A DNA stretch of 64,000 nt, taken from Naegleria gruberi. Its lineage: Eukaryota. Both the position numbers and the translations under genes were made by a program. Of the stretch, positions 1 to 64,000 are shown piece after piece (the first letter of the stretch is position 1; each line of letters begins with the position of its first letter). The notes below the pieces were generated by a model. That model saw only the letters and a program-made list of their open reading frames with translations. It ran no database searches and was not told where the DNA came from. Location of the stretch: NCBI GenBank assembly GCA_000004985.1, contig GG738877.1. One strand, 5' to 3'.

Positions 1-1120
1 CAAGATATCTTGATTGGTATTGTTAATTTGATTAATAACATCTCTGAGGTAGTTATTTTCATTTTGGAGTTCGCCCAAAACACTATCTCTTTCAAGAATA
101 CCTTGTTCCAAGAAGAATAACTGTTCTTGGAATTGCATGAGTTGTTGTTGAGCTCTGATTTCAGAAGGGTCAGTGGAAGAATGGGATGAATGAGTGGAAG
201 TGTTTAACAATTGATTTTGATCTGAAATAACACTGGAATTAGATGTTGGTGTGACAGTAGGGGTAACCTTTTGTGTAGGTTGCTTTGGAATGTTTGGTTT
301 CTTTCTCAGTTTTGAATTATCAGCATTGTTAGTTGAGTTAACCATAGATGTATTTGGTTTAATTGCTGGAGCAGTAATATTCGAAAGGGTGGATTGACTA
401 ACAGAAGCTCTTCTAGAAATACTCTTTCTAGAAGCCAAGCTTAATCTGTTTGATGAAGCACCAGAGGATGTTGTGGAGGAAGATGATTGGGAAAGTCTTG
501 ACGAATTCATATTAGTGGACGAAACAAATGATTTCTTATCATTCAAAGTGTTAAATTTTCTCTTCTTTGCCACTTGTTCTTCTTCATAGGAAGAGGAGGA
601 AACAAGCAATGGATTTGGCGAATGTGGATAAAAAAAGTTTTGAGCATCATTAAACCCATCTCCCACCGAATTGTGTTGAAAGGCAAGTTGTTGTGGTTGC
701 ATCATCATTTGATAGTTGTTGTTGTTGTTGTGGTTGTTGTGGTTGCTGATGATGATAATTACTCGAATCAGAAACAGCATCGAATATATTATCAGATAAG
801 GGATGATGAAGGGAGGAAGGCATTGGTGTGGAGACATATTCTTGATATTCTTGTTGATGGTCTACTTCTTCTCTAGCCACCTGTTGTTGTTGTTGTTGTT
901 CATTGTTATTATTATTCATCATCATTTGTTGTTGCATCATCATTACATATTGTTGATGTTGTGCTTCGATTGTGGAGGCAGCAGATGGAGGCGAATCAAA
1001 TACTGAGGCCGGATCGATATTGTGGAGGATGGGTGTTGTTTCTTCTCCTTGTGATGAGAGGCATGGGCTTATCACAAAGTCATTGTCTGCTGCAGGGGAT
1101 GTTGTTTGATGTTGTTGCAT
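1..1120 (-). CDS. Q/N/S-rich nuclear-type protein with a basic stretch (KKRKFN) and a C-terminal leucine-zipper-like coiled coil. It is partial because the 3' end runs off the window start. The internal frame structure is unresolved; there is probably at least one intron or frame switch near 650.
   Basis: The ATG lies at 1120..1118 (MQQHQTTSPAADN...). The ORF 650..1120 ends at a TAA at 650. A second frame is open from about 800 down to 1 and reads ...NNYQMMMQPQQLAF...KKRKFNTLNDKK...S-rich...EIRAQQQLMQFQEQLFFLEQGILERDSVLGELQNENNYLRDVINQINNTNQDIL. The (CAA)n/(CAACAA)n tracts are open in two frames. Confidence 0.45.
695..905. repeat. CAA/CAACAA (TTG on the plus strand) trinucleotide microsatellite tracts that encode poly-Q/N in the minus-strand gene.
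   Basis: gttgttgttgttgttgtggttgttgtggttg (about 715-745) and ttgttgttgttgttgttgtt (about 882-900), with interspersed atcatcat runs. Confidence 0.8.
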
Positions 1121-1709
1121 TTTTTTTGTTTAATTTTTTTTTAACGAACCAAGTTGGCGGGAAACTTTTTTAACTGTCATCAAACGCCAATCTGTTAACA
1201 GCTTAATGTACAGCATGTAATGATTGTAAGAATCAATTCTCAATGTCATCTAAGTTGATGTTTATTAATTAATGAGATGGCAATAGTAAAAGTTATCCTT
1301 TTTTTTCCACCAAAAAGCGAGGGATATCTTTATTCGTTCTTTGGTTTTAAATAGCACTTCACCAGAACTACGATACTTTGAATTTATTTGATTTACTTTC
1401 ACCAGTTTGATTTCAAGTTTCAACCTCCTGAAAGATTCCAGTTTTTTGAAAGAAGGTCCTTGTTCTAATTTTAAACAACAACATCGAAACATTGAGGAAA
1501 AGATTGATACAAAAAGAACCCTGTTCCAACTGTTCCAATTCATTATCGAAAATGAAACAAACAATATCCAGTTTTCAATGGCATTTGAAGTTTTGTCACT
1601 GCAGAGTGACGTATGACTTGTTATTCGTTGAGACAATGCGAATAATTGTCCTGACCTAGCTTCTGTTAAACACAAACTAAAAAAAATATCATCATACGAA
1701 TCACACAAA
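1121..1709. promoter_or_regulatory. Divergent intergenic/promoter region shared by the minus Q-rich gene and the plus NHL-kinase gene.
   Basis: The two start codons face away from each other (1120 minus, 1710 plus). The only ORF here (1265..1762 minus) is low-complexity and has no homology signal. Confidence 0.5.
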
Positions 1710-4700
1710 ATGCCACCAAACAAAACACTCCCACACATAATTTTACTTCTTGCACTCCTCATTATGACATGTTCTGTTGTTCATTCTCAACTCGTGCTCT
1801 ATAACATGACAACTATAGCAGGAGGTGGAATTGATTTAAAAAATAGTAATTTAGCATTGTATTTCAAGTTGTCAAATCCGCACAGCATGGCTGTTAACAC
1901 AATTGGTGAAATTTTCATTTCAGATACGGCCAATCATCGAATTCTAAAGGTTTTAACGAATGGTACTGTGGAAGTAATTGGTGGAAATGGAATTTCTGGA
2001 TTTAGTGGAGATGGTGAATTGGCAATTAATGCCAAGTTGAATCGTCCAACTAAAATTGTCGTAGATTCAGCAGGGAGAGTTGTTTTTTGTGATAATTCGA
2101 ATAATAGAATTCGTATGATTTCGAATAATGGTACTATTTCAACTATTGCAGGAAGTGGTACTGGATTTGTACTGGGGGATGGTGGGTTGGCTACTAATGC
2201 AATTTTAAATATGCCTACAGGTCTGACAATCAATTCAATTGGTGAAATTTTGATTGCTGACACTAGTAACTTTAAAATTCGAAAGATTGATCTGAATGGA
2301 ATCATTACCACAATTGCTGGATCTGGAAATCAAGGTTTTGAAGGAGATGGAGGATTAGCAACAAGTGCCCCACTTAATTTTCCAGCTGATGTTTCTGTTC
2401 ATCCCACTACCAATGAAGTTTTCATAGCAGATTCGAATAATCATTGTGTCCGTAAAATCTTGACTAATGGTACCATTTTTACAGTTGCAGGAATATGTGG
2501 TGCTCAGGGCCAATCATCAGATGGCGGACTAGCTATCAACTCACGTCTAAATTACCCAATTGGAGTTGCAATCAGCTCAACAGGTGATATTTTCATTGCT
2601 GAAAGAGACAATAGCAAAGTTCGTAAGGTTTCTTCTAGCACTGGAATAATTTCAACTTTTGCAGGAAATGGAGTTTTTGGATTTATGGGAGATGGTAAAG
2701 CAGCTGTGAATGCATCAATCTACAATCCTTACAATGTTGCTTTCAATTCTGCAGGTGAAGCTTTCATTTCTGACTATGGTTCAGGAAAGATTCGTAAAGT
2801 TTCTCTGAATGGAATAATAACAACAGTTGTGGGAGAGTACTTGCAGAGTCAAGATGGTAAATTAGCAACTGATGTTGTATTAAATACCCCAAAGGGTGTT
2901 GCAATTAGTCCATCTGGAGAGGTTTACTTTGCCGATTCTGATAAATATGCTATTCGAAAGATAACACTTTCTGGAACGATAATAACAATTGCAGGATCTG
3001 GATTATATGGATTTGCTGGAGACAATGGATACTCTTCACAATTGAGTAATTCATATGACATTTTCATCAACTCGCTTGGTGAAGCATTCATTGCTGACAC
3101 TTATAATCATAGAATTAGAAAGATTGATGTTAACGGAATAATAATGACAATTGCAGGTATTGTAACTTCAGGATTTAGTGGAGATGGTGGTTTAGCAACA
3201 AAGGCAGAACTATTTGAACCGTATGGAGTTGTAACTAGCTCTTCAGGAGATGTATTTATTGCAGACACGAGCAATTGTAGAATTCGTAAAGTTTCGTCAA
3301 GTACTGGAATAATTACTACAGTGGCCGGTGGTACATGTGGGTTTGGAGATAATGTTTTGGCTGTCGATGCTCAATTGAACACTCCGTATGGAATTTCAGT
3401 CAATTCGAAAGGAGAATTATTCATTGCTGACACTAATAATCATAGAATTAGAAAGGTTTCGTCTAGTGGGTTTATTTCTACCATTGCTGGTAATGGAGTT
3501 GGAGGATTTAGTGGAGACGGTGGATTGGCAACTAATGCTAACTTATTCAAACCAAGTAAGGTCGTGGTCAACTCTATTGGTGAAATTTTTATTGCTGACT
3601 CTTCCACAAATAGAATTCGTAAAATTTTGACAAATGGAACAATTATCACAATAGCAGGAAATGGAAATAGCGGATTCAACGGTGATGAAGCAGATGCTAC
3701 AAATTCTCAATTGGGTTCTCCATATGGAATTGCACTAAGCTCAACTGGAGAAATTTATATTTCTGATCAAGGTAATAATAGAATTCGTAAACTAGTTCCA
3801 TATTGTGTTAATCAGGGTACATTAGTGAACGGATCTTGTTTCTACACAGATTACAATAATAATTCAACCAAGGATAATTCCAATGTATCCAATAATAATC
3901 AAATATTGGCAGTAGTGTTACCATCCGTTCTCGTTCCTGTATTTTGCATTGTTGCTGGTATAGTTGTGGTTTTATTGATTTGTTGTGTTATTTTCAGTAA
4001 GAGAACAAGAAAAGAAAAGTCAACTGAAAAAGTAGAGTCTGTTCCAAGAGATTTGGAAATGGCAATAGAAAGTCAAACACTTCAAACAATGGAAAGTGTC
4101 AAATCAGAACCCACAGATTTCCCATCAGAGCAAAGTTTGTACTTCCAATCAATGGTATCAAGCCAGTACAAGTCAGTAGCTTCAGAATCTTCCAGTAATA
4201 ATGCAGCTTCCAAATATAATATATTAGAAAAGATTGGATCTGGTGCATTTGGTTCTGTTTTCAGAGTAGAAGTCAAGAAAACAGGTGATATTAAGGCAGT
4301 TAAGGCACTGAAATATGTTGATCACGATGATTTGAACAATATCATGAAGGAAGGAATTCAACTTTTGAAAATGGATCATCCAAACATTGTCAAAGTCAAT
4401 GATATGTTTGTAGATAGTTCTCAATTGGTATTTATTGAAATGGAATTCTATGCCTATGGTGATTTAAGCACCCTGATTCAAGACACGAATACCATTCACT
4501 CAGAAATATTATTACGAAAAATACTTGAACAATCATGCCAAGCTCTCCAATATATTCATGAAAATCTTAAGATTGTTCACAGAGATATCAAACCATCAAA
4601 TATCTTCCTCAAATCAATTGATTTAGCAAATGATGATATTCATATTGTATTGGCTGATTTTGGATTAGCCAAGGATACACAGGGATCCATGGCCAAATCA

Positions 4701-5000
4701 TTTGCTGGAACTCCTCTTTACATGCCACTTGAATTGAGTCTAGGAGTTAATTACACATTCAATGCTGATGTCTATTCACTTGGTGTCACCATGTATCAAC
4801 TCATGACTAAGGATGTACAAACCTCAATAAGCTATCTCTACATGAACAAAAATTCTATTGAAACCAAACAAATATTGAGAAGTAAGATGGAAGCACCGAA
4901 TACTTATTCAGATCAATTGATTGATGTTGTTTTAAATATGATTGAAAAGGATATGGAAAAGAGACCATCAGAAGTTGACGTTCTCAATCAAATGAAATGA
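1710..5000 (+). CDS. Type-I transmembrane receptor protein kinase with an extracellular NHL-repeat ectodomain of about 12 blades, i.e. two 6-bladed propellers. Single exon, 1096 aa.
   Basis: Signal peptide MPPNKTLPHIILLLALLIMTCSVVHS. There are 12 recurring blades ending in N-H/N-R-I-R-K-I/V (NHRILKV, NNRIRMI, NFKIRKI ... NNRIRKL). The TM helix is ILAVVLPSVLVPVFCIVAGIVVVLLICCVIF followed by KRTRKEK. Kinase motifs are GSGAFGSV, AVKALK, HRDIKPSN, DFGLAK and TPLYMPLE. The NHL units are also repetitive at the nucleotide level. Confidence 0.85.
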   Translation: MPPNKTLPHIILLLALLIMTCSVVHSQLVLYNMTTIAGGGIDLKNSNLALYFKLSNPHSMAVNTIGEIFISDTANHRILKVLTNGTVEVIGGNGISGFSGDGELAINAKLNRPTKIVVDSAGRVVFCDNSNNRIRMISNNGTISTIAGSGTGFVLGDGGLATNAILNMPTGLTINSIGEILIADTSNFKIRKIDLNGIITTIAGSGNQGFEGDGGLATSAPLNFPADVSVHPTTNEVFIADSNNHCVRKILTNGTIFTVAGICGAQGQSSDGGLAINSRLNYPIGVAISSTGDIFIAERDNSKVRKVSSSTGIISTFAGNGVFGFMGDGKAAVNASIYNPYNVAFNSAGEAFISDYGSGKIRKVSLNGIITTVVGEYLQSQDGKLATDVVLNTPKGVAISPSGEVYFADSDKYAIRKITLSGTIITIAGSGLYGFAGDNGYSSQLSNSYDIFINSLGEAFIADTYNHRIRKIDVNGIIMTIAGIVTSGFSGDGGLATKAELFEPYGVVTSSSGDVFIADTSNCRIRKVSSSTGIITTVAGGTCGFGDNVLAVDAQLNTPYGISVNSKGELFIADTNNHRIRKVSSSGFISTIAGNGVGGFSGDGGLATNANLFKPSKVVVNSIGEIFIADSSTNRIRKILTNGTIITIAGNGNSGFNGDEADATNSQLGSPYGIALSSTGEIYISDQGNNRIRKLVPYCVNQGTLVNGSCFYTDYNNNSTKDNSNVSNNNQILAVVLPSVLVPVFCIVAGIVVVLLICCVIFSKRTRKEKSTEKVESVPRDLEMAIESQTLQTMESVKSEPTDFPSEQSLYFQSMVSSQYKSVASESSSNNAASKYNILEKIGSGAFGSVFRVEVKKTGDIKAVKALKYVDHDDLNNIMKEGIQLLKMDHPNIVKVNDMFVDSSQLVFIEMEFYAYGDLSTLIQDTNTIHSEILLRKILEQSCQALQYIHENLKIVHRDIKPSNIFLKSIDLANDDIHIVLADFGLAKDTQGSMAKSFAGTPLYMPLELSLGVNYTFNADVYSLGVTMYQLMTKDVQTSISYLYMNKNSIETKQILRSKMEAPNTYSDQLIDVVLNMIEKDMEKRPSEVDVLNQMK

Positions 5001-5947
5001 ATTTGATATTTATTGGAATGAGATCCAGTCCTTCCAAGTGAGCTCGGGTGGATATGATATTTAATCTTTTCATTAAAATATTAAACCTTCCTTCATGTAA
5101 TTCTTCAAAACTAGTTGTTTTCCAATACATAATCCTCCAAATGGGTTCATTCACTTTTGCCAATGATTAATTCAAAAAATTTTAGATGACTTGGTAATCA
5201 GATCTCATAATCCATAAGGCACACATGGTTCTGTATCCGAAACCAAGCCTCCACAGAAAAGCAAACAAGTATCAATGTAGCAGAGGAATAGTTGAACCCT
5301 TTCGAGACCAACTAAGATGAAGGTGAAGAGAAAGAGACCTGATCCGAATCGCAGTTTCGTGTTTAAAAGCGTAAAGTTGTACATCAGGTTGCAGAAGAGT
5401 AGTCATCTCCGAAAATTCAAACCTAAATTGAAAGTGTTCTTGGTGCAACTGTTCAACAATAATTGAGAGAACATGTGGTTTGAAATTAATAAAATATTTG
5501 ATTTTTACTAATTTTATAAAAAAGAAATAAAGATTTTTCTCTCTTTCTTAATGCCACCAATTTCCCGCCACTAACAAGACAGATTGTGAAAATGAAATAT
5601 TTAAACAATAACAATATCATGTGTTTTTTCTCAAGTGACTCCAATTTTACAACAGAAATATAAATGGAAAAGGAAAGTGGGTTATTAATGTTTGTTTGCC
5701 AAATGAACAATTAGCAAGTTGTTTCAGTTTTGAATAGTTCTTAAAAGAAAAGTAGATGCCAACTGTATTCTCTTGATGAAATTCTTTTGCACCATTAACA
5801 ACCACAAATTCCTTTTATTGGATAACCAGCATTGCATGTCATTCCAATTCTTTGATGTTTGACTTTTCAAGTCCCGTTAAAACCAACATTGAATGGTAGC
5901 AAGAAGCAATCATCAACATCATCCTTTATTCTCTACAACAAAAAAGA

Positions 5948-7947
5948 ATGTCCCATCATCACTACACAGACTCCTCACAAATGACTGATGACGTTGTTAA
6001 TCAAGTCATTCAAGACGAAATGTCCATCGATCAAGATATGATGAATAATAATCAAGGCTCATCATCAGAACAACAACAACAAGCACATCACCAAGAACAT
6101 TTCGAAGAACAAATCCAACAATCTATATCTCAATCCAAAATACCGGCAACTTCCTTTTCTAAATTAGCCAGATTGCAACAACAACAAGAACCTGAATATG
6201 ATCAATTAGAGGCTAAGGAACTTGATGGAGAAGTATTTGATGTTCAGAGAAAGTATCAATTAGAAGCAATTAGAGGACAGGTATGTTTTATTAGAAGAAT
6301 ACAACAAGTGTTTATCAAAACTTTTTAATTATTCATGATAATGATGATACTGCTTGTTGTTGTTTAATGTTTGCTACAATCATGATTCTTGAACCACACA
6401 ATTCACAACACGTTTTATTTTGTATAAATCGTTACAATCATCATTATCAATTGACTATTTGATGATTTTACAAATATTAATAATAATAATTATCAAATCT
6501 ATTTAAAATTATAGGGAAGTTATGGTGTAGTTGCAAGTGCCATGAATACAAGAACTGGTCACAAATGCGCCGTTAAAAAGAACAAGAATGTCTTTCCAAG
6601 AGTTTCAAAGAATAATGAAGCCACTGTTCCTCACCGATCCAAAATGTCACAGAAGAGAATTTTGAGAGAATTGAAAATCCTCCAACACTTGTATCATCCA
6701 AATATTGTCAGATTGGTTGATGTTGTTCCTCCAAGAGATTACGATAGTTTCGGTGATGTTTACTTTGTTACAGAATTGATGGAAGGTAAGTACTGAATTG
6801 AGTAATAGTTTGGGAAAATGTTTTGTAACAATTATAACAATTATTGAATAACTATGGAAATGAATAGCCGATTTAAGAGATATCCTTTCCAGTGATCAAC
6901 CATTGACCGATCAACATGTTAAATATTTTGTATATCAAATTTTATTAGCTGTACATTATACACAAAGTGCAAATATTCTTCACAGGTATGTAGTTGAGTT
7001 GTTGAATAGTTTTAAATTTATTCTTTTAATGCAGAGATTTGAAACCAGAAAACATTTTATTGAATAGCAATTGTGAATTAAAGATTTGTGACTTTGGACT
7101 TGCCAGAGGAATTGATTTTGATCAAGATCCTAGAATGAGTACAAACTATGTACAAACTCGTTGGTACAGAGCTCCTGAATTGATTTTAAATAATGATATT
7201 GTTTCTAAGGAAACTGATATGTGGTCAATCGGATGTATTATGGCTGAATTGATGGGAAGAAAGGTTTTATTTAGAGGAACTTGTGCAGTTGACCAAATGA
7301 GACGTATTGTCACAACACTGGGTACACCAAATGCTGAAGATATCAAGGGATCTGATCAAGGTATTGAATTCATGGCAACTCTTCCAAAATCTGAAGGAAA
7401 AGATTTTTTCAAACTCTTCTCCAATTGTAATGTACTTGCCATTGATTTGTTAAAGAGAATGTTAGAATTCAATCATGAAAAGAGAATTACAACAGAACAA
7501 GCTATTCGTCATCAATACTTTGCTGACTTGTTCGAAGAAAGTGATATTGTCAATTGTGATGCTCTCTTTGATTTTTCATGGGAAGATAAGTTAATTGACT
7601 CTGAAGATATCAAACGTGAATGTTATGATTCAATTATCAAATATAGGAAGGATAAGACAAATAATAGAAATTCATACATGTATCCAAATATTTCACTTAT
7701 TGAACAAAAGAAGAAGATGATCAGAGAAAGAAGACAAAAAGAACAATTAGCTAAGCAACAACAAGAAGAAGTTCTGAGAAAGCAAAAGGAAGAACAATTA
7801 AAGAAACAACAAGATGAAGAAGATGAAAGAAATAGACAAGAACAATCCAATTCAACATCAACAAGCTCTCAAACCAGAGAACGAAAAGGAACAGGAACTG
7901 GAGGTAAATTCAAACTTTTCAAGAAAGTTAGAGAATTACTTCAATAA
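5948..7947 (+). CDS. MAP kinase (ERK-like) with a Q-rich N-terminal extension and a K/E/Q-rich C-terminal tail. Four exons: 5948..6280, 6515..6785, 6868..6985, 7035..7947.
   Basis: IRGQ|GSYGVVASA spans intron 1 and forms the Gly loop. AVKK, TELME|ADLRDI, HYTQSANILHR|DLKPENILL and DFGLARG are present. The activation loop reads MSTNYVQTRWYRAPE, and the CD-domain-like sequence is DLLKRMLEFNHEKRIT. Donors are gtatgt/gtaagt and acceptors are atag/gcag. Confidence 0.8.
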
Positions 7948-8084
7948 TCCAAGTTTAGTTCCATACCATGTAAAAAGTAAATAAAAATTGAAAAATCTCA
8001 AAGCTGGTCTTGGTTAATTTGTAATTATGTTTTTCTAATTCAAATGAAAATTTCAAAAATCATAAAAGTATTAAATTAAAAAAA

Positions 8085-8400
8085 TGTTCAACATTGTCAA
8101 AACGAGGAAAGACATCTCACCACAAATTATCGAACCAAACAAGCTGAGAGCCACAGGAGATGAGGCTTGGGCTTCAGCATTTATTTATCCTAACAGGTAA
8201 GGATTAATTAATTGTGCAATAATATTCAACATATGATGATCGGAAGTTGGAAGATGAGTAATGCCTCTAAACGTGTACTATTGAAGGAAAATTATCAAAC
8301 TAGCTTACCTTTCATTGCTTTCTATACGAGAGAATCATTAGTATTATTTATTCTGCTATTGTTGATTGTTATTTATTTATTATTTAAATTCTTGTTCTAA
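8085..8400 (+). CDS. Possible small tail-anchored membrane protein. The two-exon model is speculative.
   Basis: ATG near 8085 reads MFNIVKTRKDISPQIIEPNKLRATGDEAWASAFIYPNR, followed by a gtaagg donor at about 8198. Downstream ORF 8212..8400 ends in the hydrophobic tail SLVLFILLLLIVIYLLFKFLF. No homolog was recognised. Confidence 0.2.
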
Positions 8401-8443
8401 TCAAGAAAACAACAACTAGGATTTTCCGAGAATGATAGTATAT

Positions 8444-9043
8444 TTATTCATCATCTAATCTTTTAGACTCTTCTGTATTATTACAGAAGAAAACCTGTTG
8501 CTTTTGATAAAAATCGTCAACATTATTGGTTGACAGAAATGAAGACGGAAGAAGCACACTAAGTATTGACAATGATAAAACAAGATCACTCGAAAGAGTG
8601 TCTGAATTAATTTCATCAATTAATTGTGTTTTGATTTTCTCTAGGAATAATTCTATCAACTCCTTATCGAAATAGTACAGTATTGATTTTGTTGGATATT
8701 CATGTAATAATACTCCATCAAATGAAGAAGGAGTATTGGAATTTGTTGATGAATGAATTGGCATTGTAAAATGATTATTTCCAAAGAATGGTGATCGGAA
8801 TGTCAAGGCTTCATCACTAATAACTTTACAATTTGAACATTTAGCATAGAGTGGCATAGAATGATTGGAAATCGTCTCGGAAATGCTTTGTATTATTCCA
8901 ATAATTTGATTAGTCTTTTTAATTAAATCCTTTTCAATAATTGATTTATGAATCACCTTCTGTAGCTTTCTAAATTTCCTCTTCAAATCATCCTCCACAG
9001 TACTCAATGTGTTCTTTTCGTTCATATTTTTGAGAGAAAGCAT
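8444..9043 (-). CDS. Hypothetical protein, 199 aa, single exon.
   Basis: Clean ORF on the minus strand (MLSLKNMNEKNTLSTVEDDLKRKFRKLQK...) with codon usage typical of this window. I recognised no conserved motif. Confidence 0.4.
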   Translation of the reverse strand: MLSLKNMNEKNTLSTVEDDLKRKFRKLQKVIHKSIIEKDLIKKTNQIIGIIQSISETISNHSMPLYAKCSNCKVISDEALTFRSPFFGNNHFTMPIHSSTNSNTPSSFDGVLLHEYPTKSILYYFDKELIELFLEKIKTQLIDEINSDTLSSDLVLSLSILSVLLPSSFLSTNNVDDFYQKQQVFFCNNTEESKRLDDE

Positions 9044-9362
9044 TTAGAAAGTGCACAAGAGAAAATGTTTGAAAATCTTGTATGCGGTTTCTTTTGAAAA
9101 TTGCACCACTTGTTCATTTTCCAATATCCATAATAGCGAAGTCAAGGACTCACTTGGCAATGAACATTGTCACAAAAAACAACCTTGCTCATGATTGCTT
9201 GAAGAACAAGACAATAAAATTCCCCATAACAGAATTCATCAACAACAGCCATCACTAAAAACAAAATTTCTATTTTTTTGACGATTTAAAAAAAAAATTA
9301 CATCAACACGTCTCTTCTGGACAAGTCTTTTTCTTCGAATCCTTTGAGAGCAGCATTTTCCG

Positions 9363-12300
9363 ATGGACGAACAATTCAAATCATCATTGGAAAGGGCTAT
9401 TCTTTCGCAAACAGATGCGACAGCAAACCAAGCTGTAAAACAGGATGCTTTTAATTATTGCGAGCAATTAAAACAAAGAGAGGATATTTGGAAGATATGT
9501 CTTCAATTTGTCTTGGAATCAAAGTATGATCAAGTAAAATTATGGTGCTTTGGAATATTGGCAAGTTTTATTACGGAAAGGTATGTTTTATTATTGAAGG
9601 CTTGATTTTTAACCTAGGCTTTGGAAAACAACGACAATAACAACAATATTAGGTCTCAATTCTTGACCGATCAAGACAAGGATACTATAAAACAAGCCTT
9701 GATGCACTGGTTTGTAAATATTCTAACACCAAGAACAGAAGCTTTTATCAGAAACAAGTTTTGTGAAGCATTAATTGCAATCTTTAGAATTGAGTATTAT
9801 GCTCGTTGGCCAACATTCTTCAAGGATTTATTTTCTATTCTTTCAAATTCACCAAGTGAATTAATGATTGATATGTATCTCAGAATACTAGACACTATTG
9901 ACTTTGAATTTGTTGCTAGATTTGTTGAAAGATCGGAAGTTAATCACAAAAGGGCTATTGAAATTGTAAGTTTGAATTCATCACTAAATTTGTTAATAAT
10001 TTGAAATAGAAAGATGCAATGCGTGAAGACTGTATTCCACAAGTTATAGGCACTTTTTACACTATTTTGACAGCTAAACATGTTGTTTTATCAAATAATT
10101 GTCTTAACACTATGTCAAATTATATTGATTGGATAGATATTAATCTTGTGACAACTGAACAATTTGTTCAACTCTATTATCAATTTTTAAACACAGCAGA
10201 ATTTAGAACTAAGGCTTGTGAGTGTTTATGTGTATTGGTAGAAAAGGGTATGAATGACAATGACAAACTCAAATTAATCACTTCTCTTCAAATTCCACAA
10301 ATTTTAATGAACATGGTAGTTGACAGCTCCAAAGATGATGTCTTTGCAGAGGCAGTTTCTACTTTAGCTGCTGCAGTAGCTAATCAACTCTTGGAAATAT
10401 CCTCAAGACCAAATCAAGAAATGTTTCTTGCCACAACAGCTTCCAAACTTTTACAAGATATTCTTCCATTCATCTTGTCATTGTTTGCTGATCAATACGA
10501 CCAAGTTTCTTCCTCAGCATCTAATTTCTTAAATGATTTCATTTCAGTCATTAAGAAATCCAAATCCCCTCATCCGGAATCACTTCCAGCACAACTTCAA
10601 AATATGCTTACAACCATTCAAAATAAGGCTAAATATACTGAAGATTTCGATTTTGATCCATCCCAACGTGACGATTATGAAAATGGATTTTTAGAATATA
10701 GAAGAGAACTCTTTGTTTTGTTTAAGAATATTGGAGTTATTGCTCCAGATTTGGTAAAACAATATGTTCAAGCATTGACAAAACACGTTGTTACAAATGT
10801 TACTAATTTGGGTTTTGCAGATGTTGAAGTTTGTCTCACTTTACTCTTTTTATCTGCAGAAATTTTCTCAGATTTGCTCAAGTCAAATAAGGAGGACAAT
10901 ATTTTCCTTCCATTAATTTTAGATATTGTCACAAATAATATTTCCTCTTATCCACACTCCTCTGTTCAACTTGCCTACTTTGAACTTCTTTCCAGATTTG
11001 CTCCTCTTGTTCCAAGATTCCCAGATGAAGTTATTACTTCTATGCTTCAATCATTTGTTGATCAAAGAGGTTTGAGAAATAACAATGAACAAGTTCAAAG
11101 TAGAGCCAAATTTTTATTGGCCAAATTCATCAAACCTCTCAGGGATAGATTGAGTGGATTCGTGGAACCATTGTACACTTTTGTAAAAGATATTATACAA
11201 GTCAACTTACCAACAGATGAGGAATTGACTGAGAACGACTCCACTAGTGACAAATTCTTTTTATATGAGGCTATTGGATTTTTATTAGCCTGCCAAAATA
11301 TTAAAACAGAAACTAGACACAAGATTTTCCAAGAAATTTTCATTCCATTTTCCAAGAATATTGAAGATGTTTTAAATCAAAAGCTTTATCTTTCAGATAC
11401 TCCCGATAAACCAAGATTCAAGAAGTACATTAGTACAATGATTCGTGCTGCAGCTATTTTGAGCAAGGGGTTCGATGACAATTCTAATAAGGCACACATC
11501 AAGGATTCAGTGGTATTTTTCAAACATTTCCTCGCTTTGGTTACCAGAGTGCATTCAGAAATTCCTAAAAATAAGGAAATTCAATCCAATGTTATTCTTT
11601 ACTACCACAGAATGATTGTTTTAATGGACGCTGAACTTTTAGAAATAATTCCAGGTACACTTTCCCATCTCTATCAAACCTGTACTGAAATTAGTCAAAT
11701 GAAAGATATTCTTATCCTTTTAGGTCAATTAATGCAAAAGCACAAAGAAAAAGTGAATGGGCTCATCAATGAACTCTTGACACCAACATTAACCAAAATT
11801 TATCAAATGATAAATAATGGTGTCTATGACTACTCATTGAATAGCAGCAGTGAAGAAATTAGAGAAATTGCTGACTTGCATAAGAATTACTTTACATTCA
11901 TTCACACAATATTGGCTAATAATTTGAGTCCTGTATTAATCTCTGATGCTAACAGACATTTATTCAATTCAGTCTTGGAGACTGTTTTTAAGGGTTGCCA
12001 ACACTTGTCTGTTCATCACAAAAAATCAGCTCTGTTATGCATTGAATCATTTGCCAATTCATATGCCAACAATTTAGGAAAAGAGTTTAACGAGTATATA
12101 ATTTCTAATGCAGTTATGGAGACTTTCCAAATGTTACTCAGTCCTGATTTTGATATTAGTGATGGAGCTTCTTTCAATGTTATTGTTGGAGTTTGTCAAG
12201 TTTACTCTGTTTTTGTTCAAAAGTTTGGTCCAGAATTTTTGAATTATTTAGCCAATAATTTCTTACCTCGAGTTCCTCTCTCTGTGGATGAAATTCAAAA

Positions 12301-12409
12301 CTTTTGTCTTACTCTTCAAGATATTCATGTAAATAAGGTGAATGGTTTTGAAAGATTCAAACAATCTTTCTTCAATTTAATTCAATCAAGAAAGACTAAG
12401 AAGAAGTAA
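9363..12409 (+). CDS. XPOT: Exportin-T (tRNA exportin, Los1/XPOT). Three exons: 9363..9580, 9653..9965, 10010..12409.
   Basis: The N-terminus MDEQFKSSLERAILS...AFNYCEQLK...IWKICLQF aligns with human XPOT MDEQALLGLNP...ALAYFEQLK. AFIRNKFCEALIAIF...WPTFFKDLFSIL...DMYLRILDTIDFEFV and KDAMREDCIPQVIGTFYTIL also match my recollection of XPOT. The 72-nt intron 1 removes an N-rich segment; the 44-nt intron 2 has a gtaagt donor. Confidence 0.8.
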
Positions 12410-12472
12410 ATTTTGAAATTCTTTTGCAATTCACTTTTATTATTAATAGCAAGGCAAACCCTTATTAAAAAA

Positions 12473-15273
12473 ATGGATAAATTTGACTTTGGGGTTGTCA
12501 TTGAGAAGGCAAAACAGTTTGGTGTTGCTCTTGCAGAGGGAGAACTTCAAACAACAAAGAATTTGGAAAATGTTAGTTCGGAAATCCATAATATTCAATC
12601 AAAGAATACATTACTACATAATCAAATTACAACTCTCTGTTCCGCACAAGTAGAAGAAGCACAAATTGCTTTAGGCTTAATTAATTCATCACAAGTTGTT
12701 TTGAAGGAAGTTAAAAAAGAGTAAGTATGAAACATCTTTGAAATCAAGATCATTGTTAAAATCTAGATTTTCAGGATTAAAAGAAAAGGCAAAGAAAGGA
12801 CAAGAAATTATTAGACGTTATTCAACAATTAGACAAGCTTTTACAACCCTTAATACCCTAGGGAAAACAAGAGAGTGGATTGCCAGATTACTTCACTTGA
12901 AGAAGGAAATTGCGGAAATTAAGTCAATTCTAAAATCACAAATTGAAGAGTTTGGAGATGAAGAAAATGAGGAAGAGGAAGAAGAGGAGGAAGAAGACGA
13001 ATTTGGAGATATTGATTTATCAGTTTATGGATTTGATGATTCTGGTATTGATGGAGACTCTCATAATATTCTTATCGTGATTTATGAAAGATTATGTGGA
13101 TTGGAAGAATTTAGAATGAAAGTGTTGGAAGAGACTTCAGATAACCAAGGAATCAAGAATGTTTTTATGAGTTATTTGGCAGTTATAGATTCTGCATCCA
13201 GACTATTCTCAAAGACCTTGGAAAAACATTTTGATCATGCTGTTGGATTGTCAAGTGAGGAACCAGAAAAATTAATGCAGGCAATAAGAATTATGGAAAG
13301 AGAAGAGAAGAAGAAGAGTTTGGTTGATGCTGGCCTTAATCTAGGAGATGAGGACGAGGGTATTACTATGTATTCATATAAGAATTATAGACAAATGTTT
13401 AGTGACTCTCTGCAACGATACATCAGAAATACCCTTCGATATGAAGTTCAGAATGATGAAAATGTGGAGGAAATTACTTCTAAAATGTATAATTTAATTG
13501 AAGGAGAAATGGAAATTATTGAAAGAAATATGGTTCCTTGTTTCCCATCAAAGTACAAAATTATTGAAACCTGTATTTATTACTTTGACACTGAAGTGAG
13601 GTCAATTCTTGGAGAATTCATACATGAAGATGCAGACAATATTACAAGAGCTCAAATACGTAAGTTTTTATTAGTATCAAAAGAGTAACAAATCTGTAAT
13701 ATAGTTGCTTGGCTCGGTAATTATCCTAAAGTTTACGAAATCTACAATGATGATTTGGAAAATGTTAAAATTGATTATAGTGCATTAATAATGGATCTTC
13801 AGTCAACAATTAATATTACCTTCTTTGTAAGTTTGTTATTAGAACATTGTTGACCCTTGATTTTAAGAATTCCTTATTAGAATGGAGAGAGAAATTGGTT
13901 AACAACCTTTTCAACACAATTAAGAAAGACTCTAGTGATGAAAAAGGTTTTCTAATACAGGATGATATGCTGTACACATATGGACCAATAGATTTTTTCA
14001 GTTTCTTAGATCAGGCATTCAGATCGATTGCAGAATGTGGAATTATTCCTGTACGTAGTTTTGTAATTTTTGATTTGGAAAACAATTATTTGAAAAGCTC
14101 ATGCAACAAGTTATTTTGAATATCAGACAAACATTGTCTGACTATGCTGCAACACTTCTTGATGGTGTTAAAAGTAAGTAGATGTGATTTTATAGAATTT
14201 ACAAAAGTGTTAAAGAACATGTTGATAAGATTACAATCAAAAGATTGATAGCTCTAACAAACGACTGTTCGAAATGTATCCTATTCACCAATGATTTGCA
14301 AGAACAAATTATTGAGGCATTGCCTTCTGTAAAATTATCAGAAATTACAATGGAAGAAGTCACTCTAGGATTCACAAATCTTTCAAAAGAGTTGATGAAT
14401 CTTATTTGTAATGTATTCATATCTAAATCTTCACCACTATTAGAAAAGCTGTTTACAAAGGATTGGTATGTCAACAAAGGAGAGAGAACCTGTGTTACTG
14501 ATGCTCTTTCATTGATGCAAGATGATATCCAGCTCCCAATTGACTACATGGAATGGGAAAATGTCGTTACAATTGTTACCACCGTTTTTAATGATTTTGT
14601 ACAAAAGTATTTTGATGCATTCATGACAAGGAAGTTTGTTTTATCAGAGGCAGAAAGAGAGATTGTGATCAGTGAGGTTCATGCTAGTGAAGAGTTTTTA
14701 CCTCCTGAAGATGATCATGATTGGGTATCAGGAATCCTCAAACCATTAAGAATGTTATTGGATGTTTTTAGTACCATTGATGATGAAGATCTTTTACAAT
14801 GCATGTCAGACTCAACAAGCACATTCCCAGACCTTGGTGAAATTGTATTTGACACCTTAATTAGAAAGTCTGGTTTTTCAAAGGAAGCTACTGAGCTGTA
14901 TCTTTCAACTTGTGCAAGCTTTTTTAAAACCAAAAGCAAACTCAACCAAGGTAAAAACACAAAGAAATCAATCTTTGGAGCTTACAACCCAGTTGAAAAA
15001 CCAATTGAAAAAGTCGATCCAAAGAAGAAAGCTCCAGAAAAGAAGAAAAAGAAGAAACTTTTGGACAAAATGTTCTCTTCTGAGGCTCCACAACCAGTTA
15101 GTTTGAGTTTGTCTGGCTCAGTTGACATGGATGATGAAATTGAGGAAAAGAACGAAATTCCAAAGAAACCTGAACCAACCAACACTGGCTCAACAAGCTC
15201 TTCCAACCCTAAAACCAAAAAAGACAAAGTACAAGAGATGAATTTAATGGATTTCCTTGGAGATGACGATTAA
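12473..15273 (+). CDS. EXOC3: Exocyst complex component Sec6 (EXOC3) with a long K/E-rich C-terminal tail. About six exons: 12473..12720, 12767..13659, 13705..13826, 13868..14050, 14098..14173, 14252..15273.
   Basis: LMQAIRIMEREEKKKSL aligns with VVRIIEREEK of EXOC3. IERNMVPCFPSKYKIIETCIYYF aligns with VAKNLMVQCFPPHYEIFKNLL. Introns are 42-78 nt with gtaagt/gtacgt donors. The gene starts only 64 nt after the exportin-T stop. Confidence 0.75.
12958..13000. repeat. GAA/GAG purine-rich run encoding an acidic poly-E tract in Sec6.
   Basis: gaagaaaatgaggaagaggaagaagaggaggaagaagacgaa encodes EENEEEEEEEEEDE. Confidence 0.7.
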
Positions 15274-15319
15274 TCAAATGTACAGTTAAATTAAGGTTTA
15301 TTAAAAAGACAGTTAGTGA

Positions 15320-16818
15320 TTAGTTTTTGTCAGTTAGTTTTTCAGCTAGGATTTTTTCAATCCAATAAATCCATTTATCAACACACCCTTTCACATCTTC
15401 AATAATATAATCTCTACCAGGTGTCTTGATAATCATGTCTTTGTCGGATTTCTTCACGAGCTTGACAGATTTTGAAAGGGGAATAAAACCCTTGCAAACT
15501 CTTGCATCAAAGTCTATGTACATAAGTCTTGGAAAATCAGTTAGAATGAGTTGTCTCTTCTTGGCAGTTAATTTTCTTCGCTTAACTACCTTTCTTGTGT
15601 ATACAACAGACTCGTTTTTGAGTAAAAATAGTGAGTATTTCTCATTGAGCTTCTCAACAATAAATGGATTCAGTTCATCGAATTCATCTTGCTTATCTTC
15701 AATTTCCAAACTATCTAAATTAGCGAAAGGAACAATGCTTGGAGGTGTTTGATTTTTCAAATTCGAAAAATCAATTCCTTCAAAGAATGGATGAGCCTTC
15801 AATTGTTTGTAACCATCTGAACCAACACCCAATCTTTGAGTAGCATCCAATTGAATCAATTTGTCAACTAAATCTCTAGCGACATAAGGGAATTCAGGTG
15901 GATATTCAAACTCTCTTTTCAGGATCTTTTGGAAAATTAGATATTCAGAATCAGCTTTAAATGGATGAGCTGCAGTTAGTAATTGATAAATAATACAGCC
16001 AAGAGCCCACAAATCAGCTCCTTCATTACATTCTTCATCTTTTAATATTTCTGGTGAAACGTATTGTACAGTACCACAAAATGTTCCCTTTTTACTCTTG
16101 AGTGGCGAATCTCCAACCATCACTTCTTCTTCTTCTGCCTTTTGAATTTTAGCTGTTCCGAAATCAGTAATTTTTACATGCATATCTTTGCTCAGGATGA
16201 TATTCTCAGGCTAAATGATAACAATATGAATATTATTTTAAAACAATGTAAAACAACATACCTTGAGGTCTCTGTGTATTATTCCAAGAGTGTGCATATA
16301 TTCCATGGCATTAACAATTTCGGCTGTGTAAAATTGGGAAGCTTCTAAAGAGAATGGTCCATAATTCTTAATATATGAATAAAGTTCGCCTCCGGGAGCA
16401 AGTTCTAAAGCAAAATCTATTCATCACAAATTCATAATATTAATAATAATAAGTATGTTAGTAATGATGATGATAATAACTTACATAAATGATTGGCATC
16501 TTGGAATGTACAGAATAATTTAATGATGTTATCGTGATCCATCATATTCAGAACTTGTTTTTCCATCTTGACAGTCTTGGTCTTATTCTCCTTCAGAATA
16601 AGTTGCTTCTTGATGATTTTGAGAGCATACTTCTTTCCTGTTGGTTTAAAAGTTGAAATGACAACTCTACTATATGCTCCTTCACCTATTTGTTCTCCCA
16701 TTTCAAAATCCTCTACACTATAGGATTTTCTCTGTGGTTCGCCTCCAACAGAGTGTCTATGTAGTTGGCTATTAACGGCCGTGCTTGTGCTCGTCGTGGA
16801 GGCTACTATAAGACTCAT
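15320..16818 (-). CDS. PDPK1: 3-phosphoinositide-dependent protein kinase 1 (PDK1): kinase domain plus C-terminal PH domain. Three exons on the minus strand: 16818..16485, 16416..16262, 16210..15320.
   Basis: GEGAYSRVV, YALKII and FCTFQDANHL|YFALELAPGGELYSYIKNYG...IIHRDLK|PENIILSKDMHVKITDFGTAKI are present. GTFCGTVQYVSPEIL is the T-loop. The C-terminal PH-like region reads YTRKVVKRRKLTAKKRQLILTDFPRLMYID...WIYWIE. Introns are 68 and 51 nt. Confidence 0.85.
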
Positions 16819-17977
16819 TTTTTCTTCCGCACAATTATACTATTTCTTTTCTTTGTGATTGGTTATTGTTTTTCAATCGAGTTGCCAAGTGTAGAATGTT
16901 CTTCTTATCTTGAAGAGAAAACTTCTTGTTCTACTACTGAATTATGTAAGGATTAATTCTCAACAACAAACACAGTGTTTGAGGTTTGTTGTTTGTTTTT
17001 TTGAGCTTTAAAATGAACCAACGACAAATTGAGAAAGTCGAGAGTTCAGATTAGAAATTCACTGGTCACAGTGAGGAATGAGGCAATATATTTGGCAAAT
17101 TGTTGGAAAAAGCTCCAATAATAAATTGCTCTGTCTTTAGAGGCACACGTATATAAAAGATAAGACACTTGAACAGTAAATGTTTAAATGTCTTAAACGG
17201 TTCCTGCAAGATAACAATAAGGGCGGTAAAACTCTTGTAAAAATCTTTCACTGAAAATGTTGTTGTACAGTATCAGAGAGGGTGACAATGATCTTGGACA
17301 CGTATTATTATTCAGCAAAAACGATTTGCTTGGGCAGTACTGCTTGTTGGTTGGTTGGCAGTAGAGAAAGAATTCTTTCACGTGTTGGATGTTTTTTTAG
17401 GTTTGTTTCCTTAATATTGACCGATCCAAACAACTATTAAAGCCATTCATGATGTATACGCAGTGCACAGAATAAATCAACATCACTATAGATTGTGAAG
17501 AGAGTTATTTCGTATTCAGTGGATTCGGTTGAATACATTGATGGATCTCCATTCAATGCCTCGCAGGAGGCTTTAGAGACAAGAAGGAAAGAACACAATT
17601 GATACGGTTTAATAGAGTCAATTGAGGGTATTAACCTTTCAATAATTTTGACAGTTTGATAGAGAGAAAATATCTACTAGGAACTTGTTCCAAATATTAG
17701 AGAGATGAATGTTTATTATTTCACAAAATGACAGATTGTGATGTATATACTTGATCTCTCTTGACAATTCCATCCGTGTTGTATGAGCGGGGATGAGATT
17801 GGATATTGAAGGTAATAGGAGTCAGTTTTTGGAAATCCCTTTTTGAATTTTTACAACGTATCAATTTTGTAACTTTTAATTATTAAGCAACAGTTTAATT
17901 AAGATCAATAGTAATATATTCTTGTTTTACAGAAATGCAAATCTAATTCTTCCAACTGTTGGTTAACAATCAAAAAA
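16819..17977. promoter_or_regulatory. ORF-free divergent intergenic region (about 1.16 kb) between PDK1 (minus) and DcpS (plus). It has a TATA-like tatataaaag and is locally GC-richer.
   Basis: No ORF of 60 aa or more on either strand. The flanking starts diverge. Nothing else visible here explains its size. Confidence 0.4.
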
Positions 17978-18957
17978 ATGAGTGAAAATCGTGGCCTCCC
18001 ATTTTCTCTCGCCAACGATTTTCAAGTTGAAAGGATTCTTGGTTATGACGCAAAACAAAAATTAATTGTCTTGTTGGGAAATGTAAATTCTGTGCGTACG
18101 ATTGTTCTGATGGAAAAGACACAATTTCCAATCGATTCCCATGAAATTATTCAAGATTGGATGAGTTTAGTGGGAGAGCCTTCGGGATTAGGATTGCAAC
18201 AAGTGATTGGAAATGATAAATATTACATGCTCAATCTTCCAGTGAGAGCTTCCGATGATTTTAATTTAATTAAATCAACCATGTATGTTTTTGGATGATT
18301 AATGTGGAATTAAAACATAATAGAATTTATCCTGCTGATGAGAGTGACATTCAAAAGTATTCAATTGAAAATTATGTTTTAATTCAGGAAACACCACTTA
18401 TTTTCAATACAATCACAAAACCTTACATTGATAATATACCAAAGGAGCAATTGAAATGGGTTGATAACTTGCTAGCAAAGGAGAGTGAGGTGGAACATTT
18501 AATTTTTGAAGATACAGAGTCTGATGAGGATTTACGGTTCATGCTTCATCCAGATATGAAGTTTGACAAGGTTGATAGAAATCAATTATACTGTATTGCT
18601 TTCTGCTTTAACCCTGAAACCAAAAGTTTACGAGATTTAAGTACTGAAAGACATTTATTAATGCTAAAGAATATTCGAGATAAGGGATGTGATGTCATTT
18701 TGAAAGAATTTGGAGTGAAGAGAGAAAAACTGAGAATTTTCGTACATTACTGGCCTTCATTCTTCAAATTCCATGTCCATTTCACAAACATAGATAACGT
18801 AAATGTGAATAATGCTGTGGAGAGGGCTCATTTATTGGATGACATAATTGAAAATATGGAACTTTTTGGATTGGATTATTATCAAAAGAAAACGTTAACT
18901 GTTGCATTGAAAAAATCGCACAAACTTTATCCCAAGCTCAGTTCAGATAAAGAATAG
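17978..18957 (+). CDS. DCPS: Scavenger mRNA decapping enzyme DcpS (m7GpppX diphosphatase, HIT family). Two exons: 17978..18282, 18324..18957.
   Basis: NLIKST|IIYPADESDIQKY aligns with human IKATVIYPATEKHLQKY. IFNTITKPYIDNIPKEQLKWVDNLL is present. The HIT motif is YWPSFFKFHVHFT (human YLPSYYHLHVHFT). ERAHLLDDIIENMEL is also present. The intron is 41 nt with gtatgt...tag ends. Confidence 0.85.
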
Positions 18958-18961
18958 TTTA

Positions 18962-21451
18962 TTACCTTTCCTCTACTTTCCATTCCTCATAGTATTTCAG
19001 CTGGGATGGCTTTAGAGATGGAGAAATCATTTGAAGAGCCTTTTCAAAATCTTCCACCCTTATAGAGCCTTTTTCATCATTATTCGATAATATTGTTCTT
19101 GAGAGAGCATTCAAACCAGCTCTTTGACAAATATTTGAAATATCAGCACCTGAATAGAATTTTTCAGTATTTTCCACAAAATTTCCTATTCTTTCAATTA
19201 CATCACTATCCACTCTCATACCCTTAATGGACATTTCAAAAATAGACTTTCTAGCTTCTCTATCTGGAGGACCAACATAGAGTGTATGCTCAATTCTTCC
19301 AGTTCTTAGTACAGTTGGATCTAATTTATGTGGTACGTTTGTGGCTGCAATCACAATAACACAACCTTTCGATTGACTTGAATTATCATTTGAAAATTCT
19401 GCACTTTCCAAAGAGTCTAGCTCCAAAATTAGTTGAGAAATTAAACGTTGTTCTCCACTAGAGGAATCCATTCTGTCACCAAAAATGGCTTGAATTTCAT
19501 CAAAGAAAATGACACAAGGACTTGCCAATTTGGCTCTCCTAAAAACTTCTGCTAGGGTTTTCTCAGATTCACCAACTTCTGCTTTGATAAGATCTGGAAT
19601 ATTTATGGAAATGAAGTTAGAACTAGATGCCGTGGCAACAGCTTTTGCAATTCTGATGAAATAAGAATAATTCAAACAAAAATCAATAGTACTTACAAAG
19701 TCTTACCATTACCTGGTGGTCCATAGAGCAGCAGACCAGTAGGTGGCTTAATTCCCATTCTTATGTATGACTCGAAATGTTTTAGTGGCCAAACAATCAT
19801 CTCATTCAGTTTTTTCTTCACCTCATAAAGACCACCAATATCTTCCCAATTAACCTTTGGTATTTGAGGAATGGTGAGAGTTTGCGAAGCTTGTCTGATT
19901 GAATACGGTTCAATTTCTTTCAATTCCTCCATAATTTCAACTCTTTGTATTGACAATTTATCACCTCCACTCTTCAGACGATTAATATTGGCTCTATGTA
20001 CGCATTTAGCACAAACCATAGCAATGTCTGCTTGTACCATACCATGGAAATGGTTGTAGCTGATATCCTTCAAGCAACCATCTACGTCTCCATAAGTTTT
20101 TGAATCAGCTTCACTCATTTGAATGGTGATTGGTTTGGTATTAAGTAATAATGATTTAAATATTTCGAAACGTTCATCATTACTTGGAACATCAATGGTA
20201 ATATGCTCTTCAAACTTTTGTTTTACAAATGAATCTAATCTATCCGCATGACTTGTAATACCAATCAAACAAATAGGATATCGTGACATTTCCAAATTAT
20301 GGAACACTGAAACAAGTTGGTTAATTAACAATAAGTCTTTTGATTCTTCATCATCTGGAAACAGAATATCAATCTCATCAATTACAACTATTAATTATTT
20401 TAGGTTTTCAGTAGAAATATTATAGCACTTACACAAACATGGGTAGAGGCTTTCAGCTTCTTTCATTTGGGTTTCTAAATTGAAAACTCCTTCCTCCTCT
20501 TGATATATTTTCTCGTAGAGAGATGATGGAGAAAGTTTCTTAATATTAACATTCAAGTCTTTAGCAATATTGAAAATGAGTGAACTCTTTCCATTTCCTC
20601 CAGCTCCACTGATTAGAAAACTCCTAATTGGATTAATTCCAGCTAATCCACTAACTGAATGTTTAATGATGGAAAGTATGGTATTATACTGCTCTCCTTT
20701 CCAATAATTATTTTCTTTCAAACTCTCAGTATTCAGTTTATCAAAATCAAATATTATTCTCGTATTTTTAATTGAAATCCTTCCCCATTCATTGGATTCT
20801 GATTTATAATATTTAAAGAATATTTTAAAGTGGATGAAATCTGTTGTGTCAGGGTTGAAAACATCAATTGGTATAGAAATTATTGATGCATTCTTTACAA
20901 AACACATTTGTGTTAAAAATTCTTTGACGTCTGTCTTGTTAAATCCACAAATTCATAGAATACCTACAATTTTTGTTCAAATTGACAATTTTCTCAGATC
21001 CTCCTTCAAAATGAGGTGTCAAAATGATCCTCTGAATTTTATCAATTTCACTCTTTAATCCAATTTTAACAATTTCCAACTTGGTTCCTTCAGTAAATTT
21101 AAACTTCCTCATTGCAATTTCATTCATATATAATTCCTTGTCCACACTCTCGGATTTAAAATTCGATTTCAAAAGACCCAATGATGGATCAATATATAAC
21201 TTGAACACCAATTCTTCCTTTTCATCATCATGATTAATTTCTTTAATTTTAATAAATAATTGTTTGTGATGGTGCACATTTTGTGCTGGTGATTCAGATG
21301 ATGATTTGGAAAATATATTCAAAATTCTGGCAACAGCAGGAGAGATGATGACTGTGAAAATATCGGATACTTTGTGTTTTCCAACCAATTCTCTTTTTCG
21401 TTTTGTTAATTGAGAGGGATAGTATCGGAGTGAATAGCTTTCTTGTTGCAT
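18962..21451 (-). CDS. Type-II AAA+ ATPase with a degenerate D1 ring and a conserved D2 ring, PEX1/PEX6/AFG2-like. At least four exons; ORF blocks are 21451..~20970, ~20930..20395, 20331..19693 and 19675..18962, with boundaries approximate.
   Basis: D1 has GAGGNGKSS in place of a canonical Walker A. D2 has GPPGNGKTL, DEIQAIF, ATNVPHKLDPTVLRTGRIE and a SRH-like region. An N-terminal domain precedes the two rings. The stop is at 18962. The start facing the F-box gene is the ATG MQQESYSLRYYPSQ at 21451. Confidence 0.6.
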
Positions 21452-21592
21452 TTTTTTGATACAAACAAAAAGTGAATTATTCACTAAAACAATGAATTTG
21501 CTATATTCACTTTATTAAATTGAGAATATTTTGAAACAAATTATTGAAGAACAAAAATTGAACTTTGAAATCAAATAAATGATTGTAAAAAA

Positions 21593-22677
21593 ATGTCTTT
21601 ACTTGAATTACCAACCGAGTTGTTGATTCACATTATAAACTTTCTTCTTCCAATGCCATCTGCTAGTTTTCCCTATTTATTAATGAAAAATTCTATTAAA
21701 CAAATGGCAATATTGCAGTCAGTGAATTCAAAGATTCTTTCGGAACGAATTTCTGATTTCACAAATGAATTTTGGTGGAATTTGATAGAATGTGAATGTG
21801 GAATCCGATTGGATGTACAAAAAGAAAAACAATTACTAATCAATAACAAACAAATGAAGAGGAAATGTTTACTTTTTCTTAGGATTCGACAGTTGGCAAG
21901 ATTAAAAAAGAAAGCACAAGTTACCAAGGAATTGGATATTCACAACAGAAAACAAGATATTCTCATTCTTGTATTTGGAAATGGTTTGTAATCATATGTG
22001 TATTCATAAATTCTCAAAAAAACAAATAGATGGAGCAAGTGGACAATCAAATATGGTTGAAAATTATATTTACAATAATTTCCAAATGTCGTATGATCCC
22101 ACAGTGGAAGATACGTTCATAAAAATAGTGGAAATGGATAGTGTAAAGTATGTGTTAGAGATTGTTGATTTAGGTAGGTGGAATAAATTATTTCGATAAA
22201 CATCTGATTTATTAAGCAACTTCTGGATCTTTGAGGGACTTGCAGAATGCTCAGAATGAAATTCGATCAACAAATTCTTTCATTCTCCTTTCAAGCTTGA
22301 GTTTGGACATTCAGCAGTGTGATTCAGATTATAAAAAGTGGATGGAGCAGATCAAGTCAACCAAGCAAAACATATCTGCTTGTCCCTTAATAGTACTCAT
22401 TAAGAACGAGGCCAACGTTGAACAAAAAAGTACAATATCACAATGGGTTAATTTCTTTAGTCCACTTTTTCAATCTCTTTCAATGAATAATTATTGTTTC
22501 ATGGAAATGAAAACAAGAAAAGATGTTCCACTTGTGTTTTTAGAGTGTGCCAGAAGAGTTATCAATGCTCGGGATTTTGATTTGCCATCGGTCATACAAG
22601 AATTGAAAGATGTTATCAAGAATGATTCTCTACTTTTAAACCCATCTACCAATAAGTCACGATGTGTACTAAATTGA
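21593..22677 (+). CDS. F-box-like N-terminus fused to a divergent Ras-family GTPase fold with mutated G1, G3 and G4 motifs; probably a pseudo-GTPase. Three exons: 21593..21983, 22030..22173, 22217..22677.
   Basis: MSLLELPTELLIHIINFLL is an F-box signature. ILILVFGNG|DGASGQSN stands where Ras has GxxxxGKS, so K is replaced by Q. YDPTVEDTF matches the switch I/effector region YDPTIEDSY. EIVDL|ATSG replaces DTAGQE, with no catalytic Gln. CPLIVLIKNE replaces VLVGNKCD. Overall colinearity with H-Ras is retained. Confidence 0.6.
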
Positions 22678-22706
22678 AAATAGTATTCAAGGTAAAAAAC
22701 TAAAAT

Positions 22707-24084
22707 TTACTCATGTTTTGTCTTCTTTTGTCGTGGTGCCAAATCAACTTCATCATCTTCGGCAGGTATTGAGGCAATTTGTTCAGGAGTGAGTTCTTTA
22801 GATAAATCTTCATTGTCATTGAAATGGAGAGCCTTGTGTAAATCGTCGAAGCCTTTACATTTGGCAAGTCGTTCGTATAATTTGGTTTTGGCATGAGTTT
22901 CAAACATTCTCTTCAGAATATATTTGGAAAGCCCAGAGTGATAATTATACTTGATCAATTCGTCCAAAAGTTCTTTTGCAACAACCAATTTATCCAATAA
23001 AACTTTTTCCTTTCTGAAAATACTCAAATTCCACATAGCTCCTCTTGCTGTTCAATTAAGTGAAAATTTTTGAATTAATTATTTAAATGAAACGCAGACA
23101 CTTACCAATCATGACAGAGGAACACCCTGTTAAATCCTTAATTCGGTCAATATCTTCTGGTTTAAAAACATCACCATTGGCAATGATTGGAACTTTGGTA
23201 ATCTTTGAAACTGGATCTACTAAATGGGAATGGGCTTTTTCTCTTGGTCTTTGTGGAATATATCTGGCATGAACACAAATGGCTGTGACACCAGTAGCTT
23301 GTAATTTTTCGTATAATTCTATAGTATTTTCGGTTGTATCTAAGAGTCTGATTTTGCATGTCACAGGTTTTCCGTGCTTTTCTTGAATTCCCTTTACAAG
23401 AGCTCTCAAAATTGCAAATGCATTTTCTTGATTTTCTGGTCGTAACAATGCAGAACCCATTCCTCCTTTAACTGAAAATTTCTTTGGACATCCCATATTT
23501 ACATCAATAGCATCATAACCATCTATCATCAATTCAGCAACTTGTAAAGCAAGCTCTGGAGATGAAGTACCAAGTTGAAGGACTGTTGGCACTTTTTGTG
23601 ACGCAGTCGGAGAGTCACTTTCTTTATCTACAACTTCCACTTGATAAACAATATTTCCATCATGACCAATGTAATCTATGGTTTTCAATTTTTCATTATA
23701 TACAGGTTTACATTTAATAAGTTTCTTATCCACTAATTCCTCAGAGTAGACAATATCTGCACCAAAACGAGCAGCAAGTCTACGGAATGGAAGACCATTC
23801 ACTCTTACCATAGGTGCTAGAATTACTTTGTTTGTGTAATCGATAGGAATGACTGGTCTTTTCGGAATGTTACTATTTGTTGTGGTTGTTGCCTCTGTTG
23901 CAACAGATGATGCTTGTTGTTCCGATAACATGATGTTATTATTATTCAAAGTAGTGGTCACTGAAAACTTTCTTCCAACAGAATCAACAGAATGAAGATT
24001 AAAAGGAAGAGCAGCAAAACCCAACTTGTTATTGGTGGTGAGAATTTTTTTAGGGTGGAAGTGCTTGGAGAGGATGCTCTTCAT
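22707..24084 (-). CDS. DUS2: tRNA-dihydrouridine synthase 2 (DUS2). Two exons: 24084..23106, 23047..22707.
   Basis: [40 protein letters not shown] aligns with human [60 protein letters not shown] and PVTCKIRLL are present. SSVMI|ARGAMWNLSIF spans a 58-nt intron (gtaagt...aacag) and matches human SSVMVARAAMWNPSIF. Confidence 0.9.
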
Positions 24085-24349
24085 TTTTTGGATTGCACTT
24101 CAAGTTTTTCATGGTAACACAAAAACCTTCATCTGTTTAATTCAGTATTGAATAATAATGTTCGATATTTTCAACATTGGAAGGTGCAACACACAAGTGA
24201 ACAGTTCAAACTTGTTATGATTATTGTTGAATAGAATGGACGACGCACTGAAGGGAGTGAATTAAAGTACTGACATACAACCACCTATATCAACTTACAA
24301 ACTACAATTAGGCGGGAAGCCGGGAAGGAAAAAACAACAAACAAAAAAA

Positions 24350-27300
24350 ATGCCTCTCAGTTTTAATGATCCTCGAGTTGAAGTCATCAAAGACTGGATT
24401 AAGCTCGCGTTCTCATCCACACTCTCTCAAATAAAGAACACAATAGACGTGCTTCATATGGATGATTGCGTTTCGAACTTTCTTGATGGAAATGAAACGT
24501 TTTTAGAAATTTGTCTTTTAGAAAATAATAAGGTTTGTATAGTACAATAGTTATTTTGTAGTGAGATGATACTAATGTTGTATAGTTGAAAATTTCTAAT
24601 GCAGCAACTGGAGTACAATACATCAATGAAATTCACTTCATCAAGAGAAATGAATATCCGATTCAATCAGTTGAGGAAATGAAGATGGATAGCAAGGAAA
24701 ATACAATTAAAGTAGGATCACTTACAAATAATGATTTATCTGCAGGAGTAGACCTTCTTAAAATGTTGCAAAAAGTTTATGGTCCACTTCTCTCAGGAAA
24801 TTCAAAAATTAGTAACCCAACAATTCAAAATTTAATGAACCAATTAGAAATGGGACTTCAATCACTTGTACAGAAACAAACTAATGAGAGGATTAAAGAA
24901 TCAGAAGATTCTGAACAATATTTTTTCCTTACACCTCAAGAAGAATTTCAATACTGGAGCGACACTAGTTCAAGAAGTGAACAGGCCCAACAAATTCATG
25001 ATATTCTAGACCAAAAGAACCTTCTATCAGATTTTTCAAGTCTTCATCAAAAAAATTTAGATGATTTGATTGGAGAGTATGGTTTAATTGACAAGGTAAA
25101 GGATGCTGTGGATTCGATATGGGTAGAGGTTTTGGATCCTAAACCATATCCTGAAGGCAGAATGAAACGTTTGTTGGATGTAATTGGAGGTTCTATCGGA
25201 AGGTTTATTCAAATGAAAATCGGTCAAGTTGATATTTGGCGAGATGATTACCTTTCCATAAAGAAAAAGTTGGACTCTGGTATTGAAATTTGTTATCACT
25301 GGTTAAAAACAGTAGAGGAATTAATTACAATATGGCAAAACGAAGGAAGTCATAGATGGAAATCAGGAAATACAAAAGATATATTTATTCAACAATTACT
25401 ACAAAGATTAGAAGAAATTGAACGTATTAGAAGTAGCTACGAACAATTAGCAAATAATTTATCAGCAGAAGAATGTGCTAGAATTGATTGTTTCTCTCCA
25501 TTTTCAGGTTTAAATCCAGTTTTTATTACTCCATATTCTGAACAATCTTGGAAATCTGGTGTTGTTAGATTTGAAGAAATAATTGAACCTCTTGAAAAGA
25601 GAATTTCCGAAAAGTTAAGAACCAGACTTTCAGCTCTTTCATCAAAACCATTACTATTGTTATTGGAATTTGATAAGAATAGAGATTTAATTAGAAGAGA
25701 CAATGTTAAGAAAGAATTAACTCAAGAAAGAGCTACATTACTAGGACAACTCAGAGCTCACGTACAAACACTCAAAGCAGATTTGGATAACCAAAAATAT
25801 GAAAGTGGAACAAACTCTGATATTGTTAGAAGGATTGTTTCTGTAAAACAAATTGAAGAAAAAATCAAATCTACAATCATTACTGCAGCAACATTTTTGG
25901 ATGATTTACCTGAATCCACAAAATTACAAGAAATTTGTAATTCCATCCAAAATGAAGTTGAAACTTTTATTAATTCAGAAAAGTCTAAATGGGAAAAAGA
26001 AGTTGAAAGAGCAAAGGATGATCTTTCACTGAATGGATCAATGATTAGCCTAGATAGAAATAAGAAAATGGTTGTAAATTATAACGAACGTCTTATTTCA
26101 CTATTAAGAGAAGTAAGACAATTATCAGTTCTGGGATTCCAGTTATCTTCAAGTGTATTGAAGTTAGCAGAGGAAGCAAAGGACTTTTATACTCAAGCAA
26201 TTGCTTTAAAACAAATCGCCAATTTTTATAACAATGTCCATACACAAGTTATTAAGAGTCAATCTTCAATGCTTATTGATGCTGCCTCAAATTTTGAAAG
26301 AGTTATTTTTGAATTCCAAAAAGAGGATAAATCATGGAGCAAGGCTAATGGTGAAAAATATATTGCAAAATTGAAGAGTGCTGCAGAACAATTCACTACA
26401 GAAAATAGAAAATTGAGAAAGTATCACATTCTTATTGGTGATAAAGTTGCTCAATTGATGAATATTGATTTATTAAGAGAAAAAGAATCTTGGGTTGGAA
26501 AAGTTAATGAAATTACCAAAATATTTTCATTTTTGAGAACCCAAAACTATACCAATATGGACAGCTGGAAAGTTCACTGGGATTATAATATATACAAATC
26601 TCTAGATTACCAATATAAAGTTGGTCTTGAAACCTTGAATGAACAATTGCCAGAAATCAAATGCGAGTTAGTTTTCAAGGATAAGAGAGTTCAATTTTCT
26701 CCTGCTTTTGAAAAAATCAAACAAACATACTACGAGAAAATGAGAGATTTTATTGCCTTCCCAGTAATATTTAGAGGCCTAAGCGAGATTGATATTTTCA
26801 AAAATATCACCTATACTAACAATGAAGGAATCAAAACAGTTTACCATAAGGCAACAATTTTATTCACTAGGTTGGCAAAGGTAAAGAAACGTTTTGCTGA
26901 CTATGTTATTTTGGGAATGGTAGATAACGAACTTGAAGAAATTGTTTCACAAACTTTGAATGATACCAATCAATGGGAAGCAAACTTTAGAATGATAAAG
27001 GAAAAGGGTAAGGAAATTGAAAGACTTGAAAATGTTATCAAGATTGATTGTATTTCTGTATCAACAGATACTATCAAAGATACCATTCAAGATCAATTAC
27101 AAAAACTAGGTGATTTACTTGTAAAGACTTTGAGAGCTAAAACTCAAAAACATCTTGATGTTATTGAGCAGTTTATTGTTCAATCATTGGCAAGCTTGTT
27201 GAAGGATCCTCAAAGTATGGATGAAATAGGTAAATCACATGCATACTGTAGAAAACTAAGTGAGGAAAAGTCTGTTTTCTATGCAGAGTTTGATAACTTT

Positions 27301-30300
27301 GAAAAGAAGAATAGATTATTGAGAAGTGTTGCTGGTGTTGCAATTGATGGTTCCTCTATTAAAGAAAAATGGAATGATTTCGATGATACATTACAGGCAC
27401 ACGAACTCTACTTGAAAGATAAGACCAATAACCTTCAAAAGGAAGTGGAGGCAAAACTTATCAATTTCAAGGGAGAACTGGCCAAGTTTGCAAGCAAATG
27501 GCACGAGTTGAAACCTAAGGATAATAGCTTTGTTGATGCTGAAAGTTCAAAGAAGCAAATTGCCTTCATTAAAGAAAAGAGAGAATCATTCCAAGAATTA
27601 CGAAAGAGAGGTGATGAAATCTTAACAGAATGTTCATACTTTGGTGTAATTACACAACCACCAAAGGAATTGACAGAAATTGATGAAGATATTGGTAGAT
27701 ATGAAAAGATTTGGGGTATTTATGAAAAATTCCTAAATGACTTGGAAAAGTTGACATCACAAGAATGGCTTGTTTTCAAAAAGCAAATATTTTCATTCGA
27801 AGATTTTGTTATGGAATGGATTTCTGAATTGAAGGAAAAGGACAAGAATAGTATTACTTTATACATTAGAGAGGAGATTGAAAAGTACAACCAATTCAAG
27901 GATTACTTAAAGTTCATTACTGGTGATGGTTGGCAAGCTGAACATTGGGATAGCTTCTTCAGATTGATTGGTTTAGAAAAAGTTACAGTAGAAGATTTAA
28001 AGTTTGGTCATTTACTACCAAGATCTGCAATTATTATTGAGAAAATTAATAGTATCAAGGAATTGAGTTCTAGAGCTACAGGTGAACAACAAATCAGAGA
28101 CGCCCTCAATGAACTCAAAGCGTGGGGTCTTTCTACAGAGTTTTCTACTTTCGAATACAAGGGTAACAACAAAGTACTTCAACTCATTAAGGAGTGGAAG
28201 GATCTTTTGACTCAAATTGGTGATAACCAATCACTTGCTCAATCTATCAAGGATTCACAATGGGCAGAACCATTCATTGAAGAAATTAAGTCATGGGAAC
28301 TCAAGCTTACCAATTTGGCTGAATATTTGGATTATTTAATGGCCATCCAAAGAAAGTGGTTATATCTAGAACCTATTTTCTCTAGAGGTTCACTTCCTTC
28401 GGAACAACAAAGATTCAATCGTTTAGATAAGGACTTTATTGATATTATTACCAATATCAATGATAAAGGAGGTATTGGTAAACGTGTAGTTATGTTGGAT
28501 AGAATTATTGGCTTGAAAGATAGATTGAAGGGTATTTCTGATGGACTTGATGTTTGTCAAAAGGCTCTTAACAAGTTCTTGGAAGAAAAGAGAAGCGCAT
28601 ATCCAAGATTCTATTTTATTGGTGATTCTGATTTGTTAGAAATTCTTGGTCAATCACAAAACCCAACAGTTATCCAAACTCACCTTAAGAAATTGTATGC
28701 AGGTATTTACAAAGTCCAATTCAATAAGGAACAAGATACAATTATTGCCATGTGCAGCAGTAAGGGTGAAGTTGTACAACTTAAACAACCTGTGAAGATA
28801 ACTGACAAGGTAGAGCAATGGTTAGCCAACCTAGATCAACAAATGATCTTAACCTTACAACAACTTTTATTAGAATGTGATAAGTCAAAGGAATTCGATA
28901 TGGATGCTTTCCCATCCCAAATTCTTTGCTTGCAAGAAAGTGTGAGCTTTACAAGAAAATGTGAACTTGCTATTCAAAACAATGCTTTACCACAACTTTT
29001 GAACAGTGTCAAGTCTCAATTAAGTCAATTTACATCCATCAATGCTAAAGATGACGAAGTTGTTTCTATGAAAGTTAAAGCGCTTATTCTTGATATTATC
29101 CACAATATTGATGTTGTTCAATGTCTTATTGATGGAAACGTTTCTTCTATTCAACATTGGTTATGGCAAAAGCAACTTAGATTTTATATTGAAAATGGTA
29201 AATGTGTAATCAAGATGAGTAATGCCAAGTTTGATTATACTTATGAATATCAAGGAAATGTTTCTAAACTTGTACACACACCATTAACAGATAAGTGTTA
29301 TTTGACTTTAACACAAGGTATGCTTTTAGGTTATGGTGGTAATCCTTATGGACCTGCTGGTACAGGTAAAACTGAAAGTGTTAAAGCGCTTGGACATCTT
29401 TTTGGTAGACAAGTATTGGTTTTCAACTGTGATGAAGGTATTGACTTTAACAGTATGGGTAGAATTTTCATAGGTCTTGTAAAGTGTGGTGCTTGGGGTT
29501 GTTTTGACGAATTCAACAGATTGAAACCAGATCAATTGTCAGCTATTTCACAACAAATTCAAACTATCCAAGTTGCCATTAAAGAAAAATCAGCAAACCC
29601 AATAGAAATTCTTGGAAGCAAAGTTAAAGTAGATTTGAATGCTGGTATTTTCGTTACCCTCAACCCTGCAGGTAAGGGTTATGGTGGTAGATCTCAACTT
29701 CCAGACAACTTGAAACAATTGTTCAGAGCTGTAGCAATGGCTGCTCCAGATAATGAATTGATTGCTGAGGTAATCTTGCTTTCAGAAGGTTTTGAACATG
29801 CCAAGTTTTTGGGTAAAAAGATTGTCAGTGTATTCCAACTTAGCAAACAATTATTGAGTTCACAACAACACTACGATTGGGGCTTGCGTTCTCTCAAGAC
29901 AATTCTTAACATTGGTGGATCTCAAATTAGACAATCTAAAAAACATGGAGCTTCCCTTTCCAAGGAAGCAGAAGCTCAAATCGTTATTAAGGCTCTTCGT
30001 GTTAACACTCTATCAAAACTCACTCATAAGGATGCTGTTCTATTCAATGGAATTATCAAGGATGTATTCCCTGGTATTGATGCTCCTGATATTTCTTACA
30101 TTGAATTGGAAAGAGCTATCAAGGAAGTAATGACAGAGTTGGGATTGATACCGATTCCAAATATGATCAAGAAAATTGTTCAATTCTATGAAGCATGCAA
30201 ACAAAGAATGGGTGTAGTACTTGTTGGTCCTAGTGGTTCTGGTAAGACAACTATCTGGCATGTTCTTTCAGAAGCCCTTAAGAAAATTAATCAAAAGCTC

Positions 30301-33300
30301 AAGAGTTATGTTGTAAATCCAAAGGCAATGCCAAGACACCAACTTTTGGGTCACATGGACATGGATACTAGAGAATGGTTTGAAGGCATTATTACAGCTA
30401 ACTCTCGTATTATTTTGAAGGAAGAGCCAGATGTCATGTCTTGGATGGTTTGTGATGGTGATATTGATCCAGAATGGGTTGAATCATTGAATTCTGTTCT
30501 TGATGATAACCACTTGCTTACAATGCCAACAGGTGAAAGAATTCAATTCGGTTCAAATGTTAACTTTATTTTCGAAACTCACAGCCTCAAGTTTGCTTCT
30601 CCAGCTACTGTCAGTAGAATGGGTGTTATCTTCTTGTCAGATAATGATGTTGATGTAAAGAGCTTTGTACATGCATGGATGAATAGACATGAAGATTTAA
30701 CTGATAATTTAAAGTCACTGGTTGACAACTATTTCTACCAAGCTTTAGATGCTGTTCTCGCTGTTGATCAAAGTGAGTTTGTTATTGAGTCTACTAGTAT
30801 GGGTATTATAATGAATGGTTTATCACATATAACTCCTGATATTTCTACAAAGGGAGAATTTGCTAATTCATTGGTTAAAGGTTTGGGATCATCCTTAAAT
30901 ATCAAGGCAAGAGAAAAGCTTGCAAAGGATATCTATACACTTTGTTCTGAAAGTTCACTCGATTTGAGAAGACCTCTTGATTATTACTACTCTAAACATG
31001 ATTCCTGTTATACCCAATACTCTTTCACTGATTCTGAAGAAATTACATATGAAAGTCTCCAAAATAGTCCTATGATTAGAACTGTAGATATTCAAAGAAC
31101 AACAGATATTATTTATCCTTGGTTACACAATATGGAACCTTTCATTCTTGCTGGTCCTGAAGGTGCAGGTAAAGGTATGCTCTTGGAAAATCTTTTCCTC
31201 GACTTGCACTCTGTTCAAATTGCCAGAATCCACTGTAATTCTCAAACTAATGAGAGCCATGTTATTCAAAAATTGAATCAAACTTGTGCTGTATTCACTA
31301 CAAACACTGGTCGTGTTCTTAGACCAAGAGAAGGAGAAAGACTCATTTTGTTCTTGAAGGATATTAACTTGCCTTGTCCAGATAAGTATGGTACAACCCA
31401 ATTAATTTCCTTCCTACAACAACTTATCACATACAATGGCTATTATGATGATGAACTAAAGTGGGTAGGTTTAGAAAGAATTCAAATTGTTTGCTCTATG
31501 AATCCTGCCACAACTGTTGGTAGATATGAGCTTACAACCAGATTTACATCTATTGTAAGAATTGCTTACATGTCATACACAGACAAGCAACAATTGAAAC
31601 AAATCGTATTTACTTATCTCAAATGTGCTCTATCTAAAGAATTTTCAGGACACGCTGTTTGGAAGCAAACACAAAATATTGATTTGTTGACTGAAGTTAT
31701 GATTGATTTGTATGATAGTGTTTCTAAGAAGTTTACTGTAGATGAATATGCTCATTACCAATTCACTCCAAGAGATCTCACTAGATGGATTCTTGGTTTA
31801 TTGAGCTTTACTATTCCTGCTTCTAGTAATAGATGCACAGAACTTCTAGATGCTTGGACTTATGAAGCAAGAAGAATCTTTAGAGATAAACTTGTAAAGG
31901 ATATTACAGCCTTTGATAATATGGAAGCTGCTATTCATATGAAGTTAGAATCTATTGGATACTCACCTAAGATGCTTGGTAAAATTCTCTTCACTACTTT
32001 GGCATCCAGTGACAAGAAGCGTATGCTTTGTCCTGCCAAGACACTTGAATTTGGTAACTATTTGGGCTACTCTGGAACTGCTAAGAGAAGTAATCTTAAA
32101 AAGACTGCTCTACAAAGCTTTGAAAGAGAAAACAGACCATTGCGTTTGTTCTTTATTCCTGAAATTGTTGAATATGTAGCCATGATAGATAGAGTTCTCT
32201 GTAAAGATGGAAATTCTTTACTACTCGTAACCAAACAAGGCATTGGTAGTAGTGATATGGTTGCCCTCGTTTGTCACCTTCTCAAGTTTGAGCTATTCAT
32301 TCCAAAGATGGTTGTTGGCTACTCTAGCAAGCATTTCAAGAATGATGTTAAAGCTGTTATTCAAAAAGCTGCACAAAACGAAAAAGTTTGTCTTATCCTT
32401 GAAGACCACCACATGACTGACGTTTCACTTTTGGAATATGTTAATAGTCTTCTCAGTTCTGGTGAAATTCCAGGTCTCTTTACCAAGGAAGAATTAGAAA
32501 TGATTCTCTCTTCTATCAAAGATGAAAGTTCAAGAGAAGGAAATCAAAGTATGAGTCCTAATGCTATCTTCATCAAACGTGTAGTTAACAACATGAGAAT
32601 AGTTTTATTGATGGATCCTGATAATAGTAACTTTGATATGAAATGTAGATCAAATCCTGCCATCTTTACAAAATGTTCAATCATTTGGAAGGATAATTGG
32701 TCCGCAGAAGGAATTCAACAAATTCCAAAGATGATTATAGATGAAAATGACTTGAAGACCCTATCTCTTAAACCAGATGAATTCATGCAATTGTTCGTTA
32801 ATATTCACGATACTTGTACTGAAAGAAAAGCAACCCCTCTCCATTTTATTAACTTTATTGATACATTCAATAAGACTTTACAAAAGAAGAGATCTGTTAA
32901 GCAAGAACAACAAGAGCACTTGAACAAGGGTTTATCAAAGTTGAAGGAAGCATCTAAGAGTGTTGATGAATTGTCTAAGAAAGCTGAAGTACAAAAAATA
33001 CAACTCAATGAAAAGCAAGAACAAAAGAAGATTGCCCTTACAGAAATTCAAAAGAGTATGCAAGAATCAGTCAAGGAACAAAATGATATTGAAAAGCTAA
33101 AGGAGCAAGTCAAGGTAGAAGATGTCAAGCTCAACGAAAAGAAGAGTTTCATCAATGGAAAACTTTCAAGTATTGAACCTCTTTTGGAGAGTGCCAAACA
33201 AGCTGTCGGTGCATTAACACCAAAAGAAATATCTGAAATTAAGAGTTTACAACAACCTCCAATTATTATCAGACAAATTTTGGAAGGTGTAGTTAGATTG

Positions 33301-36300
33301 ATGGGACAAAAGGATTGGAATTCTTGGAAGGGTATCCAAAACTTCTTGAATCGTATGGGTGTTAAGGATCAAATTATGAACTTTGATGCATCAACTGTAG
33401 ATAAAAAGGTACTTGATGATATCAAGAAATATCTTGCCGGTGAAGGTGCAGAATCATTCCAACCTGAAGTTGCTGCCAGAAGTAGCAAGTCAGCTTTACC
33501 TCTCGCAAAATGGGTTACTGCCAACGTTGAATATGCTGAAGTCCTCCAACAAGTTGGTCCACTTAAAAGAGAAATGGAAATTTTACTTAAATCTCAAGAA
33601 GTATTGAACAATCAATTGGCTCAATGCGAGAGTAAACTTAATACCCTCAATGAGAAGGTCAAATCTTTGCAAGATGAATACGAACAAAAGACACAAGAAG
33701 CTGAATCCCTCAAGTTTGGACTCCAACAAGCCGAAAAGACACTTTCATCAGCTAAGAGTTTGATTGGAAAACTTGGAGGTGAAAAAGAAAGATGGGAACA
33801 ACAACTTGATGCATTGGCAAAAGAAATGAAAGATATGCCATACCAAGCATTATTAGCTTCATCATTTATGACTTACCTTCCTGATGCCCCAGAAAATGTT
33901 AGAAAGGAATATATTGAAAAATGGAAGATTATTGCTAATATGAAGTCATTTGACTTCCGTTCATTCATGAGTACTGAAAGTGAAATGCTCCAATACAAAG
34001 GTGAAGGACTTCCTGGTGATGAACTTTCAACAGAAAATGCTATTGTTATTTTAGAAAGTATTAAGCATCCACTTATCATTGATCCATCCAGAAGAGCTGT
34101 TGAATGGTTAAAGACTCACTTGATGAATAAGAGCGTAGAATGTACAACTTCCCATGATACCAAGTTTAGTACAACTTTAGAATTGGCAGTGAGATTTGGT
34201 AAGACATTAATTGTTGAAGAAGTTGATCAAGTCGATCCAATCCTCTATCCACTTTTGAGAAATGAAATTATTGTACAAGGTACTAGAAAATCCGTAGTGG
34301 TAGGAGAAAAGACTGTTGATTACAGCGAAGATTTCAAGATTTATCTTGTAACAAGAAATCCAAATATTTCCCTTACACCTGATGCTTCTCCTCTTGTTAC
34401 TGTTGTCAACTTTACTGTAACAAAATCTGGTCTAGAAGGACAATTATTGAGTCAAACCTTACAACATGAAAACCCAGAAATCGAACAAAAGAAGAGTATG
34501 TTGTTGAAGAAGGAAGAAGAAAACAAGATTCAACTTAGTGATTTAGAAAAGCAACTCTTGAATGAATTAGCATCATCCAAAGGAAATCTACTTGAGAATG
34601 AATCTCTTATCACTAAATTGGCTGAAATTAAGAAGAAGAGTCAATCTATTGTTAGCAGTTTAGAAGAATCTAGTAAGACTATGAAGGAATTAGAAACAAA
34701 GAGAGATCAATATCGTCCATTTGCTGAAATGGGTAGCAACCTTTTCTTTATCATTTCTGATATGAAGAACATTAATAGAATGTACCAATTCAGTCTCTCT
34801 TCATTCATCAAGCTTTTCGATCAAGCTTTAACTTCAAGATTAGACAAGGCATCTGATGTTAATTTGAGAATTACCCTATTGAAACAAGAATTGAGTAAGA
34901 TTGCCTTTACCTACATTACTAGATCTTTATTCAAGGAGGATAGACTTTTATTTGGTATGCATATGGTTCGTGGTCTATTCCCATCAATGTTCAATCAACA
35001 ACAATGGAACTTCTTTATTGGTAATGTTTTGAAAGAAGCACCTACAGGAACACAAACTCCAAATTGGATTCCTCAAGATAGAGTCAAGACATTCCAACTT
35101 CTTTCAGCATGCCTTCCTGAAACCGTTAGCAAGCTTCAATTTGGTAACAGTGAGAAGTGGAAACATTGGTTAACTTCAAAGGAAGATGCTGTTTCATCAT
35201 TCCCAGTACCTGATAATTCCATCAGCTATGCTGAAAAGGTTCTTGTTATCAAAACTTTGAAACCTGATCAATTGTTTGTTGTTATCACAGATTTGGTCAC
35301 AAAGACTTTGGATATCAAGTCATTGTCAACCTCATTAAAACTTGCCAATATCCACAAGCAAGAAAGTAATTGTGCCGAACCTATTTTACTTATTACTACT
35401 GCTGGTGCTGATCCTTCACAAGAATTGAGACAAATGGCTCTTGATGTTGCTGGGGAAGCCAACTTTATTGAATTGGCTATGGGTCAAGGTCAAACAGAAG
35501 AGGCTATCCAACTCCTTAGAAAATGTACAAGAGAAGGAAAATGGTTGTTCTTGAAGAATCTTCACTTGGTAGTTTCTTGGCTTCCAACTTTGGAGAAAGA
35601 AATTGCTGTCCTTTCTGATGTAAATGAAGGATTTAGATTATGGTTGACCACCGAGACACATGATGAATTCCCAATCATTTTACTCCAACAAAGCTTGAAA
35701 TTAACATTTGAATCTCCTCCAGGAATCAAGCAAAATATGCTCAGAACCTTTGAATCACAAAATGTTACTGAATTCAAGGCATACGGAAAGAATCGTATGA
35801 GATTGTCTCTCCTTTTGGCTTGGTTCCACTCTGTTGTACAAGAGAGAAGAACATATATCCCTCAAGGTTGGTCTAAATTCTACGAATTCTCTTCTTCAGA
35901 TTTCAGAGCTGCCTCAGACATTATTGGAGCTGCAATTGAGAACGAAAATCCAGAATGGAATACTATTCTTGGACTTTTAGAAAATGCCATTTATGGTGGT
36001 AGAATTGATAATAAGTACGATGCCAAGATCTTGAGAGCTTACCTCACCAAGTACTTTAATCCAAATGTTCTTAATAATAAGGAATCTCTTTACACAAAGG
36101 GTTTATTCCTTCCTGATAATAATTCATATGAAGAATATATGAGATTTATTGAAAGATTACCAGATATTGATCAACCTGTTGTATTTGGTCTTCCACCTAA
36201 TGCTGATAGAGTTGTTCAAGTTTACAGAGGTAACAAATTAATAGAAAAACTCAAACATATTCATTCTATGAACCAATCACATCACTCCTTCAATAAGGAA

Positions 36301-37155
36301 GAATGGACTTCAAAATTAGTACCTATTGTACAATTGTGGAATGGACTGGTAAACCCTAACAGATCCGTATTACTTCAAACTAAGAGAAATAATGAAGTGA
36401 TTAATGATCCAGTTGACTCATTTATTACTTTAGAAATGGATAATTCTCTTGATTTGATCAAATTTATTGATTCTGAAGTTCAAAAGATTAGTGAAGTAAT
36501 CAAGGGAGTTTCCTTGATTGATGCTATTATCCATTCCAATGGTCTTTCTCTCATGGGTGGTTCAATTCCTGAAAGATGGCAACTTAAATGGGAAAATGGT
36601 CCTGGTGACAATATTACTGTTTGGTTGAACGAAATTGTCTCAAAGACCCTCAAGTTGCATGAATGTTGTACACTCGTTTCCCAAGGTAAACTATTCTCCA
36701 AGCCTCTCGAGTTGAATACACTATTCAATCCTCACATCTTCTTCAATGCTCTCAAACAACAAACAGCTAGAAAATCTGGACTTCAACTTGATGACTTAAC
36801 TGTATTGACTGCCTCTTGGGGTAATAAGAATATTTCTGGTGTTTCACTCAAAGTTGCTATCAAGGGTATTGGTATTCAAGGTAGTGAATTTGATGGTACA
36901 CTTACCAGCATTTCATCTGATTCATCACCAGCACTTATTGAATTACCACCATGTGAAGTTTACTGGCTCACAGAAAAACAAGTGGAAGATTTGAAGCAAA
37001 AGAAAGAATTCCCACAAGTTACTCTGCCACTTCCAATCTATTATTCTACCAACAGAGAATTCACAGTTGCTGAATTAACTATGCCATGTAATTCTATTGT
37101 AGATGTTGACAAGTTTATTTTAACTGGTACAGCACTCTTTGTTGATACCCAATAA
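24350..37155 (+). CDS. DYNC2H1: Cytoplasmic dynein 2 heavy chain, the IFT retrograde motor (DYNC2H1), about 4250 aa. Two exons: 24350..24532 and 24586..37155, so 12.6 kb of effectively uninterrupted coding.
   Basis: The AAA1 P-loop region GPAGTGKTESVKALGHLFGRQVLVFNCDEGIDFNSMGRIFIGLVKCGAWGCFDEFNRL matches the dynein-2 signature QVLVFNCDEGID...VKCGAWGCFDEFNRL rather than the dynein-1 form. The N-terminus (SNFLDGNETFLEI; YPEGRMKRLLDVIGGSIGRFIQMKIG; LTPQEEFQYWSD) aligns with human DYNC2H1. AAA3 has GPSGSGKTT and AAA4 has GPEGAGKGM. The stalk and C-terminal domain are present. The 53-nt intron has a gtttgt donor and a tatag acceptor. Confidence 0.9.
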
Positions 37156-37243
37156 GATTTTGTGTAAATAATAAAAAACAACATTAAATTATTTTAAATT
37201 CTTCAACTTCACCAAACCATTTCATCAAAATAATTGAAAAAAA

Positions 37244-39682
37244 ATGTTCATGCTAAGAAAGACAAAACCAACTCACAACGATAGAGGTGAGAGAATTGAT
37301 GGAGGAAGTGATGATAATCGTTTCGGAAGTAATAGAGGAGGGGGAATTTCATCATGGAAAAGTTCCAACGGAGATGATTCTTATGATAGAAATAATAGGA
37401 ACAACAACAATAGAGGAGGAGGTAGAAGATCATATAATAACAATGATAGATATGACAATAATAGACAATCATCATATAACAATGATAGATATGATAATAA
37501 TAGACAATCATATGATAAAAACAACAGATACAATAACAAACAAGATGATAGATATAATAACGATAAAAACCAAGAAGACGAAACAAATAACGAAGATGAT
37601 CTTGTCACATTCGGAACTGAACTTTCACAGTTGAATATTGCTGAAGTTTTTGATAGTGAAGGAAAGAATCAAATTAGAACTGCAAGAAGTATCTTGTCAT
37701 ATTTTAGAAGAATTGAATCTTTGATGAATAAGGATGATTTCCCAACTAACGAAGATCGTATTCAATTTATTACAAGTGTTTTCAATTATACTATTGAAAT
37801 GAAGAATTTATTTGAAGGTACTGGTGATGAACAAGAACAAAAGAAGAAGGGAAATTATGCATTAATTGTGTCTTTGAATAATCCTGTTATTGCTAAATGT
37901 CTTCAAACAATGGTACCATTAAGCTCTTCAGAGGATTTGAGAGGATTTTTGAATGCTTGTTCGAATCATTTACATATCATTAGTAATGGTAGATTTAGTT
38001 CATTCTTAATTCAAGAAGCTTTGAAATATGTTCCAGAAGTTGTTAAAGAAGAATCACATGTCGAAAATTTAATGCAAGATGATGAACTTGATTCAAAGCC
38101 AACAATGACTGATATTATAATTGAGGCCTATAACTCATCTATTGAACCAAACTTGTTCGATATGATTTTCCATAAGAATGCTTCATTTGTTGTAAGACAA
38201 TTACCACTTTGTCTTGGATATATTAAATCCAAGAAGGAACTTGGAAAAACTCTTTTGGATCTTATGGTTGACAAGGTTATTTCATCATGTCCTATTGGTG
38301 ATATTTTGAATGATAGTATTGCTCTTGGATTTTTAACATCACTTATGGAAAATGTTTCAACATTTATGCAAATGATTGGTAAAACTGATGCAAAACTTCT
38401 CTCTAAGATTATCAAATATGCTATTGAACAAACATCAGATGAAGAATTGACAATTTCTTCTGAAACAATTACCAAACTCTTATCTAGTACACAACACAGT
38501 CGTATTGTAGAATTAATTATTAGTATTGGAGATGAAGGTATTTTCTCAAATATTGTTGAAAAGATTCTTGCACCTAATGCTGAAAGCTTTGCCACAGATA
38601 AGAATAAGTGCTATACAATTGTTAATGCAATTGAAAGAGCAAATAGAGAACAATTTATTTTACTTTTCAATGCTTTGAGAGATTCTATCAAGAAGTGTTT
38701 CTCTGAGGGAATTCTCAATGTTATTACTTGTTTGGCTAAGGGTTGTTTAAAGTTCAATACTAAGGAACAAGAATTGATCCAACAATTACTCAAAGGATTG
38801 ACAAAGGATGGAGAAAAGACAAATGAACAAGCCATTGAAGAATTACTCTATTTGGAAGATAAAACTACATGCAATAGACACGGTTGCAATTTATTATCAA
38901 CACTTTTCACATTCCAATCCAAGAAAATGTTGAATCCACTTTTGAATATTTTCAAAGAAATGGACGAAGAAAAACTCTTTACATTGTGTACCACAAAGGA
39001 AACTAGTATGGTAATTGATTCACTTGTTCAAATGAGTGATGAGTTTATCCAAAAGATCAAACCAAAGCTTGTAGATTTATCTGTAAATGTTTATGGTGCA
39101 TTCGTTGTGGAAAAGGCCATGCTTGAATGCAAAGACAGTAAATTGCACATGGAAATTGCAACAATTTTGAAAGACGCAGAAACAAAGATTAGATCTAGTA
39201 AGCCAGGTTCTGTCCTTTGGAATAAGACCAACTTGTCACAATTCAAGAGTAATCCAAATGATTGGTTACAAAGAAAGGAAGAACAAAGAAGTAAAAAGAA
39301 GAAGAATGCCAAGATGATTCAAGAAATGGCAAATGTAAATATTGCCAACAGTTCCTCAAAGAAAAAGAAGCCAAAGAAGGAAAGACCACAAAAGAAAGAA
39401 CAAGCTCCATCTACCACTGAAAATATCGAGAAAACAGAAGCTGTATCTACAATTGAAACTGCTGAACCTGTAAAGAAGGAAAAGAAACAGAAAGAAAAAC
39501 CAACAGAAGAGAAAACTGAAAAGAAAGAAAGTAAGAAGAAATCTAATGAGGATCTCAGTCTAGACTTTTTGGAAGTAATTGATGAACCAAAGAAAGATAA
39601 GAAGAGAAAGAAGGAATCAGTTGACATGTTAGATTTTGTTGATAACATTTTAGAGTCAAGTCTCAAAAAGAAGAAAAAGTAA
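37244..39682 (+). CDS. NOP9: NOP9-like nucleolar Pumilio-repeat protein with an R/G/N/D-rich repetitive N-terminus and a K/E-rich C-terminus. Single exon.
   Basis: ARSILSYFRRIESL...EDRIQFITSVFNY resembles the NOP9 N-terminal region. Recurrent Puf-type helices are SSFLIQEAL, ASFVVRQL and GAFVVEKAM. The N-terminal tandem reads NNDRYDNNRQS(S)Y x2-3. The C-terminal KKKK tail is NLS-like. Confidence 0.6.
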   Translation: MFMLRKTKPTHNDRGERIDGGSDDNRFGSNRGGGISSWKSSNGDDSYDRNNRNNNNRGGGRRSYNNNDRYDNNRQSSYNNDRYDNNRQSYDKNNRYNNKQDDRYNNDKNQEDETNNEDDLVTFGTELSQLNIAEVFDSEGKNQIRTARSILSYFRRIESLMNKDDFPTNEDRIQFITSVFNYTIEMKNLFEGTGDEQEQKKKGNYALIVSLNNPVIAKCLQTMVPLSSSEDLRGFLNACSNHLHIISNGRFSSFLIQEALKYVPEVVKEESHVENLMQDDELDSKPTMTDIIIEAYNSSIEPNLFDMIFHKNASFVVRQLPLCLGYIKSKKELGKTLLDLMVDKVISSCPIGDILNDSIALGFLTSLMENVSTFMQMIGKTDAKLLSKIIKYAIEQTSDEELTISSETITKLLSSTQHSRIVELIISIGDEGIFSNIVEKILAPNAESFATDKNKCYTIVNAIERANREQFILLFNALRDSIKKCFSEGILNVITCLAKGCLKFNTKEQELIQQLLKGLTKDGEKTNEQAIEELLYLEDKTTCNRHGCNLLSTLFTFQSKKMLNPLLNIFKEMDEEKLFTLCTTKETSMVIDSLVQMSDEFIQKIKPKLVDLSVNVYGAFVVEKAMLECKDSKLHMEIATILKDAETKIRSSKPGSVLWNKTNLSQFKSNPNDWLQRKEEQRSKKKKNAKMIQEMANVNIANSSSKKKKPKKERPQKKEQAPSTTENIEKTEAVSTIETAEPVKKEKKQKEKPTEEKTEKKESKKKSNEDLSLDFLEVIDEPKKDKKRKKESVDMLDFVDNILESSLKKKKK
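37418..37545. repeat. Tandem nucleotide repeat in the NOP9 N-terminus: the unit ataataacaatgatagatatgacaataatagacaatcatcat is repeated about 2.5 times.
   Basis: The direct repeat of about 42-nt units encodes NNDRYDNNRQS(S)Y twice and a third degenerate copy. Antisense ORFs 37248..37586 and 37381..37608 are artefacts of this repeat. Confidence 0.75.
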
Positions 39683-39685
39683 ACT

Positions 39686-41179
39686 TTAATAATCGTCATA
39701 ATCTCTTTCTTGTGTTTTTTGTCTGAGTTTGACTTGATCTCTACCTTTTTGAGTATTACGTTTGGCTGTTTGAATATCTTTAACCTTGGTAAATTGCTTC
39801 TTTTTGATATCTCTCTTAACTTGTTCCTTAATGTCCTCAGCAGTAAGAGCCTTCTTCTTTCTCCTTCTTCCTGTTGCTGTTGAAACACTAGTACCAGTAA
39901 CTACTGAAGCTTGTTCATGATCACTGTCAACTTGTTCTTCTTGATTATTTTCAGTTGTTTCCTCGTTTGTTGTTGTTGATGGTTCTTCTGTTGATTCTGT
40001 TGTTTCTTCTTTTCCTTCTTCGTCCTTTTCTTTCAAAATATCATCAAACTCCTTTGCCTTGTCCTTTGTAAAACCACTAGCTTCGACACTAACATCCAAA
40101 GAAAATTCCTTTGTAATTTCAGAAAGTTTTGGATGATACCTCGAATATTCTGGATCATCCTTATCAATAACAATACCAAACTTCTTTGAAAAGAATGATG
40201 AAATACAGTCCAAATCTCTGTTAAAGTAATAATCTGCGTTTGCGTGTGATGTAGAAACCATTTGAGGGAAGTCAATTACGATAACCTTTTCACTCTTTGG
40301 TTTAACCAACAAGTTAAATTCGTTAAAGTCACCATGTACTAAACCATATTGAGCTAATTTAACAAGCAAATCTACACATTGTTGATAAACATACAATGGA
40401 TGTTTCATCTCTCTAATTTGATACAAAGGATAACCCTTAATATGTTCCATAAGAACACAATGTCTATTGCAGTCAATTGGTTTTGGTACAGGAATACATC
40501 CAGTATCATAAATAGCTTTCATAAAAGCAAATTCCTTTAAAGCACTCAATCTACTCATATATAACCAGTTAGTAGGCTTACTTCTCTTTCCTAAATAATC
40601 TCTTGTATTCTTAACAGCTCTGAATGATGATCTACCTAATCTGTGGAATTTAATAACAATTTGTTTTGCTTTATGTTCCAAATCATATCCAGCAAATCCA
40701 TCCTCTTCAAATTCAAAAGCTTCCTCATCTTCATCACTTTCTTCTTCCAAGAATTTTTCTTCCTTATCAAGAACAACTTTAACTTCATCTTCATCTTCTT
40801 CATCAACATCCTTTTCAACTTCTTCTCCTTCCTTTACAGGTGAAAGCAACAAGTAAATATCAGATTCTTTACCAACACCAATTTGTCTTCCGAATCCAAC
40901 AACATGTCCTCTTTTCATAAATGTTTTTAATGATAAAAAGTCATAACCTGGATACGTTAAATGATAACCATCATAATTCTTGGCATCGTGATGAACAAGC
41001 CTATATTTTAATAATAAAGATAATACTTTTTGTGTACCTCCGTGTCTGAGTCCTGCAATTCTCTCAATCAATGGTGTTGGTACTAATTCGTGATTTTTCA
41101 TACCCATTTCAATGGCTGTTAGCACACGGAAATCATCATTGGAGAGGTATCTAAATTTATTAGAATCTATTTTAACCAT
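39686..41179 (-). CDS. RIOK2: RIO kinase 2 (RIOK2), single exon, with an acidic insertion and a K/R/E-rich C-terminal tail.
   Basis: The N-terminal winged helix is MVKIDSNKFRYLSNDDFRVLTAIEMGMKNHELVPTPLIERIAGL. The RIO domain is GFGRQIGVGKESDIYLL...LVHGDFNEFNLLV...VIDFPQMVS. The ATG is at 41179; the track's 41203 start is a non-ATG codon. Confidence 0.85.
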   Translation of the reverse strand: MVKIDSNKFRYLSNDDFRVLTAIEMGMKNHELVPTPLIERIAGLRHGGTQKVLSLLLKYRLVHHDAKNYDGYHLTYPGYDFLSLKTFMKRGHVVGFGRQIGVGKESDIYLLLSPVKEGEEVEKDVDEEDEDEVKVVLDKEEKFLEEESDEDEEAFEFEEDGFAGYDLEHKAKQIVIKFHRLGRSSFRAVKNTRDYLGKRSKPTNWLYMSRLSALKEFAFMKAIYDTGCIPVPKPIDCNRHCVLMEHIKGYPLYQIREMKHPLYVYQQCVDLLVKLAQYGLVHGDFNEFNLLVKPKSEKVIVIDFPQMVSTSHANADYYFNRDLDCISSFFSKKFGIVIDKDDPEYSRYHPKLSEITKEFSLDVSVEASGFTKDKAKEFDDILKEKDEEGKEETTESTEEPSTTTNEETTENNQEEQVDSDHEQASVVTGTSVSTATGRRRKKKALTAEDIKEQVKRDIKKKQFTKVKDIQTAKRNTQKGRDQVKLRQKTQERDYDDY

Positions 41180-41424
41180 TTTTTTAAAAACAATCACCAA
41201 CAACCAACATTCAAATAATTATTGAATTATTTTTATTAACATGATATTAATATCATCACCATCAAACTAGTTTGATGCCATCATCGCATGCACCATGGAG
41301 CATAATTTCAATAGAGGTGCATAGAGTGGCACATTGTCAGTAAATGCATTTTGAAATTGATTTTTATTTACACTAGTTCCGATAGAGTTTGTCTTTTGAA
41401 TTCCTTCCTTCGGTAATAAGAAGA

Positions 41425-44400
41425 TTATTGCTTTGGTTTACTTTCCTCTAAATCAATCTTGATCTTTTTCACTTCTTTACTTCTCGAATATTGAACAGAG
41501 AGTGCAAAACCAACAATAGCAACACCCCAAACACCAGCTTGATATTTCCAATTCATTCCTTGTATTTTTTTTGATTGAATTAATTCGTCATATTGAAAGC
41601 ACCTGTCCCTATTAGAATTCAATCATAAAAGTCATTCAATTTCACCTTCTTACTTCCAAAGTTTGGTGGAATAGATTTGTTTGGAGGAGATGAAGAGCTT
41701 TGGAGGTCATCTAGTGAAAAATCAATAATGATATCATCATCTTCTAAATCGTTTGGAGTATTTGAGGAGGAGGCCCATTTTGGTGGTGGAACATCTGAAA
41801 ATATGAGAGACGGTAAGCTATCGATTCTTCTTGTGGAGCTTACTTCATTATTGGTTGACAATTTCAAAATCTTATCCAAATCCATATGCCCATTTGTTTT
41901 GAAAGCATCCTTGCTCTTTTCTTTCATTTCACTTCTGTATTTGGTGATATCAAAGTTATCTGTTTCAGTATACCTCTTAGTATTACTCATACCAGAGGAG
42001 GATGTAGTTTGATAATGATCTGGAGTATTATCAACAGCAGAATAATCAGCAATTGGCTCGTAAATATCCTCTCCTCCAAGAGGCACAAAATCGTCCTCTA
42101 CTATTTCAATTTCCTCTTCAATATTAACTATTTGCTGAGTTTCTTCCTCCTCTTGTTCATCCTTATCAGATAACACAACTTCCTCATCCTCATCGTCACT
42201 GTCTATTATTCTCCTCTTTTTAAGTTTTAATCCCTGAATCTTTGGTGATTGGACAATTATCTTTTCTCTGACAACTTGAGGAATAATTTGATTAGGAACC
42301 ATTCTCATATTTTTCTCAAAGAACTATCATGTTAACACGAGAATACTAGTAATTATTACAAACCTTCACGTCATTATGATATGGTATTTCCTTCAATGCA
42401 TCAATAAGAACTTTTTTCTGCTTAATGGATTCTTCATAAGCATGTCGTTCTCTACCCTCAGAAAGAAGAGCAACAATGTTACCTTTTCTCTTTCTACCAG
42501 TTCTACCAACTCTCTGAATGAGTCTTGTTGGACTTGAAGCAGAATCATCTATAAAATGTCAAACTCTATTTCAATAGAAAACTTACATAAAACAATCAAA
42601 TCAATTTCTCCAATATCTAAACCCTCTTCACCGATTGGTGTTGATACCAGTACGTTAAAAATACCATCTCTAAAATCGTGAATAATAGATTTTTGCTTCT
42701 TTTGGTTAAATCCTTTCTGGGCCCTTCCTTTGCCTTGTCCAATAAATGGAGAAACTTTCAGAATTTCATGTTTTGAAAGAATTTCCACAATAATATCGAC
42801 AGTTTTTCGGAAAAGTGCAAATACCACTACTTTAGTTTCTTGAGATGCTTTTTGGAAATGTTCCAATATGACTTGTTCCATTTTTTTGAGTTTAGGATGC
42901 ACATATCCCTGACTAATAATCTTCTCACATGCTTGAAGGATGGTTTTGAAAATTGGTTGTTTGATTATTTGATTTCTACTAAGAAGGTATTGTTTCTTCT
43001 TTTTGTCTGTTGTTTCAGTTGTTATATTTTGCAGCGAATCAACAAATAGGGTCATATCTTGGGTGTGTAAATAAAACAGACCTGTATACAGAGCTATCAA
43101 TACTCTATCATATTTAAGAAAAATATTCATGTTGATAACTTACTGAAAATCACCCATATATTTGTAAGCATCCTTTTTTTTACTCTTTAAAAATTCTGGA
43201 AATTCATTAGAGAAGGAAAAGAGTTGAATACTTACTTGTCATAGCTACGTGTAATGCATTCTTAGATAAAGAAGATGGGTCACAATTATAAACTGCACCA
43301 GCTTGAATCAATCTTTCCACAAATGGTCCCACTAATTTATAGAACAAATCTATAAAGATAATTTGAATCTAAATTATGAAATAATTCATTAAAACCTACT
43401 ATCTATTATCACAGAATCTCTATCACGATTACAAATTATCGTCTTAGTTTCTTTTTCATGTAAATATTCTGCTACATCCTTGTCTGATTCATCTCTAACC
43501 TCTACATGAGAAATTCTCAAATTTGTTATCACCTTTTGAATATCGGCATGAGTTTTTCCTGGAGTGGCTGACAATCCCAATACTCTCCAATGATCATTCT
43601 TCTTTCCAATTAATTTTGTAACCACACAATAAGCATGATTACCACTTGCCTTGTGAGCTTCATCAAAAACTACAAGAACTACTTGTCTTGCTGGACAAGA
43701 TCCTGTTTCTAAATCCTTCTCCACACACTCTGGAGTACAAAAGAATACTCGTTTAGTTTTCCACAAATCTACACGCTCGTCAGGAGAAATTCTACCAGTC
43801 AATACAACTGTTTCCTCTTCTGGAATACCCATAATATTGTAACAAGCATTCATTTGCTGATCTACTAGTGATATTGTCTGAAAATTATTGTAAAAAATCA
43901 ATGTAATCTGATTGAATACCTACATGAGCCAAGAAGATAATCTTACCAATTGGAAACCATCTATAATAATTGTACATTACAACACTGGCAATGAATGTTT
44001 TACCTAAAAGTGTCACACTAATGTTCCTAATTCAATACTTACCCAAACCTGTTGGTAAACATACGAGTGTATTAGTTAGAAGAACCTTCTCACAAATTTT
44101 GAACTGATACTTTCTCTCTGTATAGTTGGTTGGATAAATCCAAGTTTTTGCTGCTTCCAAATCAATTTGAGGAAAGCTTTTAGTATTATATTTCAATTCT
44201 TTTAGCTTTTCTTTCTTTTCATTCTCATGTTTTTCCAAAATCAATTCCAATTCATCATCATCAAGATTAATATCATCAATATTAATTCCTACAGTCGAAG
44301 TTGATTGTTTACTTGGAAAGTGATCGGAAATTGTTGTTTGTACATTGGTGATTCCTTTAGAGAGTACAGGTCTTAAATTCAGTGATCTATGATACAATCT

Positions 44401-44574
44401 CAAACCGATCGAGTCCTTCGATGATGAAGACTGATTATTTTGATTTCCACTGTTGTTACTATTTACATTATTACTGTCTCCAGAATTAATTGCATCCTGA
44501 TTATTTGAGGAAGCACTTGTCGTTTTCAATAATAACGATCGTTTGTTATTATTACTGTTCGACTTGGAAGACAT
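41425..44574 (-). CDS. FANCM/Mph1/Hef-family DEAH-box DNA helicase. Multi-exon, with ORF blocks 44574..44032, 43901..43389, 43130..42549, ~42540..42330, 42308..41619 and possibly 41622..41425. It has a long acidic C-terminal extension and a possible C-terminal hydrophobic segment.
   Basis: [40 protein letters not shown] matches the Mph1/FANCM motif-I context. The DEAH box is [15 protein letters not shown]; LGLSATPG is motif III. The helicase-C part reads [13 protein letters not shown]...[14 protein letters not shown] and [12 protein letters not shown]. The exon junction ...IPYHNDVK|[14 protein letters not shown] joins the helicase to the acidic ORF. The last ORF, ...[26 protein letters not shown], is linked only through a speculative 45-nt intron. 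Confidence 0.65.
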
Positions 44575-44835
44575 TTTTTCTTTGGAGTGAACAACTCTAG
44601 TTTTCTCTGGAATTGTTCAACTAGGAAAAAAACTCTCGAGACTAAAATTCATTCTCTTTAATTTGCACAATATGAATGCATTCAATAAGTACTAGTAATT
44701 TATGAAATTATAATATTAAATAGTTTTCTTTCTTCTCTTGCCTCCTTTCCAAAACCGGTCCGTATATTTTTGTAAAGTTGCTCTACTCTCAAATTTTTTG
44801 TTGAAAATAAAAATACCTCGAATCTAAGCCTTCAA

Positions 44836-46166
44836 ATGCCAGCTGAAAACGTTGAAACTGTTTTGGAACAAACTGTTGATGAAACCATCGACAACCCAGA
44901 CGTCATCAAGAAGTACAAACTTGCTGCCGAAATTGCTAATGGTATGTTCTTATCGTTGGATTAAAGCTAAAAAGAAAATATTTTGCGAATTTTACATTTC
45001 GCGACGTTGCTTTAATATTCTTATTTGATGGAATTTTGTATGATGATAACAAAATAATAATATATTTACATTCTATGATGATAATATAATGGATAATATA
45101 ATGGTATTGATATAACAATAATTATGAATATTTATGAACAATAGAAACCATGAAGCATATTCAAGGTTTGATGAAGCCTGGTGTCAAGGTTATCGAATTG
45201 TGTTCTGCTGGTGATTCTTTCATGGAAGAAAAGATTAAACATGCTTATAAGAAGTCCAAGGGCATGAAGAAGGGTATTGCTTTCCCAACTTGCGTTAACG
45301 TTAACGAAACTATTTGCCACTTCACTCCACTCGACAATACACCAGAAGCTGCTATCACATTGAAGGAAAATGATGTTGTTAGAGTTGATTTGGGTGTTCA
45401 AATTGATGGATTCATCTCCAACATTGCTCAAACTTATATTTTGACTCCAAACGTCGTCTCCGGTAGAGAAGCTGACTGTCTTGCTGCTGTTCAACAAGGT
45501 ATGGAAGTTGCTCAACGTTTGATGAAGCCAGGAAAGACCAACACTGACCTCATTCAAGCCCTCCAAAAGGTTGCTCGTGCTTTCAATGTTAAATGGGTTA
45601 ACGGTGTTTTGTCACACGAAATTAAGAGAGATGTTGTTGACGGAAAGAATGTTATTTTGTTGCACGAAGATGCTGACCAAACTGTTGACGAATTCAAGTT
45701 TGAATCTAACCAAGTTTTCTGTTTGGATTTGGTTGCTTCAACTGGTGATGAAGCTAAGTTGCGTGAAGGTACTTCTAGAACTACTGTCTACAAGAGAGAA
45801 CCATCCGTTCTTGTTGATTTGAAGGTTAACGCTTCTCGTAAGGTTTATGAAGAAATCAAGGATAAATTCGGTGCTGTTCCATTCACTGTTAAGCACTTAG
45901 ATCCTAAGTTGGGCAGAATGGGAGTTTTGGAATTGTTGAACAATAGAATGATTGATCCATACCCAGTTTTGGTTGCCAAGAAGGGTGAATTTGTTGCTCA
46001 ACAAAAGTCAACAATCCTCATTGCTAAGAAGCAAGTCCAAAAGATTACTGGTTTGCCAGTCCAATCATTCCAATCTGAAAAGAGTATTCAAGATGAACAA
46101 GTTCTTGCTGTTTTGAAGACTGATTTGAAGATTGTTCCAGAAGCCAAGATGGACGAAACTGATTAA
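44836..46166 (+). CDS. PA2G4: Proliferation-associated 2G4 / ErbB3-binding protein 1 (non-catalytic MetAP2-like). Two exons: 44836..44941, 45145..46166.
   Basis: MPAENVETVLEQTVDETIDNPDVIKKYKLAAEIAN|ETMKHIQGLMKPGVKVIELCSAGD matches the start of human PA2G4. KGIAFPTCVNVNETICHF, VDLGVQIDGFISNIAQT and VAKKGEFVAQQKSTILI are present. The 203-nt AT-rich intron has gtatgt...aatag ends. Confidence 0.85.
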
Positions 46167-46202
46167 ATTTCTTTATAAAATAAAAAAAAACTTAATTAAA
46201 TT

Positions 46203-47358
46203 TTATGTCATTTTCTGGAGATACTGAACTTTCCTTAACAACTTTACAGCCCAATCTATTACAGAGTGAATATTATCCACAACTGATTCCATATCTTCCT
46301 CAGTAACAATATCTTGTGTGGGCGAAAGCATTGATTGAGGCATTTGATACAGTACAATTAAATTACAATTCATCTCCACTTGCACAATCTTTACCACCGT
46401 TGCAGTGGAGAGAACAATTTCCATTGATCTTGGTTTGTCATTAACAGCATTCACTAATGAATAGTAAGTCTCACATTAAAAAGAATTGTTAAAATACTTA
46501 CTGATATCAGTTGCATTAGACATTAAGAAATGAGAATATGCTTGAAGGTCCAAATTCTGACTTGTTGAACAAAGGACATCCTTATCTTTGCTTATCAAAT
46601 CTGCACTTATTATTCCTGTTTCATTTCTCACTAATTTGTCGATTATTTTTGAATTCTGTTGTACTAAACTTACATTCATTCAATATTGAGTGAACAATTG
46701 ATAAAAAGGTTTCTCGTAATTTGACTTGAAAAACATAAGGATCGACTCGTAATTGGAATGGTTCTTCACTCTTAATCTCTTCTTCTGACACCATTCCATT
46801 AAATCGTATTCTTGGGTAGAGAGTAATTTCTTTTCCATTCTTATTTGAGAGTGAGGGAAAAACTCTCTGTCCTGTAAAGTAGCTTGATGGTTCCATTCGT
46901 GAATATCCAAACGAATCATGAGTTTGATAATTGGGCAGTGTATTTTGTGTTAATACATCTGATTTTGTTCCTATTTGATTTTGAATTTTTCTTTCTCCTG
47001 GAATTGGTATGTTCGATGTTTGATAGAGAGTTTGCTGCGTGGATTGTTGAAGTTTGGTAGATTCCTCAATATATTTCTGAAGAGTTTGTGTTGCTATGAG
47101 TTTGGGAAATTCATTTCCAACATCAGAATCTGTAATCACAGCACAGAACAATCTTCTAGAACCATCATTTACTATTGTTAAAGCTACTCGTTGCATTTCA
47201 AAATATTCCATTGTATGAAAAAGTTCTCGTTTTCCTTTCACTAAGACGGCAGTGAGAAGGGAGGCCAACATGTTTGAGCTATTACCGACTGGGGTCATAA
47301 ATTGTTTTTCAAACAATTTTACACCCGATTCTGTGGCAATAATAAGATTATGTATCAT
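46203..47358 (-). CDS. Longin-domain protein resembling Fuzzy (FUZ, CPLANE), a Mon1/HPS1-type tri-longin protein. Multi-exon: 47358..~46700, ~46660..46476, 46454..46203, approximate.
   Basis: The N-terminal IHNLIIATESGVKLFEKQF...LASLLTAVLV...RVALTIVNDGSRRLFCAVITDSD follows the beta-beta-alpha-beta-beta longin layout of human FUZ (VHLLCLAASSGVPLFCR...VIGSLNGV...TTVVWKSFHDSITLIVLSSE). Further longin-like C-terminal blocks follow. Confidence 0.4.
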
Positions 47359-47623
47359 AGTAAAATGTGATGAAGAGGTGTGAATAATGATGATGAACAG
47401 ATAAATAATTGTGATCTTGCAAGCCTTAATAAAATTTCAAACTATTTGTCCAATTCCTGATGATTGTTGTTCGAAAGAAATTCTACTATTGTTTTTAAAT
47501 ATTTAGCCAACTTATTCCTGATCCAATTCTCTATTCTCTTTTGTTGTTCTTTTTCAACTTAAATACAATGATGAGGAAGTACAAGTCTATTTTTGAAATT
47601 TTTTTTATTTAAAAAATTAAAAA

Positions 47624-48430
47624 ATGAAAAGATTGACTAGTGCTGCTCTCCAAGTCTCCAAATCATCAAAAGTTGCCAGTTTGGCTTCGATTAGATCCGG
47701 ATTGAGAATTAATTCTTCATCATCTTTAAATAATATTAATCATCAAAATGTTTTTGTTCAAATGTGTAATTTAAATTGTAAATCATCACAACAATTTTTC
47801 CATACCCAACCAATCAAAATGGAAATGGACAAGAGTACTATGGATGGATCAAGAGATATGCACGGAACAACAGTTTTGTGTGTTCGTAAAGCTGGAAAGG
47901 TCTGCATTCAAGCTGACGGACAAGTTACTCTTGGCCATGTTGTCATGAAGGGAAATGCTCGTAAATTGAGACAAATTGGTTCCGATGTTATTGCTGGATT
48001 TGCTGGTTCAACAGCTGATGCCATCACTCTTTTTGAAAGATTGGAAGCTAAACTTGAAGAATATCCAGGACAATTAATGAGAGCATGTGTTGAAATGGCC
48101 AAATTATGGAGAACTGATAAATATTTGAGGAAATTAGAAGCTGTCATGATTGTTGCCGATAAGAATATTACTCTTATTCTTACAGGTAATGGTGACGTTC
48201 TTGAACCAAATGAAGGTGGAGCTAATGATAGTGTTGTTGGTATCGGAAGTGGAGGTCATTATGCTATTTCAGCTGCCAAAGCTCTTTTGGATGTAAATGG
48301 ATTTGATGCTGAACAAATTGCTCAAAAGGCCATGCTTATTGCTGGTGAAATTTGTATCTATACTAACACCAATTTCACAAGATTAACCTTGGAAGAAAAG
48401 GATGGAAAAGTTGAAATTACTGAGAAATAA
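47624..48430 (+). CDS. hslV: HslV (ClpQ) proteasome-like threonine protease subunit with an N-terminal mitochondrial-type presequence. Single exon.
   Basis: The mature N-terminus [40 protein letters not shown] has a Thr-Thr nucleophile context (bacterial HslV TTIVSVRR...). [21 protein letters not shown] and [17 protein letters not shown] match HslV. An 80-aa R/S/K-rich leader, [29 protein letters not shown]..., precedes it. Confidence 0.85.
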
Positions 48431-48482
48431 ACCTTGTAAATTAAATCATGATGAGGAGGATGGACAAAGATTAAATAAAAAA

Positions 48483-48966
48483 ATGCCTATTGACGTAATT
48501 GTTGATTCTCCTGCTGAATTTGATGCCACTGTTCAAGATCAATTGAACAATAATCCAGGTGCTTTGGTTTATGTTTATGTCACCGGAAAGAAAGATGCCA
48601 CTACACAAAAGAGTTGGTGTCCAGATTGTGTTGTTTCAGTATGTTGTTTTTAAATAATTTTCAATCGATTATTAAACATGATCATAGGAACCAATCATTT
48701 ATGAAGATTTTATTCCTGAAGTAGAAAGAGAAGCTTCAAAGAAAGGTGTTAAAGTAATTGTAATCAAGGCTCTCGTTGAAAGATCAGAATACAAGGGAAA
48801 TCCAAGCTATCCATACAGAACACATGCTGATTTGCGTGTGAAAGGAATTCCAACTTTCATTTTGTGGAATGCAAAGGATGAACAAAAGGGAAGAATTGAT
48901 AACTTTGAGGATTTGGATTTACTTGATGCTTTGCGTGTACTTTCAGTCAAGATTGTCAAACAATAA
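48483..48966 (+). CDS. TXNDC17: Thioredoxin domain-containing protein 17 (TRP14-like, WCPDC active site). Two exons: 48483..48638, 48688..48966.
   Basis: ALVYVYVTGKKDATTQKSWCPDCVVS|EPIIYEDFIPEVE...YKGNPSYPYRTHADLRVKGIPTFILWN aligns with human TRP14 (...SWCPDCVQAEPVVREGL...PTLLKYG). The 49-nt intron has gtatgt...atag ends. The ATG is at 48483. Confidence 0.8.
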
Positions 48967-49013
48967 TAATCTGATTTAACTTTTTACAAAATAATTTTAA
49001 TATTCACAATTAT

Positions 49014-51386
49014 TTAATGTTGAGTTTGGCCTCTAGGTGTTGAAAATCTTGGTGTAAGCTTGAGTTGGTCAAAATCTATACTACTTGAGAGAGATTTGCT
49101 GTCAATTGACTTATTCAAAACATCTTTTGCTGTTTCTATTGAATCAGGATTCACTCTCTTCAATAGATATTTACTTCTTTCTAAAAGAGTTCTCTGAAGT
49201 TGTTTCTTTTCGGCCAATTCTTGCTTTCCCTTTTCAATCATTTCAACCTTCTTGTTCTTTTCCTCAATAACAGCTAATGCTTGGAGCTTTTTGAATTCTT
49301 CAACCCTCTTTGTTCTTTCAATTACTTCTGCCTTGTCCATATCTTTTAATCTTTGTTCTTCAGCCTTTCTTTGAGATTCTCTTCTAGCTTTCTCCAAAAG
49401 TTCCTTTCTAATTTGCTCTTCTTTTTGTTGTCTTGTTAAAATCTTTTCAACTTTCTTTTCAGTTTCTTCCTTATTCTTTTGAATAACTTCTAGTCTGTGG
49501 AATTCTCTGTTTTGTTCTTCTATTTTCTTTCTTTGGGTGAGCGTATTCTTTTCATTCTCAAATTTCTTTAATTGGTCTTCTGTCATCATGATTTTTTCAT
49601 TTATCTTATTCAGCTTTTCTTGTTCATTCAATTGTCCTCTTTGTTGTGCTTCTTTAACCTTTTTTTCTTTGCTCATAGCCCTTTGTTTAGTTTGGAGGAG
49701 AATTTTGCTCTTTTGGGTCTCAAATTCTTTCATTCTCTTTTCAAATTGTTCTTGTCTTTCAAGGAGAGATTGCTCTTTCAGTTTTTGATTCTGCTCATCT
49801 CTCATTTGGGTTTGTTTAATCTTATCATCCTTCTTTAACTTTAGCATATCAGTTTTACTCTTGGCATCCCTTAACCTAGCTTCAACTTGTTGTTGTCTTT
49901 TTTCATCTTTTTGATCAACAGATCTTTGCTTTTCAAGTTCTATTAATTTTCTTTCATTTCGTAATCTTTCCAATTCTTGTTGTCTTTCTAGTATGCTTTG
50001 ATCTCTCTTTCTGTTAGCTTCCATTTGTCTTTCCACTCTTTTTTGTCTTTCCTTTTCAATTCTTTCTTCTCTTTCTTTGAGTCTATTTTCTCTTTCTGCC
50101 AGTTTACGTTTTGAATCTATTTCATATTGTACTAAATGTTCAATATAGGTTCTGTTATGTTTGAATTGACTCTCTACCTTATTTTGTTCTTCTATCAGAA
50201 CTCTGTAAGAGTCTTCCATCCTTTCTTCTTCAAAATCAAATACACCTGAAATATCTTCATCCTCTATAATGATCTTTTGTCTTTCTTCCCTGACCATCAT
50301 GAGTTTTTCTTTTCTTCTGGTTTCATAGTGGGCCCATCTCATTTTACCAACCTCTTCAGAGACACCTTTGGTGAATTCTGATTCTGGTTTTTTCAAGAGT
50401 TCTAATGGGGTTATTCCTGTTCTCAAACATGCTTCAATACTTCTAGGAGATGTTAATAAAATTGGTTCTTTTGATTCCTCATCAAAACTTTCCAAACTTA
50501 TTACAGTCTTCCCATTATAACTCATTCCCATAGATTCTAGGGTTCTTTTCACTTCCAAAAAATCAGACATGCTTGCAAATGCTCCAGTTGCACCCTTAGT
50601 TGGAGGAGTAAACATTTTTGAAATTCTTTCTCTTGATTGAGATCTTCTTTTCGAATTCATTGCTCCAGGTCCTGTAGAAAGAGGATGTTTAGGAGAGAGA
50701 AGATTCAAGGACTGTCTTGTTGGAGTTTTTGGAGTTTTCTTTGGTTCATCAAATGTTGGACTGGCAGTAAAGTTTCTTTCAATTCTTTCCTTTTTGTCGA
50801 TAATTGGCTTGTCTGTGGAGTGAATTGGTTTAGATTTTTTAATCTCTTGACTATGGGAAACAGATGGTTGATTGATAGGATATTTTTCGTATCTTTGAAT
50901 AGGTGTTGAAGCTTTTGGTGATCGATTAGGAGGAAGTGAAAGCTTTGGGACAAATGAAGGAACCTTATATTGAGAGTTACCAAATGATGGACTCTCCCTT
51001 CTAATACTGTTTGTTGTTTGGGGGTGTGTTCGAGAAGGTGATGGCAGTCCCACCTTAATCAATGTTTTCGGTTTTTGTATTGCTAGTTTATCATGATAAA
51101 AATCCGAGCTGGAGTTTGCTCTAGGAGTAGATACATCATCAGCACTGAAATCATTACAATCATCCTCATAACTAGAAGTTTGATATTCTTCTTCTGTCTT
51201 TGATGATTCCTTAGTAGAGTTTTCCTCAAAAGATGATGATTGTTGATACTCCATAGTTGAATCCTCAGTTTCTTCTAGCATTGTTGCTGGTTCTTCTTGC
51301 TCACTATAATTATTGATTTCATGTTGAGGCTGAGAGTCTTCCGATGGTTCTTCACCATGGAAAGTCTTTGGCTCAGGTTGTTCCAT
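49014..51386 (-). CDS. Charged E/K/R/Q-rich coiled-coil protein with a trichohyalin-plectin-homology (TPH)-like repeat character, possibly ciliary. It has an S/T/P-rich N-terminal region. Single long ORF.
   Basis: The ATG at 51386 reads MEQPEPKT.... The middle contains SLESFDEESKEPILLTSPRSIEACLRTGITPLELL and KMRWAHYETRRKEKL. About 450 aa of ERxxRxKEREERIEKERQKRVERQ-type heptads follow. No catalytic motif is present. Confidence 0.45.
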   Translation of the reverse strand: MEQPEPKTFHGEEPSEDSQPQHEINNYSEQEEPATMLEETEDSTMEYQQSSSFEENSTKESSKTEEEYQTSSYEDDCNDFSADDVSTPRANSSSDFYHDKLAIQKPKTLIKVGLPSPSRTHPQTTNSIRRESPSFGNSQYKVPSFVPKLSLPPNRSPKASTPIQRYEKYPINQPSVSHSQEIKKSKPIHSTDKPIIDKKERIERNFTASPTFDEPKKTPKTPTRQSLNLLSPKHPLSTGPGAMNSKRRSQSRERISKMFTPPTKGATGAFASMSDFLEVKRTLESMGMSYNGKTVISLESFDEESKEPILLTSPRSIEACLRTGITPLELLKKPESEFTKGVSEEVGKMRWAHYETRRKEKLMMVREERQKIIIEDEDISGVFDFEEERMEDSYRVLIEEQNKVESQFKHNRTYIEHLVQYEIDSKRKLAERENRLKEREERIEKERQKRVERQMEANRKRDQSILERQQELERLRNERKLIELEKQRSVDQKDEKRQQQVEARLRDAKSKTDMLKLKKDDKIKQTQMRDEQNQKLKEQSLLERQEQFEKRMKEFETQKSKILLQTKQRAMSKEKKVKEAQQRGQLNEQEKLNKINEKIMMTEDQLKKFENEKNTLTQRKKIEEQNREFHRLEVIQKNKEETEKKVEKILTRQQKEEQIRKELLEKARRESQRKAEEQRLKDMDKAEVIERTKRVEEFKKLQALAVIEEKNKKVEMIEKGKQELAEKKQLQRTLLERSKYLLKRVNPDSIETAKDVLNKSIDSKSLSSSIDFDQLKLTPRFSTPRGQTQH

Positions 51387-51589
51387 TTTCAATTTTTTTA
51401 AATCTTCAGTTGGTTTTTTGGAGCGGATTCAAGTTTTACAATTCAGAGAAGGTCAAAAGGAAGATAAAAAACGAACCACAAATGTTTTCTTTTTTTTTAA
51501 AATTTTTTTCTAACGGGTGACCACTTTGATGCCACATCAACTACTGATGATTAACACTGTGAATGGTTGCTACTGACGATTGCGAAATG

Positions 51590-52360
51590 AATCACAAAGC
51601 AGATATTTGGCTGATCTTTCTTTAATGCACTCTGTGTATTAAGGCCATTTTTGAACACTTAACAGCCCATGCTCTTGGAAAGCTAGGTTTGAGGTGCATC
51701 TTCTTTTTAAGGTTTGTACTGGCAGGTTGAGTAGTAGCACTATGATACCTGTTGAAAAGAGATAATAAAGGGATAAAGCAACAAAATCTTAAATTTCTTT
51801 TAAGAAAGTGAAATTCAACTTCTAATCAAGGAAAGTTGACTTTATTTTAATTGAACTTCAAATTATCTTTCTTCAATTCAGGCTTATTTTGATTATTCTT
51901 CAAGTATGGTTGCACTGAAATCTGTTCAATATTGGAAAAAAGTAGATTTTAGTGCAAGATTTTTTCCTAGACTTTTTACTTGAAGAATTTTCATCCAGAG
52001 TTAGAGCTGGATTTTGAGCTGCATAAATGCTACAAAATACTGTTAACTATTAAAGAAAGAAATCGCCTTGCTTTGATGCAATATTAAGACCGTTTTTGAA
52101 CATTGTGGCTTGCATTCCTTATCGTCTATGCATTCTTTCATCAAGTGCATTACAGTTATTAAACAATACACTCATCACCAACGGTCGTGATTCTGAATTA
52201 GAGAAGTGGTTCTTCTTTTTAAAGTTTGAGCGTTGAATGACAGGGCATGTTTTGGTCAGATTACGATTTTATTACATTTCATTCCCTTGTGTTACTTGCT
52301 GATCTTTTATGTGTAGCGAAAGAGATAATCAAATTTACATAGTAATCAAAAGAAAAAAGA
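51590..52360. repeat. Diverged tandem duplication: unit A is about 51590-51790 and unit B about 52020-52360 (with an insertion). It lies inside an ORF-free 1.2 kb divergent intergenic region.
   Basis: Shared collinear blocks are attaaggccatttttgaacac / attaagaccgtttttgaacat, cttctttttaaggtttg...gcaggttgagtag / cttctttttaaagtttgagcg...gacagggcatg, and gaaaagagataataaag / gaaagagataatcaaa. There is no ORF of 60 aa or more on either strand between 51393 and 52593. Confidence 0.5.
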
Positions 52361-52593
52361 GTGCCTATTCATTTGGCCTTTATTAGCTCAGCCATTTAGT
52401 TGAAAAGCTTTTAAATTAGTGGTTCATGATTTGAGGAGGAACGCAAACAGAACGATAGGAGCATCGTGCCTCAAACTTTTTCATTTACTTTTTAATAAGA
52501 TAAACCTACCAAAATAATTCTATTACACCCGCGTCTGTACATTCCATTGGCGGGAAGTCTTCTATTGAACACAATTATCAGCTGCTATAAAAA

Positions 52594-55232
52594 ATGAATG
52601 AAAACAAAATTTCCCTCCCACACATACAATTTTCATTCCCTGAGCTCTCATCATCGATAGCTCCATCTGTTTCTGAAGTATCACTAACAGAAATCCAAAA
52701 GAATGCTCAGGTATGTAATTTTTAAAATCGTTTTGTATTAAGAATTGTATTATAAATCATACATGATTAAAATATAGAAAAAAGGACAATTATTGGAGAG
52801 GTATCTAGTGGATGAAAATTTAGGAGAAGTCGAACGAGCTGTTCTTCTTCTTTCATCAGGTACTTCTGTACAAAAATGTTCCGTACTCGAAAATCTTCCC
52901 TCTCTTTTTCAAAGACAACAACAAGCTGTTTCGCGAATAATACTTCTCTTTTCTGTAGGTTTTTAGTTGCGATTATTGCTTAATGTTTGTAATAGGATAA
53001 AATCAACAAAGAGGATGAGGATACACAAATTATGATTGGAGATTATCTTGTTCCTTGCTTTCCTTTGATGTCTGGAGAAAATTTGAAAGAGCTGTTCCCT
53101 CTTCTCCAATCAATGATTAATAACGCTAAGGATCATGTATCTTCTGTTTTTCAAGATGTTTTAATTCTTGCAGTAGAACATATCCCTATTGGGTTATTGG
53201 AAAATGAAATCATACCTTTTGCTATTCAGAAGGGTAGTCTCTCGGAGTCTGAACAGAATAGATGTTTTTGTGTCAGATTGTTTGGAGCCTTGTCCAAGAG
53301 GTTTACATTCCAAACAATTAAGGATCATTATCTCCAAAAAATCATTGATTTATGTCAAGATACATCCTTCTCTGTGAGGAAAACAATGGCCATAGAGATT
53401 CTAAATATTTCTAAAGGGCTGGGGTAAGTTTATTTACATGCTTTTGTTATTTATTGTAATTTATTCCAGACCAGAGAAAACAAAACAATACTTGTTATTA
53501 GAACTTATTCAATTAGTTAAGGACGAGACAAAATTAGTGAGACAAGCTGCTATAGAAACACTAACCAGCCTGTTAAGCTTTTTTGATGAAAAATATAGAA
53601 TTGATTACCTTCAAAAGTTCTACATCAACTGGATTAAATCACCACCAAGTGACCTCTACAGAACATTGGTTGAGCGTTTTGGAGAAATTTTCTTCTACTT
53701 GTGTTTCAAAGATGAAGGTCATCTCTCTTATCTTATTCAGTTCTTTGTGAACGCTTCAAAAGATAACTCACAAGAAATACGAGAATTTTGTGCATTCAAC
53801 TTTCCTGCTGTTGTGAAATGTGTAGGGTCCAAAAGATACGAGAAACAGCTTCATAACTGTTTGGTAGTGTTATGTGAGGATCCTTCGTCTCAAGTTAGAA
53901 TAAGGATTGCCTCTGGATTTCATGAAATTTTAAAGTTGTTAGCAGAGGATGGAACAGCAAAAGTACTGAAGAATTTATTCTTCTCTTTGCTTTCTGTAAG
54001 TAATCTTAAAATGGAAATGTTGTAACCTTAAAAGGATGTGAACAATGAGGTCAAGGACAAGATTGTACAAAACCTTACAACTATTTTAACATGCTTCAAG
54101 ACTGCTCTTGCTAAAACATCAGAACCATTTTTTGGTTTAGTAATCACTCACATCAACAAGTATCATAGTGGTGTTCAAAACAACTGGAGAAGATTGGAAA
54201 ACTACTTTTCTCACTTCCAACACTTCCACAAATACTTTTCTAAGGAACAAATCATTGAGACATTTATTCCAATTTTGAGGAAACAAATATTTGAAGGAGT
54301 TGCCATTCCAGTTAAACTTCAAGCAGCTTTATCTCTTGTTATTTTGACAAGAGGATTACATAACTTGAGCAGACAAAAGGACATTTTCAACTCATTGATT
54401 AAGGAGTTGGTAAACAGCAAATCATGGTGTAACAGAATGATGTTTTTCGATTTATGTCACCCTATTATGGAACATTTCAGTAGAAAATTCTCAAAAGAAA
54501 TACTGTTTGAAAATGTTATGAAATTGGAAAAGGATAAAATTGCAAATGTTAGGAGAAGATTTTGTTTCATGCTCCCAGAGCTAAAACAAACTTTGACATT
54601 GCCAGATGATGTTATTTTATTAGCAAAAATTAAGGAAAAACTTTCGTATTTGAGTTTGGATAAGGATCGAGATGTTAAAGAAGCAGCTGTCTCGGCTAAA
54701 AACATTCTCTCAATGATTGAAACGGAAACAAACAGAGGTTTTAGACTTAATCTTCAAACACAAGATGATATCAATGATAAACGAAAGGAAAGAGAGGAAC
54801 AAGAATGGCCAGATAAGGACTTCCTAATGACCTCACCTGTTCCAGTTATCAACTCAGCAAACAACTCCCCTCCTTCGACAACAAGTGGTCCAAGAAAAAG
54901 ACCACCTGCAACAACAAGCAATTCCAAAACAAATTTGAATATTCCAACTACATCAACTACAAAAACCAAATCTCCTAGTCCTTCTCCAACACCTTCTAAT
55001 CCTGTCAAACCAACAACTAACAAGACTGTTTCCACAGTAACAATTCCAACAACCACAACACCAAAACCAACGTAAGTTTTCAAATATTCAATTTTACTTA
55101 TTAATGAACAGAGTTACAAAACCTCTCCTGAAAGACTCCTCAAAACCCAAAAGCAAATCATCCCCAACACTCGCAACATTGGGCTCATTGTCTTCAGTAA
55201 GAACTACCTCCTCTCAATCCAAGCACCAATAA
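52594..55232 (+). CDS. PPP4R4: Serine/threonine-protein phosphatase 4 regulatory subunit 4 (PPP4R4, HEAT-repeat) with an S/T/P/K-rich C-terminal tail. Six exons: 52594..52710, 52778..52954, 52996..53423, 53470..53995, 54035..55071, 55112..55232.
   Basis: YLVDENLGEVERAVLLLSSGTSVQKCSVLENLPSLFQRQ aligns with human TVDEDLSDIERAVYLLSAGQDVQGTSVIANLPFLMRQ. QEIREFCAFNFPAVVKCV...LCEDPSSQVRIRIASGFHEILKLL aligns with ISVRKNCAYNFPAMIVFV...LCHDPEVPVRYTIAICFYEVSKLL. ANVRRRFCFMLPELKQTL aligns with ANVRMKLCYLLPKVKSTL. Introns are 40-67 nt. Confidence 0.8.
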
Positions 55233-55281
55233 ATATCCAATTAAGAACTAATCCAACAAATCACAAAACCTTCACAAAAAA

Positions 55282-57765
55282 ATGCCAGCACAAGAAAAGA
55301 AGAAAGTATCCGTCATCCAACAAGCACTTACCAGTGATCGGAAAATAAAGATTGATGATCAGGTAGGACAAAAAAGAATGGACATGTTGAAGCAACATTT
55401 GAATCCAGTGCTAACAACACCAACTCCACAACAGAAAAAAGAAGCAAAAGATACCAAACCACCAACTGTTGCTCCAACAAAATCTTCTGAAAAAGTTGCT
55501 GTCAAACCATCCGAAACATTTCCTTTCAATGAATTTTCAAAATTTATTTCACCATTCACCCCAAAGGAGGAAAAATCATACTTAAGAGTGATTCAAGCAA
55601 TGAAAGACAGACCCGACCTCTTTGCTGCACCTGATTTGGACATGCCAAGAATTGAACAAATGGATTATAATTATGAGAGAGTAGGTTTAAATATAATATA
55701 TAATTTAAATAGTTTATCATGAAAATGCAAATTCAAATGGGTGAATATTTTAGTTGAAATATCTAGTATTGGAAAAGAGATGTTTTTCAATTGAGACATT
55801 GGAACACGATACTGCATCATTTTTTGCTGGAGTCTTTGCTGCTGCATATTTTGATCAAGCCTTATCAACCAAAATTATGCTCCAGGTAATTATCAATGTT
55901 AATTAAATTACTGACTCGGAATAGTTTAGTTTTTGGGGAGGTACTTTATTAAGTCTTGGTACTCAAAGACATAGAAAATATTTGGAAAAAATTGACAACT
56001 TAGAATTGATGGGAAGTTAGTATGTTTTATTTCGAGTGTTTGTAATTTTCTAATAATTTTAGTGCTATTACTGAGCTTGCACACGGATCTAATGTTAAAG
56101 GAATTCAAACAACAGCTACTTATTGTAAAGAAACTGATACATTTGAAATTAACACTCCAAATAGAGAATCATGCAAATTTTGGATTGGAAACTCTAGACA
56201 TTGTCATATGTGTTTAGTATTTGCTCAACTTTATGTTGGTAATGAAAATCATGGTGTTCATTGCCTTGTAGTTCCTGTTAGAAATCCAAGCACTAATGAA
56301 ATTTATGATGGTGTAACCATTGGTGATTGTACTGTTAAGGAGGGTTTGAATAATCTCGATAACGGATTCCTTATGTTTAACAAAGTTCATGTCCCAAGAG
56401 AAAACTTGTTAAACAAGTATGGTGATGTTACACCAGAAGGTTTATATGTTAGTGAAATCAAGTCAGCCAACCAAAGATTTGGATCAATGATGTCAACTTT
56501 AACAATGGGAAGAACAACCATTTGCGTCAACTCTGCCCAAGTCCTTTCCAAAGTTTTATGTAGGTATTAGGTATTACTTTTTTATTAACCCATTTTCAGT
56601 TTTAACTTTAGGATTTTCATTTGAAAGAAGACAATTCGGTATCCCTAATCAATCAGAATATCCAGTAATTAATTTTCAATCACAAAAAACTGTATTATAT
56701 CCAATGTTGGCCAAATTCTTTGCATTTAGATTTGCCTCCAATCAAGTATTCCACTTGTACGTGAATCGTACTCCTGAAACAACTCAAAAGCTTCACATAA
56801 TGAGCGCTGGTTATAAGGCATATCTGACTGATTCCACTCAAACATGTATTGTCAAGTTGAGAGAAAAGTGTGGTGGCTTGGGCTATTCAAATCTTAATAG
56901 AATTGGACAAGCTATTTGTAATCACGATATTTACAAGACTTTTGAAGGTGATAATACTGTTCTATTGGTAAGTTTTCAATATATTCTTTTATTTTAACAT
57001 TATAAATAGCAAGAAGTATCCAAATATCTCCTTGGTAATTATAACAAGGTAATGGGCGAGAAATACTCAAGCGTTTTCTCCTCAGTTGGTTATTACTTAT
57101 TAGACTCCTTGAATGATAATGTAAAATCAAGACAATTGAAAAACTCAACCAATTTGCTTGATCCAAACTTTTACTTGTCATTATTCGACGTCAAACTTGA
57201 AAAGCAAGTTCAATCTGCTGCTCTCAGATTTAGAAATATTCTAAATGAACTCAATCTTTCCACTAAAGATAATATTCCAAAGGAGCAAAAGAAGGCACTC
57301 AATCATTTCAATGCCTGGAATATGGTACAAAATCAATTGTTGGATGCAGCAACAGCCTACATTGAAAATGAACTTTTAGCATTATTCCACAGCAAAGTTG
57401 AGGAATGCAAGAATCCAACAATCAAGAAGGTTTTAACCAAACAACTCAATTTATTCGTTGTTGATTTATTGGAAAAGAATATGACATACTTTTTAACTCA
57501 TCAATTAATTACACCAGAAGTTGGAAAACAATTGGTCAAGGAGAAATCCAAGCTTATTGACTCAATTGATTATGTTGAACTTTTGAATATTGTTAAGGCA
57601 GTTATCGATCAAGACTCAATCCCTGTCCCAATTTGTAATAATGAAGGATTAGTCAGTGGTAAAGTATCATCTGATCCATCTCCAATCTACTCTTCCATGC
57701 TCAAGGCTGCTCTCTCCAATAAGCAATTATTTGGTAATGCTTCTGCTGAAAAACTTGGTCTTTAA
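55282..57765 (+). CDS. ACOX: Acyl-CoA oxidase (peroxisomal ACOX family). About seven exons; ORF blocks are 55282..~55680, ~55766..55888, ~55940..56028, ~56067..56571, ~56620..56978 and ~57022..57765, approximate. The C-terminus is ...AEKLGL.
   Basis: FNEFSKFISPFTPKEEK...DLDMPRIEQMDYNYER resembles ACOX1 FNPELLTHILDGSPEK...DLNFLTRSQRYEVAVR. ELAHGSNVKGIQTTATYCKETDTFEINTP is present. NHGVHCLVVPVR and DNGFLMFNKVHVPRENLLNKY match HGLHAFIVPIR and DNGYLKMDNHRIPRENML. FEGDNTVLL is present. The start is 50 nt after the PPP4R4 stop. Confidence 0.8.
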
Positions 57766-57817
57766 AGAATTTTCCCAAAGCAAATAGATTTTACAAACAT
57801 TAACTCGAAAATATTTA

Positions 57818-60800
57818 TTAATATAAAAACTCATAAGAAAGATAAAGCTTTCCTTTAACTTTTTCAATTTCCTTTGGCTTCTTTTGGATTAGCAGATTTG
57901 GTTTGAGTGGATATGAAACCTCTGTACCATCAACAATGTCCTTCATATTTACAGACACTAATCCCATATAATTATCTTTTGAAATAGATTCCTTATCGTA
58001 CATATGGAATGCCAAAACTCTTGTGTCAGCTTTAATATCTCCAATCAATTTTCTAATAGATTTGATTAATTAAATAACAAAAAATAACAAACATACATCA
58101 TGAAACTTTGATTCCACACAGGATTCAAACATTTCTTAATTGGATCTGTAATAAATAAACTTGTTTTCTTCTTATTGACTTCTTTCTTTCCATCATCAAA
58201 TTTGGCTACAACATATGGATCAGAACTATATTGTGATTAGTAATTTGATTATTTGAAATACTTACTGTTTGTCATTATTGTGAGCAGGTAGATCTACTGC
58301 CTTAATAATCTTGACCATTAAATGCTTTGGTGGTTCAGGAAGCAAACAATTAAAGTCTTGCATATTTACCTTGCATAATGCTTGTGAATTAATCATTCTC
58401 GTACCAACATCCTTCATAACAGACAATACTGACAAGACATCTCCAACCTTTGCCCATCCACATTTGGAAGGATCAATTACTACTCTAAACTTTTCACCTC
58501 CAACAATTTGATCAAAATATTTCAAAACAATTATTTCACCAGGTGGAGGAACTGCAGTCAACTCAAAATTAATAACAATACCAAGCATTTGTGTTTGAAT
58601 ATCATAATCCTTATAACTAACTTCAAATCTAGAATTTTCACCTGCATAAGTAAATCTCTTTTGACTTGTAATAATTTCAACACAAAGCGGATTACCATAT
58701 CTACAATTTTGTTCAGTCAATTCAATTGCACTATTGACTGTCAAAACCTGAAGCTTTGGTTTGTATTGAATCTTTGATGCTTCAACTGCCATAACAGAAG
58801 TGACAATATCCTTATAGATATCATCAACAAATGGTGTAGAAACTGTTTCTTTTGGTGCTAAAACTCTGGCAGCAGGTCTCAAACGAATATAATCAGATAA
58901 CATTTCCTTTCTGATCTTTTCAATCCAGTTGGTTTCTCTGTTAAAATCTGCTCTCAATGGCACTACTTTCCACAAATCTGATTTGATATCTACCTTCTCC
59001 AATTTAATCATGAGCATATCAGTTTCGAATGATGGTTTAATCACTGTTTTGTCCTTAATCTTTTTGAGAGCTTCCTGTTGATCATTCAAACTCAAATCTT
59101 GAACAGTGACAGCAAATAAATCTTGATTCTTCTCCTCATCGTAAACAATAAAACGATGAGTTTCATCAACAATGGAATTAATAAATCCTTGAGAAAGTGT
59201 TCTTGGTCTAGTTTCATCCTCAAAATCACAATCATAATATGGTTTTGGTTCACCTCTGATAGTTGTTTCAGGTAATCTCAATGAAATTTTGATGAACAAT
59301 GTCTTGAGAGATGGGAAATTAGCAACCTGATCCTTCAACGCAAGTTCAAAGGCAGTATTATACTTATTTTTTGCCTGTTTGGCAGTTTCATGGTATACAT
59401 GATAGCCATACTTATCAAAATAACATAAATCCATTGTAATGAATGGTTTCTTTGAGAGTTTACGTGTGAATCCTTCATCTTCATCATCGTCATCATTCTC
59501 CACAAGATATGGAGCCAATCTTTTACCTAATCTCAATTTAACATGCAATGGTTTTTGAGTAGAAAATTCAACTGTTGTACTCATATTAGCAGAGGCATTG
59601 GAAAGGAGTGGACAAGTATCAACAGTATCAATTAGAGGAGAGACAACTGGCATATGTCTGACAGCATACTTGTAAGCACCCAAGTGACCAGACTGATCAG
59701 TGTACTGATCCATGTTATAGAGCTCCCATCTATGAGGACCATTATTCACTCTTGGCAATCTCTTTAAAACACCCCAAATCAAACAGCATTCAGTACCTGG
59801 AGAAGCAAAAAGAGAAGAAACAAGTTCCTTCTTTTCATTGTAAACTTTCATAACACTATCTCTAACTCTGATGAAATTAGTTTCAGAATTACCTTGGAAA
59901 ACTGAAACGAATAAAATCTTATCAATTCCATCAGGAACATGATTCAAATCAACAGAGAATGTACAATCAGATTTTGAATGAGTCTTTCCAACAATGACTG
60001 GTTTTTCACATGCTGGATTGAAAATAGGTTCTCCAATATGATTCATTACATAATTACCCTTATCCAAACAAGCTGCTTTTGAACTAATACTAAACTTTTT
60101 ACCAACCAAAGTATGTGAAATTTCAAAGTAAAAGTATTTAACTCCACTATTATGATGAGTTCCTTCCAAAACAACTGAATTATTCTTCTTTAATTCAAAG
60201 TATTTGTATGGTGAATGAACTAAATCATCATTTTGAGTTGGGAAAACATCTAAATTCAATTAAAAATATCAATTAATGAATCATTTGAATAATTGGAGAA
60301 CATACTTTTAGGAATTTGATCATGAATCAATCCTGTTTTGTAACATTCCATAATTGAACTTGTTTGATTTCCCAAATTCAATCCCAAAGGAGTAAATTGA
60401 CAAGTTTGTGAAGTGCTATCCATCCACAACATACTTGATAAGTAAATAACACGATTATTCTTAAATTTTGTAAGAGTGTTATATGAAAATGTGAATTTGC
60501 AATCTGATTTGAATTCTGTCTTGACATTCTTAGGTACATTATCACCATAAACATATTTTCCCCATTCAACAATTAAATTTGATTGAGGGCTGATAGCTTT
60601 ACTCAAATCACCTTCAACAAAAAAGATAAAACACTTTGCTTTACCTCTATATGTCTTTAGTGGATCGGATAAAGTTGCTCCAATATCAAATTCTTCATCA
60701 TCCATTGCTTGTTGTTTAAAAACTTCCATTTCATGAGCCACATCTAATTTACTTGCATTGAATGCTTCAATATAATTCATTCCTTTCAATGATTGTTTAT

Positions 60801-61380
60801 GAAAGTCTTTGAGAAATAGTTTAAATGGAACATCAAGTAATTCTTTTGGATTTGTAAATAATTGAGAGAGTGTTGGTTTGATGAGAAAGGATTGACTATA
60901 TTCTCCATCATTTTCTGTATGATTAGATGATTTCAATGATATGGTTTTGTGATAATTTGATAATTGATAAAGAGGTCCACTATGATCATCAAATATAACT
61001 ATTCAATTTTGAGAGTTTAGAATAAATATTTAGTTAGTCACACCATTCAACAGTTTAGAATGTGGTTGATTTTGTTGATATTTCATACAATATATAGTAA
61101 TAATAATATTATTTAATCATGTTGATGATGAAATGTTGTTTTTTGTAGACAGGTGATGAAATATTTGAATGTTTGTTCGTTAAAATTTCAATTATTATGA
61201 TGCAAGCACATTAAACAACATACCATCTGTTACAAAACCCAATTCATTCAATTGGATACATCCAAATCTAACATGTTCATTCTTTGGTGTGTTATTCTTA
61301 CTGAAGGTAAATTGAATTTCCAAAGCATCATTAGGAGGGAGAGCAACTGATGATGAATTGCTATCACCGAGGTGAGACAT
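57818..61380 (-). CDS. Uncharacterised protein of about 1065 aa with a single C-terminal C2 domain. Five exons on the minus strand: 61380..61224, 60998..60306, 60249..58266, 58225..58097, 58052..57818.
   Basis: The C2 domain is split by two introns: LMVKIIKAVDLPAHNNDK|SDPYVVAKFDDGKKEVNKKKTSLFITDPIKKCLNPVWNQSFM|IKLIGDIKADTRVLAFHMYDKESISKDNYMGLVSVNMKDI (canonical SDPYV and NPxWN motifs). The roughly 950-aa N-terminal part (MSHLGDSNSS...; ...GTHHNSGVKYFYFEISH...; acidic DDDDEDEGF) matches no family I can name. There is no signal peptide, TM segment or coiled coil. Confidence 0.65.
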
Positions 61381-61615
61381 TTTATTTGGGAATTTTGTTT
61401 GTACTGAAACAGAGCTGCAGGTAAGGATTGATTGCTGACATGATGCAGTGAATCATTCTTCAGTGATGAAGAATATTTGTCCTTCTTTGCCTATTCGATA
61501 CACGTAATAAATGAAGTAAGGAACAAGCAGTGATTGCTAATCGTTGAAGTTCTCTCCAGAGCAGTGCAGTGCACATGGGTGAGTATTATCATGCTAAATA
61601 GTAGTAATCAATCAA

Positions 61616-62131
61616 TTATTTACTTTTAATTGATTTTTCACAGACAGCCATTGCTTCATGAAGGGTTTTAAATGTTGGAAAACCACATGCCAATGCATGG
61701 AGAGCGTAGGACCACTGAACGGAGGCATCTCTCACCTCCATTGCATTGTATTCCTTCTCCATCTTGTTGAAAAACTTTTCAATCTGAACATAACAAACAA
61801 TAGACTCGATAACATGAAGGGAAATAGCAATGTACCAAATCCAGACCAAATAGATCTGCTGGCTAGCCAATACGGAGAAGAGAGAAGGTAATATTGGGAA
61901 TTGATTCAAGTCGTGATGAAAGGCAACAATCGTATGAAAAATCATTCCAAACACCAAGAGTAAACACAATGGAATTTGACCAAAATTAAATTGTAAGGTT
62001 ACTGATGGTTGTATCGATGCGGATGATGAAGATGTTATAACATCTGGAGTGTTCGATTTGTTCATTGTTGTGGATGAAGAAGTTGATGGTTTAATCTTCT
62101 TCTCATCACTCACGTCTTCAAATCTAACCAT
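61616..62131 (-). CDS. Small multipass membrane protein (171 aa, 3-4 predicted TM helices), function unknown.
   Basis: The ATG is at 62131. Hydrophobic stretches are IPLCLLLVFGMIFHTIVAF, ILPSLFSVLASQQIYLVWIWYIAISLHVIESIVCY and WSYALHALACGFPTF. The N-terminus is S/T-rich. Confidence 0.45.
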   Translation of the reverse strand: MVRFEDVSDEKKIKPSTSSSTTMNKSNTPDVITSSSSASIQPSVTLQFNFGQIPLCLLLVFGMIFHTIVAFHHDLNQFPILPSLFSVLASQQIYLVWIWYIAISLHVIESIVCYVQIEKFFNKMEKEYNAMEVRDASVQWSYALHALACGFPTFKTLHEAMAVCEKSIKSK

Positions 62132-62213
62132 TTTTTTATTTTAAAATATTTTTTTAAATCTAAAATTGTAACGGTAACTCAATTTTGGTGGTAATTCGAA
62201 ATTAAAGATAGAA

Positions 62214-64000
62214 TTATTTATTCATGTAGGTGTTGACTTGTTCTGTGATGGAATTCAAATCTAAGCCTAATAGGGTGGCAATTTTCTGACCGATATCAGT
62301 ATTTTCTTGATTTCCATTGAAGAGAGTTGAAGAAGGTCCATAACTGTAAACATTCACATCGACTGCAGTGTGACCACGAGTGGTAAATCCAATTCTAGCT
62401 CTTCTATTAATGACTTCATCAATGGCAAATAAGAATGGTGTTCTAATTGTTTGCATAATGTTAAATTCATCCATTGTAAGATCTGGAATACCATATGTAT
62501 TCAAAATTGAGGCAACTTGAGCAAAGTCAGTAGTGTTAGTAATTTTAGAGGCAATATATTCAGTTGACTTGGTAACTGCTCTAATCTTTTCAGTGTAGAA
62601 AATATATTGGTTAACATAATCGACATCTCTATTAATTGTTACACCTCCAGTTTCATGATCAGCAGTTGAAACAACTAAGGTATCTGGATTTTCCTTAATA
62701 TAATCCATTACATATTGGAATGCTTCATTATATTCGGTAACTTCTTGCCACTGACAGGAAATATCATTGGCATGGGCACTTTATGAATTATTAGTAAATA
62801 TTGAGAGTTGAATAACATACCAATGGTCAATTCTTGATCCTTCGACCATGAGGAAGAAACCACGATTCTTTTCAGTGCTTTCCTTTGTAATAAGTTGGAG
62901 TGCCTTCTTGGTCATTTCTGTAAGAGTTGGTTCCTTTTCAATTTCTTCATCATCTCTATCAATATTACTATTAATTTCCAACTTTTAATGAGAAAAGAAA
63001 TCATTAAATAACACATACTATTTCATTTCTTCCAAAGCAAATAATCCAAGAATTGGTAATTTTTCAATCTTGCTCAATTCATTTCTATTTTCAACATATT
63101 GATATCCAAGATCTTTGGCTGTCTATGAAAATTATTAAATTATTTAAAGATTTTTGAAAACTCACAGAAATGACGTCTGTTGAATCTTTTCTTTGACTTC
63201 CATCTGATTCCTTTGGTAAAAAGTATGCTCTGCCACCTCCCATCAATAAATCAACACCATATTTCTTAGTAGAGGTTCCAAAAATGTCAGATAACTGTTT
63301 AATTTGTTGGAAGGCAATGGTATCTTGTTTGTTTCTATGATCAACGTGTGCAGAAAATGCAGCTGGAGTAGCATCTGTCACAGGATTAGTAGCTACAAGT
63401 CCAGTAACCATTCCCTTCTTAATAGCAGCTTCCAACAATGTTCCACATCTAATTCCAATTCAATTCCAATTGATCAAATCAATAAACTTACGGTTTCTTA
63501 TTCTTATCAACTCCAATTGCATTATTGTAGGTCTTTTGTGCACATGAGAATGCAGTTGCTCCAGCAGCACTATTCAATCATTTCAATAAGAAGAAGATTC
63601 AATAAATATCCACAGAATTTTTCCACAATACACACATGAGCATTAGTAGGTCTATACTTACCTATCAGTGACATCAGAGGAGGATGAGTAAGTTTTTGAA
63701 GACCCAACCAAATACTTGTCCAATGCAAGTGTTGTGATTTTAGATGCTGAATTCTTCATCATGTATCGAGCAAAACTTTGGGCAGCAGGACCGAAACCAT
63801 CTGATAGTAGAATAAATTAATAGTATTGTGATGGATAATGAAAAAGTAGTTAGTACTAACCTCCAATCATGACTATCAGATAAATAGATAGTATTATTAT
63901 AATTATTATTGAAAATGATCATTAAACAGTTCAATCACAATGAATTATCATTATTCACAAACTTACAAATAATATTCCTTGGTTTTTGAGTAGTGTCAAC
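62214..64000 (-). CDS. Alkaline phosphatase family protein. Multi-exon, at least six, with blocks 62214..~62780, ~62822..~62990, ~63095..63445, ~63490..63568 and ~63655..63800. The N-terminal exon(s) and start are ambiguous and probably partly beyond the window end.
   Basis: DGFGPAAQSFARYMM aligns with LGDGMGVSTVTAARIL. KTYSSSSDVTDS|AAGATAFSCAQKTYNNAIGVD aligns with [52 protein letters not shown] aligns with [43 protein letters not shown] aligns with GFFLLVEGGRIDHGHHE. STADHETGG aligns with TADHSH. KNQGILF| at 63970 is followed by gtaagt and resembles AKNVILF upstream of LGDGMG, but I could not reconcile its phase with the next exon. Confidence 0.75.

Follow-up and report, generated by a model that had tools for sequence, protein, structure and literature searches.

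Tandemly duplicated clusters of snoRNA genes occur in Euglena, trypanosomatids, and plants. Yeast snR24 targets C1437, C1449, and C1450 of 25S rRNA (PMC4848094, PMC8609340), human U24, an RNA of 76 nt, targets C2338 and C2352 of 28S rRNA (PMC3626359), and the two U24 functions are divided between single-guide genes in fungi and mammals (PMC2780460). For Naegleria, we found no snoRNA genes described in the searchable literature. Here we analyzed a 64-kb window of Naegleria gruberi nuclear DNA (the window being the whole stretch studied, with 33% G+C and short GT-AG introns), in which an intergenic spacer separates two divergently transcribed genes. Sequence comparisons give good support to the presence in this spacer of an unannotated, ordinary box C/D snoRNA gene that is conserved across Naegleria, which we call snoRNA1. 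We assign a probability of roughly 60% to the broader reading, that the spacer is a plus-strand snoRNA locus evolving by tandem duplication, with snoRNA1 as a real gene and two repeat units, A and B, as guide-RNA duplicates, B possibly being active.

The flanking genes and the features of snoRNA1 are as follows.

49014–51386, minus strand: intronless ORF, the 790-aa gene
51387–52593: divergent intergenic spacer between the 790-aa gene and the HEAT-repeat gene
from 52594, plus strand: start of the intron-containing HEAT-repeat gene
51474–51509, strand unassigned: conserved upstream motif AACCACAA with a T-run/TTTAAAA, comparably spaced in N. fowleri and N. lovaniensis
51541–51618, plus strand: snoRNA1, predicted box C/D snoRNA gene of 78 nt (U24/U76-like by target), syntenic, with boxes and guide conserved and flanks not
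51544–51550, plus strand: C box cUGAUGA, assigned from sequence and alignment (AUGAUGA in N. fowleri and N. lovaniensis)
51561–51572, plus strand: D' guide GAAUGGUUGCUA, antisense to LSU rRNA UAGCAACCAUUC
51573–51576, plus strand: D' box CUGA, invariant in the three species
51588–51594, plus strand: putative C'-like box UGAAUCA, degenerate and assigned from the alignment (UGGUUCA in the other species)
51611–51614, plus strand: D box CUGA, at the 3' end of the conserved block in the three species

The original prediction had singled out this region as a long stretch devoid of ORFs, and the longest part of the window free of any six-frame ORF of at least 60 aa is indeed 51393–53031. A tRNA/tmRNA scan returned no candidates. 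The divergent arrangement of the 790-aa gene and the HEAT-repeat gene is also present in N. fowleri and N. lovaniensis, where the 790-aa protein has orthologues that are 51–52% identical and the spacers measure 821 bp and 757 bp, respectively. Because the same gene pair flanks them, the spacers can be compared across the three species. A motif, GTGGTTC/AACCAC, recurs upstream of both flanking genes and does so in the other two species as well, and the element at 51474–51509 could be a promoter element of snoRNA1 or of the 790-aa gene.

The sole block common to all three orthologous spacers, identified with BLASTN and MAFFT, corresponds to window positions 51553–51576, and the 12-nt guide within it is identical at the syntenic position in N. 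fowleri and N. lovaniensis. Between these two species, conservation begins at AUGAUGA and ends just past the D-box CUGA, and the flanks are not kept. snoRNA1 thus carries cUGAUGA near its 5' end and CUGA near its 3' end. A terminal stem to join the C and D boxes amounts to no more than 3 bp in N. fowleri (GAG/CUC), and neither the window nor N. lovaniensis shows a clear one. Rfam searches of the kind suggested in the original prediction gave sub-threshold matches only, and no family reached its gathering score anywhere in the window; over snoRNA1, the weak matches were all to C/D families on the plus strand, every one of them below the gathering score. No orthologue of snoRNA1 was found in the more distant relatives within reach.

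The rRNA used for guide searches came from a metagenome scan with a Naegleria SSU 3'-end primer site, which yielded 52 rDNA contigs, 13 of them with exact copies of both Naegleria ITS primer sites. One contig, L041, contains a complete LSU and 5.8S as well as an SSU with a GIR1 twin-ribozyme intron, and serves as our numbering reference. The target TAGCAACCATTC was derived from the snoRNA1 guide before any rRNA had been seen and was then found in Naegleria-type LSU. The guide forms 12 of 12 Watson–Crick pairs with UAGCAACCAUUC, which occupies one and the same LSU position (nt 1455–1466 in L041) in the rRNA-sense strand of 16 Naegleria-type rDNA contigs, and it fits the Naegleria-specific variant of this LSU segment. 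snoRNA1 therefore has an rRNA complement of at least 10 nt directly upstream of its D' CUGA. Across the window, 2 of 465 CTGA boxes lie beside a perfect rRNA complement of at least 12 nt, the same number as in an antisense-rRNA control, and for a CTGA box chosen beforehand by cross-species conservation this corresponds to p∼0.004. The second such box (63290, minus strand) was treated as a chance match, because it lies inside a coding exon and has no C box. Naegleria rRNA offers no complement of 10 nt or more to the D guide of snoRNA1. A search for thermodynamic duplexes with RNAduplex failed to discriminate even in the case of snoRNA1 and for this reason was not used.

By its architecture, snoRNA1 RNA would assemble with fibrillarin and the other core proteins and direct 2'-O-methylation of the A in UAGC-A-ACC, within the UAGCAACC segment of N. 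gruberi LSU; the fifth-nucleotide rule places the predicted methylated A at about position 1459 of the environmental Naegleria LSU. In doing so it would serve the LSU segment used by U24/U76 in yeast, fungi, and human. We take the LSU segment targeted by U24/U76 snoRNAs elsewhere to be equivalent to the snoRNA1 target UAGCAACCAUUC, and the yeast and human sequence there to be UAGCAAAUAUUC (yeast 1449/1450, human 2350–2352). This equivalence, a probable one, combines the yeast and human rRNA sequences with the site numbers given in PMC4848094, PMC8609340, PMC3626359, and PMC2780460.

One further stretch of the window is complementary to the same part of the LSU. Within the dynein-2 heavy-chain ORF, positions 28013–28029 are a 17/17 complement of LSU UGCAGAUCUUGGUAGUA, a segment that directly abuts the snoRNA1 target and is presumably the second U24 site. 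In the 121 kb examined, no other rRNA match exceeds 14 nt. Positions 27995–28006, six nucleotides upstream of it, are a 12/12 complement of the LSU site matched by block 2 of units A and B, which are described below. The codons spanning 27995–28029 read DLKFGHLLPRSA. This antisense stretch is ordinary, alignable coding sequence without boxes and lies 23 kb from the spacer; under the boldest reading of units A and B, which is given below and which we consider doubtful, the matches may point to a copying of antisense elements between loci.

Downstream of snoRNA1, the spacer contains three collinear direct-repeat blocks, which define units A and B.

51637–51657, plus strand: unit A block 1 UAUUAAGGCCAUUUUUGAACA, 19/21 identical to its unit B partner and identical in the divergent allele L004
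52082–52102, plus strand: unit B block 1, changed at its 3' end in one allele
51691–51716, plus strand: unit A block 2, 22/26 identical to 52203–52228; conserved between alleles as a short island with a hypervariable segment on either side
52203–52230, plus strand: unit B block 2, containing the 13-nt LSU antisense UUUAAAGUUUGAG
51756–51769, plus strand: unit A block 3 AAAGAGAUAAUAAA, matching the unit B copy at 13/14 positions
52319–52332, plus strand: unit B block 3, matching the unit A copy
51885–51995, plus strand: long imperfect hairpin of inverted repeats between units A and B (fold of 51780–52010, z = −3.05)

These are the repeat blocks quoted in the original prediction, which had described two copies of a tandemly duplicated element of about 200 nt. 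The blocks are present and collinear, and in a local alignment A and B score higher than all 1000 dinucleotide shuffles; the similarity is confined to about 60 nt in all, and outside the blocks the copies cannot be aligned. The single insertion of about 90 nt proposed for copy B gives way to two expansions of +67 and +51 nt, since the block offsets are 445, 512, and 563. Nor are the units strictly head to tail, because about 250 nt, including the long hairpin, separate them; TRF reported only an 11-nt micro-repeat of 1.9 copies and no A/B array. The part of the middle block given as '...caggRttgaRtag' is not kept in the divergent allele L004. A and B are the only two copies within the 64-kb window, and none was found in two orthologous loci of 22 kb each (44 kb from N. 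fowleri and N. lovaniensis).

The proposal that the copies are paralogous, structured small RNA genes fared unevenly. Copy A folds no better than its shuffles on either strand (z of +0.15 and +1.08), and neither unit gives a fold signal, which does not bear out the idea of structured copies, and the snRNA reading found no match in Rfam. The snoRNA-like reading was right insofar as the spacer does hold a box C/D snoRNA and one of the blocks is antisense to rRNA, but the clear gene lies mostly outside the copies and had gone unrecognized: snoRNA1 (51541–51618) is located on the 5' side of copy A, with an overlap of no more than about 28 nt. snoRNA1 is the best-supported gene of the spacer, overlooked in the earlier reading.

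In the flanking genes, two contigs from one metagenome sample, L004 and L057, match the window at 99.9% identity; in 51665–52320 they differ heavily from it. The spacer is hypervariable between near-identical haplotypes, with indels and a probable small inversion, and the A/B blocks fall in islands conserved between the divergent alleles. A and B could also be a functionless relic (an old segmental duplication, decayed snoRNA pseudogenes, or a mobile-element remnant) whose blocky conservation reflects mosaic recombination between haplotypes. The very high allelic variability, together with the probable inversion, is located exactly here, large indels separate the copies, their boxes are degenerate, especially in unit A, and an alignment of snoRNA1 with unit B gave a weak, non-significant resemblance, a hint of common ancestry. 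The spacer of unit B also contains a C-box-like motif on the minus strand, which we examined as a C/D candidate (52088–52187; GUGAUGA, 7-bp stem, Rfam E∼0.5) and rejected; it has no D box, and its C box is broken in allele L057. A relic would nevertheless not explain why the same short blocks survive between the copies as well as between alleles, with unalignable sequence in between, and block 2 is complementary to rRNA in both copies. The terminal-repeat or transposon relic offered as a possibility in the original prediction found no support inside the window: terminal or flanking inverted repeats of the transposon/MITE kind are absent, as are further copies in the 64-kb window or the 44 kb of relatives. 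On balance we consider a functionless relic an unlikely explanation, if one of some weight, and prefer to read A and B as duplicates of guide-RNA genes.

The evidence for a guide function comes from block 2. Apart from the snoRNA1 guide, the best rRNA match of the spacer falls in this block of unit B, where 52218–52230 (UUUAAAGUUUGAG) can pair with LSU CUCAAACUUUAAA at 13 of 13 nucleotides; the target, nt 1056–1068 of the L041 LSU, is present in 30 of 37 rDNA contigs. In unit A, block 2 can pair with this LSU site as well: 51706–51716 is antisense to CAAACUUUAAA over 11 nt with one G·U and is followed by UA and CUGG. Perfect rRNA complements of at least 11 nt in the spacer comprise five segments on the plus strand and none on the minus strand, a count that shuffled sequences equal in 0.4% of trials. 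Perfect complements of at least 13 nt arise at ∼1.7e-4 per position on the plus strand, giving p∼0.01–0.03 for the roughly 50 block positions, and within the window 3 of 1521 TTGA boxes have a match of at least 13 nt. Being AT-rich, the LSU site of block 2 is prone to chance matches in a genome that is itself rich in A and T. Ungapped scans against three Naegleria rDNA units found no complement to blocks 1 and 3 above the antisense control.

These figures also bear on the possibility that the blocks are duplicated cis-regulatory DNA modules, belonging to the promoter of the 790-aa gene, the HEAT-repeat gene, or the snoRNA, and that the LSU complementarity of block 2 is due to chance. The chance probability of the 13-mer is only modestly small, blocks 1 and 3 are without an rRNA target, and the location of the blocks is a bidirectional promoter region in which a different motif, GTGGTTC/AACCAC, does recur. 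The conservation of the blocks between divergent alleles, yet with no RNA fold signal, is likewise what regulatory DNA would display. On the other hand, near-identical blocks of 21–26 nt are long for factor sites, the units are oriented like the adjacent snoRNA and not mirrored towards the two genes, and the blocks are missing from the equivalent promoter of N. fowleri and N. lovaniensis. Block 2 has moreover kept its antisense character through A/G changes that preserve pairing to U; the allelic change A52223G in L057, for instance, affects a guide A opposite a target U, so that pairing is kept as G·U. We regard regulatory modules as improbable, and slightly more so than a relic, and return to the guide-RNA reading, for which unit B provides the following putative elements.

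52065–52246, plus strand: unit B, candidate non-canonical C/D-type guide RNA, with putative box assignment
52065–52070 and 52241–52246: terminal stem of 6 bp, GCCUUG/CAGGGC, resembling a C/D terminal stem
52074–52079, plus strand: C-like UGAUGC, 3 nt after GCCUUG
52233–52236, plus strand: D-like UUGA, 2 nt (CG) after the 13/13 guide

Neither unit has canonical C and D boxes, and the non-canonical boxes listed here were chosen after the fact. The corresponding boxes of unit A are UAAUGC, which lacks G-A, that is, the G of the critical G·A pair, and CUGG, which is UUGA in allele L004. The allelic change G52078A, seen in two alleles, falls on C-box position 6 and converts a G·U to an A-U opposite the first U of UUGA. 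Neither unit has an orthologue at the syntenic locus of N. fowleri or of N. lovaniensis.

In the model that we favor, units A and B would be lineage-specific products of the tandem duplication of guide-RNA genes, with the middle block probably acting as a guide against LSU CUCAAACUUUAAA; repeat structure, allele comparisons, and antisense matches lend both steps moderate support. Unit B has a plausible C/D-type architecture (UGAUGC, UUGA, and the 6-bp stem) and may be active, with a predicted Cm at about 1058. Unit A, having lost the G-A of its C box, is probably degenerate, and the sequences between the blocks would be unconstrained and evolve very fast. A bolder version holds that both units are active lineage-specific guide RNAs using UGAUGC/UUGA, duplicated beside the U24-like gene and retargeted to CUCAAAC, with divergent haplotypes segregating. 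We consider this version doubtful, and less probable than either a relic or regulatory DNA; if true, it would mean that the birth and turnover of guide RNAs had been caught in progress.

A different class of structured small RNA, an Sm-class snRNA-like or H/ACA RNA, might also account for A and B. Block 1 contains AUUUUUGA/GUUUUUGA, which resembles an Sm site, block 3 contains AGAUAA, which resembles an H box, and the sequence separating the units forms a strong hairpin. At E up to 10, however, Rfam gives no match to an snRNA, H/ACA, or other family; there are no stem-loops beside the Sm-like motif, and unit A has no fold signal. In H/ACA RNAs, guide pockets lie 14–16 nt from the box, as opposed to the 43 nt from block 2 to AGAUAA here, and the hairpin has a 3-nt/19-nt asymmetric loop and neither an H nor an ACA box. 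Such a class is therefore very improbable. As individual candidates, we accordingly rejected an Sm-class snRNA built on AUUUUUGA in block 1 (no model match, no flanking stems predicted) and both H/ACA and single-hairpin AGA-box models for block 3 and the hairpin at 51885–51995 (geometry misfit).

Three other candidates in the spacer were also discarded. A U6 match at 51410–51496 scored 14.9 bits against the 44 required, and apart from this sub-threshold hit, Rfam searches of the spacer and its sub-regions at E up to 10 found no snRNA, H/ACA, MRP/P, 7SL, or U3. A second C/D candidate with its D box at 52299–52302 and a C-like UGAAUGA had a guide with one mismatch and three G·U pairs, which is at noise level. 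The likeness of block 1 to GGCCAUUUUUG on the sense strand of yeast rRNA was judged a coincidence, because Naegleria rRNA differs there.

The finding is ordinary in kind and leaves the general picture of snoRNA function unchanged. The snoRNA1 locus nonetheless offers a first anchored Naegleria example, with gene, boxes, guide, target, and orthologues, and one that Rfam models miss. It can serve as a starting point for covariance models and for a map of modifications in Heterolobosea, which branch deeply among eukaryotes. The guide serving the U24/U76 segment of the LSU would here have evolved together with an rRNA sequence specific to the lineage, and the duplicates in their hypervariable spacer constitute a small natural experiment in the birth and decay of snoRNA genes.

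In comparison with U24, U24b, and U76 (yeast snR24, human SNORD24/SNORD76, N. crassa CD50/CD51), snoRNA1 shares the box C/D architecture and a length of about 76–78 nt, and its 12-nt D' guide pairs with LSU UAGCAA(A/C)(U/C)AUUC. It differs from human U24 in that its guide lies one nucleotide closer to the D' box, and the predicted residue is therefore the A after C and not the A/G/C of yeast and human. It lacks a second guide against GAUCUUGGU(A/G)GU; a guide against GAUCUUGGUGGU (yeast C1437) is absent from snoRNA1, as is ACUACCAAGAUC. Moreover, its gene is intergenic and not intronic, and the SNORD24 and SNORD76 covariance models do not match it, whether the cutoff is the gathering score or E up to 10 and even when the query is shortened to 91 nt. 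Given the shifted residue, the absent second guide, and the failure of the SNORD24/76 models, we call snoRNA1 a new C/D snoRNA that, from its predicted guide, would work like U24/U76, and not a demonstrated member of that family.

Compared with the snoRNA gene clusters of Euglena, trypanosomatids, and plants, the locus has canonical boxes in only one unit, its repeat is not a regular array, and no single-hairpin AGA-box H/ACA-like partner was recognized in it. What it has in common with those clusters is that several guide-RNA units lie in one orientation within one spacer, and that islands containing guide and box elements are kept in paralogous units with fast-evolving spacers between them. 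This pattern of conserved islands and fast spacers suggests birth and death by local duplication.

Two contigs from the same metagenome sample, L004 and L057, carry divergent alleles of the spacer that separates the divergently transcribed 790-aa and HEAT-repeat genes. Both are 99.9% identical to the window over the flanking genes, and their spacers represent two different mosaic versions, each strongly diverged from the window, with unalignable segments of 25-40 nt and indels of 8-24 nt. The variation in this part of the spacer marks either a local hot spot of polymorphism or haplotypes that have diverged. The spacer features considered here are as follows.

Features of the spacer (window coordinates)
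51665-52320: variable spacer segment, compared with L004 (1-698) and L057 (1-520)
51885-51995 (+): long hairpin with imperfect pairing between its arms (51890-51906/51977-51993 and 51910-51923/51944-51957)
51852-51887: variable segment 3' of the inverted repeat 51799-51876, compared with L004
52088-52187 (-): C/D-like element in the spacer specific to repeat unit B
51474-51481 and 52421-52427: motif AACCAC/GTGGTT (~9830 and ~9270 in the syntenic N. fowleri contig L001)

The long hairpin, which lies between repeat units A and B, has a fold z of -3.05. L057 carries it unchanged, and in L004 the differences are partly compensated. We rejected an H/ACA identity for it, as the structure is not H/ACA-like. 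At 51852-51887, the reverse complement aligns better to L004 than the direct sequence does (scores of 4 and -2, respectively), which suggests a small inversion polymorphism in a hairpin loop.

The stem of the minus-strand element at 52088-52187 is 7 bp long (GACCGUU/AACGGUC). The element also has GUGAUGA, which is a perfect C box, and a second such motif, UUGAUGA. Rfam returned weak matches to snoR26 and SNORD79 (E ~0.5-1.6), and a D box is absent from the element. Possibly, then, this is a defunct snoRNA gene of opposite orientation. Its C box is mutated in the L057 allele.

The AACCAC/GTGGTT motif lies upstream of both divergent protein genes in sense orientation and may be a promoter element common to the two. 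N. fowleri and N. lovaniensis also carry it, and a T-run/TTTAAAA adjoins the first copy.

Outside the spacer, the following features were considered.

Features of the neighboring gene and of a distant ORF (window coordinates)
49014-51386 (-): gene for the 790-aa coiled-coil protein
27995-28029 (+): rRNA-antisense pair within the dynein-2 heavy-chain ORF (24586-37155), PF08393 region

The exact sequence of the 790-aa protein is absent from the records, and all of its homologues came from N. fowleri, N. lovaniensis or metagenomes, with none named from N. gruberi; the reference may lack an annotation for this gene or have a different model of it. Two more stretches of the window, 5001-5947 and 16819-17977, have no ATG-started ORF of at least 60 aa. 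A 13-nt rRNA complement occurs at 5572-5584, and no C/D boxes were found near it.

In the dynein-2 ORF, TACTACCAAGATCTGCA complements LSU rRNA UGCAGAUCUUGGUAGUA at 17/17 positions; chance expectation for such 17-mer rRNA complements in the window is ~0.05. The LSU segment immediately adjoins the target of snoRNA1, the spacer's box C/D snoRNA, and corresponds to the second U24 target. Six nucleotides upstream of the 17-mer, ATTTAAAGTTTG is a 12/12 complement of the LSU site matched by repeat block 2; side by side, the two complements match LSU sequence at or next to the targets of both guides. No C/D boxes occur at 27995-28029, which is ordinary coding sequence ('DLKFGHLLPRSA').

The environmental Naegleria rDNA contig L041 (14.4 kb) holds complete LSU and 5.8S genes and an SSU gene split by an intron. 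This intron carries a GIR1 branching ribozyme (202.7 bits) and is the twin-ribozyme intron known from Naegleria.
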